A stretch of DNA of 42,715 nt from a virus (lineage: Duplodnaviria; Caudoviricetes), in IMG/VR virus record IMGVR_UViG_3300033417_000022, positions 1 to 42,715 of that record; one strand, given 5' to 3'. A model generated the notes under the pieces. The model did not search any database. It was given only the letters and a program-made list of their open reading frames with translations, and was not told the DNA's origin. The translations under genes were made by a program, and so were the position numbers. The number at the start of each line of letters is the position of its first letter. The stretch's first letter is position 1. Of this stretch, positions 1 through 42,715 are shown piece after piece.

Positions 1-16
1 CAGGGTGGCGTCCCAT
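1..16. repeat. Left copy of 16-bp terminal direct repeat CAGGGTGGCGTCCCAT
   Basis: Identical to 42700..42715. Confidence 0.95.
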
Positions 17-147
17 AGGTCTGAGGGGTTCAGAAAGTCGTGGCGTCACCACGTTTCGTGGTGCTCGTTGCATATCCATACACCGGCCGCCGGCGCAACG
101 CTGCGGCTCTGACCGACCCGGCGCAATGCCGGCGAGGAGTGATGACC

Positions 148-591
148 ATGGCCAAGGGTGGAGCTCGTGCCCGTTCCGGTCCGCCGCCGGATCCTGACTC
201 CCTGACACAGGCCGATGGGGAGTGGACTGTACTCCCCGCCTCAGGTCGCGTGGGCGAGGTTCCGCCATGGCCGCTCGACGATGCCCAGGAGCGCGAGCTC
301 GACCTGTGGGCCGACGAGTGGTCCCGGCCGCAGGCGATCATGTGGGACAAGCTCGGCGCCGAGATCGAGGTCGCCATCTACGTCCGCTCGCTGGTGAAGG
401 CCGAACAGCACGACGCCCCGACGAGCGCCCGGACGCTGCTTCGCCAACTTCAGGAGTCGCTCGGCCTCTCCATGCCCGGTCTGTTGCGGAACCGGTGGAG
501 GATCGGCGAACCCGTCCCGTCCGCTCCCGCCGCGCAAGGTCGTTCCCCATCCTCTCGTGACCGTTTGAGGGTCGTCGGTGGAGGCGACTGA
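148..591 (+). CDS. terS: Terminase small subunit
   Basis: MAKGGARARSGPPPDP N-terminus and LWADEWSRPQAIMW...LGLSMPGLLRNRW pattern typical of actinophage TerS; RBS GAGGAG at 134-139 (alternative ATG at 142); directly upstream of TerL. Confidence 0.8.
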   Translation: MAKGGARARSGPPPDPDSLTQADGEWTVLPASGRVGEVPPWPLDDAQERELDLWADEWSRPQAIMWDKLGAEIEVAIYVRSLVKAEQHDAPTSARTLLRQLQESLGLSMPGLLRNRWRIGEPVPSAPAAQGRSPSSRDRLRVVGGGD

Positions 592-2227
592 GCTACTCGC
601 ACCGCCAGACGAGTTCACCGTCGACTTCCCGACGCTGTGGATCGTCCCCGATTGGATCGAGCACCACTGCCCGATCCCCGACGGTGACGACAAGGGCGAC
701 CCGTTCGTCATGTACGACTGGCAGCTCTGGTGCACGGTCAACCACTACCGCATCAAGCCCCGAGCGAAGTCCGGCCAGAAGGCCCCCGCCTTCTTCAACC
801 GCCGCTCTCAGGTGGTCGCACCGCAGAAGACGGGCAAGGGTCCGTGGTCGGCAACGCTGATCTGCGCGGAGGCCCGAGGCCCGGTCCTGTTCGACGGTTG
901 GGCCAAGGGTGGGGAGCGATTCGACTGCCGCACCTACGGCTGTGGTTGTGGGTGGGTTCACGAGTACGAACCAGGCGACCCGATGGGCCGGCCGTGGGCG
1001 ACGCCGCTGATCCAGTTGCTCGCCACCGCCGAGGACCAGACTGACAACGTCTACCGGCCGCTCCAGTCGATGGTGAAGAACGGCCCGCTCGGCGACGTGA
1101 TGCGGGTCGGCGAGCAGTTCATCCGCCTCCCGAATGACGGCCGGATCGACGTGGTCACCTCATCGGCTCAGGCCCGTCTCGGCAATCCGATCACGTTCGC
1201 CCTTCAGGACGAGACCGGGCTCTACACGGCACAGAACAAGATGATCCGGGTCGCGGAAACGCAGCGCCGTGGCGTGGCCGGCATGGGTGGCCGGGTCGTG
1301 GAGACGACCAACTCGCCCGATCCGACGGTCGATTCGACCGGGCTCCGCACCATGGAGTCCAAGGCCGAGGACGTCTTCCGCTTCCACCGACCCCCGCCCG
1401 CCCATCTCGACTACGCCAAGCCCGACGAACGGCTCGAGATCCACCGCTACGTGTACCGGGGCTCCCGCCACGTCCTCGCCAACGACGGTCTCGACTCAAT
1501 CGAGGCCGAAGCGACCGAGCTGATGGAGAAAGACGCCGCACAGGCCGAACGGTTCTTCGGGAACCGCCTGGTCGCCGGTTCCGGCTCGGCCTTCGACGGT
1601 GACCGCTGGGACGAGCTCGGCGACTCGACCATCGACCTTCCCTCCGATGAGCTGGTTGTGGCCGGCATCGACGGCGCCCGCTTCCGTGATGCCCTCGCCA
1701 TCCGTGCCGCTGACGTGGTCTCCGGTCATCGCTGGACGGTGGACATCCAAGAGCGCCCCATCGAAGCTCCCGACGACTACGAGCACGACTTCGAGAAAGC
1801 CGATCAGGCGATGCTGGACCTGTTCTCGTCGAATCAGGTGTGGCGGGTGTACGTGGACCCGCAGTACATCGAGATCCTGTTCGAGCGCTGGCAGGGCCGG
1901 TGGGGTGACGACCGGGTGATCGCATGGACAACGCACCGGCGCCGCCCGATGGCCTACGCCCTCGCCGCCTACAAGGCCGACATGACAGCCGGGGAGTTCA
2001 CCCACGACGCCGACCCGGTCATGGCCCGCCACGTCCGCAACGCCAACAAGCAGATGACGAACGTGCTCGACGACGAGAAGCGCCCCATGTGGATCCTCGA
2101 GAAGGCCGACTCTCGGCGCTACTTCGACGGGGTCATGGCTGACTGCCTCGCCCACAAGGCCCGCGGCGACGCCATCGCCACCGGAGCGAAGAAGAAGAAC
2201 CGGACGGTGCCGAAGCGCATCCGCTGA
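578..2227 (+). CDS. terL: Terminase large subunit
   Basis: Walker A-like PQKTGKGP, Walker B-like FALQDETG, C-terminal nuclease acidic motifs (GIDG, FDGVMA); synteny. Confidence 0.93.
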   Translation: MEATELLAPPDEFTVDFPTLWIVPDWIEHHCPIPDGDDKGDPFVMYDWQLWCTVNHYRIKPRAKSGQKAPAFFNRRSQVVAPQKTGKGPWSATLICAEARGPVLFDGWAKGGERFDCRTYGCGCGWVHEYEPGDPMGRPWATPLIQLLATAEDQTDNVYRPLQSMVKNGPLGDVMRVGEQFIRLPNDGRIDVVTSSAQARLGNPITFALQDETGLYTAQNKMIRVAETQRRGVAGMGGRVVETTNSPDPTVDSTGLRTMESKAEDVFRFHRPPPAHLDYAKPDERLEIHRYVYRGSRHVLANDGLDSIEAEATELMEKDAAQAERFFGNRLVAGSGSAFDGDRWDELGDSTIDLPSDELVVAGIDGARFRDALAIRAADVVSGHRWTVDIQERPIEAPDDYEHDFEKADQAMLDLFSSNQVWRVYVDPQYIEILFERWQGRWGDDRVIAWTTHRRRPMAYALAAYKADMTAGEFTHDADPVMARHVRNANKQMTNVLDDEKRPMWILEKADSRRYFDGVMADCLAHKARGDAIATGAKKKNRTVPKRIR

Positions 2228-2243
2228 CCCCACAGGAGGCCGC

Positions 2244-3692
2244 ATGGCGCTCGACATGACGCCCGAGTCTCCCGGATGGTGGCTGCAACGGCTCCTGACC
2301 AAGCTCCGAGCCGACCGCACCCGGTTCGACAACCTCGACAAGTACTACCGCTGCGAGAACGGCATCCCCGTCCACGCCGAGGACTCCGTCAAGGAAGCGT
2401 TCAAGCGGCTGATGACCGTCTCCCGGTCCAACTGGGCTGCCCTGTCCGTTCAGGCGCCGCTTGAGCGGATGCGCCCCACCGGATTCCGTACTGGCGCCGC
2501 TGGTGACCAGCTCGGTGATGATGCTGCGTGGGAGATCTGGCAGGCCAACGGACTCGATGCCGGGATGCCGCGGGTGTTCGAGGCGTCCCTGTCCATGTCC
2601 CTCGGCCTGATGATCGTCGGTTCAGTCGACCCGGAGATCGAAGCCCCCCTCATCACCCCCGAGGATCCCCGCGAGGTCGTGGTCGAAACCGACCCCCGCC
2701 GCCGATCCAGGGTCCTCGCTGGCCTCAAGGTGTTCCGCGACGAGGTCGGGAACCGTGACCGGGCGTACCTGTACCTCCCTGGCAAGGTCTCCCGGTTCTC
2801 CGCTTCCACGACGACCCCGTCCCCCGTGCATCTCCCGTCGAAGCCGATCCCGCGCCACACCCACCCCGACGACGCTAACGAGTGGGAACTCGACTCCGAG
2901 GACACCGTCCCCGGCAACATCGTCCCTGTCGTCCCCTTCCCGGCGAACCCGACCCTGCACGGCGTCGGTGTCGGCGAGTTCGAGCCGCACCTTCCGCTGC
3001 TCGACCGGATCAACTTCCTGGTGTTGCAGGAGCTCCAGATCGCCACGCTCCAGGCGTTCCGCCAGATGGCCGTCAAGGGCGACCTACCAGACAACGACGA
3101 TCAGGGCAACCCGATCGACTACGACGACATCTTCGCCAAGGACCCCGGCGCCCTGTGGAAGCTCCCCGACGGCGTGGACCTGTGGGAGTCCGGTCAGGTC
3201 GACCTCGGCGGTATCCGCAACCTCGTCCGGGATCAGGTGCAGGACTTCGCTGCGCTGTCCGGCACGCCGCTGTTCTACCTGACGCCTGAAGCCACCGACG
3301 GGAGCGCCGAGGGTGCCGCGCTGGCCCGTGAGCGGCTGATCTTCAAGACGAAGCGTCACATCACCGACGCCACCGAGCCGCTCGAGCAGGTCATGTCGTA
3401 CGCGTTCCTGATGGCTGGCGACGAGGAGCGGGCGAGCCGGAAGGCCATGGAGGTCATCTGGGCGGCACCGGAGCGGTTCTCTATGAACGAGATGGCCGAC
3501 GCCGGCACGAAGGCACTCAAGGGCGGGTTGACGCTCCGGCAGACCCGTGAGCGGGTTTGGGGCGCGACGCCGCAGGAGATCGAGCAGATGGAGGAGGAGG
3601 ACGCCGCCGAGGCCCTCCGAGTCCAGGGCGTGAACCTCGTGGGGCAGGTGATGAATGGAACAGGTCCAGACATCGACCCTGCGGCTGGCTGA
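2244..3692 (+). CDS. Portal protein (SPP1 gp6-like)
   Basis: 482 aa after TerL; SNWAAL, WEIWQANGLD, VPVVPF motifs; RBS AGGAGG. Confidence 0.9.
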   Translation: MALDMTPESPGWWLQRLLTKLRADRTRFDNLDKYYRCENGIPVHAEDSVKEAFKRLMTVSRSNWAALSVQAPLERMRPTGFRTGAAGDQLGDDAAWEIWQANGLDAGMPRVFEASLSMSLGLMIVGSVDPEIEAPLITPEDPREVVVETDPRRRSRVLAGLKVFRDEVGNRDRAYLYLPGKVSRFSASTTTPSPVHLPSKPIPRHTHPDDANEWELDSEDTVPGNIVPVVPFPANPTLHGVGVGEFEPHLPLLDRINFLVLQELQIATLQAFRQMAVKGDLPDNDDQGNPIDYDDIFAKDPGALWKLPDGVDLWESGQVDLGGIRNLVRDQVQDFAALSGTPLFYLTPEATDGSAEGAALARERLIFKTKRHITDATEPLEQVMSYAFLMAGDEERASRKAMEVIWAAPERFSMNEMADAGTKALKGGLTLRQTRERVWGATPQEIEQMEEEDAAEALRVQGVNLVGQVMNGTGPDIDPAAG

Positions 3693-4209
3693 CGGGCTCC
3701 GGGACCGCCTCGCTCGTCTGTGGGCCTCCTACGAAGCCGACCGCCTCGCTCTCGCAGACTTCCGGTCACTCGCAGCCGTCGCGGTGGCGCAAGCCAACCA
3801 GGCAGGGGTGCAACTCGCCGACATCGGTCTCGCCGCCGAGGTGACGAGGCAGATCCGACGGCCGACCGCCCCGCTCGGACTCCGTCCGACCCCTGTGCAG
3901 ACGGACCAGCGCCGCATCCTCCGTGACGTCGACCGCATCATCGAATCCGTTCCAGCGACCGTCGAGAACCTGTCCGCTTCCCGCGGCACTCGATTGGGCG
4001 ACTGGGGCCGCACAGAACCGCTCCTGACCGTCGCCACCGCCGTCCAGACCGGCATGACCCGCCGAGGTGCTGAGGGTTGGGTGCGCCAGGTCGACGCCGA
4101 CCCCTGCCCGCTGTGTGTGCAGCTCGACGACGGGGTCGTCCGCTCCACCTCAGTCCGCATGGCCCGCCATCCGGGCTGCGGCTGTGTCCAGTCACCGATC
4201 TTCAACTGA
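3655..4209 (+). CDS. Head morphogenesis / MuF-like minor head protein
   Basis: C-terminal WVR..DADPCPLC...HPGCGC motif; lies between portal and scaffold. Confidence 0.7.
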   Translation: MEQVQTSTLRLADGLRDRLARLWASYEADRLALADFRSLAAVAVAQANQAGVQLADIGLAAEVTRQIRRPTAPLGLRPTPVQTDQRRILRDVDRIIESVPATVENLSASRGTRLGDWGRTEPLLTVATAVQTGMTRRGAEGWVRQVDADPCPLCVQLDDGVVRSTSVRMARHPGCGCVQSPIFN

Positions 4210-4245
4210 CCAGCGCAACGCCGGTCCCGACCACAGGAGGCCGCA

Positions 4246-4911
4246 ATGGCCGACGAACCAACCCCTCCCGCCGAACCTGCACCCGCAGAGCCGGCAACCC
4301 CCGAGCCTGCCCCGGCGCCTCCCGCACCGGCCGCAGACGACAAGCCGCTCGGCTCGGAGGGGGAGAAGGCCCTTCAGATCTGGAAGGACCGCGCCAAGGC
4401 CGCAGAGACCGACGCCAAGAGGGCGAAGGAACTCGAAGCCGAGCTCGACCAACTGCGTACGTCGCAGATGTCTGAGCACGAGAAGGCGCTGAAGGAAGCC
4501 GCCGCCAACGCTCGCAACGAGACGCTGTCGGAGGTCAACCAGCGCCTGTTCGCCGCCGAACTCAAGGCGGCATCGGTCGGCAAGATCGCCGACCCTGAAC
4601 TTCTCGCCGATCCCGAGGTGGCCGTCCGGCTGCTCGGACTCGACGGAGTACCTGTCACTGATTCCGGTGACATCGACGCGGAGGCAATCTCCGCAGCAGT
4701 CGACTCGTTCCTCGAGTCCAAGCCGTACCTGAGCGGCGCAACGCCTCCCGGAGACGGTCCCGCACCCCTCGACCTCGGTCAAGGCGCGCGGGGCACGCAG
4801 TCCACCACCAGTCAGCTCACCAAAAATGACCTCGTGGCCATGAGCCCCGAGCAGATCGACCAGGCACGCCGAGACGGCCGCCTGGACGACGTCATGGCCG
4901 GCAAGGGCTGA
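4246..4911 (+). CDS. Capsid scaffolding protein
   Basis: Pro/Ala-rich N-terminus, LGSEGEKAL motif and coiled coil; directly before the major capsid gene. Confidence 0.85.
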   Translation: MADEPTPPAEPAPAEPATPEPAPAPPAPAADDKPLGSEGEKALQIWKDRAKAAETDAKRAKELEAELDQLRTSQMSEHEKALKEAAANARNETLSEVNQRLFAAELKAASVGKIADPELLADPEVAVRLLGLDGVPVTDSGDIDAEAISAAVDSFLESKPYLSGATPPGDGPAPLDLGQGARGTQSTTSQLTKNDLVAMSPEQIDQARRDGRLDDVMAGKG

Positions 4912-4933
4912 CCCAAGCTCCAAGGAGGCCATT

Positions 4934-5788
4934 GTGGCCATCACCAACTTCATCCCGGAGATCTGGGCCAGCTCACTCCTGGTCAACCTCCGCGACTCCC
5001 TCGTCTACGGACAGATGGGCGTCATCAACCGCAACTACGAGGGCGACATCGCCGTGGCCGGTGACACGGTCCACATCACGTCGTTCGTCGACCCGGCAAC
5101 CCGGGGTTACACCCGGAACTCGACCACGGTCACCTATGACACCCTCACCGACGCCACCACGGCGCTCATCATCGACCAGGCCCGGTACTTCGGCTTCCAG
5201 GTCGACGATCTCGATCGCCGTCAGGCTCTCCCGGGCTTCGTGGACGAGGTCACTCGTGGAGCCTCGTACAACCTCGCCGCCGATGCCGACACGTTCCTCG
5301 TCGGCGAGATGGTCGACGACGTCGACTCCGGCAACGAGCTCGGCGCCACCACCGTGGACGAGGCCGGCGAGGCGTATGACCTCCTCGTCGAGCTTCGTAC
5401 GACGCTCACCCGCACCAACACCCCGGCCTCTGGCCGCTGGGTGGTCGTGCCTCCGGAGCTGTACGCCTACCTGCTCCGCGACGACCGGTTCATCCGGGCC
5501 GACGCGTCCGGCACCACCGCCGGTCTCCGCAACGGTCAGGTCGGTCGGGCCGCAGGGTTCGACGTGATCGAGGCCAACACGGTCCCGGAGGACTCCGGTG
5601 GCGTCTACACCGTCGTCGCCGGTCATGGCATGGCGACCACGTACGCCGAGCAGATCGCCGACACCGAGGCCCTGCGTCTCGAGACGGCGTTCGCTGACGG
5701 CATCCGCGGTCTGCACCTCTACGGAGCGAAGGTCGTCCGTCCGACGCTCCTCGCAACTGCCGAGGTCACGGTGGGCGGCTCCGCCTGA
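4934..5788 (+). CDS. Major capsid protein
   Basis: MAITNFIPEIW...NRNYEGDI...GDTVHI and GLHLYGAKVVRP motifs; RBS AGGAGG. Confidence 0.92.
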   Translation: MAITNFIPEIWASSLLVNLRDSLVYGQMGVINRNYEGDIAVAGDTVHITSFVDPATRGYTRNSTTVTYDTLTDATTALIIDQARYFGFQVDDLDRRQALPGFVDEVTRGASYNLAADADTFLVGEMVDDVDSGNELGATTVDEAGEAYDLLVELRTTLTRTNTPASGRWVVVPPELYAYLLRDDRFIRADASGTTAGLRNGQVGRAAGFDVIEANTVPEDSGGVYTVVAGHGMATTYAEQIADTEALRLETAFADGIRGLHLYGAKVVRPTLLATAEVTVGGSA

Positions 5789-6321
5789 TGACCCGTAACG
5801 GTGGGGCCGGTTCTGCCGGCCCCACCGTGCAGGTTTTCGGGCTCCAGCGTTCAGGAACCCACTTCACCCACGACGTCATCGCCCTCAACTTCGACGCTTC
5901 GGCAACGAAGGACCGGGGCGGATGGCGTCACGCCTTCCCCGACGAACGGCGCCGGGGACTGCATGGCCGAAAGCGCATCCCCACCACGGTCATCGAACGG
6001 GTACGCCAGGAGCAGATCACGCCGGTGTTGGTCCGCAAGGACCTCGACCACTGGCTTGCATCCATCGACCGCCTACCTCGTGACGTCGCCAAGGTTCGTG
6101 GCTTCACCTGGGACGACCCTGCGGCGACGTGGCACGCCTTCTACGAGGCGTGGGAGCCGCACGCCCCGGTCGTGCGCTACGAGGACTTCCTAGAGGACTT
6201 CCCGCCGTCCCTGATCACCCTCGGCATGGCGATCGGCCTCGCACCCCACTCGGAGATCGTGCCGGCGCAGGTGCCGTACTCGGATGACTGGCAGCCGGAA
6301 CACAGGAGCCGATACGTGTGA
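5788..6321 (+). CDS. Sulfotransferase-like P-loop protein
   Basis: GLQRSGT resembles the 5'-PSB loop, RKDLDHWLAS the 3'-PB motif, and VVRYEDF the sulfotransferase late strand; start overlaps the capsid stop codon. Confidence 0.6.
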   Translation: MTRNGGAGSAGPTVQVFGLQRSGTHFTHDVIALNFDASATKDRGGWRHAFPDERRRGLHGRKRIPTTVIERVRQEQITPVLVRKDLDHWLASIDRLPRDVAKVRGFTWDDPAATWHAFYEAWEPHAPVVRYEDFLEDFPPSLITLGMAIGLAPHSEIVPAQVPYSDDWQPEHRSRYV

Positions 6322-7013
6322 TCGACGTCGTCTACCTCGTGGCCTCCAAGGGTGACCACGAAGACCTCCGCTACTCCCTCCGCTCTCTTGCCAACGTCGA
6401 GCACGGGACGGTCTGGCTCGTCGGTCACAAACCGGAGTGGGCCGCGAACGTTGAACATCTACCGACCAGCCACAACGGCGGCACGAAGTGGCGGCGCATC
6501 CGCACCGACCTCGCGAGGGCCTGCGCGATCGACGGCCTGTCCGAGCACTTCGCCTACTGGAACGACGACTTCTTCGCACTCCGACCGACCGAGTACCCGG
6601 TGTGGCATCGCGGCCCGATCACCTGCTCCCCACCCCGCAACCAGACCCGGCAGGCGAAGCACCGCGAGTGCGTCTCGTCGACCGGTTGGCTGCTCCAGAA
6701 GTGGGGCATCGAGACTCCGCTCAACTACGAGACGCACACGCCGCAGGTGATGACCCGCACGGGACTCGCCGACGTGGCTGCACGAGCCGATGAGACCGAC
6801 ATCGACGGGCTGCAACTCCGGTCCCTGTTCTCGAACATCCACGGACTCCCGGCCGAACACGTGAAGGACTGCAAGATCGGCAAGCCGAACGTCGGAATCA
6901 CCGACGGGCAGGTGTGGGTGTCGACCTCGGACGGATCGTTCCGCACCGGCAGGGTCGGCAAGCAGATCCGAGCCATGTTCCCCGACCCGAGCCCGTATGA
7001 GGAGGTCGCATGA
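6318..7013 (+). CDS. Stealth-family-like sugar-phosphotransferase / glycosyltransferase
   Basis: IDVVY (CR1-like), DLRYSLRSL and FAYWNDDFF (CR2-like) motifs. Confidence 0.7.
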   Translation: MIDVVYLVASKGDHEDLRYSLRSLANVEHGTVWLVGHKPEWAANVEHLPTSHNGGTKWRRIRTDLARACAIDGLSEHFAYWNDDFFALRPTEYPVWHRGPITCSPPRNQTRQAKHRECVSSTGWLLQKWGIETPLNYETHTPQVMTRTGLADVAARADETDIDGLQLRSLFSNIHGLPAEHVKDCKIGKPNVGITDGQVWVSTSDGSFRTGRVGKQIRAMFPDPSPYEEVA

Positions 7014-7597
7014 GCCTTGCCACCGATGACGACCTCGCCAACCGCCTCGGCCGCGCACTGACCGACGACGAGCTCGCCAGCTCCGAAGCGATCCTCGCCG
7101 AAGTGTCTGGCGCGGTCATCCTCTACACCGGCCAGAAGTTCATCCGCGACGACTGGACGTGGCGGACCCGTGTCAAGCGTGGGATCGTGCGCCTCCCGCA
7201 GCGACCCGTGCATTCGGTCGACTCGGTGACTGACATCGACGGCAACGACATCGCCTACACCTGGGACGGACTGGACCGGGTCCACGTCAACGCCTTGTCA
7301 GGCTCGTTCCAGATCAACGGCACGACCCGTATCGATCAGGTCGTGGACGTCACCTACGACGCCGGCCCGGACGAAGTGCCGACCGACATCGTTGGCGTGG
7401 TGGTGGCGATCAGTCTCCGCACGCTCGGCCTCGACCCGATGGAAGGCGCGGTGACGTCGGAGTCGATCGACGGCTACAGCTACCGCATCGGAGCGGCTGG
7501 CGGCGCAGGGTCCTACGGCGTCCTCCCCGCTGAGGCCAGCATCCTCGACCACTTCAAGGGTGCGAGCAAGATCGGCACGATCCGGGTGGCCTGGTGA
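7010..7597 (+). CDS. Head-to-tail adaptor
   Basis: MSLATDDDLANRLGRAL N-terminus and SESIDGYSY motif; synteny. Confidence 0.8.
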   Translation: MSLATDDDLANRLGRALTDDELASSEAILAEVSGAVILYTGQKFIRDDWTWRTRVKRGIVRLPQRPVHSVDSVTDIDGNDIAYTWDGLDRVHVNALSGSFQINGTTRIDQVVDVTYDAGPDEVPTDIVGVVVAISLRTLGLDPMEGAVTSESIDGYSYRIGAAGGAGSYGVLPAEASILDHFKGASKIGTIRVAW

Positions 7598-7983
7598 GCA
7601 TCGAAACCGCACGGGCACGCTTCCGCCGCTCCGAGGAACGGCTGATGAAGACGACCGGTGTGGCGAAGCGCCCCGACGGCGAGCCGGACTTCGTGAACGG
7701 CGTGACGGTCTACCCGAAGACGACGATTTACACCGGCAAGATGTTGGTTCGCCAAGCTGCGTGGGAAGGCGCGGACCGGTCACTTGGCGAGACCGAGGTC
7801 CGCACCCGTCCGTGGCGGATCAAGCTCCCGCACGGGTCGGTGGTGCTGAAGAAGGACGACGAGGTCACGGTCACCAGCCCGACGAACGGGCCCGCGCTCG
7901 ACGACCGGACGTTCCGCATCACCGACTACTTCGGCGACGACTGGTCGCCGACCGCCCCGTACTTCGCTGAGGAGGTCACCTGA
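7594..7983 (+). CDS. Head-to-tail stopper (DUF6093-like)
   Basis: TTIYTGKM...IKLP...DEVTVT pattern; synteny. Confidence 0.65.
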   Translation: MSIETARARFRRSEERLMKTTGVAKRPDGEPDFVNGVTVYPKTTIYTGKMLVRQAAWEGADRSLGETEVRTRPWRIKLPHGSVVLKKDDEVTVTSPTNGPALDDRTFRITDYFGDDWSPTAPYFAEEVT

Positions 7984-8399
7984 TGGCGACGTTCTCACGC
8001 ACGCAGCAGTCGAGCCGCCAGGGCACGAAGGGCGTCGTGATCGAGGGCCTCGACGCGATCGTGCAGGATTTCACAAGGGAGGCGGACACGATCCGCAACC
8101 GGGCCGAGAGGACGGTCGTGGAGTACGCCGAGAAGGCCGCGCAGCAGATGCGCGACCGCGTGCCGGTCGACGAGGGCGACGTGCTCGACTCCATCACCTC
8201 GGACAACAAGGCCAGCCGTGAGGGGTTCGGCGTGTACGCCGATGCCGGCCCCGACCCCCGAGCCAACAAGGCGGCGTTCGTCTCCCGCTTCCTCGAACAC
8301 GGCACCGTGAACATGGGTGCGAAGCCCTTCGTCGCCCCCTCGGCCGATCACGTCCTGCCCGACTTCGCCAAGGCGATCAGGGACCTGTCGAAGCTGTGA
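7983..8399 (+). CDS. HK97 gp10-like neck/tail-completion protein
   Basis: VPVDEG..LDSI and FLEHGTVNMGAKPFVAPS motifs. Confidence 0.85.
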   Translation: MATFSRTQQSSRQGTKGVVIEGLDAIVQDFTREADTIRNRAERTVVEYAEKAAQQMRDRVPVDEGDVLDSITSDNKASREGFGVYADAGPDPRANKAAFVSRFLEHGTVNMGAKPFVAPSADHVLPDFAKAIRDLSKL

Positions 8400-8830
8400 C
8401 CGACACCAAGCCCCGTTCCTACCCGCACGCTGTCGCCATCAAGGACGCACTCGAGGACGCTGACCTGACCGTTGGCGACCACGGAGCCCCGAAGAACGCC
8501 TCCGGCAACGTGATCACGCCCTGCGTGGTGTTCCGCATGGAACCGTCAGCCCCACCGATGTCGTCGGTCGGCAAGGACGGCACGGACGTTCTGCTGCGGT
8601 TCCGGCTCACCGCCTACGACCTCACCGCCGATGGCGCCCAGTTCTATGCCGACAAGGTGTTCGACGCCATGGACGGCGCCGAGTTGCTGGTCGAGGACCG
8701 GGCCATCTTCCGTGTGCGCCGGGTGAACGTCGCCGGGGTCGACCGCGACATGGACGTGACGCCGAACGTCTTCTACTGCCCGACCCCGTACTCACTGCTT
8801 TCCGTCTCGGCCCCCGAGGAGTCGTCCTGA
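8396..8830 (+). CDS. Tail terminator-like protein
   Basis: Size and position between the gp10-like gene and the tail tube gene. Confidence 0.6.
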   Translation: MTDTKPRSYPHAVAIKDALEDADLTVGDHGAPKNASGNVITPCVVFRMEPSAPPMSSVGKDGTDVLLRFRLTAYDLTADGAQFYADKVFDAMDGAELLVEDRAIFRVRRVNVAGVDRDMDVTPNVFYCPTPYSLLSVSAPEESS

Positions 8831-9057
8831 TGCGCAATCCCGTCGAAGTGATCCATGAGTCGGGTCGGACCACCACCGTTCCCCGCGGCACCGTCAAGGC
8901 TCTCGCTCGCTCCGGCTGGCGACTGGTCGACGACCCCGAGCCCGCCCGCATCGAAGTCACCAACCTGGAGGACTCCGAGCGGTCGTTCATCGACGTTCAC
9001 GATTCCACCGGCACGGCGTGGGACGACCCGCCCGCCCCCGACTCACCCGAGTCGTAG
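8830..9057 (+). CDS. Small hypothetical protein
   Basis: TGATG coupling to the upstream gene. Confidence 0.55.
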   Translation: MRNPVEVIHESGRTTTVPRGTVKALARSGWRLVDDPEPARIEVTNLEDSERSFIDVHDSTGTAWDDPPAPDSPES

Positions 9058-9145
9058 ATCCCCCGGCCCCAGGGTTCAGGGGCGCCCACAACACCGAGGT
9101 AACCCCAGATCGGGGTGACCTCAACGCGTCCCCGAGGAGGACATC

Positions 9146-9658
9146 ATGACTATCAAGTACCCCGCAGACGGTCAGCTCTACGTCGGGTGGCTTGCCGACT
9201 CCGCTGGCACCGCCGTCGAAGACGTCGAAGCCCCCGACCTCGCCGACTTCGCCGAGATCGTGGATCTGTCATGCGACATCCAGTCCGGCGGCGTCGATCT
9301 CGGCATCTCCACGGCCACCATCGACGCGGCGTCGATCTGCTCGGCGTTCGTCGCCATGGCCAACGGCCGGACCACGGTCGCCCCCACCCTCACCTTCTGG
9401 CGCTACAAGCAGCCGGACGACACGGCGTGGGAGCTGTTCGAGAAGGGCTCGCTTGGCTGGCTCCTAATCCGGACGGGCATGCCGTCCGAGCAGGCTCTCG
9501 CTGACGGCGATCAGGTCACGCTCGCCTGGCTGGAGATGTCCGAGCCGTCCCCGGAGTTCCCCGGTGGTGACACGCTCACCACGTTCAACGGCTCCATGCT
9601 GTTGGTCAACGGCCAGAAGTTCAGCCAGAAGGCCACGATCGGCGGCGAGTCTTCGTGA
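9146..9658 (+). CDS. Major tail (tube) protein
   Basis: DLSCDI and actinophage tube-like pattern; strong RBS GAGGAGG; precedes the chaperones. Confidence 0.8.
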   Translation: MTIKYPADGQLYVGWLADSAGTAVEDVEAPDLADFAEIVDLSCDIQSGGVDLGISTATIDAASICSAFVAMANGRTTVAPTLTFWRYKQPDDTAWELFEKGSLGWLLIRTGMPSEQALADGDQVTLAWLEMSEPSPEFPGGDTLTTFNGSMLLVNGQKFSQKATIGGESS

Positions 9659-10275
9659 CCCTGACGGTCGATGACCTGATCGCCACCGCCAAGCCGCGCA
9701 CGCTCGACGTGCCGGTTTGTGCGCGTGGCGATCTGGTCGACCGGCACGCCGAACTGGTCGCGCGACTCAACGCGGTCATCGCCGATGCGAACGAGTCGAA
9801 GTCGGTCAACGGGGAGTTCTCCGACCCGGAGATCGACCGACTCCACGACGAGATCGTGGCCGTCGAAGCAGAACAGGAGACCAGCTCGACGACGTTCACG
9901 CTCCGGTCGATCGGATCGTTGAAGTGGGCGAACCTGCTCCGTGAACACACCCCGCGCCCCGGCCGGGATCATCAGCTCATGTTCAACCTGACCACGTTTC
10001 CACCCGCCGCGGTGGCTGCGTGTGTGGTCGAGCCGCCGATGTCGTTGGAGCAGGCCACGAAGCTCTACGGCACCGACACCGAAGACGGGCTCCTCCATCA
10101 CGCCGAGTGGGACAAGCTGTTCGCCGCTGCGTTCAGCCTGAACGAGAACGAGACGCCGCACCCAAAACTGCCAGCCGCTATCGGGGGTCTCCTTCGGAGC
10201 GTGCGATCCTCGACTACAGCGGCGAACGGGGCATCCCCCGAGAAACCTTCCTCGGACGACAGCGCCGGAGCGTAA
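9655..10275 (+). CDS. Tail assembly chaperone G
   Basis: Position before the tape measure gene; TFPPAAVAAC...WDKLF motif; contains the slippery site. Confidence 0.8.
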   Translation: MTLTVDDLIATAKPRTLDVPVCARGDLVDRHAELVARLNAVIADANESKSVNGEFSDPEIDRLHDEIVAVEAEQETSSTTFTLRSIGSLKWANLLREHTPRPGRDHQLMFNLTTFPPAAVAACVVEPPMSLEQATKLYGTDTEDGLLHHAEWDKLFAAAFSLNENETPHPKLPAAIGGLLRSVRSSTTAANGASPEKPSSDDSAGA

Positions 10276-10580
10276 CCCGCTACCACTACGGCCCGATGGG
10301 CCGCTTGGAGTGGTCCGAGACGTTCCACGATCCCGAGTGGACCGAGGACGACATCGACGCTGCGCTCGACTACCAGCACGAGCAGAACCTGATCTGTGAC
10401 GGCTGCGGCCATCCAGTCGACGAGTCCCACGACGACGAGCACCGGGTGGCGTGGATCACAGAACGGGTGACGTGTTGGGCGTGCGCGTCCGCCGAACGGA
10501 CCCGCCAGCAGGACAACAAGGCGGGCAAGCAGGCGCCGCACGGCACGAAGTACGCGACCCGGAACCGGGCGAAGGACTGA
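10161..10580 (+). CDS. Tail assembly chaperone GT C-terminal part, reached by a -1 frameshift at C CCA AAA (10161-10167)
   Basis: X XXY YYZ heptamer in the G frame; the -1 frame stays open to 10580 and encodes EWTEDD...CDGCGHP...CWAC. Confidence 0.75.
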   Translation, partial: PKTASRYRGSPSERAILDYSGERGIPRETFLGRQRRSVTRYHYGPMGRLEWSETFHDPEWTEDDIDAALDYQHEQNLICDGCGHPVDESHDDEHRVAWITERVTCWACASAERTRQQDNKAGKQAPHGTKYATRNRAKD

Positions 10581-10584
10581 GGGG

Positions 10585-13500
10585 GTGACCTTGGCAGACG
10601 ACCGTTCGATCAGAGTCCGGCTGCTTGCCGAGGTCCAGAACTACCAGCAGGGCCTGAAGACCGCCGCCCGTTCCACGCAGGAGTTCGGTCGCGAAGTGTC
10701 CGGCATGGGCAAGGCGAGTCGGGCCGATATCGAGAAGGTTGGCCGCTCCGCTCTACTGATGTCGGCGGGTATGGCGGTCGGGCTGGGCCTGTCCGTCAAG
10801 GCGGCGATCGGCTGGGAGAGCGCGTGGGCGGGGGTCTTGAAGACCGTCGACGGCACCGCGGATCAGCTGTCAGAACTCGAGGGCGGCCTCCGCGATCTCG
10901 CCAAGGAACTGCCAGCCAGCCACGCCGAGATCGCTGGAGTAGCTGAGGCCGCCGGTCAGCTGGGCATCAAGGTCAACGATGTCGAGGCGTTCACGAAGGT
11001 GATGATCGACCTCGGTGAGACGACGAACCTGAGCGCCGACGAGGCGGCCACCTCCCTGGCTCGCCTTGCGAACATCATGGGAACGTCGTCGCGCGACTTC
11101 GACCGCCTGGGTTCCACCATCGTGGAACTTGGTAACAACTCGGAGACCACTGAGGCGGAGATCGTCGAGTTCGCCCAGCGCCTCGCCGCTGCGGGCAACA
11201 TCGCTGGTCTGTCCGAGTCGGACGTGCTCGCCTTCGCCGCCTCGATGACCTCGGTCGGCGTCGGTGCGGAGGCTGGCGGTACCGCCCTGTCGAAGACGTT
11301 CACCGCCATTCGCGACGCCACCCTCACTGGAGGCGAGGCGCTGGAGACCTTCGCTAGCGTGGCCGGGGTAACGGCCGACGAGTTCGTGGCGGCATTCCGC
11401 GACGACCCGGCCATGGCGATCGAGTCGTTCATCGCCGGCCTAGGACGGATGAACAGCGCCGGCCAGTCGACGACGTCGGTGTTCGACGAGCTCGGTCTCG
11501 CCGATGAGCGTCTCATGCGTGCGCTGAACTCCACCGCCGAGGCTGGCGACCACCTCGCCGACCGCATCGCCATGGGTAACGCTGCATGGGAGGAGAACAC
11601 TGCACTACAGGAGGAAGCCGCGCTTCGCTACGGGACCACCGAGGCGCAGTTGGAGATCCTCCGCAACAAGTTCACTGACCTCGGAATCGACATCGGTCGC
11701 GTGTTCCTGCCGGCACTTCAGGGCATCGCCGATGCTGCCGGAAACGTCGCGACCGGCCTCGGCTCCCTGCCGTCGCCGCTGAAGGCCACGGCCGCCGGGT
11801 TCGCTGGCGTGCTGACGGCAGGGCTCGGCGTAATCGGGACGCTCGGTGTCATGGGGCCGAAGGTGCTCGACGCCCGGGACGCTCTCGACAAGATGGGCAA
11901 GGCCGGCAAGTTCGTCAATCGCAACATGGGACGCATGGCGGTCGGGGTCGGCGTGGCTGGCGTGGCGCTCGCCGGCATCACCTACGTAGCGGCACAGCAG
12001 GCCAAGAAGGCGGCAGAGGCCGACGAACGGGTCAAGAGTTGGGCCGACGCCATCCGCGAGGCTGGAGACGCCGCCGGGGGAGCCATCGGCTTCCTCTCCG
12101 AGCTCGTGGATGAGACCCCCACGCTCGCCCTGGCGATGGCGGAGGCTGGGGTGTCGGCTATCGGTATGGCCGACGCTCTCATCGAGGGCGGTGATGCGTG
12201 GCAGAACATGGGCGCACGGATCACGGCCGGCGGCGAGGCGGCGGGCCTGTCGAAGTTCGAGATAATGGGACTCCTCACGGCGCTTGGCCGGATGGCGGCG
12301 GAAGGCGCAAAGGCTGAGGAGATCGCCGCGGCTGTCGACGAAGCCCTCGGCGCGGCGGGCGACGGTGCGGCCGATGCCGCATCCGGCTCCGACATCTACT
12401 CCGAGGCGCTCGACAAGCAGGCGGCCGCCGCCGAGGAAGTAGCGGAAGCCCTCGCCGACCTGATCGACTCCTACTCCGCGCCGCTGGAGCCGTTCTTCGC
12501 TATGCAGGACGCGCTCCAGGCGATCGAGGACGCCGGACGTGACGCCCAGGAAGCGCAGCGCGACGTCGCGGACGCACAGAGGGCCGTAGGTGACGCCCAA
12601 CGGGACGCGGCACGCAAGGTGGCCGACGCCCAACGCGACGCTGTGTCCGCTGCCCGTGACGTGGACGAGGCGCAGCGCGGCGTGGCCGAAGCCATGTCGA
12701 TGGTCGCCGACGAGGCCGAAGCGGCACGCCGCGGAATCAGTGATCTGGCAGCCGACCAACGTGCATCGGTCGATCCGCTGTTCGGGATGCTCGACGCGCT
12801 CCAGAAGCAGCGGGAACTGCTCGCGAAGAAGGGCGACGACAAGGCCAGCCCGCTCGATCTCGCCAAGGGCGCCGCGGACGTCACCGGTGCCGCCACCCGG
12901 CTCGCTGGTGCGATCCAGACCGGCGATGTGTCGGTCGAAGAGTCCCGCCGGATGCTCGACGCCTGGGTGGGTCAGGGCCTCATCACCGCCGCCCAAGCAG
13001 CAGACGTCGCCAAGCAGTTCGCCGAGGCTGCCGCACGGGCCGAAGATCTCCAAGGGGCGAACGTCCGCGGTGCCGCCGCCGCCGAGGTGGCCGCCGAGAA
13101 CCTGCGCGTCAACGAGGAACGGGCCGAAGCCGTCGCCTCCGCTCAGGACCGCCTTCGAGAGGCCATGGAGAAGTCGGCCGAGGCGCAGGAGCGCGTTGCC
13201 GAAGCCGGGGTCGAGGGTGCGGAGGCGGTCGCTGAGGCGCAGAACAACCTGGCCGAGGCCATGGAGAAGTCGGCCGAGGCGGAACGCGGCGCAGAGCGCC
13301 GTGCCACGGACCTGATGGTCGCATCGATCGCCCTGTCCGGAGCGATGGAGGGCAACGCCGGCCTGATGAATCTCGTCAGGGGCCGCATCCGTGAGATGGG
13401 CGAGATGATGGGGTGGTCGAAAGACCGCACCGACGAGATCATCGGGAAGCTCGAAGAAGCCGCAGGCATAGCTGGTGAATACGCCCAGCCGTGGGTTGCG

Positions 13501-13950
13501 ACTATCTCCCTGGACGCCCGCCAGTTCTGGCAGGAGCTGGCGAACATGCGCTTTGCCCTGTCGATGATCCAGATCGAACAGCAGCTCGACAACCCCTACT
13601 CGCGCCCCATCGGCGGCGCACCGTTGGCCGCTGGTGGCCTCGTCGAACCCATCTACCGAGCGCGGGGCGGGCCATCGGGCACGGACACGGTCCCGGCGTG
13701 GCTGACTCCCGGCGAGTTCGTGATGCGGAAGTCGGCGGTCGACCAGATCGGCGCATCGACGCTGCGGTACATGAACGAAGGTCGCTTCGCCCCGACCTCC
13801 GCTGCGACAGGGGGCGGGATGACGACGGTGGTGACGAACATCAACATCAACGCTGGCAGCATCGTCGGTAGTCACCGTGAGCTGATCACCGCCGTCGAGC
13901 GCGGGCTCACTGAGCGGGGACGGGTCACGGCGGGCGTGTCCGGGCTGTGA
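10585..13950 (+). CDS. Tape measure protein (TP901-family core)
   Basis: 1121 aa, Ala-rich; WESAWAGVLKTV...AEAAGQLGI...GSTIVELGNN core and C-terminal DTVPAWLTPGEFV. Confidence 0.95.
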   Translation: MTLADDRSIRVRLLAEVQNYQQGLKTAARSTQEFGREVSGMGKASRADIEKVGRSALLMSAGMAVGLGLSVKAAIGWESAWAGVLKTVDGTADQLSELEGGLRDLAKELPASHAEIAGVAEAAGQLGIKVNDVEAFTKVMIDLGETTNLSADEAATSLARLANIMGTSSRDFDRLGSTIVELGNNSETTEAEIVEFAQRLAAAGNIAGLSESDVLAFAASMTSVGVGAEAGGTALSKTFTAIRDATLTGGEALETFASVAGVTADEFVAAFRDDPAMAIESFIAGLGRMNSAGQSTTSVFDELGLADERLMRALNSTAEAGDHLADRIAMGNAAWEENTALQEEAALRYGTTEAQLEILRNKFTDLGIDIGRVFLPALQGIADAAGNVATGLGSLPSPLKATAAGFAGVLTAGLGVIGTLGVMGPKVLDARDALDKMGKAGKFVNRNMGRMAVGVGVAGVALAGITYVAAQQAKKAAEADERVKSWADAIREAGDAAGGAIGFLSELVDETPTLALAMAEAGVSAIGMADALIEGGDAWQNMGARITAGGEAAGLSKFEIMGLLTALGRMAAEGAKAEEIAAAVDEALGAAGDGAADAASGSDIYSEALDKQAAAAEEVAEALADLIDSYSAPLEPFFAMQDALQAIEDAGRDAQEAQRDVADAQRAVGDAQRDAARKVADAQRDAVSAARDVDEAQRGVAEAMSMVADEAEAARRGISDLAADQRASVDPLFGMLDALQKQRELLAKKGDDKASPLDLAKGAADVTGAATRLAGAIQTGDVSVEESRRMLDAWVGQGLITAAQAADVAKQFAEAAARAEDLQGANVRGAAAAEVAAENLRVNEERAEAVASAQDRLREAMEKSAEAQERVAEAGVEGAEAVAEAQNNLAEAMEKSAEAERGAERRATDLMVASIALSGAMEGNAGLMNLVRGRIREMGEMMGWSKDRTDEIIGKLEEAAGIAGEYAQPWVATISLDARQFWQELANMRFALSMIQIEQQLDNPYSRPIGGAPLAAGGLVEPIYRARGGPSGTDTVPAWLTPGEFVMRKSAVDQIGASTLRYMNEGRFAPTSAATGGGMTTVVTNININAGSIVGSHRELITAVERGLTERGRVTAGVSGL

Positions 13951-15101
13951 CCGACGGGCCGTGGGACCTCAAGTTCGAGGTCGACTTCGACACGAACCCC
14001 TCCGCAACGGCTAGCACCTGGACGGACTTGTCCGAGCGCGTCAAGGGCGACGAGGAGCGGGTCGACGTGCAACTCGGACTCGCCGGGTCCCCATCATCAG
14101 CCACGCTCGTCCTGAACAACCGGGATCGGGCACTCGATCCAACCAACACCGGCGCCACACACAACCTCGTCCCGATGCGTCACGCTCGCCTGTCGGTCAC
14201 GTACGACGAGACCAGCTACCCGCTGTTCCGTGGCTACGTCGAGGACTGGCCCCCGGTGTGGCCCGAGTACAACCAGGGTCTCGTCTCCGTCAACCTGACC
14301 GACGCGCTCACATGGGTGGCGCTCATCGAAATGGACGTGGATCTTCCACGTCAGCGCAGCGGAGAGCGTATCGCCGCCCTTCTCGACCTCGCCGACTGGC
14401 CCGCAGACCGTCGGAGCCTCGACACCGGCAACGTCATGGTTGATGCCGTCGAGCAGGAGTCGGCGAATCTACTGCAACTGATGATCGACGCGTCCGACGC
14501 CGAGGACGGCTGGCTCTACACCTCCAAGTCCGGCGACGTCACGTTCCACGACCGCCATCACATCCTCGAGATAGACGCGTCCATCACGTTCGGGCCGGAC
14601 GGCCACAAGATCGCCGGGGTGAACCCCCGCTACGGGTCGCGCACGATCATCAACCGGGGGCGGGTGGAACTCGCCAACGGTGACGTGGTCGAGATCACCG
14701 ACGGCGCATCTATCGACGCTTATGGCCCGTCGCATCCGTGGACGGCGCGGGACTTGCCGATGTCGGTGGTGGAAGCCGAAGCACTGGCGACGTGGTGGGT
14801 GGTCCGCTACGCCGGACCCGTCCTCGAGTTGGACGGGGTGCACGCACACGGCCACTCGGATCAAGGCGCCCCGATTCCGGATCTTCTCTCCGTGGGGCTC
14901 GGTGACCGGGGCGACTTCTCCCACACGCCGCCGGGTGGCGGGACTGCCGAGATGGAGGGGGTGGTCAGGGCGCAGAGGTACGAGTTCCGACAGGGCTCGG
15001 TCGCTGCGTTCTACGACCTCGTCAAGTACCACGGCGCCGGCCCCTGGCTCCGCTTCGACGACGCCACTGCCGGTTTCGACGTCGGCCGTTTCGCACCATG
15101 A
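13947..15101 (+). CDS. Minor tail protein (distal tail / hub)
   Basis: WTDLS...ATLVLNNRD...LFRGYVEDW pattern; follows the tape measure gene. Confidence 0.75.
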   Translation: MTDGPWDLKFEVDFDTNPSATASTWTDLSERVKGDEERVDVQLGLAGSPSSATLVLNNRDRALDPTNTGATHNLVPMRHARLSVTYDETSYPLFRGYVEDWPPVWPEYNQGLVSVNLTDALTWVALIEMDVDLPRQRSGERIAALLDLADWPADRRSLDTGNVMVDAVEQESANLLQLMIDASDAEDGWLYTSKSGDVTFHDRHHILEIDASITFGPDGHKIAGVNPRYGSRTIINRGRVELANGDVVEITDGASIDAYGPSHPWTARDLPMSVVEAEALATWWVVRYAGPVLELDGVHAHGHSDQGAPIPDLLSVGLGDRGDFSHTPPGGGTAEMEGVVRAQRYEFRQGSVAAFYDLVKYHGAGPWLRFDDATAGFDVGRFAP

Positions 15102-15110
15102 GGAGGCCAC

Positions 15111-15632
15111 GTGGCTGAGTGGACAGACCCGGAGGACATGCGGGACGCAGTAACCGGCGACGCGATCCCGCTGGCGTGGTGGAACGCGACCATGGACGAC
15201 CTCCTGTTCCTCGCCAACCCGCCCCAGGCCGCGGTTCGTCTCGACTCGACACAGGCTGTCGCCGACGAGACCCCGCACACCATCTCCTGGGACCACAACC
15301 AGTGGTCCGACGAGGGCACCGGCATGTGGGACGATCTGGCCCCCGGCAAGGTAGTTGCGATCCGCAACGGCCCGCACCGCATCGTCGTGCACACCGAGTA
15401 CGCGTCGGTGATCCCGGTCGATGACCAGACGATCACGCTCGAGGTCAACAGCGAGGTCCGCATCGGCCCGATCCCCGGACAGCAGCTCGTGATCGAAACG
15501 AACCTGGCGATCGACGACGAGATTGAAGTGATCGTGGAGCAGTCCTCGGGTGACAGCGTGAACCTCGTCGCCACCCGTACCCGCATGACGGTCATCTGGT
15601 CGACCGAGCCGCTGGCGAACAGCTCGACATGA
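15111..15632 (+). CDS. Minor tail protein
   Basis: Synteny; RBS GAGGAGG; beta-rich C-terminus. Confidence 0.6.
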   Translation: MAEWTDPEDMRDAVTGDAIPLAWWNATMDDLLFLANPPQAAVRLDSTQAVADETPHTISWDHNQWSDEGTGMWDDLAPGKVVAIRNGPHRIVVHTEYASVIPVDDQTITLEVNSEVRIGPIPGQQLVIETNLAIDDEIEVIVEQSSGDSVNLVATRTRMTVIWSTEPLANSST

Positions 15633-16321
15633 GACCTCCCCGCCGATCCCGTGATCTGTCGACGGGCACCACCAACCCGCGGACCACGGGAGACCGCTCT
15701 GTCGAACGAAGCAGCCTCGGAAAGCGTGCCGTCGGACCCGAGCAACAGACGCCGGGGGGGATCAGCGGGAACCTGCTTGGCGAGCGCATCATCCGTATCA
15801 AGCACTTGCACGAGGAGATGCTGCCGTACCCGCCAGCGGCATCGGGTGGCGGTGCCACCGAGAGTTTCCGGGCACAGGAGTCACACAGCGGCGATCTAAC
15901 CGGAACCACCGGAACGATCCCCTTCCAGTGGGGCTCGAACCTGTTCAACTACCACACGGCGAATGTGAGCGGACTCGACACGTCCGCCACGGAGGTCACC
16001 GTGCCGGGTGGCATCTGGATCTTCTCGCTTTCGTTGCGGCTGTTCTACTTCTCTGCCACCGCCAACGCCGGGTCGATGATCTTCTACTTCCGGGTGGACG
16101 GTGATGTCGGTACGAGTGCGGCCGAAGTCCAGCCGTACGACGACATCGGCGATCCCGTCACCTTGACGGCGCACCTGGCTCTCGCTGATTGGTCGATCGT
16201 GGAGGCGTACTTCACGAACTCGCTGAACAACTCGGGCACGCATGTCAACCCGCGAATCTCGGACGGCTCCTTCATGGGCACGCGTATCGGCTCATCGGAC
16301 GGCGTGACGTACAGCACATGA
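15629..16321 (+). CDS. Minor tail / putative receptor-binding protein
   Basis: Coupled start; Gly linker followed by a beta-rich domain. Confidence 0.5.
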   Translation: MRPPRRSRDLSTGTTNPRTTGDRSVERSSLGKRAVGPEQQTPGGISGNLLGERIIRIKHLHEEMLPYPPAASGGGATESFRAQESHSGDLTGTTGTIPFQWGSNLFNYHTANVSGLDTSATEVTVPGGIWIFSLSLRLFYFSATANAGSMIFYFRVDGDVGTSAAEVQPYDDIGDPVTLTAHLALADWSIVEAYFTNSLNNSGTHVNPRISDGSFMGTRIGSSDGVTYST

Positions 16322-16351
16322 CCACCCCATCGCCAGAGATGTCCCCGAACG

Positions 16352-16945
16352 ATGCATTCCCGTCACGCAGAGCACGCCATTCTGCTCTCGGGCACGATCG
16401 TCGCTGACGAGACGTTCATCGGCGGCAACAGCAAGAACAAGCACCGCCAGGGCAAGTACGGCAAGCAGGGCGGGGCCGGGAGCCACAAGCGTTCGATGGC
16501 GAACAAGACCACGGTCCTGTCGCTCATCGACAAGGCGACCGGCGAGGTCCGGTCGAAGGTCATCCCCGACGTGACCGGCGCAACGCTCGCCAAGGAACTC
16601 GCCGCTCAGGTCGACATGGCCAACAGCGACCTTCAGACCGATGGCGGATCGCAGTACCGGGCCATCGGCCAGGAGTTCATCAGCCACGAGTTCGTGGACC
16701 ACAGCGCCTACGAGTACGTGCGGGGCGACGTGACCACGAACGCTGTCGAAGGGTTCTTCAGCCAGCTGAAGCGCTCGCTCGACGGCACCCACCACCACGT
16801 CAGCCGCAAGCACCTGCACCGCTACCTGGCCGAGTTCGACTACCGCTACTCGTCCCGCGAGGACACCGACACCGAGCGCATGACGAACCTCATGCGCTAC
16901 CGGGTCGGCGGTCGGCGGTTGAGCTACCGGCCAGTCGTGGACTGA
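16352..16945 (+). pseudogene. IS1595-family (ISXO2-like) DDE transposase, N-terminally truncated
   Basis: ADETFIGG, QTDGG, TTNAVEGFFSQLKR..GTHHHVSRKHLHRYLAEFDYRY motifs present; the usual N-terminal Zn-ribbon/HTH region is absent and there is no RBS. Confidence 0.85.
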
Positions 16946-17031
16946 ACACGCTCCGCGCTCACCGCGCGACTGTACGTACGGACCGCGCGAATATGGGGTA
17001 GTAATACAACCTGAGCGCGATTAGGATCGCA

Positions 17032-17103
17032 GGTGGAGCTAGAGAGACTCGAACCCTCGGAGCCAGGTTCCAAGCGTGCCTCCGTGAACCATTCACTAGC
17101 CCC
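17032..17103 (-). ncRNA. tRNA-Ala / tmRNA-TLD-like RNA (non-canonical)
   Basis: Minus strand: GGGGCTA GTGAATGGTTCAC GGAGGCACGCTTGGAACCTGGCTCC GAGGG TTCGAGT CTCTC TAGCTCC A CC; 7-bp acceptor stem with G3:U70, A discriminator and 5-bp T-arm; no canonical D or anticodon arm. Confidence 0.7.
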
Positions 17104-17150
17104 CAATGGGGTGATCCCGTGAGGGACCACCCCAAGGTTTGAAAACTCAG

Positions 17151-17423
17151 TCAGGTCACCGCCGAGGCGGCGGCTTGATGATGATGATCAGCACGACGGT
17201 CATCAGCTTCCTCTCCTTCCTCTAGGGGATGTTGCTCATCCGAAGGCCCCGTTCCAGCGGGGCCTTCGGCGTCTCCGGAGTTCATGTCGTGAACTCCCAC
17301 GCGCCCGTAGGTGCCACGTCGTGGCCCCCGGGCAAGTTCGTTGGCGTTGACCATGCGGGCGACGACGCTGCTGATCGACTCGTACTTCGAATCGTTCCCC
17401 TCCTGATGCACGACGTCGACCAC
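17151..17423 (-). pseudogene. Probable 5'-truncated winged-helix-like gene
   Basis: FSLTDVVDVV...SISSVVARMV...PRRGTY looks like a wHTH; an in-frame stop lies seven codons upstream of the GTG and there is no good start. Confidence 0.35.
17156..17203 (-). CDS. 15-aa hydrophobic micropeptide MTVVLIIIIKPPPRR
   Basis: ATG preceded by purine-rich AGGAAGGAGAGG; lies between hairpins upstream of the tRNA-like RNA. Confidence 0.4.
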   Translation of the reverse strand: MTVVLIIIIKPPPRR

Positions 17424-17465
17424 GTCGGTCAGCGAGAAGCACTAAACGGGCGCTACGCTGCTTCC

Positions 17466-17612
17466 ATGACCGAGGATGCCCGACATTCCCATCGTGATGA
17501 GCCGGTCAAGATCCCGCTCGATCCCGAGGAAGCGCTACGCGCGCTGCTGGAGGTCGATCCTGATGAGGAACCTGAGGATGGCGACGCTCAGTCGCCGGCC
17601 GATGACACCTGA
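17466..17612 (+). CDS. Small acidic protein, 48 aa (VKIPLDPEEALRALLEVDP)
   Basis: ATG 6 nt after -10-like TACGCT, suggesting a leaderless transcript. Confidence 0.5.
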   Translation: MTEDARHSHRDEPVKIPLDPEEALRALLEVDPDEEPEDGDAQSPADDT

Positions 17613-17614
17613 CT

Positions 17615-18004
17615 CTAGGCGTCGATCAGATCCGCTTCCTGGTTGGCGGCCTCGATGTGCTCGTCGTCGGCCTCGGCCTTGACGCAGTGCACCAGCACCT
17701 CGAACGGCACAGACTCCCAGTCATCCGTGTTCACGTCGGCACCGTGGAACGCCGAACGGATGGTGGGCTCGGCGAAGCTCACAGCTTCCCCGTAGCTCGC
17801 AGCGTCAACCAGGATGCTGACCTCGAACTCCCCGGTCGTGATGGTCCCGCTGATCTGGGGGTCCTCCACGCCGTCGTACTTCAACAACTCCTGGACGGTG
17901 CGGTTGAACGTGCGGTCCACCACGTCGTCATGGTCGTAGTTCTCACCGTCGTACTCGGGGGTCACGACGAACTGGCCCCACAGGGTGACCTCGAACTTCG
18001 TCAT
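17615..18004 (-). CDS. Putative HicB-like antitoxin (acidic)
   Basis: ATGA overlap with the upstream HicA-like gene; EVSILVDAASYGEAV strand-helix pattern; strongly acidic. Confidence 0.5.
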   Translation of the reverse strand: MTKFEVTLWGQFVVTPEYDGENYDHDDVVDRTFNRTVQELLKYDGVEDPQISGTITTGEFEVSILVDAASYGEAVSFAEPTIRSAFHGADVNTDDWESVPFEVLVHCVKAEADDEHIEAANQEADLIDA

Positions 18005-18354
18005 GGCTTGTCCTTCCAGCACGATTTCCCTTCGAACTTCGATCGTGTGTTTACCAGCGTACGACTACTTGATGCGGTCAGTACAACGGACACGAAGTGT
18101 TTCTCGGCACACGGGCAATAACACTTGAAGTATCCCGCATCCTTCAGAACGTTCCATCCCCGTTTCTCCGCCGCGCGTAGAAGCTTCTCATAATCCGGGT
18201 CGTTGTGCCGGGTGCGGGTTGCCTGCTTCTTCTTCGCCGCCGCCTTCGTCTTCCTCGCCTTCGCCTTCTTGGCCGCGCTCTTGGCGCGACGGGCTCGTTG
18301 CTTCTGGGCGTCAGCGCGTGCCTTCGCCTTCTGAGCGTCCTTCGGATCCCCCAT
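18001..18354 (-). CDS. Putative HicA-like toxin with Lys/Ala-rich N-terminal extension
   Basis: RH..DYEKLLRAAEKRGWNV...YFKCYCPC..H..SV.LT.S pattern; basic; extended -10 TGCTACGGT at 18374-18366. Confidence 0.55.
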   Translation of the reverse strand: MGDPKDAQKAKARADAQKQRARRAKSAAKKAKARKTKAAAKKKQATRTRHNDPDYEKLLRAAEKRGWNVLKDAGYFKCYCPCAEKHFVSVVLTASSSRTLVNTRSKFEGKSCWKDKP

Positions 18355-18429
18355 GCGAGCGGCCGACCGTAGCAGCCCTGTGGATATCTATGGGTTTGTC
18401 AAGTCACACATCACCGCGAGGAGACCCCC

Positions 18430-18543
18430 ATGTCCTTGATGCGGTTCCTGATCTACGTCGCGCTGGGCCTCGCCATCGTCCTGATGCTGGCGATCCTGGT
18501 CGGCGGTCACTGCGACTCGTCCATGGGTGCCGGGTTGTTCTGA
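18430..18543 (+). CDS. Small membrane protein (37 aa)
   Basis: RBS GAGGAG; MSLMRFLIYVALGLAIVLMLAILVGG is one TM segment. Confidence 0.55.
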   Translation: MSLMRFLIYVALGLAIVLMLAILVGGHCDSSMGAGLF

Positions 18544-18719
18544 TGACTTCCGTCGTCCACGACAACGGCGATCTGTGGGATGCAGCGGACATCCGCGCCC
18601 TACTCGACATGCACGGCAAGAACTGGACGTACGCGGTTTGCGCCGAACGTCTCGGCCGCACCGTGGGGGCCGTCCGCTCCAAGCTCTACCGGCTCCGATG
18701 CAAGGGCATCATCCAGTGA
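18543..18719 (+). CDS. Small HTH DNA-binding protein
   Basis: W...D...L....TYAVCAERLGRTVGAVRSKLYRL. Confidence 0.65.
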   Translation: MTSVVHDNGDLWDAADIRALLDMHGKNWTYAVCAERLGRTVGAVRSKLYRLRCKGIIQ

Positions 18720-18729
18720 GCGCCGCCTG

Positions 18730-19380
18730 ATGGTCTGGAGAGGCGACGGAACCGCCAAGCTCGCTCCCTGCCTGGTGAAGCTGATCGACGAGATCGACGC
18801 CCGCGCCCCCGGCAGGGATCGACGCAGCGACGGCTCGATCGGCGATCGGGCGCATGCGGCACGGACCAGCGACCACAACCCGAACGCGCAGGGGATCGTC
18901 ACCGCACTCGACATCACCGACGACCCCGGCAACCTCGCCGCCGATCTCGTCTACGACCGCGACGACTTCGACCCCGACGTGCTGTTCGAGCACCTCCGCC
19001 GCCGCCGTGACCCTCGCGTCAAGTACCTGATCAGCGATGACCGGGTCTGTTCAAGCTACGGCTCCCAGGCATGGCAGTGGCGCACCTACACCGGCCCGAA
19101 CCCGCACGACCGGCACGCCCACATCTCCGTCCTGGCCGACAAGGTCAACGACATATCGACATGGTTCCCCGAGGACCAGGAGGACGACATGACCCCCGAG
19201 CAGGCGCAGCAACTGGCAGACATCGCTGAGCGGGTGCGGCGCATCGAGCACGAGACCCGCACCCGCGAGGAACGGACCATCGAACTGGTCCAGGAGCTGC
19301 CGGCCAAGGTCCGCACGTCCGTCTACACGGCCCGTGACGGTCTGGCGAAGCTGATCCGCTCCATCCACGGCGACGGCTGA
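18730..19380 (+). CDS. Endolysin (Zn peptidase, M15-like)
   Basis: SDGSIGDRAH..RTSDHNP...ALDI...NPHDRHAHISV motifs; followed by membrane genes. Confidence 0.8.
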   Translation: MVWRGDGTAKLAPCLVKLIDEIDARAPGRDRRSDGSIGDRAHAARTSDHNPNAQGIVTALDITDDPGNLAADLVYDRDDFDPDVLFEHLRRRRDPRVKYLISDDRVCSSYGSQAWQWRTYTGPNPHDRHAHISVLADKVNDISTWFPEDQEDDMTPEQAQQLADIAERVRRIEHETRTREERTIELVQELPAKVRTSVYTARDGLAKLIRSIHGDG

Positions 19381-19382
19381 AT

Positions 19383-19652
19383 GTGGACCCGGCCGAGCTA
19401 CTCGCCAACTACGGCGCCATCGGCGTCATCCTGGCGCTGTTCCTCATGTGGGCGAAGCAACAACACGACCGGGAGGTCGAGCGGAGCCAGCATGTGCAGA
19501 AGCGCAGCGACGACCTCGTCGACGCCATTCACGGCGACCTCAGCCACGCGATCACAGAAGCAACGAAGGCGATCAAGGCGCGCGAAGAGTTCGAAGACCG
19601 GGTCTACGAAGTGCTCATCGACGTCCGCCGACTGCTGGAAGGTCGGCCATGA
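19383..19652 (+). CDS. Holin-like membrane protein
   Basis: N-terminal TM (YGAIGVILALFLMW) followed by a coiled coil; follows the endolysin. Confidence 0.55.
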   Translation: MDPAELLANYGAIGVILALFLMWAKQQHDREVERSQHVQKRSDDLVDAIHGDLSHAITEATKAIKAREEFEDRVYEVLIDVRRLLEGRP

Positions 19653-19807
19653 GGCTCCCGTGGGTCGTCCGCAACCGGCACGAAGAGGAGCGGGCAGCAG
19701 AACAACGGGTTTCCGCCGCCCGCTCACACCTACGAATCGTGATCAACGAGCTGGAGCGCACCGTCTCCCGGCTCGAGGACAAACTGCGGGGGCTGGCGAA
19801 TGAGTGA
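19649..19807 (+). CDS. Small coiled-coil protein of the lysis cassette
   Basis: ATGA coupling to the upstream gene. Confidence 0.5.
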   Translation: MRLPWVVRNRHEEERAAEQRVSAARSHLRIVINELERTVSRLEDKLRGLANE

Positions 19808-20171
19808 GGCGATGCTCGAACTGGTGGACGAGCTGAAGGCGGTACGGCTGGAGCTCGGGAAGGTGCTCAACCGGCTGGACACACTCGACCGCCACGCCCG
19901 CACCGAACGGAAGCGAGCCTGGTGGCACCGTGGCGTGTCCGCCGCGATCGTCGTCCTGGTGATCGGTCTCGGCCTGGTGGCGTGGGAACAGCACCGCTCC
20001 CGGTCTGAGTCGTGCGAGGCCATCCGTGAAGCGTTCGACGTCTACACCGACGCCCTCGCGGGGTTCTCGTCCGACGGATCCGACCGCACCCCCGAACAGC
20101 AGGACCAGTTCGACCAGCGCGTCGTCGTGTTCCGTGCCGAGATCCAGACGCGCCTCGCGGCGTGCAAGTGA
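19800..20171 (+). CDS. Membrane protein (lysis cassette)
   Basis: One central TM segment. Confidence 0.6.
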   Translation: MSEAMLELVDELKAVRLELGKVLNRLDTLDRHARTERKRAWWHRGVSAAIVVLVIGLGLVAWEQHRSRSESCEAIREAFDVYTDALAGFSSDGSDRTPEQQDQFDQRVVVFRAEIQTRLAACK

Positions 20172-20386
20172 CAGGAGACATCGTGAACGCAGTCACCAAC
20201 ACACTGGCCCCGTACTCGAAGGCCATCTCGATCGCCGTCCTGATCGCCGTGGTCCTCGTGGCCGACGCCAACGGCGTGGACGTACCCGTCGACGTGGACG
20301 GGCTGTGGGAGCACCTGCTGGCAATCCTCGTCCCGACCGCCGCTGTGTACATCGCACCCCGCAACAAGCCGTCAATCCGAAACTAA
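20168..20386 (+). CDS. Holin-like protein (2 TM)
   Basis: YSKAISIAVLIAVVLVA and LLAILVPTAAVYIAPRN; alternative start at 20183. Confidence 0.6.
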   Translation: MTGDIVNAVTNTLAPYSKAISIAVLIAVVLVADANGVDVPVDVDGLWEHLLAILVPTAAVYIAPRNKPSIRN

Positions 20387-20396
20387 GGAGACCCAA

Positions 20397-20777
20397 ATGG
20401 CAAAGTTCACAAGTGACTCGGTACTCGATGCGGCTCTGGCCGAGACGGCTACCGCCACCCGACTGAGCGTGACGACCGCGCAGCCAGCGAACTTCGCGGG
20501 CATCGCTGCCGTCAGTCTCGGCAATGTCACGATCACCGACGGGCTCGGCGGCGGGGACTTCTCCGCGGCCACCGACGGCGACACGTCGGGTCGCAAGACG
20601 ACGCTGGCCGCGCAGGTCATCGCGTCAGCCGACGACGACGGCGACGCCACGCACATCTGCCTCGACGACGGGACCACGCTCCTGCACGTCACCACCTGCA
20701 CGTCGCAAGCGGTCACTTCCGGGAACCAGGTGAACGTCCCGGCGTTCGACATCGAGTTCCTCGACGTGACCGCCTGA
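20397..20777 (+). CDS. Virion structural protein of the accessory fibre module
   Basis: RBS AAGGAG; beta-rich with DGDTSGRK...GDATHICL...VNVPAFDI; first gene of the fibre cluster. Confidence 0.55.
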   Translation: MAKFTSDSVLDAALAETATATRLSVTTAQPANFAGIAAVSLGNVTITDGLGGGDFSAATDGDTSGRKTTLAAQVIASADDDGDATHICLDDGTTLLHVTTCTSQAVTSGNQVNVPAFDIEFLDVTA

Positions 20778-20781
20778 GTAG

Positions 20782-21066
20782 GTGACCTGCACAGGGGACG
20801 GCGTCAACGGCCAGCACTGCTGTTGGGTCGACGGTGCCCGGTGCAGGTTCCTCGAGGACAACGTCGACGGCCGCCGCTTCGCCTGCGGTCTCCGTCGCCG
20901 ACTCGGGTCATGGGATGCGGTCCACGCCGACCCCGGCTACCTCGAACACGTCCAACCGCACTGGGACCGGGTCGGCATCGAGTCGTGCGGGGCGTGGGGT
21001 CCAGGGTCCGACCAGTGCTGCTATCGGGAGGTGACTGTTGGCAACCCTGACCCCGCTCGCTCCTGA
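20782..21066 (+). CDS. Small 8-Cys protein (possible Fe-S or Zn binding)
   Basis: C..CC..C.FL...C...C..CC spacing, reminiscent of YkgJ/CxxCxxCC proteins. Confidence 0.5.
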   Translation: MTCTGDGVNGQHCCWVDGARCRFLEDNVDGRRFACGLRRRLGSWDAVHADPGYLEHVQPHWDRVGIESCGAWGPGSDQCCYREVTVGNPDPARS

Positions 21067-22939
21067 CGCCGACGGCACCCTCACCGGGGTCACGGACCAG
21101 GCCGGCGGCACGACGGACCTGTACGTCGTCGTCACCGACGGGCTGGACTCCACGTACCTGCATCCCGGCATCGACTCCAGCGGGGAGATCCTGCTGCGCC
21201 TGTCGGACGTGGACGGGGACTTCGGCAGCATGGACACCCTGGCGGGGGCGTTCCGGGTCCGGTTGAACGGCACCGCATCCGACGACACGTCGATCCTGTT
21301 CGCGCAGGTGTTCGACGGCAACGCCACCACCACCGCGTTGACCAACGAGGTCACCGTCGCCACCGAATCCACGGCCGGTTCGACGTTCAACGCCAAGACC
21401 CCAGCGTTCACGATCACGGGCACCCCGACGAAGGCCCAGTGGAACAACGCCTACCTGCGGTTGCGGTGGACGTACTCGAAGTCGATGGCGTCGGACGGCA
21501 TCGAGATCCAGGCATCTGAAGCGCACCTGACCGGGACGTACACGGAAGCCACCGGCGTCGACCTGGTCCCCGCCGACCTGAGCCACGGCCACGCACTCGA
21601 CCCGGTCACGTTGACCCAGGACCACGACCTTGTCGTTGCGGATCTCGCCCACGCGCACACGGTCGACGGTGACCTGACGATCGCAGCGGCCACGGCCGGG
21701 TACTCGATGGGTTACACGGCCGGCTATGCGCCGGTTGCTGGTCCGGTCGACCTGACCGTCTCTGACCTGAGCCATTCGCACGCTCTCGACTCGGTCGCTC
21801 TGTCGCAGACGCACGAACTGACCGCAGCGGACCTCGCACACGGCCACCAGATCGACACAGTGGCGCTCTCCCAAGACCACGACCTCACGGTGGCGGAACT
21901 CGCCCACGAGCACACGCTCGACGCTGTAGCGGTCACCCAGAACCACGAACTGACAGCGTCGGACCTCGAACACGCTCACGGTCTCGACGCCGTTGCAATC
22001 ACCCAGGCTCACGTCCTCTCGGTTGACGGCCTGGCCCACGGCCACTCCATCGACGACGCGTCGATCACGCAGACACACGGACTCGCGGTCGAAGGCCTCG
22101 ACCACGCCCACACACTTGATGCGGCCACGCTCACCCAGACGCACGAGCTGACCGCTAACGACCTGGCGCACCCGCACAGCATCGACTCGGTGACGCTCGG
22201 CACCGAAGGCACCCTCGCTGTCTCCGGGCTACGTCACGGCCACGCGCTCGATTCGGTCACGGTCACGCAAGACCACGACCTCACGGTCTCGGATCTGGCG
22301 CACGGCCACGAGCTCGCCGAAGTCTCGCTCTCCGTCGAAACCTCCCTCTCGGTCGAAGACCTGGCTCACGCGCACAACCTGGACGCCGTCACGCTCACCC
22401 AAGATCACGGGTTGTCGGTCGCAGACCTGGACCACGGCCACACCATCGACTCGGTAGTGCTCACAGCCGAAGACACCCTTGCCGTCGACGACCTGGCACA
22501 CGGCCACAGTCTCGACGCGGTTGCGATCACCCAGTCGCACGTCCTGTCGGTCGCGGATCTCGCCCACAGCCACATCATCGACTCGGTCACCATCTCCACC
22601 GAAGCGAACGAAGTCGACCTCGTCGTCGCCGACCTCAGCCACGAGCACAGCATCGAGGGGCTGACCTTCACCCAGGTCCACGTCCTCGAGCCTGCGGACC
22701 TGGACCACGGCCACACGCTCGATTCGCTGGTCCTGGCGCAGATCCATGCGCTCACTGTCTCCGAACTGGACCACGCGCACACCGTCGACGCAGTCGTCGT
22801 TGCCGTCATCGACCCGACCTCAACCCCTGCCGAACGAATCTTCGTCATCACGGCAGAGGGCCGGGTGTTCGTGGTGGATGCAGAGAACCGAATCCTGACG
22901 GTCCCGGCCGAGGCCCGGACCCTGACCGCAGCGAGGTAA
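21038..22939 (+). CDS. Fibre protein with 22-aa HxH repeats
   Basis: TTG start with RBS GGAGGTG; 18 HxH motifs; C-terminal AE.R repeats; followed by an adaptor-like gene. Confidence 0.75.
   Translation: MATLTPLAPDADGTLTGVTDQAGGTTDLYVVVTDGLDSTYLHPGIDSSGEILLRLSDVDGDFGSMDTLAGAFRVRLNGTASDDTSILFAQVFDGNATTTALTNEVTVATESTAGSTFNAKTPAFTITGTPTKAQWNNAYLRLRWTYSKSMASDGIEIQASEAHLTGTYTEATGVDLVPADLSHGHALDPVTLTQDHDLVVADLAHAHTVDGDLTIAAATAGYSMGYTAGYAPVAGPVDLTVSDLSHSHALDSVALSQTHELTAADLAHGHQIDTVALSQDHDLTVAELAHEHTLDAVAVTQNHELTASDLEHAHGLDAVAITQAHVLSVDGLAHGHSIDDASITQTHGLAVEGLDHAHTLDAATLTQTHELTANDLAHPHSIDSVTLGTEGTLAVSGLRHGHALDSVTVTQDHDLTVSDLAHGHELAEVSLSVETSLSVEDLAHAHNLDAVTLTQDHGLSVADLDHGHTIDSVVLTAEDTLAVDDLAHGHSLDAVAITQSHVLSVADLAHSHIIDSVTISTEANEVDLVVADLSHEHSIEGLTFTQVHVLEPADLDHGHTLDSLVLAQIHALTVSELDHAHTVDAVVVAVIDPTSTPAERIFVITAEGRVFVVDAENRILTVPAEARTLTAAR
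21559..22790 (+). repeat. Degenerate 66-bp / 22-aa tandem repeats, consensus DLtVaDLaHgHtlDaVtltQtH
   Basis: Read directly from the translation. Confidence 0.9.
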
Positions 22940-22942
22940 CGC

Positions 22943-23215
22943 ATGGCGAACACGTTCCTGAAGGACCCCGAAGCCGTCCTCGATTTCGGGTTCTCGTGGG
23001 CCTCGTGGCTCGCAGACGCCGAGACGATCTCGGACCACACGATCACCGTCCCCGACGGGATCACGCTCGACTCGTCCAGCGAAAGCGACGGCGTCGTCAC
23101 CGCGTGGCTGTCGGGTGGTACGGCAGGCACGAACTACAGCGTCGAATGCCTGATCGTGACGACTGCGGGGCGCACCGATGAACGCTCGATTCGCGTGTAT
23201 GTGAGGGAACGATGA
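22943..23215 (+). CDS. Fibre-tail adaptor-like protein
   Basis: KDPEAVLDFGFSW..WL...WLSGG..G..Y...C.IVT..GRTDERS motif of small phage adaptors. Confidence 0.7.
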   Translation: MANTFLKDPEAVLDFGFSWASWLADAETISDHTITVPDGITLDSSSESDGVVTAWLSGGTAGTNYSVECLIVTTAGRTDERSIRVYVRER

Positions 23216-23949
23216 CCGACCTTCCCGTCAACATCGACAGCACCTACGCAGACGACGGCGAGGACGCGTCGGTACAGGAGCACCAGGAGCACCACGACAC
23301 CCTCCACGCCCTGCACAACGCCATCGACGGGGCGTCTTCAGATCCGTCGTCCGTTGGTCTCGCCGCTCTCGACGGGGCGACGTTCACCGGAGCGGTGCTG
23401 CTACCGGACGGCTCGACTTCGGCACCGGCCATAGCGTTCGCCGCCGACCCGGACACCGGCGTTAGCTGGGTGTCCGCCAATCGCGGCGAGCTTGTGGCCG
23501 GCGGTGCGCGAATCATGTCGTGGCGGGGGACTGACGTCCTGCCGGGTGACGACGGTACCATCGATCTCGGCATCCCGGCGCTGCGGTGGAAGAACATATC
23601 CCTGTCGGGCGAGGTGAAGGACGGTTCCGGGAATACCAAGTACGCCAAAGCTGACGGCGAGTACGCGGTCAACACCGTCGCCGCCTCCGGTTCCACCGAG
23701 ACCCTGACCCTCGCGCCGGCCCACGACGTGACGATGGACGAGTCCTGCACCTTCACGTTCCCATCGCCCACAGCGGGCCACACGTTCCTGCTGCTGCTGT
23801 CGGGGGCGTTCACGCCGACGTTCCCGGCCTCGGTCGATTGGGACTCAGCCACCGCCCCCACCTACGAATCGCCGAGTCTGTACGGGTTCACGACGCTGGA
23901 CGGCGGCACGACCTGGGTCGGCACACTCGTGGCATCGGGGCTCGGATGA
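23212..23949 (+). CDS. Tail fibre-like protein
   Basis: PAIAFAADPDTG shaft motif; C-terminal TFPASVDW..ATAPT...YGFTTLDGGTTW domain. Confidence 0.7.
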   Translation: MTDLPVNIDSTYADDGEDASVQEHQEHHDTLHALHNAIDGASSDPSSVGLAALDGATFTGAVLLPDGSTSAPAIAFAADPDTGVSWVSANRGELVAGGARIMSWRGTDVLPGDDGTIDLGIPALRWKNISLSGEVKDGSGNTKYAKADGEYAVNTVAASGSTETLTLAPAHDVTMDESCTFTFPSPTAGHTFLLLLSGAFTPTFPASVDWDSATAPTYESPSLYGFTTLDGGTTWVGTLVASGLG

Positions 23950-24623
23950 GCGTCCGGCAGATGATGATGGGCCGCAAGCCGGTAGCCGGCGGTGGCGTGG
24001 ATTGGCGTGACTACCTGTACGACTACTGGATCGTCGACGACGCCGTGTCATCGACTGATCTGGCGTCGGCGAACGGGCTGCTCCCCGATTTGCCCGTGGA
24101 TGTGGTGGATTCCGACGGCTTCTACCTGACGGCCGGTCAGTCCTTCACGACAGGGATTAGCAGTATCCACGGTGTTGTGGCTGTTGTCTCGTCCCTCGGA
24201 TTAGGGCCGGGGCAGAACAACCCTATTGCGGACGTGGCCTACTCGGGCGGGTGGGTCATAAACGTCCGCTGGGGGTTCGGGACCTCACCCCCGAGCTGGC
24301 CTTACAGCATCTCGTCAGGTTCGACACGTGCTGGTGTCGGCAAGCACCCTGACCGAGAGCTGGACGCGGGCGAAACGGGCGTCATGGCATCGGGCCGGGA
24401 CGCTGGTGATGCCCGCACCTTCATCCTGCCGGATGACTCGGGGACCGAGGAATGGACCGGGACAGGCTTTAACACGGGCGTGTCGCACCTTTCGGTTGGG
24501 GTCAGCTCGCTGCGCGAGTTCGGCAGCACGAACCTCCGCTACAAGATGGTCGGATTCCTCACTGGACGTCCCGAACGGGACGTGATCGACGCCCTCTGGG
24601 CAGAGTACGGAGTGTCACTGTGA
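23946..24623 (+). CDS. Putative receptor-binding / fibre-tip protein
   Basis: Coupled to the fibre gene; beta-rich; visibly more A/T-ending codons. Confidence 0.5.
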   Translation: MSVRQMMMGRKPVAGGGVDWRDYLYDYWIVDDAVSSTDLASANGLLPDLPVDVVDSDGFYLTAGQSFTTGISSIHGVVAVVSSLGLGPGQNNPIADVAYSGGWVINVRWGFGTSPPSWPYSISSGSTRAGVGKHPDRELDAGETGVMASGRDAGDARTFILPDDSGTEEWTGTGFNTGVSHLSVGVSSLREFGSTNLRYKMVGFLTGRPERDVIDALWAEYGVSL

Positions 24624-25078
24624 CCTACGCCCAGATCGTCGACGACACAATCCAATCGGTGGGACGGCTCCCCAACTCGGCCCGCCGTCTCGACGACGGA
24701 GCGTGGGTCATGGGCCTGGCCGACGCGTCTGTGGAGCTCCAGCAGGCCACCGGTTGGTTCGAGGTGGTCGACGTTCCACGGCCCGACGACACTGCCACGA
24801 CCACCCACGACCACAGCATCGAACTGCTCGACGGCACCCCCACGGTCGTGTGGACGGAGCGGGACAAGACGCCCGACGAACTGGCGAACGAACAGGAGCA
24901 GGACAACCGCACGGCGATCGAGGCCAACCTGGCTGACGACCTGATCGCCATCCAGGCGATCATCGACTCGACTAATGCCGACATCAACTCGAATCCCGCA
25001 GCCCGCATCAAGACGATGGCTCGGATGCTGCGCCGCCTCGGCCGCTTCGCCGTGAATGACTTGTCCGGCACCGACTAG
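24620..25078 (+). CDS. Tail fibre assembly-like protein
   Basis: GWFEVVDVPRP...VVWTERDKT.DEL plus C-terminal helices; last gene before the terminator. Confidence 0.55.
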   Translation: MTYAQIVDDTIQSVGRLPNSARRLDDGAWVMGLADASVELQQATGWFEVVDVPRPDDTATTTHDHSIELLDGTPTVVWTERDKTPDELANEQEQDNRTAIEANLADDLIAIQAIIDSTNADINSNPAARIKTMARMLRRLGRFAVNDLSGTD

Positions 25079-25103
25079 CTCGACTCCCCCCTGGTCGACG
25101 TTC

Positions 25104-25133
25104 AGCGCCTCGCCTTCGGGCGGGGCGCTTTTG
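25104..25133 (+). terminator. Rho-independent terminator of the late operon
   Basis: AGCGCCTCGCC-TTCG-GGCGGGGCGCT-TTT. Confidence 0.85.
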
Positions 25134-25163
25134 CGTTTTCGGGCTTCTCTGTAGGGGTGACAG

Positions 25164-25511
25164 TCACGCCACCATCCGTTTCGATCGTGGAGGACGCGGC
25201 AGCGGTGTCCGCTCCGCATCCGGCACTCCGAGCCGCACGGCCACTTCCTTGCCGACCCTCGCCGCGCCTTCCGCGGTCCCCTGCCTGTCGACCAGCGGCT
25301 CCCACGACCACAGCAGCTCTTTCCAGAACCTCGCGAGCGCATCGCCTGACGGGTCCACCACGTCCCCGCAGTCCGCGCAGCACACTCGTTCGTGGCTGCA
25401 CTCCAGCATCCCGCGCAGCGCCTGCTGCACCAGAGCGGAGACGTTCAGGTCGGGGAGTCGTTCCTTCACCCTCCGGGCCAAGTCGTCGGGCACATGGACG
25501 TTCACTCGCAC
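25164..25511 (-). CDS. Ribbon-helix-helix (CcdA-like) regulator with Cys-rich insert
   Basis: MRVNVHVPDDLARRVK..LPDLNVSALVQQAL followed by C....CC.DC; GGAG RBS. Confidence 0.65.
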   Translation of the reverse strand: MRVNVHVPDDLARRVKERLPDLNVSALVQQALRGMLECSHERVCCADCGDVVDPSGDALARFWKELLWSWEPLVDRQGTAEGAARVGKEVAVRLGVPDAERTPLPRPPRSKRMVA

Positions 25512-25530
25512 TGGTCCGTCTCCGTTCCAC

Positions 25531-25585
25531 CGATACACAACAGTTGCGCAATACGTCGTCCGCGTTGCGCAACGAGGGTGTATCG
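25531..25585. promoter_or_regulatory. Inverted repeat CGATACAC-N4-GTTGCGCAA-N13-TTGCGCAAC-N4-GTGTATCG (putative operator)
   Basis: 17 of 21 positions symmetric; lies upstream of the RHH gene. Confidence 0.6.
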
Positions 25586-25631
25586 AATTGGCACGGGGAG
25601 TGCCCGAAGACTGCCGGTTCTTCCGGTTTCA

Positions 25632-25958
25632 CTAAGCAGCGAGTTCAAAGGTTGGTTCAAAGAGGTCCAGTTGCACCCCAGTGGACAGTCCGTGGATTAC
25701 CGGCGTTCCCTCAGAATCGGTCGCCCCGACGAACCATTCGAGCGGCCAGCCAGTGACCTGACCCCACTCGACCACCGACTTGAACGGTGGCTGCTGTGAG
25801 TTGTTCTCCCACGCGGAGATGGTGGGACGGGACACGCCGAGGGCAGTTGCCATGAACGCCTGGCTCAGTCGGCCACGGTGAGATTGGACACGCGCCTTGC
25901 GGAGCGCATCGCCGAGTGTGAACTGCTGCGTTGTGGTGGTGATGTCAGATGTGGACAT
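25632..25958 (-). CDS. Immunity repressor (XRE HTH)
   Basis: LGDALRKAR...LSQAFMATALGVSRPTISAWEN...P; divergent from the cro-like gene. Confidence 0.85.
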   Translation of the reverse strand: MSTSDITTTTQQFTLGDALRKARVQSHRGRLSQAFMATALGVSRPTISAWENNSQQPPFKSVVEWGQVTGWPLEWFVGATDSEGTPVIHGLSTGVQLDLFEPTFELAA

Positions 25959-25965
25959 GGTGGCA

Positions 25966-25994
25966 ATCGTAAAGGTTCTCCACGGTTTCCACAA
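25966..25994 (-). promoter_or_regulatory. Repressor promoter (probably leaderless)
   Basis: TTGTGG-17-TACGAT, with the ATG 7 nt downstream. Confidence 0.6.
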
Positions 25995-26020
25995 GTAGTA
26001 CCCAATGTGTGGATGGAATG

Positions 26021-26053
26021 ACGGTTGACAGGATTCCTTACAACCGTTACGTT
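26021..26053 (+). promoter_or_regulatory. Early lytic promoter overlapped by a 27-bp palindromic operator
   Basis: TTGACA(26025-30)-17-TACGTT(26048-53); palindrome ACGGTTGACAGGA-T-TCCTTACAACCGT. Confidence 0.8.
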
Positions 26054-26093
26054 CGCTGTCGTTCGCTAATCCCGCCGACAGCGAGGATCCACT

Positions 26094-26276
26094 GTGATCG
26101 AGCACGACCTGCTCAAGACCGCCGAGGTGGCCCAGCTCTGCCGAGTCACCCCCAAGACCGTCTGGTCGTGGCACCGCAAGGGGAAGCTCGTCGGCATCGA
26201 GCTCCCCGGTGGCGAGCTGCGCTTCCGTCGAGGTGACGTCGAGGCGATCCTCTCCCCCACCGAGGCCGCATCGTGA
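26094..26276 (+). CDS. Cro / excisionase-like HTH_17 protein
   Basis: LLKTAEVAQLCRVTPKTV..W..KGKL....LPGGELRFRRGDV. Confidence 0.85.
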   Translation: MIEHDLLKTAEVAQLCRVTPKTVWSWHRKGKLVGIELPGGELRFRRGDVEAILSPTEAAS

Positions 26277-27100
26277 GCCTCGCCACCGTCGAAGACATCA
26301 CCTTCACGGGCGAGATCCACCCCGCCGCCGAAGCGTGGCCGCTACTCCCCGACGATGAGCTTGCCGAGTTGGGAGCGTCCATCGCCGAGATCGGCCTAAC
26401 CGACCCCATCACCCTCGACCCGGCCGGCCGACTGCTCGATGGCCGCAACCGGCTGAACGCCTGCAAGTTGGCCGGCGTCGAGCCGGAGTTCGTCATCTAC
26501 GACGGCGACCCGGTGCCGTTCATCATCGCCAAGAACGCCGACCGGCGGCACATGACCAACGGCGCCAAGGCGATGACGACCGCCGTGGTTCTCGCCGATG
26601 CCGGCTACCGAAAGAACGGTCGGTGGAAGTACGGCGCACTTTCTGAATCCACCGGATCTGGTGGATTCCAGAACCGGCTACGGGAGGCCGGCCTCGTCCT
26701 CGACTTCGCTCCCTCCCTCGCCTCTGCTGTGATCGCTGGCGACAAGAGCCTCGACGCCGCTCGCAAGGAAGCCGAAGAAGTCAAGAACCGCTCGGACTCC
26801 GACACCGAGCGCATGGACTCCCTCAAGTCCGAGGCCGCCGACCTGGCCGCCAAGGTGAAGGCGGGTGAGTTCACCTTGGCCGAGGCCGAGGCGGTGCTCA
26901 AGACGCGCAAGCGCGAGCACGCCGAGGCCGTGAAGCGCCACGGCAAATACCTCACGGAGTCGATCAACGCGTGGGACCACTTGGTCGCCATCGCCGAGAA
27001 CCGGTTCCCGCACTTCGACGAGGCGGTCGAACAGATCCCCGAGTCGTTCCGTGAGCGGCTGACCGAGGCCGCTCGGGTCATCCGAAAGGGGCTCAAGTGA
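26273..27100 (+). CDS. ParB/Srx N-terminal domain protein
   Basis: IHPAA..WPLL...L..SI...GL.DPI.....LLDGRNRL.AC...N..RRH. Confidence 0.8.
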   Translation: MSLATVEDITFTGEIHPAAEAWPLLPDDELAELGASIAEIGLTDPITLDPAGRLLDGRNRLNACKLAGVEPEFVIYDGDPVPFIIAKNADRRHMTNGAKAMTTAVVLADAGYRKNGRWKYGALSESTGSGGFQNRLREAGLVLDFAPSLASAVIAGDKSLDAARKEAEEVKNRSDSDTERMDSLKSEAADLAAKVKAGEFTLAEAEAVLKTRKREHAEAVKRHGKYLTESINAWDHLVAIAENRFPHFDEAVEQIPESFRERLTEAARVIRKGLK

Positions 27101-27597
27101 TGGACGAGTTCGAGTTCGACTTCCGCGCCGAGGAGGAGACGATCCTCGCCCAGCTCGACCGAGTTCGGCCCGACCGGTACTCGTCGCTGGACTGGGCCGC
27201 TCCCGCGATCACTCGGCTGATGACGCTCTACACGAGCGACATCGACTACCTGGAAACGCTCGCCGAGCGACATGCCCGCTCCACGATCCAGGCCCATGAG
27301 CGGCGGTCGATGAACACGGTCAGCAAGGCCGTCGACGAGATCGTGAACGGCAACGCCCTGACGCTCGCCTTCGACGACTGCGCCCACATGCCGCTCAAGG
27401 TCGGCGACGACAAGGTGACCCTGCGGTCCATGTCGGCCGGGGACTGGCGGCAGTGGGCCAACGAGAAGGAAGCGAACACCAACCGCAACCACGCCGCCGA
27501 ACTGCGGCGGTGCGCTACCGCTCGCCAGTTGGCCGACATGCTCGACGGCCAAGGCATCGCCCGGACTGACCGCCTCCCAAGGGATGAGGCGGCATGA
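27097..27597 (+). CDS. Hypothetical protein
   Basis: Coupled ORF in the early operon. Confidence 0.65.
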   Translation: MMDEFEFDFRAEEETILAQLDRVRPDRYSSLDWAAPAITRLMTLYTSDIDYLETLAERHARSTIQAHERRSMNTVSKAVDEIVNGNALTLAFDDCAHMPLKVGDDKVTLRSMSAGDWRQWANEKEANTNRNHAAELRRCATARQLADMLDGQGIARTDRLPRDEAA

Positions 27598-27770
27598 CCG
27601 ACGTCCTCCAGCGCCGCTGCGACAACCGCGGCTGCGCCATGCACAACATCGAGGTCAAGACCGACCGCTCCCACTGCCTGGGCTGCGACCGGAAGCTGAC
27701 CCTCGTCAACGCCATCCCGCTGAGTGACGACCTCCTCAGCGGCCTGTTCGGCGGGCGGTTCGGGCGATGA
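27594..27770 (+). CDS. Small Zn-ribbon protein
   Basis: CDNRGC...CLGC; coupled start. Confidence 0.5.
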   Translation: MTDVLQRRCDNRGCAMHNIEVKTDRSHCLGCDRKLTLVNAIPLSDDLLSGLFGGRFGR

Positions 27771-27822
27771 CCTCCTTCACCCCCTCTGCGGCCCTCCGTG
27801 ACGAGATGGCAGGGGAGACGGC

Positions 27823-28686
27823 ATGAGCCGGTTCGGTGGGTTCGCCATCGCGGCCGTCCTCTCGCTCGTCGCCACCGTGCTGTGGGCACTCAGCGGCTCG
27901 CCGCTCATGGTCGCAGTCATGTCCGCCGGCACCGTCGGCTGGTCCATCGCCGCCGTCTACCAATGGAAGGAAATCCACCATGGCAGCAATCGGAAAGCCG
28001 AAGCGGGTCCACCAGATCCCGACCCAGTCACCTTCGCCTGGGCATCGGGAGGCCCCGTCGCTTCCGGCACCCTCCACTACACCTTCTCCACCGGTTCCGG
28101 CCCGTCAGCCAGCCTGACCCCGCCTGAGCCGAAGCTCGAGGTCGTTGAGTCGGATCAGCCGATCCTCGCCCAACGGGCAGCACGGCTCATCTTCCACGGC
28201 AACAGCCACCACTGGGCCAGCCTCAACCAGGGAGCCGAGTTCGGCGTCGACGCCGATGCCCGCTGCAACCTTCGCGAGCAGTACCGCTCGTTCGGCACCT
28301 ATGCCCGCAACCCCTACGACCATGATGGATGCCCGTCGGTCGACTGCCACTGCGGCTTCTACGCCGTGCCCTGCGACATCGAGCCGTGGGCCGAGGACGG
28401 CGCGTACGTGACGCTGCTGGTCGAACTGTCCGGCACGATCATCGAGCACGAGAAGGGCTACCGGGCCGGACATCAGCGGGTCATGGAGTGCCGCATCCCG
28501 CCGTGCCGGTTCTGCGGCGCGGTCGCTGCCGTGGTCGATGTCCGAGACAACGCCATGGCGTCGGCGTGCTGTGAAGCGCACACACCGACCGCTCCGGATC
28601 AGGTGCTGGTCACGCTCGATGACCTGCGGAACCTGCTGCCCGTTCCCGTCACTGCCGCCGGCCGGACCGAAGGCGACGAGCGATGA
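27823..28686 (+). CDS. Membrane-anchored Cys-rich hypothetical protein
   Basis: Two N-terminal TM segments; CHCGFYA...VELSG.IIEHEKGYRA motif; C-terminal CxxC. Confidence 0.65.
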   Translation: MSRFGGFAIAAVLSLVATVLWALSGSPLMVAVMSAGTVGWSIAAVYQWKEIHHGSNRKAEAGPPDPDPVTFAWASGGPVASGTLHYTFSTGSGPSASLTPPEPKLEVVESDQPILAQRAARLIFHGNSHHWASLNQGAEFGVDADARCNLREQYRSFGTYARNPYDHDGCPSVDCHCGFYAVPCDIEPWAEDGAYVTLLVELSGTIIEHEKGYRAGHQRVMECRIPPCRFCGAVAAVVDVRDNAMASACCEAHTPTAPDQVLVTLDDLRNLLPVPVTAAGRTEGDER

Positions 28687-28940
28687 CCTGCTGCCACCAC
28701 CCCCTCCCCATCATCGAAGACGCCGGCCACCGCCGCTGCCGATCTTGCGGCCGAACCTGGGTCCGCCCCTGCGCTGACCTGTCCGACGAAGCCCTCGAAG
28801 CCGCCCTCGAGCTTGCCCGCCTACGTCGTTCGATCGACGGACGGCTGGGTGTGCGGGTGGCGCTGGCCGAGTTGGAAGCGGAGAGCGCACGACGGGACGA
28901 GATCGCCGAGCTGGAAGCCGTGTGGGCGGTGACGGCATGA
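28683..28940 (+). CDS. Hypothetical protein
   Basis: Coupled ORF with CRSC. Confidence 0.5.
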   Translation: MTCCHHPLPIIEDAGHRRCRSCGRTWVRPCADLSDEALEAALELARLRRSIDGRLGVRVALAELEAESARRDEIAELEAVWAVTA

Positions 28941-29167
28941 GCGACGACGCTACGGCCGAAGAGGTGCTGTGGAAGGACGTCCGGCCTGGCGACCTCGTGA
29001 AGATGGGTCACCTGTTCGGGCGAGGACTTTGGTTCTCGGTCCGCACCATCGGCGGCATCGAGAACAAGGTCTGGCTGAACGTCGACGGCCTCTGGACCGA
29101 CGTCATCCAGCAGCACGCCAACGACTACGTGACACGGGTGCCCGCTCAGGCGGAGTGGACGGCATGA
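28937..29167 (+). CDS. Hypothetical protein
   Basis: Coupled ORF. Confidence 0.5.
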   Translation: MSDDATAEEVLWKDVRPGDLVKMGHLFGRGLWFSVRTIGGIENKVWLNVDGLWTDVIQQHANDYVTRVPAQAEWTA

Positions 29168-29481
29168 GCCAGCCCACCCTGTTCGACGCCCCCATCACCG
29201 CGGGCACCCACCGCCAGAGCGACCCCGCATCCAGCCAGATCGCAGCGAAGCGCACCCGCCCCCGCAAGGACCAGGAGGACGTGTACGCCGCCCTCGTCGC
29301 CAACGGCGGCCGAGCCTCGCTCGATGACGTGTGCGAGGCCCTGCCCCACAAGTTGAGGAACTGCGTCAGTCGCCGCTTGTCCGACTTGGAGGCTGCTGGT
29401 CGCATCCGCAACACGGGCGAGCTGGTGGAGGGCCGGTACGGGCGACCGTTGGCTGTGTGGGAGGTGGTTCGGCGTGGCTGA
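29164..29481 (+). CDS. Winged-helix DNA-binding protein
   Basis: SDP.SS.IAA...VSRRLSDLE..GRI..TG......GR...VW. Confidence 0.7.
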   Translation: MSQPTLFDAPITAGTHRQSDPASSQIAAKRTRPRKDQEDVYAALVANGGRASLDDVCEALPHKLRNCVSRRLSDLEAAGRIRNTGELVEGRYGRPLAVWEVVRRG

Positions 29482-29872
29482 GATCCAGTGGCCGCAGCCG
29501 ACTGGCGAAGCGGTACGGGCAAGCGTCGATGTCACCGAGCGGTACTACACCTGCTCACTACCTGCCCCCACCCCAGATCACCTTCACCGAATCGTCGTCG
29601 CTCGGGTCCGTGCCCATCGTGACCCGCTCGTCATGGGCGATTGGACGATCGAGGTCGCCGACCTCACGCGGAAGCACGTTTCGTCTGCGTTCCCTGTCCC
29701 GCTGTGGTCACAGCAGGTGGACCCCGACTGGGTCGACATCTACGGAACCAAGCTCGCCCAGCGGATCGTCCATGTGCTCTGGCTCGATGATCGGCGGCAG
29801 TGGTTGGCACGAGAGGTTGCCGACGACTGGCGAAGCGCGGACACCGACAAGCGTGCCGAGGCCACCCCATGA
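29474..29872 (+). CDS. Hypothetical protein
   Basis: RBS GGAGG; overlapping start. Confidence 0.55.
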   Translation: MAEIQWPQPTGEAVRASVDVTERYYTCSLPAPTPDHLHRIVVARVRAHRDPLVMGDWTIEVADLTRKHVSSAFPVPLWSQQVDPDWVDIYGTKLAQRIVHVLWLDDRRQWLAREVADDWRSADTDKRAEATP

Positions 29873-29915
29873 GCGGCCTCACCCTCTCCCTCCCTGACGG
29901 CTCCCGGTGGAACGC

Positions 29916-30080
29916 ATGAGCCGCGCCGAGTACATGCGCGAGTACCGGAAGCGCAAGCCGTCCGTTCGCCGGCAAGACCTCGCCCGGGTCCGCGCCTACA
30001 ACGAGGCGACCCGCATCCTGCGTGAACGCCACCGCGACGAGTTCGACGCCATCTACCACGAACTGCGGGACCAGTCGTGA
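29916..30080 (+). CDS. Small basic hypothetical protein
   Basis: MSRAEYMREYRKRK...L.ERHRDEFDAIY. Confidence 0.5.
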   Translation: MSRAEYMREYRKRKPSVRRQDLARVRAYNEATRILRERHRDEFDAIYHELRDQS

Positions 30081-30430
30081 CTCGCCCGCGCCTACCGACC
30101 GACCATGGCGAGCGCCGCATGTACCAGCGCGGCTGTCGCTGCGCTCCGTGCCGAGCCGCGAACGCTGCATTCGGCCGCGGTGAACGTTGCCAACCTGGCC
30201 CGAAAGACCCTCCGGGCGACTGGGCCGACAACGGCAACTGCATCGGCCTTCCGTCCGACTGGTTCTTCCCCAACGGCCGACAGGCGATCACCGAAGCGAA
30301 GGCGGTCTGCGCGTCGTGCGCGGTCAGAGCGGAGTGCCTCACGTACGCGATGGCAACGCCGGTCGAGATGCACGGGATCTGGGGCGGCACCGATGCCCGC
30401 GAGCGCCGACGGATGCGGAGAGCGTCGTGA
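30077..30430 (+). CDS. whiB: WhiB-family transcription factor with N-terminal GCRC..C domain
   Basis: C...WFFP...AKAVCASCAVRAECL...GIWGG...RERR. Confidence 0.9.
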   Translation: MTRPRLPTDHGERRMYQRGCRCAPCRAANAAFGRGERCQPGPKDPPGDWADNGNCIGLPSDWFFPNGRQAITEAKAVCASCAVRAECLTYAMATPVEMHGIWGGTDARERRRMRRAS

Positions 30431-30918
30431 ACTGCTTCGACTGCTCCGTCCCCCTCTTCGACGATGCCCACTGGGACGACGAGCGCGGCGTCGAGGTGTG
30501 CGACGGCTGCTGCAAAGCGTGCCGGCTGGAGACCGGCCTCCGCTGGTGCGTGGTCCACGAGCGACTGCACCACGAGACCACCACCCGCAAGATCGGCACT
30601 GTCCGCAAGGGCACCGACCTGTGCACCGCAGCGGCCGGACTCACCCGCCTCGCCACATGGGGACGCCCCGCACCGCACCCGTGCGAGTTCGTGCCCCTCT
30701 ACGCCAAGTCCTCGGATCGCCGCTCAGCGGTGAGCGATCCGACCGCCGTCGAGGGCTTGCGGACCTCGGCGGCAATCTCGATGGCGGGCCACCCCACTGG
30801 GTCAGGTCCCGCCCCTGACAGCGCAGCCGTGACCGACGTTGCCGCACGCGCTCCCGCCATCGACTCAGTCACCAACGAGAACAGCGCCCGCACTGGTGTC
30901 AGCCAGTCGGGCGCATGA
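30427..30918 (+). CDS. Cys-rich hypothetical protein
   Basis: Coupled GTG start; CFDC and CDGCCKAC. Confidence 0.45.
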   Translation: MNCFDCSVPLFDDAHWDDERGVEVCDGCCKACRLETGLRWCVVHERLHHETTTRKIGTVRKGTDLCTAAAGLTRLATWGRPAPHPCEFVPLYAKSSDRRSAVSDPTAVEGLRTSAAISMAGHPTGSGPAPDSAAVTDVAARAPAIDSVTNENSARTGVSQSGA

Positions 30919-30934
30919 CCGGGAAGGAACCCCG

Positions 30935-31252
30935 ATGGAAACCAAGAGTACCCGAGTCCACCGATGCACCGTAGCGATCGACACGGCCGCCGATTTCGTG
31001 GCGCACAACGTGAGCCCGCTCTTCGATGGCGAAGGCCAAGCGCAGATCATCGGCGGCGACTACAGCGTGATCCTCCACTTGTCGGGCACCCCCGCCTCCT
31101 GGCGCCACCTCGCCAAGGTGATCGAGGACGCAGCGATGGAGCTCGAAGGCCAGATGGCCCGGAACGCTGCCGAGCACTACGCCGCGATGGCTGACGAGTC
31201 CGAGCACTGGGCACGACTGGACGACCCGGCCGACATCGGGGCGACGTCGTGA
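30935..31252 (+). CDS. Hypothetical protein
   Basis: RBS GAAGGA. Confidence 0.55.
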   Translation: METKSTRVHRCTVAIDTAADFVAHNVSPLFDGEGQAQIIGGDYSVILHLSGTPASWRHLAKVIEDAAMELEGQMARNAAEHYAAMADESEHWARLDDPADIGATS

Positions 31253-31464
31253 GCGAGATCGAGGTGACGCAGAACTACCCCGCCAAGGAAGCCGTGGCGG
31301 GCTTCCTCCACCGCAACCGCTCGATACACACGCACAACCTCGGCGAGCGACCGGGCGACAAGACGTGCAGCTACTGCGACCTCGACGCCACCTATGCCCT
31401 CGCCGCACTGGCAGCCGCTGGATTCACTCTGCTGGCACCCGAGCCTGCGGGGGCTCCCCGATGA
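31249..31464 (+). CDS. Hypothetical protein
   Basis: Coupled ORF. Confidence 0.5.
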   Translation: MSEIEVTQNYPAKEAVAGFLHRNRSIHTHNLGERPGDKTCSYCDLDATYALAALAAAGFTLLAPEPAGAPR

Positions 31465-32111
31465 GCGCCGCCGAGAGCTTGGACGACGCCATCCTCGACG
31501 ACCTCGCCGACGTCGACCCGATCCCGCTCGACGTCTACATGCTCGAGGACGAACCCGAGTTCTCCGACGAGGTGCTGCGCGACGAGGCCGAGGTCGACAC
31601 GAAGCTCTACATCGTCCACCGCCTCGAAGAGAAGCGAGACGCCCGCGCTGCGCTGTTCGACGCCGACATCGCCAAGGCCGAGAAGGTGGTCGCTGACCTC
31701 AGGGAACGGAAGGCACAAGCGCTGAAGCCGTTCGACTCGTCCATCGAGTTCTACGGCCACCAGATCGAAGGATGGACGCGGGCGAACATCTCCGAGGACG
31801 CGAAGCGCAAGACCATCGATCTGCCGTGGGGGTCGGTGAAGCTCCGCAAGCAGCAGGAGTCGGTCAAGACCTACGGCCGACCGAGTGACCATGTCCCCGC
31901 CGAGTTGACCCGCCCCACCTGGGCGACGGTCACCGACATCCAGAAGCACGCCAAGTGCGGTCCCGAGTACGACCTCGACAAGCTCCCTGACGGTTACAAG
32001 CTGCGCGAGGGGTTCACCCCGCACAAGGTCATGGTCGGCGATCAGGTCGTGCCCGGTGCCGTGTGGGAGAAGCCCGAGCAGGACCGGTTCGAGTTCAAGG
32101 CCGGTGCGTGA
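31461..32111 (+). CDS. Mu Gam-like host-nuclease inhibitor / DNA end-binding protein
   Basis: Coiled coil followed by KTIDLPWGSVKLRK and VPG......DRFEFK. Confidence 0.65.
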   Translation: MSAAESLDDAILDDLADVDPIPLDVYMLEDEPEFSDEVLRDEAEVDTKLYIVHRLEEKRDARAALFDADIAKAEKVVADLRERKAQALKPFDSSIEFYGHQIEGWTRANISEDAKRKTIDLPWGSVKLRKQQESVKTYGRPSDHVPAELTRPTWATVTDIQKHAKCGPEYDLDKLPDGYKLREGFTPHKVMVGDQVVPGAVWEKPEQDRFEFKAGA

Positions 32112-33136
32112 TGGCCGCTCTCAGTACTCGACGCCCGACCGGCGAGGTCGCGTTCCCCTTTCTCATCGTGGAGGGCGAGTCGAAGTCCGGCCGCACCTAC
32201 GCCGCGCTCCGGCTGTCCGCTGACGAGCGGGTCGGGCAGACGTTCGTGTTCGAGCTCGCAGAGAACCGCGCCGACGAGTACGCCAGCCTCGGCGATTTCC
32301 TCATCGTCGAGCACGACGGCACCCTCTCCGGGCTCAAGACGCAGATGCAGGCAGCCATGGCCGAACCGTCGATCGACGGGAAGCCGAACGTCATCATCGT
32401 CGACACCGGCTCTGCGCTGTGGGACATGCACAAGGACCGCGCCGCACTCCGCGCGCGTTCGTCGAAGCGTGCACAGAAGATCCTCGCCGACGACCCCGAC
32501 GCCGACATCGACGTGTCCATGTCGTACTGGACCGCGGTCAAGGACATGTGGTGGCGGGACTACATCAACGCCCTCAAGGCGTGGCCGGGGATCGTGGTCC
32601 TGACCGCCAAGGCCGAGGAGAAGACCAAGGTCGACAAGGATGGCCGACCGACCAAGGACTCGGAGTGGTCCCGTGATCTGGAGAAGGGGACTGTGTTCTC
32701 TGCGACCGCCGTGGTCCGCACCCGGTACCCGAAGCCACCGGTCGTGTCCGACGTCAACAGCCTGCGCGTCGAGATGCCGCAGTCCGGTCTCCTCGACCTC
32801 CCCGCGACCGATTCGCTCGGCTACTTCGTGTTCGACGTGCTCGGTGCCGGCGGCGGGTTCGTCCCTGAGCGACTGAACACGGTCGACGGAGCGGCGCTGC
32901 CGGTCGGGTACGCCAAGCAGAAGCTGTTGACGATGGTCGAGCAGGTCGTGTTCGACACCGAAGGCGCACGGCTCGACGACCTGACCCCGAAGATCATCGC
33001 CGGTCGGGTGTGGGAAGCCGCTGCGTGGCCCGACGACAAGCGCGAGTGGACCACCGCCGACATGGACGAGTGCCGTCGCCTCGCCGTCGACATGGTTGCC
33101 GATCTCGTGCCGGAGCCGGAGCAGGTGGCCTCGTGA
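32111..33136 (+). CDS. Sak4-like AAA ATPase (recombinase)
   Basis: Walker A variant GESKSGRT and Walker B VIIVDT; follows the Gam-like gene. Confidence 0.7.
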   Translation: MAALSTRRPTGEVAFPFLIVEGESKSGRTYAALRLSADERVGQTFVFELAENRADEYASLGDFLIVEHDGTLSGLKTQMQAAMAEPSIDGKPNVIIVDTGSALWDMHKDRAALRARSSKRAQKILADDPDADIDVSMSYWTAVKDMWWRDYINALKAWPGIVVLTAKAEEKTKVDKDGRPTKDSEWSRDLEKGTVFSATAVVRTRYPKPPVVSDVNSLRVEMPQSGLLDLPATDSLGYFVFDVLGAGGGFVPERLNTVDGAALPVGYAKQKLLTMVEQVVFDTEGARLDDLTPKIIAGRVWEAAAWPDDKREWTTADMDECRRLAVDMVADLVPEPEQVAS

Positions 33137-33723
33137 ACCTCGCCGAAGCCGCCGACGAGATGAGGCGCTGCTCAGTTGACGGATGCACCAACGCCCTCCT
33201 GGCTCGCGGGTGGTGCTCGACGCATTACGGCCGGTGGAAGCAGACGGGTGATGTTCGTGCCGATGTGCCTGTACGTCGCTTCCGCGGGGTCGAGGCGACG
33301 TTCGACGCCAGCTACGAAGTGGACGACGACGGCTGCTGGGTCTGGACCGCAGCTCGAACGAGCGCCGGGTACTCCCACCTGTACGACGGCACGCAGATGG
33401 TGTACGGGCATCGGTTCAGCTATGAGCGATTCGTGGCCCAGATCCCTGATGGGTTCTCCATCGATCACCTGTGCCGCAACCGAGCCTGCGTCAACCCGGA
33501 GCACCTCGACGCCGTCCGCCCGATCGAGAACGTCCGTCGAGGCGAGGTCGGTGGCTTTCAGTACGGGACACCAACGGACGCTTGCCTGCGGGGCCATGAC
33601 CTGACGGACCCGACCAACGTCTACACGTACCCACCGACGTCCCGCCAAGCGGGTACCAGTTACTGCCGGATTTGCGCCGCCATCGCTCGTCGCAAGTACG
33701 AGCAGAAAGGGGCGTCGGCATGA
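33133..33723 (+). CDS. HNH endonuclease
   Basis: CWVWTA...GY...HRFSY...IDHLCRNRACVNPEHL...EN. Confidence 0.9.
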   Translation: MNLAEAADEMRRCSVDGCTNALLARGWCSTHYGRWKQTGDVRADVPVRRFRGVEATFDASYEVDDDGCWVWTAARTSAGYSHLYDGTQMVYGHRFSYERFVAQIPDGFSIDHLCRNRACVNPEHLDAVRPIENVRRGEVGGFQYGTPTDACLRGHDLTDPTNVYTYPPTSRQAGTSYCRICAAIARRKYEQKGASA

Positions 33724-34058
33724 CCGAGCCTCTACCTCAGGTCGACATCGAGGCCGAGATCATGCGCCTGTCGTCGATGGCCGAGAAGGTCACTCACGAA
33801 CTGGCGAAGCGTGCCCGTGCTGCCGCCGAGGCCGACGTCGATTACAAGGTGGCGCACGCCAAGGCGCTGCTCATGGCTGAGGGTCCGCAGTACGTCCGTG
33901 ACGCCGAGGCCACCGTCGAGTGTGAGGCGGAGCTGACGGAGAAGCGGGCCACCGAGGCGCTGCTGCTGGCCGCTCAGGAAGCCGGCCGCAACTACCGAGC
34001 ACAGCTCGACTCGCTCCGCTCCATCAACGCCAACCACCGGGCTCTGGTGACGGGATGA
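33720..34058 (+). CDS. Coiled-coil hypothetical protein
   Basis: Coupled ORF ending QLDSLRSINAN. Confidence 0.6.
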   Translation: MTEPLPQVDIEAEIMRLSSMAEKVTHELAKRARAAAEADVDYKVAHAKALLMAEGPQYVRDAEATVECEAELTEKRATEALLLAAQEAGRNYRAQLDSLRSINANHRALVTG

Positions 34059-34471
34059 GCCGCCTCCGCAGCCAGTCCACGAAGCGCCGCAACCGCTCCC
34101 AGGAGCGCCGAGACGCCGTGCTCACCGCGATGGCCCGCGACGGCTACACCTGCCAAGCGCTGCATGTCCTCGACCATCCCTGCACGGGTGAGTTGGTCGG
34201 CCACGAGCCCCACAAGCGCAGCCAAGGCGGCGACCCGTACGAGGTCGACGAGATCCTCACGGTCTGTCAGTGGGTGAACGACTGGGTTGAGCGGGAGCCT
34301 GCGAAGGCCCGCGAGTTGGGTCTGAGCGTTCACGGCTGGTGTGAGTGGTCGTGGACCGAGCACTGGCAAGGCCTCGTCCCACTCGACCGAAGTCAAGGAA
34401 CCGACCCGAACCTTGAAATGCACAGGGAAGATTTCAAGGCACCCGACATCGGCAGCGAGGGCGAGCAGTGA
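34055..34471 (+). CDS. HNH-like nuclease
   Basis: RDGYTCQ...C...HE..KRSQGGD......VCQW; degenerate HNH. Confidence 0.55.
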   Translation: MSRLRSQSTKRRNRSQERRDAVLTAMARDGYTCQALHVLDHPCTGELVGHEPHKRSQGGDPYEVDEILTVCQWVNDWVEREPAKARELGLSVHGWCEWSWTEHWQGLVPLDRSQGTDPNLEMHREDFKAPDIGSEGEQ

Positions 34472-34689
34472 CCCCCCGCCACTGCGGTCGCGCCATGCGC
34501 GAAGAGGACCGCGACGAGGGAGCGGTGATGTGGCTGTGCTCCCGCTGCCCAGCCTGCCGCGAATCTTGCGTCACCGGCGGTCACTCGGATTTGGACGAGC
34601 ACGGCCCCTACGTGGGGAAGGCACCGCACGAAGCGAACGCGGTCCGGCCCCTGCCAGCCAGGTTCCACGAGCCGATCGAGAGGCAGTGA
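34468..34689 (+). CDS. Small Cys-rich hypothetical protein
   Basis: Coupled ORF. Confidence 0.45.
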   Translation: MTPRHCGRAMREEDRDEGAVMWLCSRCPACRESCVTGGHSDLDEHGPYVGKAPHEANAVRPLPARFHEPIERQ

Positions 34690-34955
34690 TGGACCAGAAG
34701 GAAACGGCGACTGTGGGACGGGCCGACCGTTGGCGGGTCCTCTACGCCGTGAACGCGCTCGGGTCGGGTCAACTCCTTCGGGCGATGCGTGACTCTGGCC
34801 TGTTCCACCCCGAACGGCTGCACTTCATCGGCCACAGCCCGCCTCACTTGCAACTGCGGGACATCGCCGATGACGTGCTCGCTGCGGACGCCGTGGACGA
34901 GTTCGTGACCCTCTGCGAGACGATCTACAACGGCAGTTCGGAGGTCCCCCGATGA
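34689..34955 (+). CDS. Hypothetical protein
   Basis: TGATG coupling. Confidence 0.5.
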   Translation: MDQKETATVGRADRWRVLYAVNALGSGQLLRAMRDSGLFHPERLHFIGHSPPHLQLRDIADDVLAADAVDEFVTLCETIYNGSSEVPR

Positions 34956-35134
34956 CCCGCCGCCCCTCCGTCGAGTTCTACGCCGACGCCCGCGGCGAGC
35001 ACCGCTGGCGCGTTCTCTCGAACGGGAGAATCATGACTGACAGCGGGGAGGGCTACGCCACCCGCTCGAACGCCAAGCGTGCCTGGAACCGGCTGCGTGT
35101 CGTGGTGCTGGCTGCGAAGGCGGTCGATCGATGA
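34952..35134 (+). CDS. DUF1508/YegP-like protein
   Basis: EFY.D..GEHRWR...NGRIM.DSGEGY..RSNAKRA. Confidence 0.75.
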   Translation: MTRRPSVEFYADARGEHRWRVLSNGRIMTDSGEGYATRSNAKRAWNRLRVVVLAAKAVDR

Positions 35135-35580
35135 GCGCCGACCGTCCGACAGTGAAGCAGCGCCGGAAGATGTGCCGTCAGGCTGGCTACGGCCACCGCG
35201 AGGTCAGCAACTGGGGAAGCGGCGACCTGCCCGCCCCGTTCGCCGAAGGTGACCTGCTCTGGCTCCCTGATGGGCTTCCCGCACCGCGTATGCGCGGCAT
35301 GGGAGCGCCTGGCTGGTACGTCGTGGCCGCCGGGTTCTCGATCGACGAGGGAGACGCCTGGTACTTCCGGGTCACCAACGACCGAGACAACTGCTCCGAC
35401 CGCCTGCACGTCGCTTACGCCGACCGCTCCGACTTCGACGAGGACCTCGACTGGATGACCCCGTTCGAGCTGGTCGACACCGCCGACCCCGAAGGGCTCG
35501 CAGAGCGCGAACGCCTGCTCGCTGACGGCTGGAGCTACACGCCACCCGAGAAGTGTCCAACGTGCGGACGGCGGACCTGA
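35131..35580 (+). CDS. Hypothetical protein
   Basis: Coupled ORF with C-terminal CPTC. Confidence 0.55.
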   Translation: MSADRPTVKQRRKMCRQAGYGHREVSNWGSGDLPAPFAEGDLLWLPDGLPAPRMRGMGAPGWYVVAAGFSIDEGDAWYFRVTNDRDNCSDRLHVAYADRSDFDEDLDWMTPFELVDTADPEGLAERERLLADGWSYTPPEKCPTCGRRT

Positions 35581-35906
35581 TGAGCGCCATGCAGCGCACC
35601 AAGGGAGCCGTCGCCGAGCGCGAGGTCGTGAAGCACCTCCGCGCCAACGGCTGGCCCGACGCCCGCCGCTACCTCGCCGGGGACGGACGGCAGCCCGGAG
35701 ACATCGACGCCATCCCCGGCGTGTCCATCGAAGTGAAGAACCAAGCCGTCTACGACTTCCCCGGCTGGCTGCGCCAAGCAGTCGCCGAGTCCGGGGAACG
35801 GCTGCCGGTCGTTGTCGCCAAGCCCCGCGGCGTCACCGACGTCGGTGAGTGGTGGTGCGTGCTGCGTCTGGACGACCTGCTCGACCTGTTGAGGGAGACC
35901 GCATGA
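35580..35906 (+). CDS. Holliday junction resolvase (Hjc-like PD-(D/E)XK)
   Basis: KG..AERE...GDID....IEVKN. Confidence 0.85.
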   Translation: MSAMQRTKGAVAEREVVKHLRANGWPDARRYLAGDGRQPGDIDAIPGVSIEVKNQAVYDFPGWLRQAVAESGERLPVVVAKPRGVTDVGEWWCVLRLDDLLDLLRETA

Positions 35907-36325
35907 CCAGCACCTACCGCTATCACATCGCCATCAACGGGTGGATGCGAGGCGAGGGGTGGATGCGGGGTCGCGGCAAGACGGACGATCCGCCCTACGG
36001 CAAGACTCGCACCTACGACAACGGCGTCATCGTTCGTTGCGAGGACGTCGAACACTGCTACGTGGTCGCCAGCTCGTGCCGTCGCAACCGGCCGAACTGG
36101 CACAACCGCATCCACCACGCCCGAGCACGCTGGATCGCCACCGACCGCAACGGCGTCATGGAACTGGGGCAGACCTACTGCTCCCGCACCCTCGTTGACC
36201 CGCTGTACGTGGACGAGCCGTCCCGTGACTGCGGCTGCGAGAACGGCCCCGCGCTCATGTGTCCCGGATGCGAGATCGCCTTCCACGGCACGGCGCTCGG
36301 CTTCGTCTGTGCGGAGGTCGCATGA
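35903..36325 (+). CDS. Cys-rich hypothetical protein
   Basis: Coupled ORF. Confidence 0.5.
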   Translation: MTSTYRYHIAINGWMRGEGWMRGRGKTDDPPYGKTRTYDNGVIVRCEDVEHCYVVASSCRRNRPNWHNRIHHARARWIATDRNGVMELGQTYCSRTLVDPLYVDEPSRDCGCENGPALMCPGCEIAFHGTALGFVCAEVA

Positions 36326-36471
36326 GCCTCGTCCTCTACCACGTCACCCCGTGGCTGTTCGCCGCCGCGGTCGTGGCCCCGTTCGTGTGGCGTCGTCGTG
36401 ACGACATCGCCGGCCAGGTCGAAGACGGCGAGTACCGGGCGATCGTGCGCGGGATGGCGGGTAGGCGATGA
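36322..36471 (+). CDS. Small membrane protein
   Basis: One TM segment; RBS GGAGG. Confidence 0.45.
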   Translation: MSLVLYHVTPWLFAAAVVAPFVWRRRDDIAGQVEDGEYRAIVRGMAGRR

Positions 36472-36740
36472 CGGCGACTGTCAGCGCAGACGAGAAGAGC
36501 CGCCTGTTCCACGAGGAGCGGGAGGTGTACGACCGGGCGTGCCGCGGATTCGGTCCACACCACGGCTTCAGCTACGAACTCGGTCCTTCCCAGTGCGCTG
36601 CTGGATGCACCGATGGGTGGCCTTGCTCACCGGCCGTGCTGTTCGCGCTGTCGGAACAGGAGTCGATCGAGAGGTCATGGCGTCGACGTCTCCGCAACTT
36701 GTTCACACGTGAACCCAACGACAGTGAGGCCGACACATGA
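36468..36740 (+). CDS. Hypothetical protein
   Basis: Coupled ORF. Confidence 0.5.
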   Translation: MTATVSADEKSRLFHEEREVYDRACRGFGPHHGFSYELGPSQCAAGCTDGWPCSPAVLFALSEQESIERSWRRRLRNLFTREPNDSEADT

Positions 36741-37306
36741 GGCACCTCGCCACTCTCCTCGCGCTCGTCTTCGTCACCGCGTGCAATCCGCCACCGGCAT
36801 CAACCGCGCAATCAGGCACCCCGCGCGTCCCCACCACCCAGCTCTCCGTCGACTGGCCCCCACCCCCAGAACTCGCGGTGACCACGACAACTGTAAGGGT
36901 AGAAGCAAGCTCGGTTTCCGGAAACGAAAACTCGACCACGGCTGCGCCCACAACGACAGAGCCCGCGGTCGTGCCAGCCACGCAAGCGCCGGCCGTCAGC
37001 TACACGGGAGAGTGCGGCGGCTGGGGTGAGCTCGTTGCTCAGCACTTCGGGGATCAGGCAGCCAAGGCGTGCCAGGTCATCGGTTGTGAAACGGGCTACA
37101 CGTACGACCCGACCATCGAGAACCCGTCACCGGACAGTACGGCGAGCGGACTGCTCCAGTTCCTCGACTCCACATGGGTCAAGGCGCGAGCGATGGTCGG
37201 AGCGGAGCAGTACGCCCGAGCGATGCACGCTCCCGGCGCGGTCCAGATCGCGGCTGGTGCTGCGTGGCTGCGAGCTACGTCGTGGTCGCAATGGGAGTGC
37301 GCGTGA
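36737..37306 (+). CDS. Lipoprotein with lysozyme-like (SLT/Rpf-type) transglycosylase domain
   Basis: Lipobox VTAC; Thr/Pro linker; CETG...STASGLLQFLDSTW...QI.A.....W..W. Confidence 0.75.
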   Translation: MRHLATLLALVFVTACNPPPASTAQSGTPRVPTTQLSVDWPPPPELAVTTTTVRVEASSVSGNENSTTAAPTTTEPAVVPATQAPAVSYTGECGGWGELVAQHFGDQAAKACQVIGCETGYTYDPTIENPSPDSTASGLLQFLDSTWVKARAMVGAEQYARAMHAPGAVQIAAGAAWLRATSWSQWECA

Positions 37307-37755
37307 CCCCCAACCCGCGCCGTTACCCCGTCGAACCGTTGGCCGCCGCTATGGGCTTGACCGTGCATGGGGCGCTGGCGCGTCTGAGTGTGTCTGGCAG
37401 CACGCAGGCGGACTATCGAAGCCGCGGCGTCACCTACCGCGTCGCTGACCGCCTGGCCGTCCGTGCCGGCTTCCACCCAGCCGAAGTGTGGCCCGAGTCC
37501 ACAGAGCACGAGATCGACGCCATCTCCCTCACCTGCGACGAGTGCGAGACCCGGTTCATCCCGAAGGCGAGGGCTCGACCGGACGTTCGGTTCTGCTCGA
37601 AGCGGTGCAACAAGCGCTTCCACTACCGGAAGCGGTACGCCGAGGCGATCGGGGAACGCGAGCGGGCACGCTCCCGTCAGTTCTACGCCGAGAACACCGA
37701 GTACGAGAGGGCGCAAGCGCGTCGCCGCTACCACGCCAACAAAGGGGCTGCCTGA
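37303..37755 (+). CDS. DNA-binding protein (Ner-like HTH plus Zn finger)
   Basis: ADRLAVRAGFHPAEVWP; CDEC...FCSKRC. Confidence 0.6.
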   Translation: MTPNPRRYPVEPLAAAMGLTVHGALARLSVSGSTQADYRSRGVTYRVADRLAVRAGFHPAEVWPESTEHEIDAISLTCDECETRFIPKARARPDVRFCSKRCNKRFHYRKRYAEAIGERERARSRQFYAENTEYERAQARRRYHANKGAA

Positions 37756-37801
37756 TGGCTCTGACCTGCGGTTTCATGGCCCGGTCAGCACTGGTGTTCG
37801 G

Positions 37802-37881
37802 TGCTACAATGAGCGGTGGCCGGCGCTGCGTGAACAGCACCGGCCCCCTTGACACAACCGCTCCTAACCAGAGGAGGGATC
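37802..37881 (+). promoter_or_regulatory. Extended -10 promoter with structured leader
   Basis: TGCTACAAT; hairpin GGCCGGCGCTG-CGTGAA-CAGCACCGGCC; CTCCT can pair with the RBS AGGAG. Confidence 0.6.
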
Positions 37882-38082
37882 ATGCCCAGCGCTGACGATA
37901 GCGCCGCTCGCGTCGTGAGTCTCGTTGAGCACCGCGCTGCCCGTGAGACGCCACCGCCAGATCCGCCCTCGGTGCCGTTCGTGCTTGACGTGAAGGAACG
38001 CCGCATCGCCCACCGTGGTCTACGGAAGGCGCGTCGTGCTCTCGACGAGGCCGTCAAGAAGGCGGCGGACGAGGATGAGTAA
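37882..38082 (+). CDS. Hypothetical protein
   Basis: RBS GAGGAGG. Confidence 0.55.
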   Translation: MPSADDSAARVVSLVEHRAARETPPPDPPSVPFVLDVKERRIAHRGLRKARRALDEAVKKAADEDE

Positions 38083-38659
38083 GCCGTTCAAGTACGAGTG
38101 GGAGCGGGCCGTCCTGACCTCCCCTCTGCCGTCCACGACCCGGCTCGTGCTGATGACGTTGTCGACGTTCATGGACAAGCACGGCACCGGAGCGTTCCCC
38201 TCGCAGCAGACCGTCGCAGACATGGCGCACCTCGGCGTCCGCACCGTTCGCAAGCACCTCGACCTGGCCCTCAAGGAAGGTTGGCTGCTCAAGGTTCGTC
38301 AGGGTCGCCACGTCGGTCGCGGTGGTTCGTACTCGAACATGTACGACGCCCTCATCCCTCTCGCAGCAGGCACGTCAGACCCTCCTGCGGACGATGTTGG
38401 GTTATCCACAACCGGCACGTCAGACCCTCCTGCGAATCCCGCAGGAGGCACGTCGATTCCGCAGGAGGCACCTGAGTGCACCGCAGGAGGCACCGTGGAC
38501 CCTCCTATCAGTACAGAACATGTGAAAAAGAAGAAGCGCGAGGTCTGCGGAGAGTGTCAGGAGTCGGGCTGGGTCATCGCGCCAAACCGCGACAAGGACG
38601 GGAAGTTGCTTCCCACTCGCCGATGCGAGTGCGGGGCCGGACAAAGGAGAACGGCATGA
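38075..38659 (+). CDS. Replication initiator (HTH_36-type)
   Basis: RLVLMTL..F.D..G..AFPSQQTVA....LG.RTVRKHL......GWL; internal iterons. Confidence 0.75.
   Translation: MSKPFKYEWERAVLTSPLPSTTRLVLMTLSTFMDKHGTGAFPSQQTVADMAHLGVRTVRKHLDLALKEGWLLKVRQGRHVGRGGSYSNMYDALIPLAAGTSDPPADDVGLSTTGTSDPPANPAGGTSIPQEAPECTAGGTVDPPISTEHVKKKKREVCGECQESGWVIAPNRDKDGKLLPTRRCECGAGQRRTA
38369..38530. repeat. Putative replication origin: iterons, DnaA box and A-rich tract
   Basis: GGCACGTCAGACCCTCCTGCG x2 (38369, 38414); CGCAGGAGGCAC x3 (38440, 38460, 38482); TTATCCACA at 38402-38410. Confidence 0.7.
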
Positions 38660-38895
38660 GAGACAGCGAGTGGTACGACGAGTTCTGGAGCGGAGTGGAC
38701 GTCGACGAGGACGAGCAAATCAGCGCTGTTCGCCTCATCGGTGAGATGTACGCCGATGGCGTCATCGACCGCGACGGCGACTACCTGATCGGCAATGACC
38801 CCGAGAGCCCAGAGCAGAGCCGCACCTGGCTCAGCACCGGCGACCAGCACCTCGTTCGCATGGTGTTCGACGCGGTCGACGGCATCGAGTCGTGA
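38656..38895 (+). CDS. Acidic hypothetical protein
   Basis: RBS AAGGAG. Confidence 0.55.
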   Translation: MRDSEWYDEFWSGVDVDEDEQISAVRLIGEMYADGVIDRDGDYLIGNDPESPEQSRTWLSTGDQHLVRMVFDAVDGIES

Positions 38896-39098
38896 CGGTC
38901 GCGAGCTTCGGGGTGGTGGAGATGGCGGCTTTCGACAGGGAGGTGGACGAGAACCGGAAGCGTCTCACACGCTCCGAGCTCGATGCGCTCGCCAAGCAAC
39001 GAGCCAAGGACCGCATCGCCGAACTGAGGTCTGCGCTCCCGACGATCCCGAAGCTCGAGCCTGAGGCCGAACTGCAATCGAAGGAGGCGGGAGCGTGA
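38892..39098 (+). CDS. Hypothetical protein
   Basis: Coupled ORF. Confidence 0.5.
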   Translation: MTVASFGVVEMAAFDREVDENRKRLTRSELDALAKQRAKDRIAELRSALPTIPKLEPEAELQSKEAGA

Positions 39099-39328
39099 GT
39101 GACGACTTGCCTGACGGCTGGGGCGATCCGGCCTCACCAGAGAACGCCGAGCGCATCGGCGAGTGGGTCTGGTGTCCTGTCGTGTGGGCCGTGCTCTCGA
39201 ACGACGGCTGCGAGTTCGACAAGCGCCACCAGGCCGACTGCCAATGCGGAAGCCGCTACCCGCTTTCCGTGACCCCCCTCGACCCCGTGACCCGAGCGCC
39301 ATCCGCCAGCAAGGAGACGAAGGCATGA
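39095..39328 (+). CDS. Hypothetical protein
   Basis: Coupled ORF. Confidence 0.45.
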   Translation: MSDDLPDGWGDPASPENAERIGEWVWCPVVWAVLSNDGCEFDKRHQADCQCGSRYPLSVTPLDPVTRAPSASKETKA

Positions 39329-39633
39329 GAGAACAGCGAACAGAAGCGGCGAGCACCCGACACGTGCTCGACGTTGAGGCGGCGCGTGCTGTCGCCAAGA
39401 TCGGAGCCAACCACGGGCACCACCGCGACTGCGGATGGTGCCGTGAGGTCGGCGTAGACCTTGTAGCAGCGATCGAGGAGGTCGATGCGCTTCGGTCCGC
39501 CATCCGGGGGATGGTGGACGAGGGTGGCTACGTCAACGCAGGTCCGAAGTACCTCCGCATCGACGGGTCCATCTACGACCCCGACTCGGCGGTATCAGCA
39601 GCCGTCGACCGCGCTCTCGGGGGCCCTTCGTGA
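39325..39633 (+). CDS. Hypothetical protein
   Basis: RBS AAGGAG. Confidence 0.5.
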   Translation: MREQRTEAASTRHVLDVEAARAVAKIGANHGHHRDCGWCREVGVDLVAAIEEVDALRSAIRGMVDEGGYVNAGPKYLRIDGSIYDPDSAVSAAVDRALGGPS

Positions 39634-39899
39634 CCGACACCCGAGGAGAGCCCGACGAGCTGCTCGAACGACTTCGAAACCCGCCTCGCGGCGGTCACTG
39701 CTCCGACGAAGGATGCGACGTCTGCGCCGAAGGGCGGCTGATGGCCGACGCCGCCAACGAAATCGAAGCCCTCCAAGCCGAGAACGCCGAGCTACGGGAC
39801 CTGCTCACCGAAGTGGCCGACTTCGGCTTCGCTGCCGAGAACGACGTCCCACCCGGCCTTGCGCTGCGCCTGTCCACCTACCGCACCGAGGGGCCATGA
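39630..39899 (+). CDS. Hypothetical protein
   Basis: ELLERLR...ADAANEIEAL pattern common in small phage proteins. Confidence 0.55.
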   Translation: MTDTRGEPDELLERLRNPPRGGHCSDEGCDVCAEGRLMADAANEIEALQAENAELRDLLTEVADFGFAAENDVPPGLALRLSTYRTEGP

Positions 39900-40078
39900 G
39901 CCGCCTTCTTGACTTCCTGGTCCCCTCCGAGGCGTTGCGCTGGCGCTCCCTGACCCGAGAGCCGCTCCTGTGGCATGTCGACCGCCTCCGCTACAACGCG
40001 GCGACGACGGAGCGCATCATCGCAGCGTTCGAGCGGATGGTCCCACTGCTCGCCGACCTCGATCTGGACGATCCGTGA
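39896..40078 (+). CDS. Hypothetical protein
   Basis: Coupled ORF. Confidence 0.4.
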   Translation: MSRLLDFLVPSEALRWRSLTREPLLWHVDRLRYNAATTERIIAAFERMVPLLADLDLDDP

Positions 40079-40127
40079 CCCCTTCGGCCACCTCCACCCT
40101 GTCCGCCACCGTCCGCTCAGGAGCCGC

Positions 40128-40916
40128 ATGAGATCAAGCCTCGCTGACACCTGGCACGAAGCCATGCGCCGAGCCCGCACGCTCGACCCGTCCCGCATCA
40201 CCGCCCACATCGTCGCCAGCGCCAACACCGGCCTATGTGCTGTCCGCTTCGACACCGAGGGCAGCAGAACGACCTCTGTACCCTGCGACGACCCCGAACG
40301 CTGCGACGAGGGCCCCTGGGACCACTCCCACCACATCGCTCGATCAGACCCGACCGGCAACGCAGCGGTGAGCAACAGCACGACAGGCAGCGACACCGAC
40401 GACCTCCGACGACTGAGCATCGCCCACCACGACTTCCTCGTCGCAGCCGGCATCGTCCTCGACTGGGTGAGCGGGAAGCGACCCACCACCTGGGCCGGAG
40501 TGCTCATGGTCAACGCACGGCTCATGCCCGGAACCGTGCAGGCAGGACTCGACGTGGACGACACCTACGCCCTCCCACCTGCCATCAGGTCAGCAGACCG
40601 AGCCGTCTCCGCTGTTGCATCCATCGCGAGGGACCACCTGCCCCGCGACCCCAGCCAGGACGAGAAGCACTGGACCGCCGGCCTGGCAGACGAGGACTGT
40701 TGCGCCTGGCACCTCGAGATCCACCGCCGCTACCGCCGACCTCGGATGCCGGGGAAGAACATCTGCCAATCCTGCTGCGACCTCGCCATCCTCGGAGGAA
40801 CGAAGCCCCCGCGCTGGATACGGGAGGCCGAGGTGGACCGGGAGGGGAAGCCGAAGATGTGGCAGCAGTCCCTCGGACGGTGGCTGGACGAGCTCGGTGT
40901 CGACCGAGCCTCCTGA
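40128..40916 (+). CDS. Hypothetical protein, possible late regulator
   Basis: RBS AGGAG; SDPTGNAAV motif and C-terminal Cys cluster; last gene of the early operon. Confidence 0.5.
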   Translation: MRSSLADTWHEAMRRARTLDPSRITAHIVASANTGLCAVRFDTEGSRTTSVPCDDPERCDEGPWDHSHHIARSDPTGNAAVSNSTTGSDTDDLRRLSIAHHDFLVAAGIVLDWVSGKRPTTWAGVLMVNARLMPGTVQAGLDVDDTYALPPAIRSADRAVSAVASIARDHLPRDPSQDEKHWTAGLADEDCCAWHLEIHRRYRRPRMPGKNICQSCCDLAILGGTKPPRWIREAEVDREGKPKMWQQSLGRWLDELGVDRAS

Positions 40917-40998
40917 GCGGATGCGTGACAGATCGAACTTCACTGATGTAACTTGTCCACAGGCGTGAACCACGTCGCGCCCACAAATGCCACTAGCT

Positions 40999-41033
40999 GC
41001 CGCCCGCACCGGGGTTCACCGGGCGGGCGGCTT
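40999..41033 (+). terminator. GC-rich hairpin, probable terminator
   Basis: GCCGCCCGC-A-CCGG-GGTTCA-CCGG-GCGGGCGGC-TT. Confidence 0.5.
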
Positions 41034-41064
41034 GCGTTAGGGGGTGAGCGATACGCTCCACCCC

Positions 41065-41403
41065 ATGCGGACCTTGGCGACACTCGCGGCTCTCACCCTC
41101 CTGCTAGGAGCCTGCGGAGACGACGACACGAGCGAGCGGGATGCAGCCGCCGAGCACCTCCGAGACGTCAGTGCCAGAGACGACCTGACCGACGAGGACA
41201 TCGACGACGCACTCGACGGCCGGTGCGGCAGTGACGCCTCCCTCAACCTGGAGCTCACGCACCACCAGACAGCAGACCGCCGAGCAGCATCTCTCGCCCT
41301 CACCGCCATCCTCTGCCCCGACCGCCTGGACGACATCACCGAGGCCACGCCACGGGAGAAGCAGGACGCCATGGAGACCAGAGCGCAGTACATGGACGGC
41401 TGA
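41065..41403 (+). CDS. Lipoprotein (moron-like)
   Basis: MRTLATLAALTLLLGAC lipobox; -10-like TACGCT 7 nt upstream of the ATG. Confidence 0.7.
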   Translation: MRTLATLAALTLLLGACGDDDTSERDAAAEHLRDVSARDDLTDEDIDDALDGRCGSDASLNLELTHHQTADRRAASLALTAILCPDRLDDITEATPREKQDAMETRAQYMDG

Positions 41404-41813
41404 TGCCTCGCACCCGCTGGCAGCCCTGCCCCGAGCCCACCTGCCCGCACCTACGGGAGCGCGGCGGTGACTGTCCCGCAGGCCACGCCAAGGCCAAGAA
41501 GGACTCGCAGCTCGCCAAGCTCCGAGCGACCACGGACGCCAGCCGACCGAGTGCCAGGCAGCGCGGCTACGGCAGAGACCATGAGCGACTGTTCCGAGCG
41601 CCGGTACTGCGTCGAGATCCAGTGTGCGTGATCTGCGGCTCAGCCCCGAGCGCCCACGCCGATCACTGGCCGCTCACCCGTAAGCAACTGGTGGAGCGTG
41701 GCCTGAACCCGAACGACCCACGGCACGGTCGTGGGACATGCGCTCGATGCCACGGCCGCTCCACTGCCCGCAACGACGGAGGCTTCGGGCGACCCGTCAC
41801 CCCCACCGAGTAA
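41403..41813 (+). CDS. HNH endonuclease, packaging-associated type
   Basis: RPSARQRGYG...VLRRDPVCVIC.....HADH...CARCHGRST; near the genome end. Confidence 0.8.
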   Translation: MPRTRWQPCPEPTCPHLRERGGDCPAGHAKAKKDSQLAKLRATTDASRPSARQRGYGRDHERLFRAPVLRRDPVCVICGSAPSAHADHWPLTRKQLVERGLNPNDPRHGRGTCARCHGRSTARNDGGFGRPVTPTE

Positions 41814-41882
41814 CATGAAGTGAGCCCGGCGCTGCGTCAACAGCCCGGGCTCGTGGTCACCACCTGGATGAGAGGTAGCGAC
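41811..41882 (+). promoter_or_regulatory. -10-like element with structured leader (sister of the 37802 leader)
   Basis: TAACAT, then GAGCCCGGCGCTG-CGTCAA-CAGCCCGGGCTC; a second stem occludes AGGT of the RBS. Confidence 0.55.
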
Positions 41883-42626
41883 ATGGCGAAGCGTACGTGC
41901 CCCGAGTGCCGAGGCGAAGTCTCCGGCAACCCTCGGCGGATCTACTGCTCCGACTCCTGCAAGAAGCGAGCCGAGGTCCACCGATACAGAGATCGCAACG
42001 TGCGGACCTGCGTGGTGTGCAAGGGGTCGTTCACCTCGTTCAGCCTCAAGGCCATCTACTGCTCCACGGAGTGTGAGGGTGAGGCCAAGCGTTGGCGATA
42101 CACGACCAACGTGGCGTCTCATCTCTCATGGCACCAGTGCTCGACCTGCGGTGCGTGGCGCACTCGTCGCGGCGCACCGTGCCCCAATGCGTCGGACCAT
42201 CCACCGCCAACGCCATGGACCCCCGCTCCAGCATTCGACTGCCGCACGTGCGGGCAGCACATCACCCCCATGGCCCAGGACATGGACCAGCGCCGCACCT
42301 ACTGCTCCGTGGCCTGCCGGGACAGGGCACACCGAAGACGAGAGAGGGAGCGAAGAAGGTCCGTCGAGCGGGGTGCCTACGTCTCTCCCGTTGTCCCCAC
42401 CGAGGTGTTCAACCGAGATGGTTGGCGATGCATGATCTGTCGCAAGCCACTCAAGCGGGGCGCAGCGGTACCGCATCCTCTCGCTCCAACTATCGACCAC
42501 ATCGTTCCGCTCGCAGACGGCGGCACACATGAACCCGCCAACGTGCAGGCTGCGCACTTTCTTTGCAACTCCACCAAGGGTGCCGGTCACCTGGGTACAG
42601 GTGAGCAGCTCCGACTGCTCGGTTGA
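41883..42626 (+). CDS. HNH endonuclease with multiple Zn-finger repeats
   Basis: CxxC...YCSxxC repeats; RDGWRCMIC...TIDHIVPLADGGTH...NVQAAHFLCNSTKG. Confidence 0.9.
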   Translation: MAKRTCPECRGEVSGNPRRIYCSDSCKKRAEVHRYRDRNVRTCVVCKGSFTSFSLKAIYCSTECEGEAKRWRYTTNVASHLSWHQCSTCGAWRTRRGAPCPNASDHPPPTPWTPAPAFDCRTCGQHITPMAQDMDQRRTYCSVACRDRAHRRRERERRRSVERGAYVSPVVPTEVFNRDGWRCMICRKPLKRGAAVPHPLAPTIDHIVPLADGGTHEPANVQAAHFLCNSTKGAGHLGTGEQLRLLG

Positions 42627-42699
42627 CCGCTGCATACTCATGCAAGCGCCGACAGACCCCACGGGGGGTGGGGCTACCCCCATCGCCCCGGGACCGTTG

Positions 42700-42715
42700 C
42701 AGGGTGGCGTCCCAT
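42700..42715. repeat. Right copy of the 16-bp terminal direct repeat
   Basis: Identical to 1..16. Confidence 0.95.

Follow-up and report, generated by a model that had tools for sequence, protein, structure and literature searches.

A compact tRNA gene that joins an alanine acceptor to a proline anticodon lies within the remnant of an IS1595-family insertion sequence (IS) in the window, the whole 42,715-nt stretch of viral DNA analyzed here. The structure of this gene, the conservation of its proline anticodon on two different tRNA bodies, its position in the IS and its association with a short upstream leader are directly supported. We lean towards reading it as a regulated missense tRNA carried by IS1595 elements, which would insert alanine at some proline codons while ribosome stalling on the leader would set the amount of tRNA. 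Few mistranslating tRNAs occur naturally in bacteria, and it is an open question what they are for and how they are controlled. The family described here targets one codon family (proline) from two interchangeable bodies on a mobile element, with a putative sensor of the same codons adjoining. With the cassette one can test directly if programmed mistranslation is under regulation and which purpose it serves, be it related to proline stalls, limits of EF-P or tRNA-cutting toxins.

Fold and parts of the compact tRNA gene

Read on the minus strand, the element has a 7-bp acceptor stem with the G3:U70 pair and the discriminator A73, followed by CC, so that the CCA end is only partly encoded (Table 1). 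The middle arm is symmetric, pairs at seven of its nine stem positions and is capped by a 7-nt loop of C32, U33, UGG, A37 and A38. This loop (CU-UGG-AA) is a canonical anticodon loop and reads proline. An earlier sequence-only reading had described a minimal alanine-accepting RNA in which a single irregular stem replaced the anticodon arm. Its account of the acceptor (G3:U70, A73-CC) and of a T arm with the UUCGAGU loop was accurate, and the element contains no tag ORF, as it had claimed. The absence of an anticodon arm was a misreading, with the irregular 9-bp stem carrying the canonical UGG loop. The D region, likened there to the 5' loop of tmRNA, is instead a paired 5-bp hairpin, and a GAC linker before the T arm is missing.

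Table 1. Positions of the tRNA gene, the leader, predicted hairpins and parts of the insertion sequence in the window
Feature	Position	Strand	Remarks
Compact tRNA gene, Ala acceptor (G3:U70, A73), Pro anticodon UGG	17032..17103	-	70 nt to A73, then CC
T arm	17042..17058	-	5-bp stem, UUCGAGU loop; consistent variant in independent contig
Anticodon arm	17059..17083	-	9-bp stem with two mismatches; loop 17068-17074; anticodon UGG 17070-17072; no variable loop
D hairpin	17084..17096	-	5 bp, 3-nt UGG loop; directly on acceptor stem, without U8-A9 connector
Long hairpin H2	17107..17134	-	predicted in the window and 6 homologs, sequences unrelated; ends 3 nt before tRNA 5' end
Leader micro-ORF	17156..17203	-	15 aa, hydrophobic, ending K-P-P-P-R-R; SD 17207-17220
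Hairpin H1 holding leader Pro codons	17159-17173	-	predicted
Hairpin H0 upstream of leader	17242..17267	-	L173 and L294 conserve it with altered bases
IS1595-family transposase, C-terminal DDE half only	16352..16945	+	PF12762, E 1.5e-36; NF033547
Winged-helix-like passenger ORF, C-terminal remnant	17151..17423	-	alignable with ORFs of 201-254 aa at 6 homologous loci
Short IS-associated ORF, 48 aa	17466..17612	+	62-70% identical matches in L173, L180, L169
Two passenger ORFs, possibly HicA-like (18001-18354) and partner (17615-18001)	17615..18354	-	lead only
Right terminal inverted repeat of IS	18391..18415	+	matches 19-32-nt repeats bounding complete elements L173, L164, L169, L180

Passages of PMC9976931 give A73, G2-C71, G3.U70 and G4-C69 as the four acceptor identity bases of bacterial tRNA-Ala, and G72 as a determinant of bacterial tRNA-Pro. 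All four alanine bases are present in the window element, which supports at the level of sequence the alanine identity proposed earlier; G20 is not assignable in the short D arm. The NGC anticodon, U8-A9 connector, 5-bp anticodon stem and variable loop of canonical tRNA-Ala are absent. From the bacterial tRNA-Pro set, the element has G35, G36 and A73, with C72 in place of G72 and A37 in place of G37. An acceptor and T arm of the window type occurred in 0/300 shuffled windows, and the folding energy of the element is ordinary (z -0.42). A contig from a second study spans 16965-17126 with a single difference, a T-stem G.U changed to G-C, which makes the stem stronger, and has the same anticodon. 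ARAGORN run on the window missed the element and Rfam gave no match at the gathering score. Compact tRNA genes are likely under-annotated, given that both tools miss the window copy.

A structural pattern scan of viral contigs returned 120 loci among the matches listed (about 350 estimated), of which 99 were distinct. Besides tmRNA-like RNAs consisting of a tRNA-like domain only (TLD-only), the scan recovered compact G3:U70 tRNAs in at least 35 stretches, 67-72 nt long, with a short D hairpin and a long anticodon stem. The compact phage tRNA-Ala form is 67-71 nt long and has its D hairpin directly on the acceptor, a long anticodon stem and a variable region of 0-4 nt, and the window element has all of these features. 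It belongs to the compact G3:U70 group and not to the TLD-only group. The commonest anticodons of compact viral tRNAs are UGC and GGC. These copies sit amid ordinary tRNAs in phage arrays, which argues by analogy that the compact fold can decode. Three phage-array tRNA-Ala(UGC) genes (L149, L160, L135) have the same geometry as the window element and a loop that differs by one base. The window element and L149 share a 22/9/70 geometry and align without gaps at 46/73 identical positions; the gap-free alignment with the IS-linked homolog L173 has 58/73 identical positions.

Homologs and the IS1595 setting

The window record is probably, judging by its sequence, a complete and circularly assembled phage genome. 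Its ends are identical over 16 nt (1-16 and 42700-42715), and it encodes a terminase, a capsid protein and a tape measure protein. Two overlapping ORFs at 9655-10580 (+) precede the tape measure gene, and an ORF overlap at this place is the usual site of the tail chaperone frameshift. The transposase beside the tRNA gene retains the ISXO2-like DDE domain of the IS1595 family and lacks its N-terminal half; a full-length relative has 334 aa. Its stop codon lies about 90 nt past the 3' end of the tRNA gene in convergent orientation. No left terminal repeat was found within the window. The IS shares with IS1595 elements the DDE transposase, terminal repeats of about 25 bp and variable passengers. 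The tail of the winged-helix-like passenger remnant overlaps the leader in another frame, and two of the six homologous passenger ORFs have a weak Pfam match to AbiEi_4. The two passenger ORFs further upstream have no Pfam or NCBIfam family at cut-off. Atlas structure matches to YcfA/HicA (TM 0.50-0.55), with no name for the partner, suggest that the pair possibly resembles a HicA-like toxin and its partner. Related elements carry other toxin-antitoxin-type genes (DUF433/DUF5615, NYN, DUF3800, AbiEi-like). The neighboring toxin-antitoxin pair, of which the sequence-only reading had suggested the RNA might be a component, is a lead only and is not kept beside homologs. No synthetase domain was found among the 34 window ORFs and 51 passenger ORFs scanned. 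The RNA of L416, which is closest to the window copy by transposase, is reduced to a degraded T arm and the 3' strand of the acceptor. The window copy may be less active than its intact relatives, as the element is deleted and the stop directly after Pro-Pro is lost. The closest cassettes lie in Acidimicrobiales records.

The search for homologs proceeded from the RNA and from the transposase. A genome scan for an alanine acceptor with UGG gave 27 loci, among them 12 with an IS1595 match; seven of these had the gene in convergent orientation directly behind the transposase stop, including two copies from a single genome. Four loci (L173, L164, L169, L180) are complete elements with terminal repeats. 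Six loci (L170, L171, L174, L181, L185, L186) contain the UGG pattern on an alanine body with the loop better paired as UUG (Gln), and these were excluded from the proline counts together with pattern matches that have broken acceptor stems; alignment A3 and model R1 include the six. Three of the six UUG loci come from Acidobacteria records and three lie near IS1595 transposases. A second collection was assembled by transposase alone, so the anticodon was not selected for, and comprised 188 evaluable loci. With four seeds left out, a convergent tRNA within 300 nt was present in 14/65 loci at >=48% transposase identity and in 1/119 below 48%, and the same-strand control found a tRNA in 3/188 loci; the homologs are kin and these counts are not independent. 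Among the 14 tRNA-bearing close relatives, 13 have UGG at the arm tip and one has GUU. UGG is the best-pairing register in 10/13, with L199, L217 and L245 ambiguous. At one locus (L208, 2415-2503, +) a long-arm tRNA of Ser type with the anticodon CCA (Trp) follows the stop of an IS1595 transposase by 9 nt on the same strand.

Copies with UGG sit on either Ala or Leu bodies. G3:U70 is present in 16/16 short-arm copies, seeds included, and G73 in 3/16. Pairs 1:72, 2:71 and 3:70 are the same in all 16 Ala bodies of Pro type, and pairs 4-7 and the T stem covary with pairing kept (one G.G mismatch). Covarying homologs beside IS1595 transposases support a conserved RNA, a check that the sequence-only reading had proposed. 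D stems are paired (2-5) in all 16 with differing sequences. The anticodon stems of the Ala bodies have 4-10 of 8-10 pairs, are often weak near the loop and include cases of C33 or G33. The four Leu-type long-arm bodies have perfect 5-bp anticodon stems, A73 and, as read by eye, A15-U48. Their anticodons are UGG (L240, L246, L229) and AGG (L209), all proline. Pro-loop copies also adjoin other transposases (L172, L177, L182).

Model R1, which has a poor consensus structure, recovered nothing in 151 genomes beyond the L173 copy and two canonical tRNA-Ala genes. An exact 20-nt scan of viral contigs gave 0 matches, blastn comparison of the region with phages and plasmids gave chance matches only, and a single-protein transposase scan of viral contigs gave one distant locus. 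When viral contigs were searched for Pro loops with a linked Pro-Pro-stop motif, 39 stretches came up, none of them a cassette by the filter.

The leader and hairpins upstream of the tRNA

A Shine-Dalgarno (SD)-led Pro-Pro leader lies upstream of the tRNA in 8/22 IS-linked copies, window included (4 Ala, 4 Leu), which supports the earlier suggestion of a link between the RNA and the upstream micro-ORF. The background is low, with such leaders in 17/3000 random windows, 2/123 other Ala-acceptor elements and 3/162 IS loci without a tRNA. Leaders of homologs end in Pro-Pro-stop. The leader is absent from 14/22 IS-linked copies, of which seven have a Met-Arg-Arg minigene and seven have neither. 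The Met-Arg-Arg minigene uses AGG codons (L199, L214, L217, L220, L245, L412, L414), never occurs with a Pro-Pro leader and overlaps the upstream stop in some copies. The leader frame looks selected, because 119/139 of its codons have G or C at the third position compared to 58/139 in the overlapping longer ORF. While the sequence differs, the layout is kept: one hairpin spans the Pro-stop codons, another of 12-24 bp ends 0-7 nt ahead of the tRNA, and the tRNA follows.

Leader-peptide attenuators such as the his leader and the Pro-rich mgtL leader are short SD-led ORFs whose cognate codons sense ribosome speed. The leader found here shares this trait, being a short SD-led ORF with codons cognate to the downstream product. 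Unlike in attenuators, what lies downstream is the gene of a tRNA that matches these very codons, and no terminator switch is predicted. Masking of the ribosome footprint at seven loci predicted no terminator-antiterminator switch, and a scan found no minus-strand promoter or terminator. A T-box-like display of Pro codons in the H1 loop is inconsistent among homologs. In two loci (L164 and L178) a shared hairpin about 60 nt upstream of the UGG tRNA replaces the leader, with an A/C-rich loop and a possible pseudoknot.

A quick tree of 78 transposases places L231, which has an Ala body, with L246 and L240, which have Leu bodies (SH-aLRT 99). L231 and L246 have a near-identical leader. In a single transposase clade, Ala and Leu bodies have replaced one another, with leader and UGG retained. 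This persistence across a change of body is the strongest sign, drawn from sequence comparison, that the proline anticodon rather than the amino acid is what counts.

Charging, decoding and competing explanations

The regulated missense tRNA that we favor would be transcribed antisense to the transposase, processed by RNase P and CCA addition, and charged with alanine by the host AlaRS. The ribosome would then put alanine at some proline codons. Decoding by the window tRNA is probably weak because its anticodon stem is mismatched. Scarce Pro-tRNA or EF-P would stall ribosomes on the leader prolines and thereby raise the amount of tRNA, which would in turn read through the leader stall and close the feedback. 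The control step is without structural support because no switch, minus-strand terminator or promoter is predicted. In an engineered reporter, attenuation can be brought about by runs of proline in a leader, according to part of PMC8129111. AlaRS and LeuRS ignore the anticodon in the account given in passages of PMC9976931. The parts of PMC10543346 considered here report an engineered yeast tRNA-Ala(UGG) with the highest listed mistranslation (12.8% of peptides). This tRNA likewise places alanine at proline codons, but it is a laboratory construct, eukaryotic and built on a canonical body.

Canonical tRNA-Pro(UGG) is present in 3/5 incomplete host genomes, and the swapped tRNA is therefore an extra tRNA and not a code change. 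Proline at positions where other transposases have alanine or leucine was at background level (1/140 and 0/53). Our preferred guess is that the gain lies in relief of proline stalls after loss of tRNA-Pro; alternatively, the cassette may deliver a toxic output for defense or addiction. A more far-reaching proposal, which we put forward as tentative, is a self-tuning IS1595 recoding module. Pro-Pro stalling would switch on a tRNA by which proline codons are recoded to alanine or leucine. The body of this tRNA would be swappable, and read-through of its own sensor would shut the module off. The module would bypass stalls or the destruction of tRNA-Pro, or else poison the cell, and the phage would have kept it after transposition was lost.

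Among natural tRNAs, the closest parallels are allo-tRNAs and tRNA-ProX. Passages of PMC5389517 describe allo-tRNAs as having a body of an anticodon-blind isotype with Ala or Ser identity, a non-cognate anticodon and in some cases G3:U70, and as lying near toxin-antitoxin and transposon genes, all of which resembles the window tRNA. The allo-tRNAs in that text have 8/4 or 9/3 geometry and a long variable arm, whereas the window tRNA has 7/5 geometry, 70 nt and no variable arm. Several allo-tRNAs near transposons are inactive in translation and some are active (PMC5389517, in part). The supplementary text and table of PMC5389517 contain no entry with a UGG anticodon, and its picture figures might show 7/5 forms; its passages mention no leader peptide or IS1595 link. 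The tRNA-ProX of Streptomyces and Kitasatospora, paired with ProRSx, is natural, of mixed Pro/Ala identity and unusual at base 33, like the family here (passages of PMC10404621 and PMC11415595). It acts in the opposite direction, a Pro body with a non-Pro anticodon placing proline at Ala, Asn and Thr codons, and in the same passages has canonical size and an adjoining synthetase (PMC10404621, PMC11415595). The portion of the PMC10404621 text consulted does not mention transposons, phage or a leader. The open-access literature, covered mostly at title level, yielded no tRNA passenger of IS1595 and no anticodon-swapped tRNA coupled to a proline leader. The mobile, leader-coupled design is apparently new among natural anticodon-swapped tRNAs.

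The RNA could instead be a non-decoding decoy that displays a proline anticodon loop and soaks up an anticodon nuclease directed at tRNA-Pro, or binds and slows ProRS; its Ala or Leu body would then be there for processing, charging and stability alone. We consider this unlikely. Weak pairing by the loop, the C33/G33 and G73 variants, the missing D-arm connector and variable loop, and a loop that alone is strictly kept would all suit a decoy, as would the toxin-antitoxin-type passengers of the same elements. Irregular tRNAs that are charged and yet non-translating are also known, according to part of PMC5389517. Against this, the Leu-body copies are near-canonical with perfect anticodon stems, and the compact fold fills the alanine slot of phage tRNA arrays. 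A decoy would also have no need for bodies of exactly those isotypes whose synthetases ignore the anticodon. The earlier description of the RNA as non-decoding is likewise hard to maintain with a conserved proline anticodon loop.

A second alternative is a spare tRNA-Pro, correctly charged by an archaeal-type ProRS through G35, G36 and A73, with the leader as a plain supply attenuator when Pro-tRNA is short. An archaeal/eukaryote-type ProRS (TIGR00408-type) is encoded in 5/9 host genomes of Ala-body copies. Enzymes of this type recognize a tRNA chiefly by its anticodon and tolerate G1-C72 (PMC9976931, in part), and they might charge part or all of the tRNA with proline, as the gene content of the hosts suggests. 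The Leu-body copy L229 has C1-G72, G37 and A73, which also fits. As a full explanation we nevertheless find a spare tRNA-Pro improbable, since the invariant G3:U70 of the short-arm copies invites AlaRS, A37 stands in place of the G37 of host tRNA-Pro, and a Leu-body copy with G1-C72, L209, occurs in a host whose ProRS is of bacterial type.

There is only a slim chance that the element is chiefly a mascRNA-like processing or stop signal with an incidental anticodon. In that case RNase P would cut at the tRNA-like fold, and the passenger transcript would stop short of continuing antisense into the transposase. The fixed convergent position just past the transposase stop, the long hairpin abutting the 5' end of the tRNA and a weak match to the mascRNA model are in line with such a signal. 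So is L218, where a Pro-Pro-stop leader past the transposase stop is followed by hairpins and a terminator-like U run without a tRNA. The signal leaves the proline anticodons on two bodies and their link to the Pro-Pro leader unexplained. Processing of this kind may be a side function of the regulated missense tRNA.

The sequence-only reading had proposed a mimic of the tmRNA TLD that lacks an anticodon and titrates SmpB, which now appears very improbable. TLD-only RNAs do exist, as in phage DS6A (passages of PMC4131195) and in 35/99 distinct viral matches listed, which are 76-81 nt long with the tmRNA D-loop motif and a GAC-type linker; the UUGGA loop motif occurs in 0/35 of these. The DS6A RNA is, like the window RNA, a short phage RNA with an alanine acceptor and T arm and no tag ORF, and in the same passages it is without the D stem and anticodon loop that the window RNA has (PMC4131195). 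The window element lacks both the D-loop motif and the linker, and it is identical to the 5' ends of four Acidimicrobiia-type tmRNAs at 7-9/20 positions. The partial Rfam match to tmRNA that had been anticipated was found (RF00023, 23.1 bits, cut-off 47). It is unspecific, because the same model scores ordinary tRNA-sized matches of 76-77 nt in other genomes higher, at 32-40 bits. Decay of a host tRNA-Ala or ssrA fragment left by integration is hardly credible for the window copy and largely refuted for the family, for although the surrounding IS is itself a deleted remnant and in L416 no more than the 3' part of the RNA survives, all four arms pair, the homologs covary and the architecture is unlike host tRNA-Ala.

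The viral scan also brought up RNAs of interest in their own right. TLD-only RNAs in viral contigs (L003, L007, L010, L016, L019, L052, L083 and others) form a large family and have a P2 stem capped by a small hairpin. They are of the SmpB-decoy type imagined earlier, and in print only DS6A was found. Compact tRNA-Ala genes (UGC/GGC) without the 8-9 connector occupy phage arrays in L130, L133, L135, L136, L138, L142, L143, L144, L149, L152, L154 and L160, and ARAGORN misses those in L138, L142, L143, L144 and L154. Compact Ala-body tRNAs with other anticodons stand alone in L139, L156, L158, L162, L140, L131, L159, L157 and L155. These stand-alone bodies include UAG copies near integrases and further anticodons UAC, GUC, UGU and UAU. 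At L139 (2001-2148, -), tandem UAA and amber CUA tRNAs have a promoter-like site upstream and adjoin a Mom-family gene.
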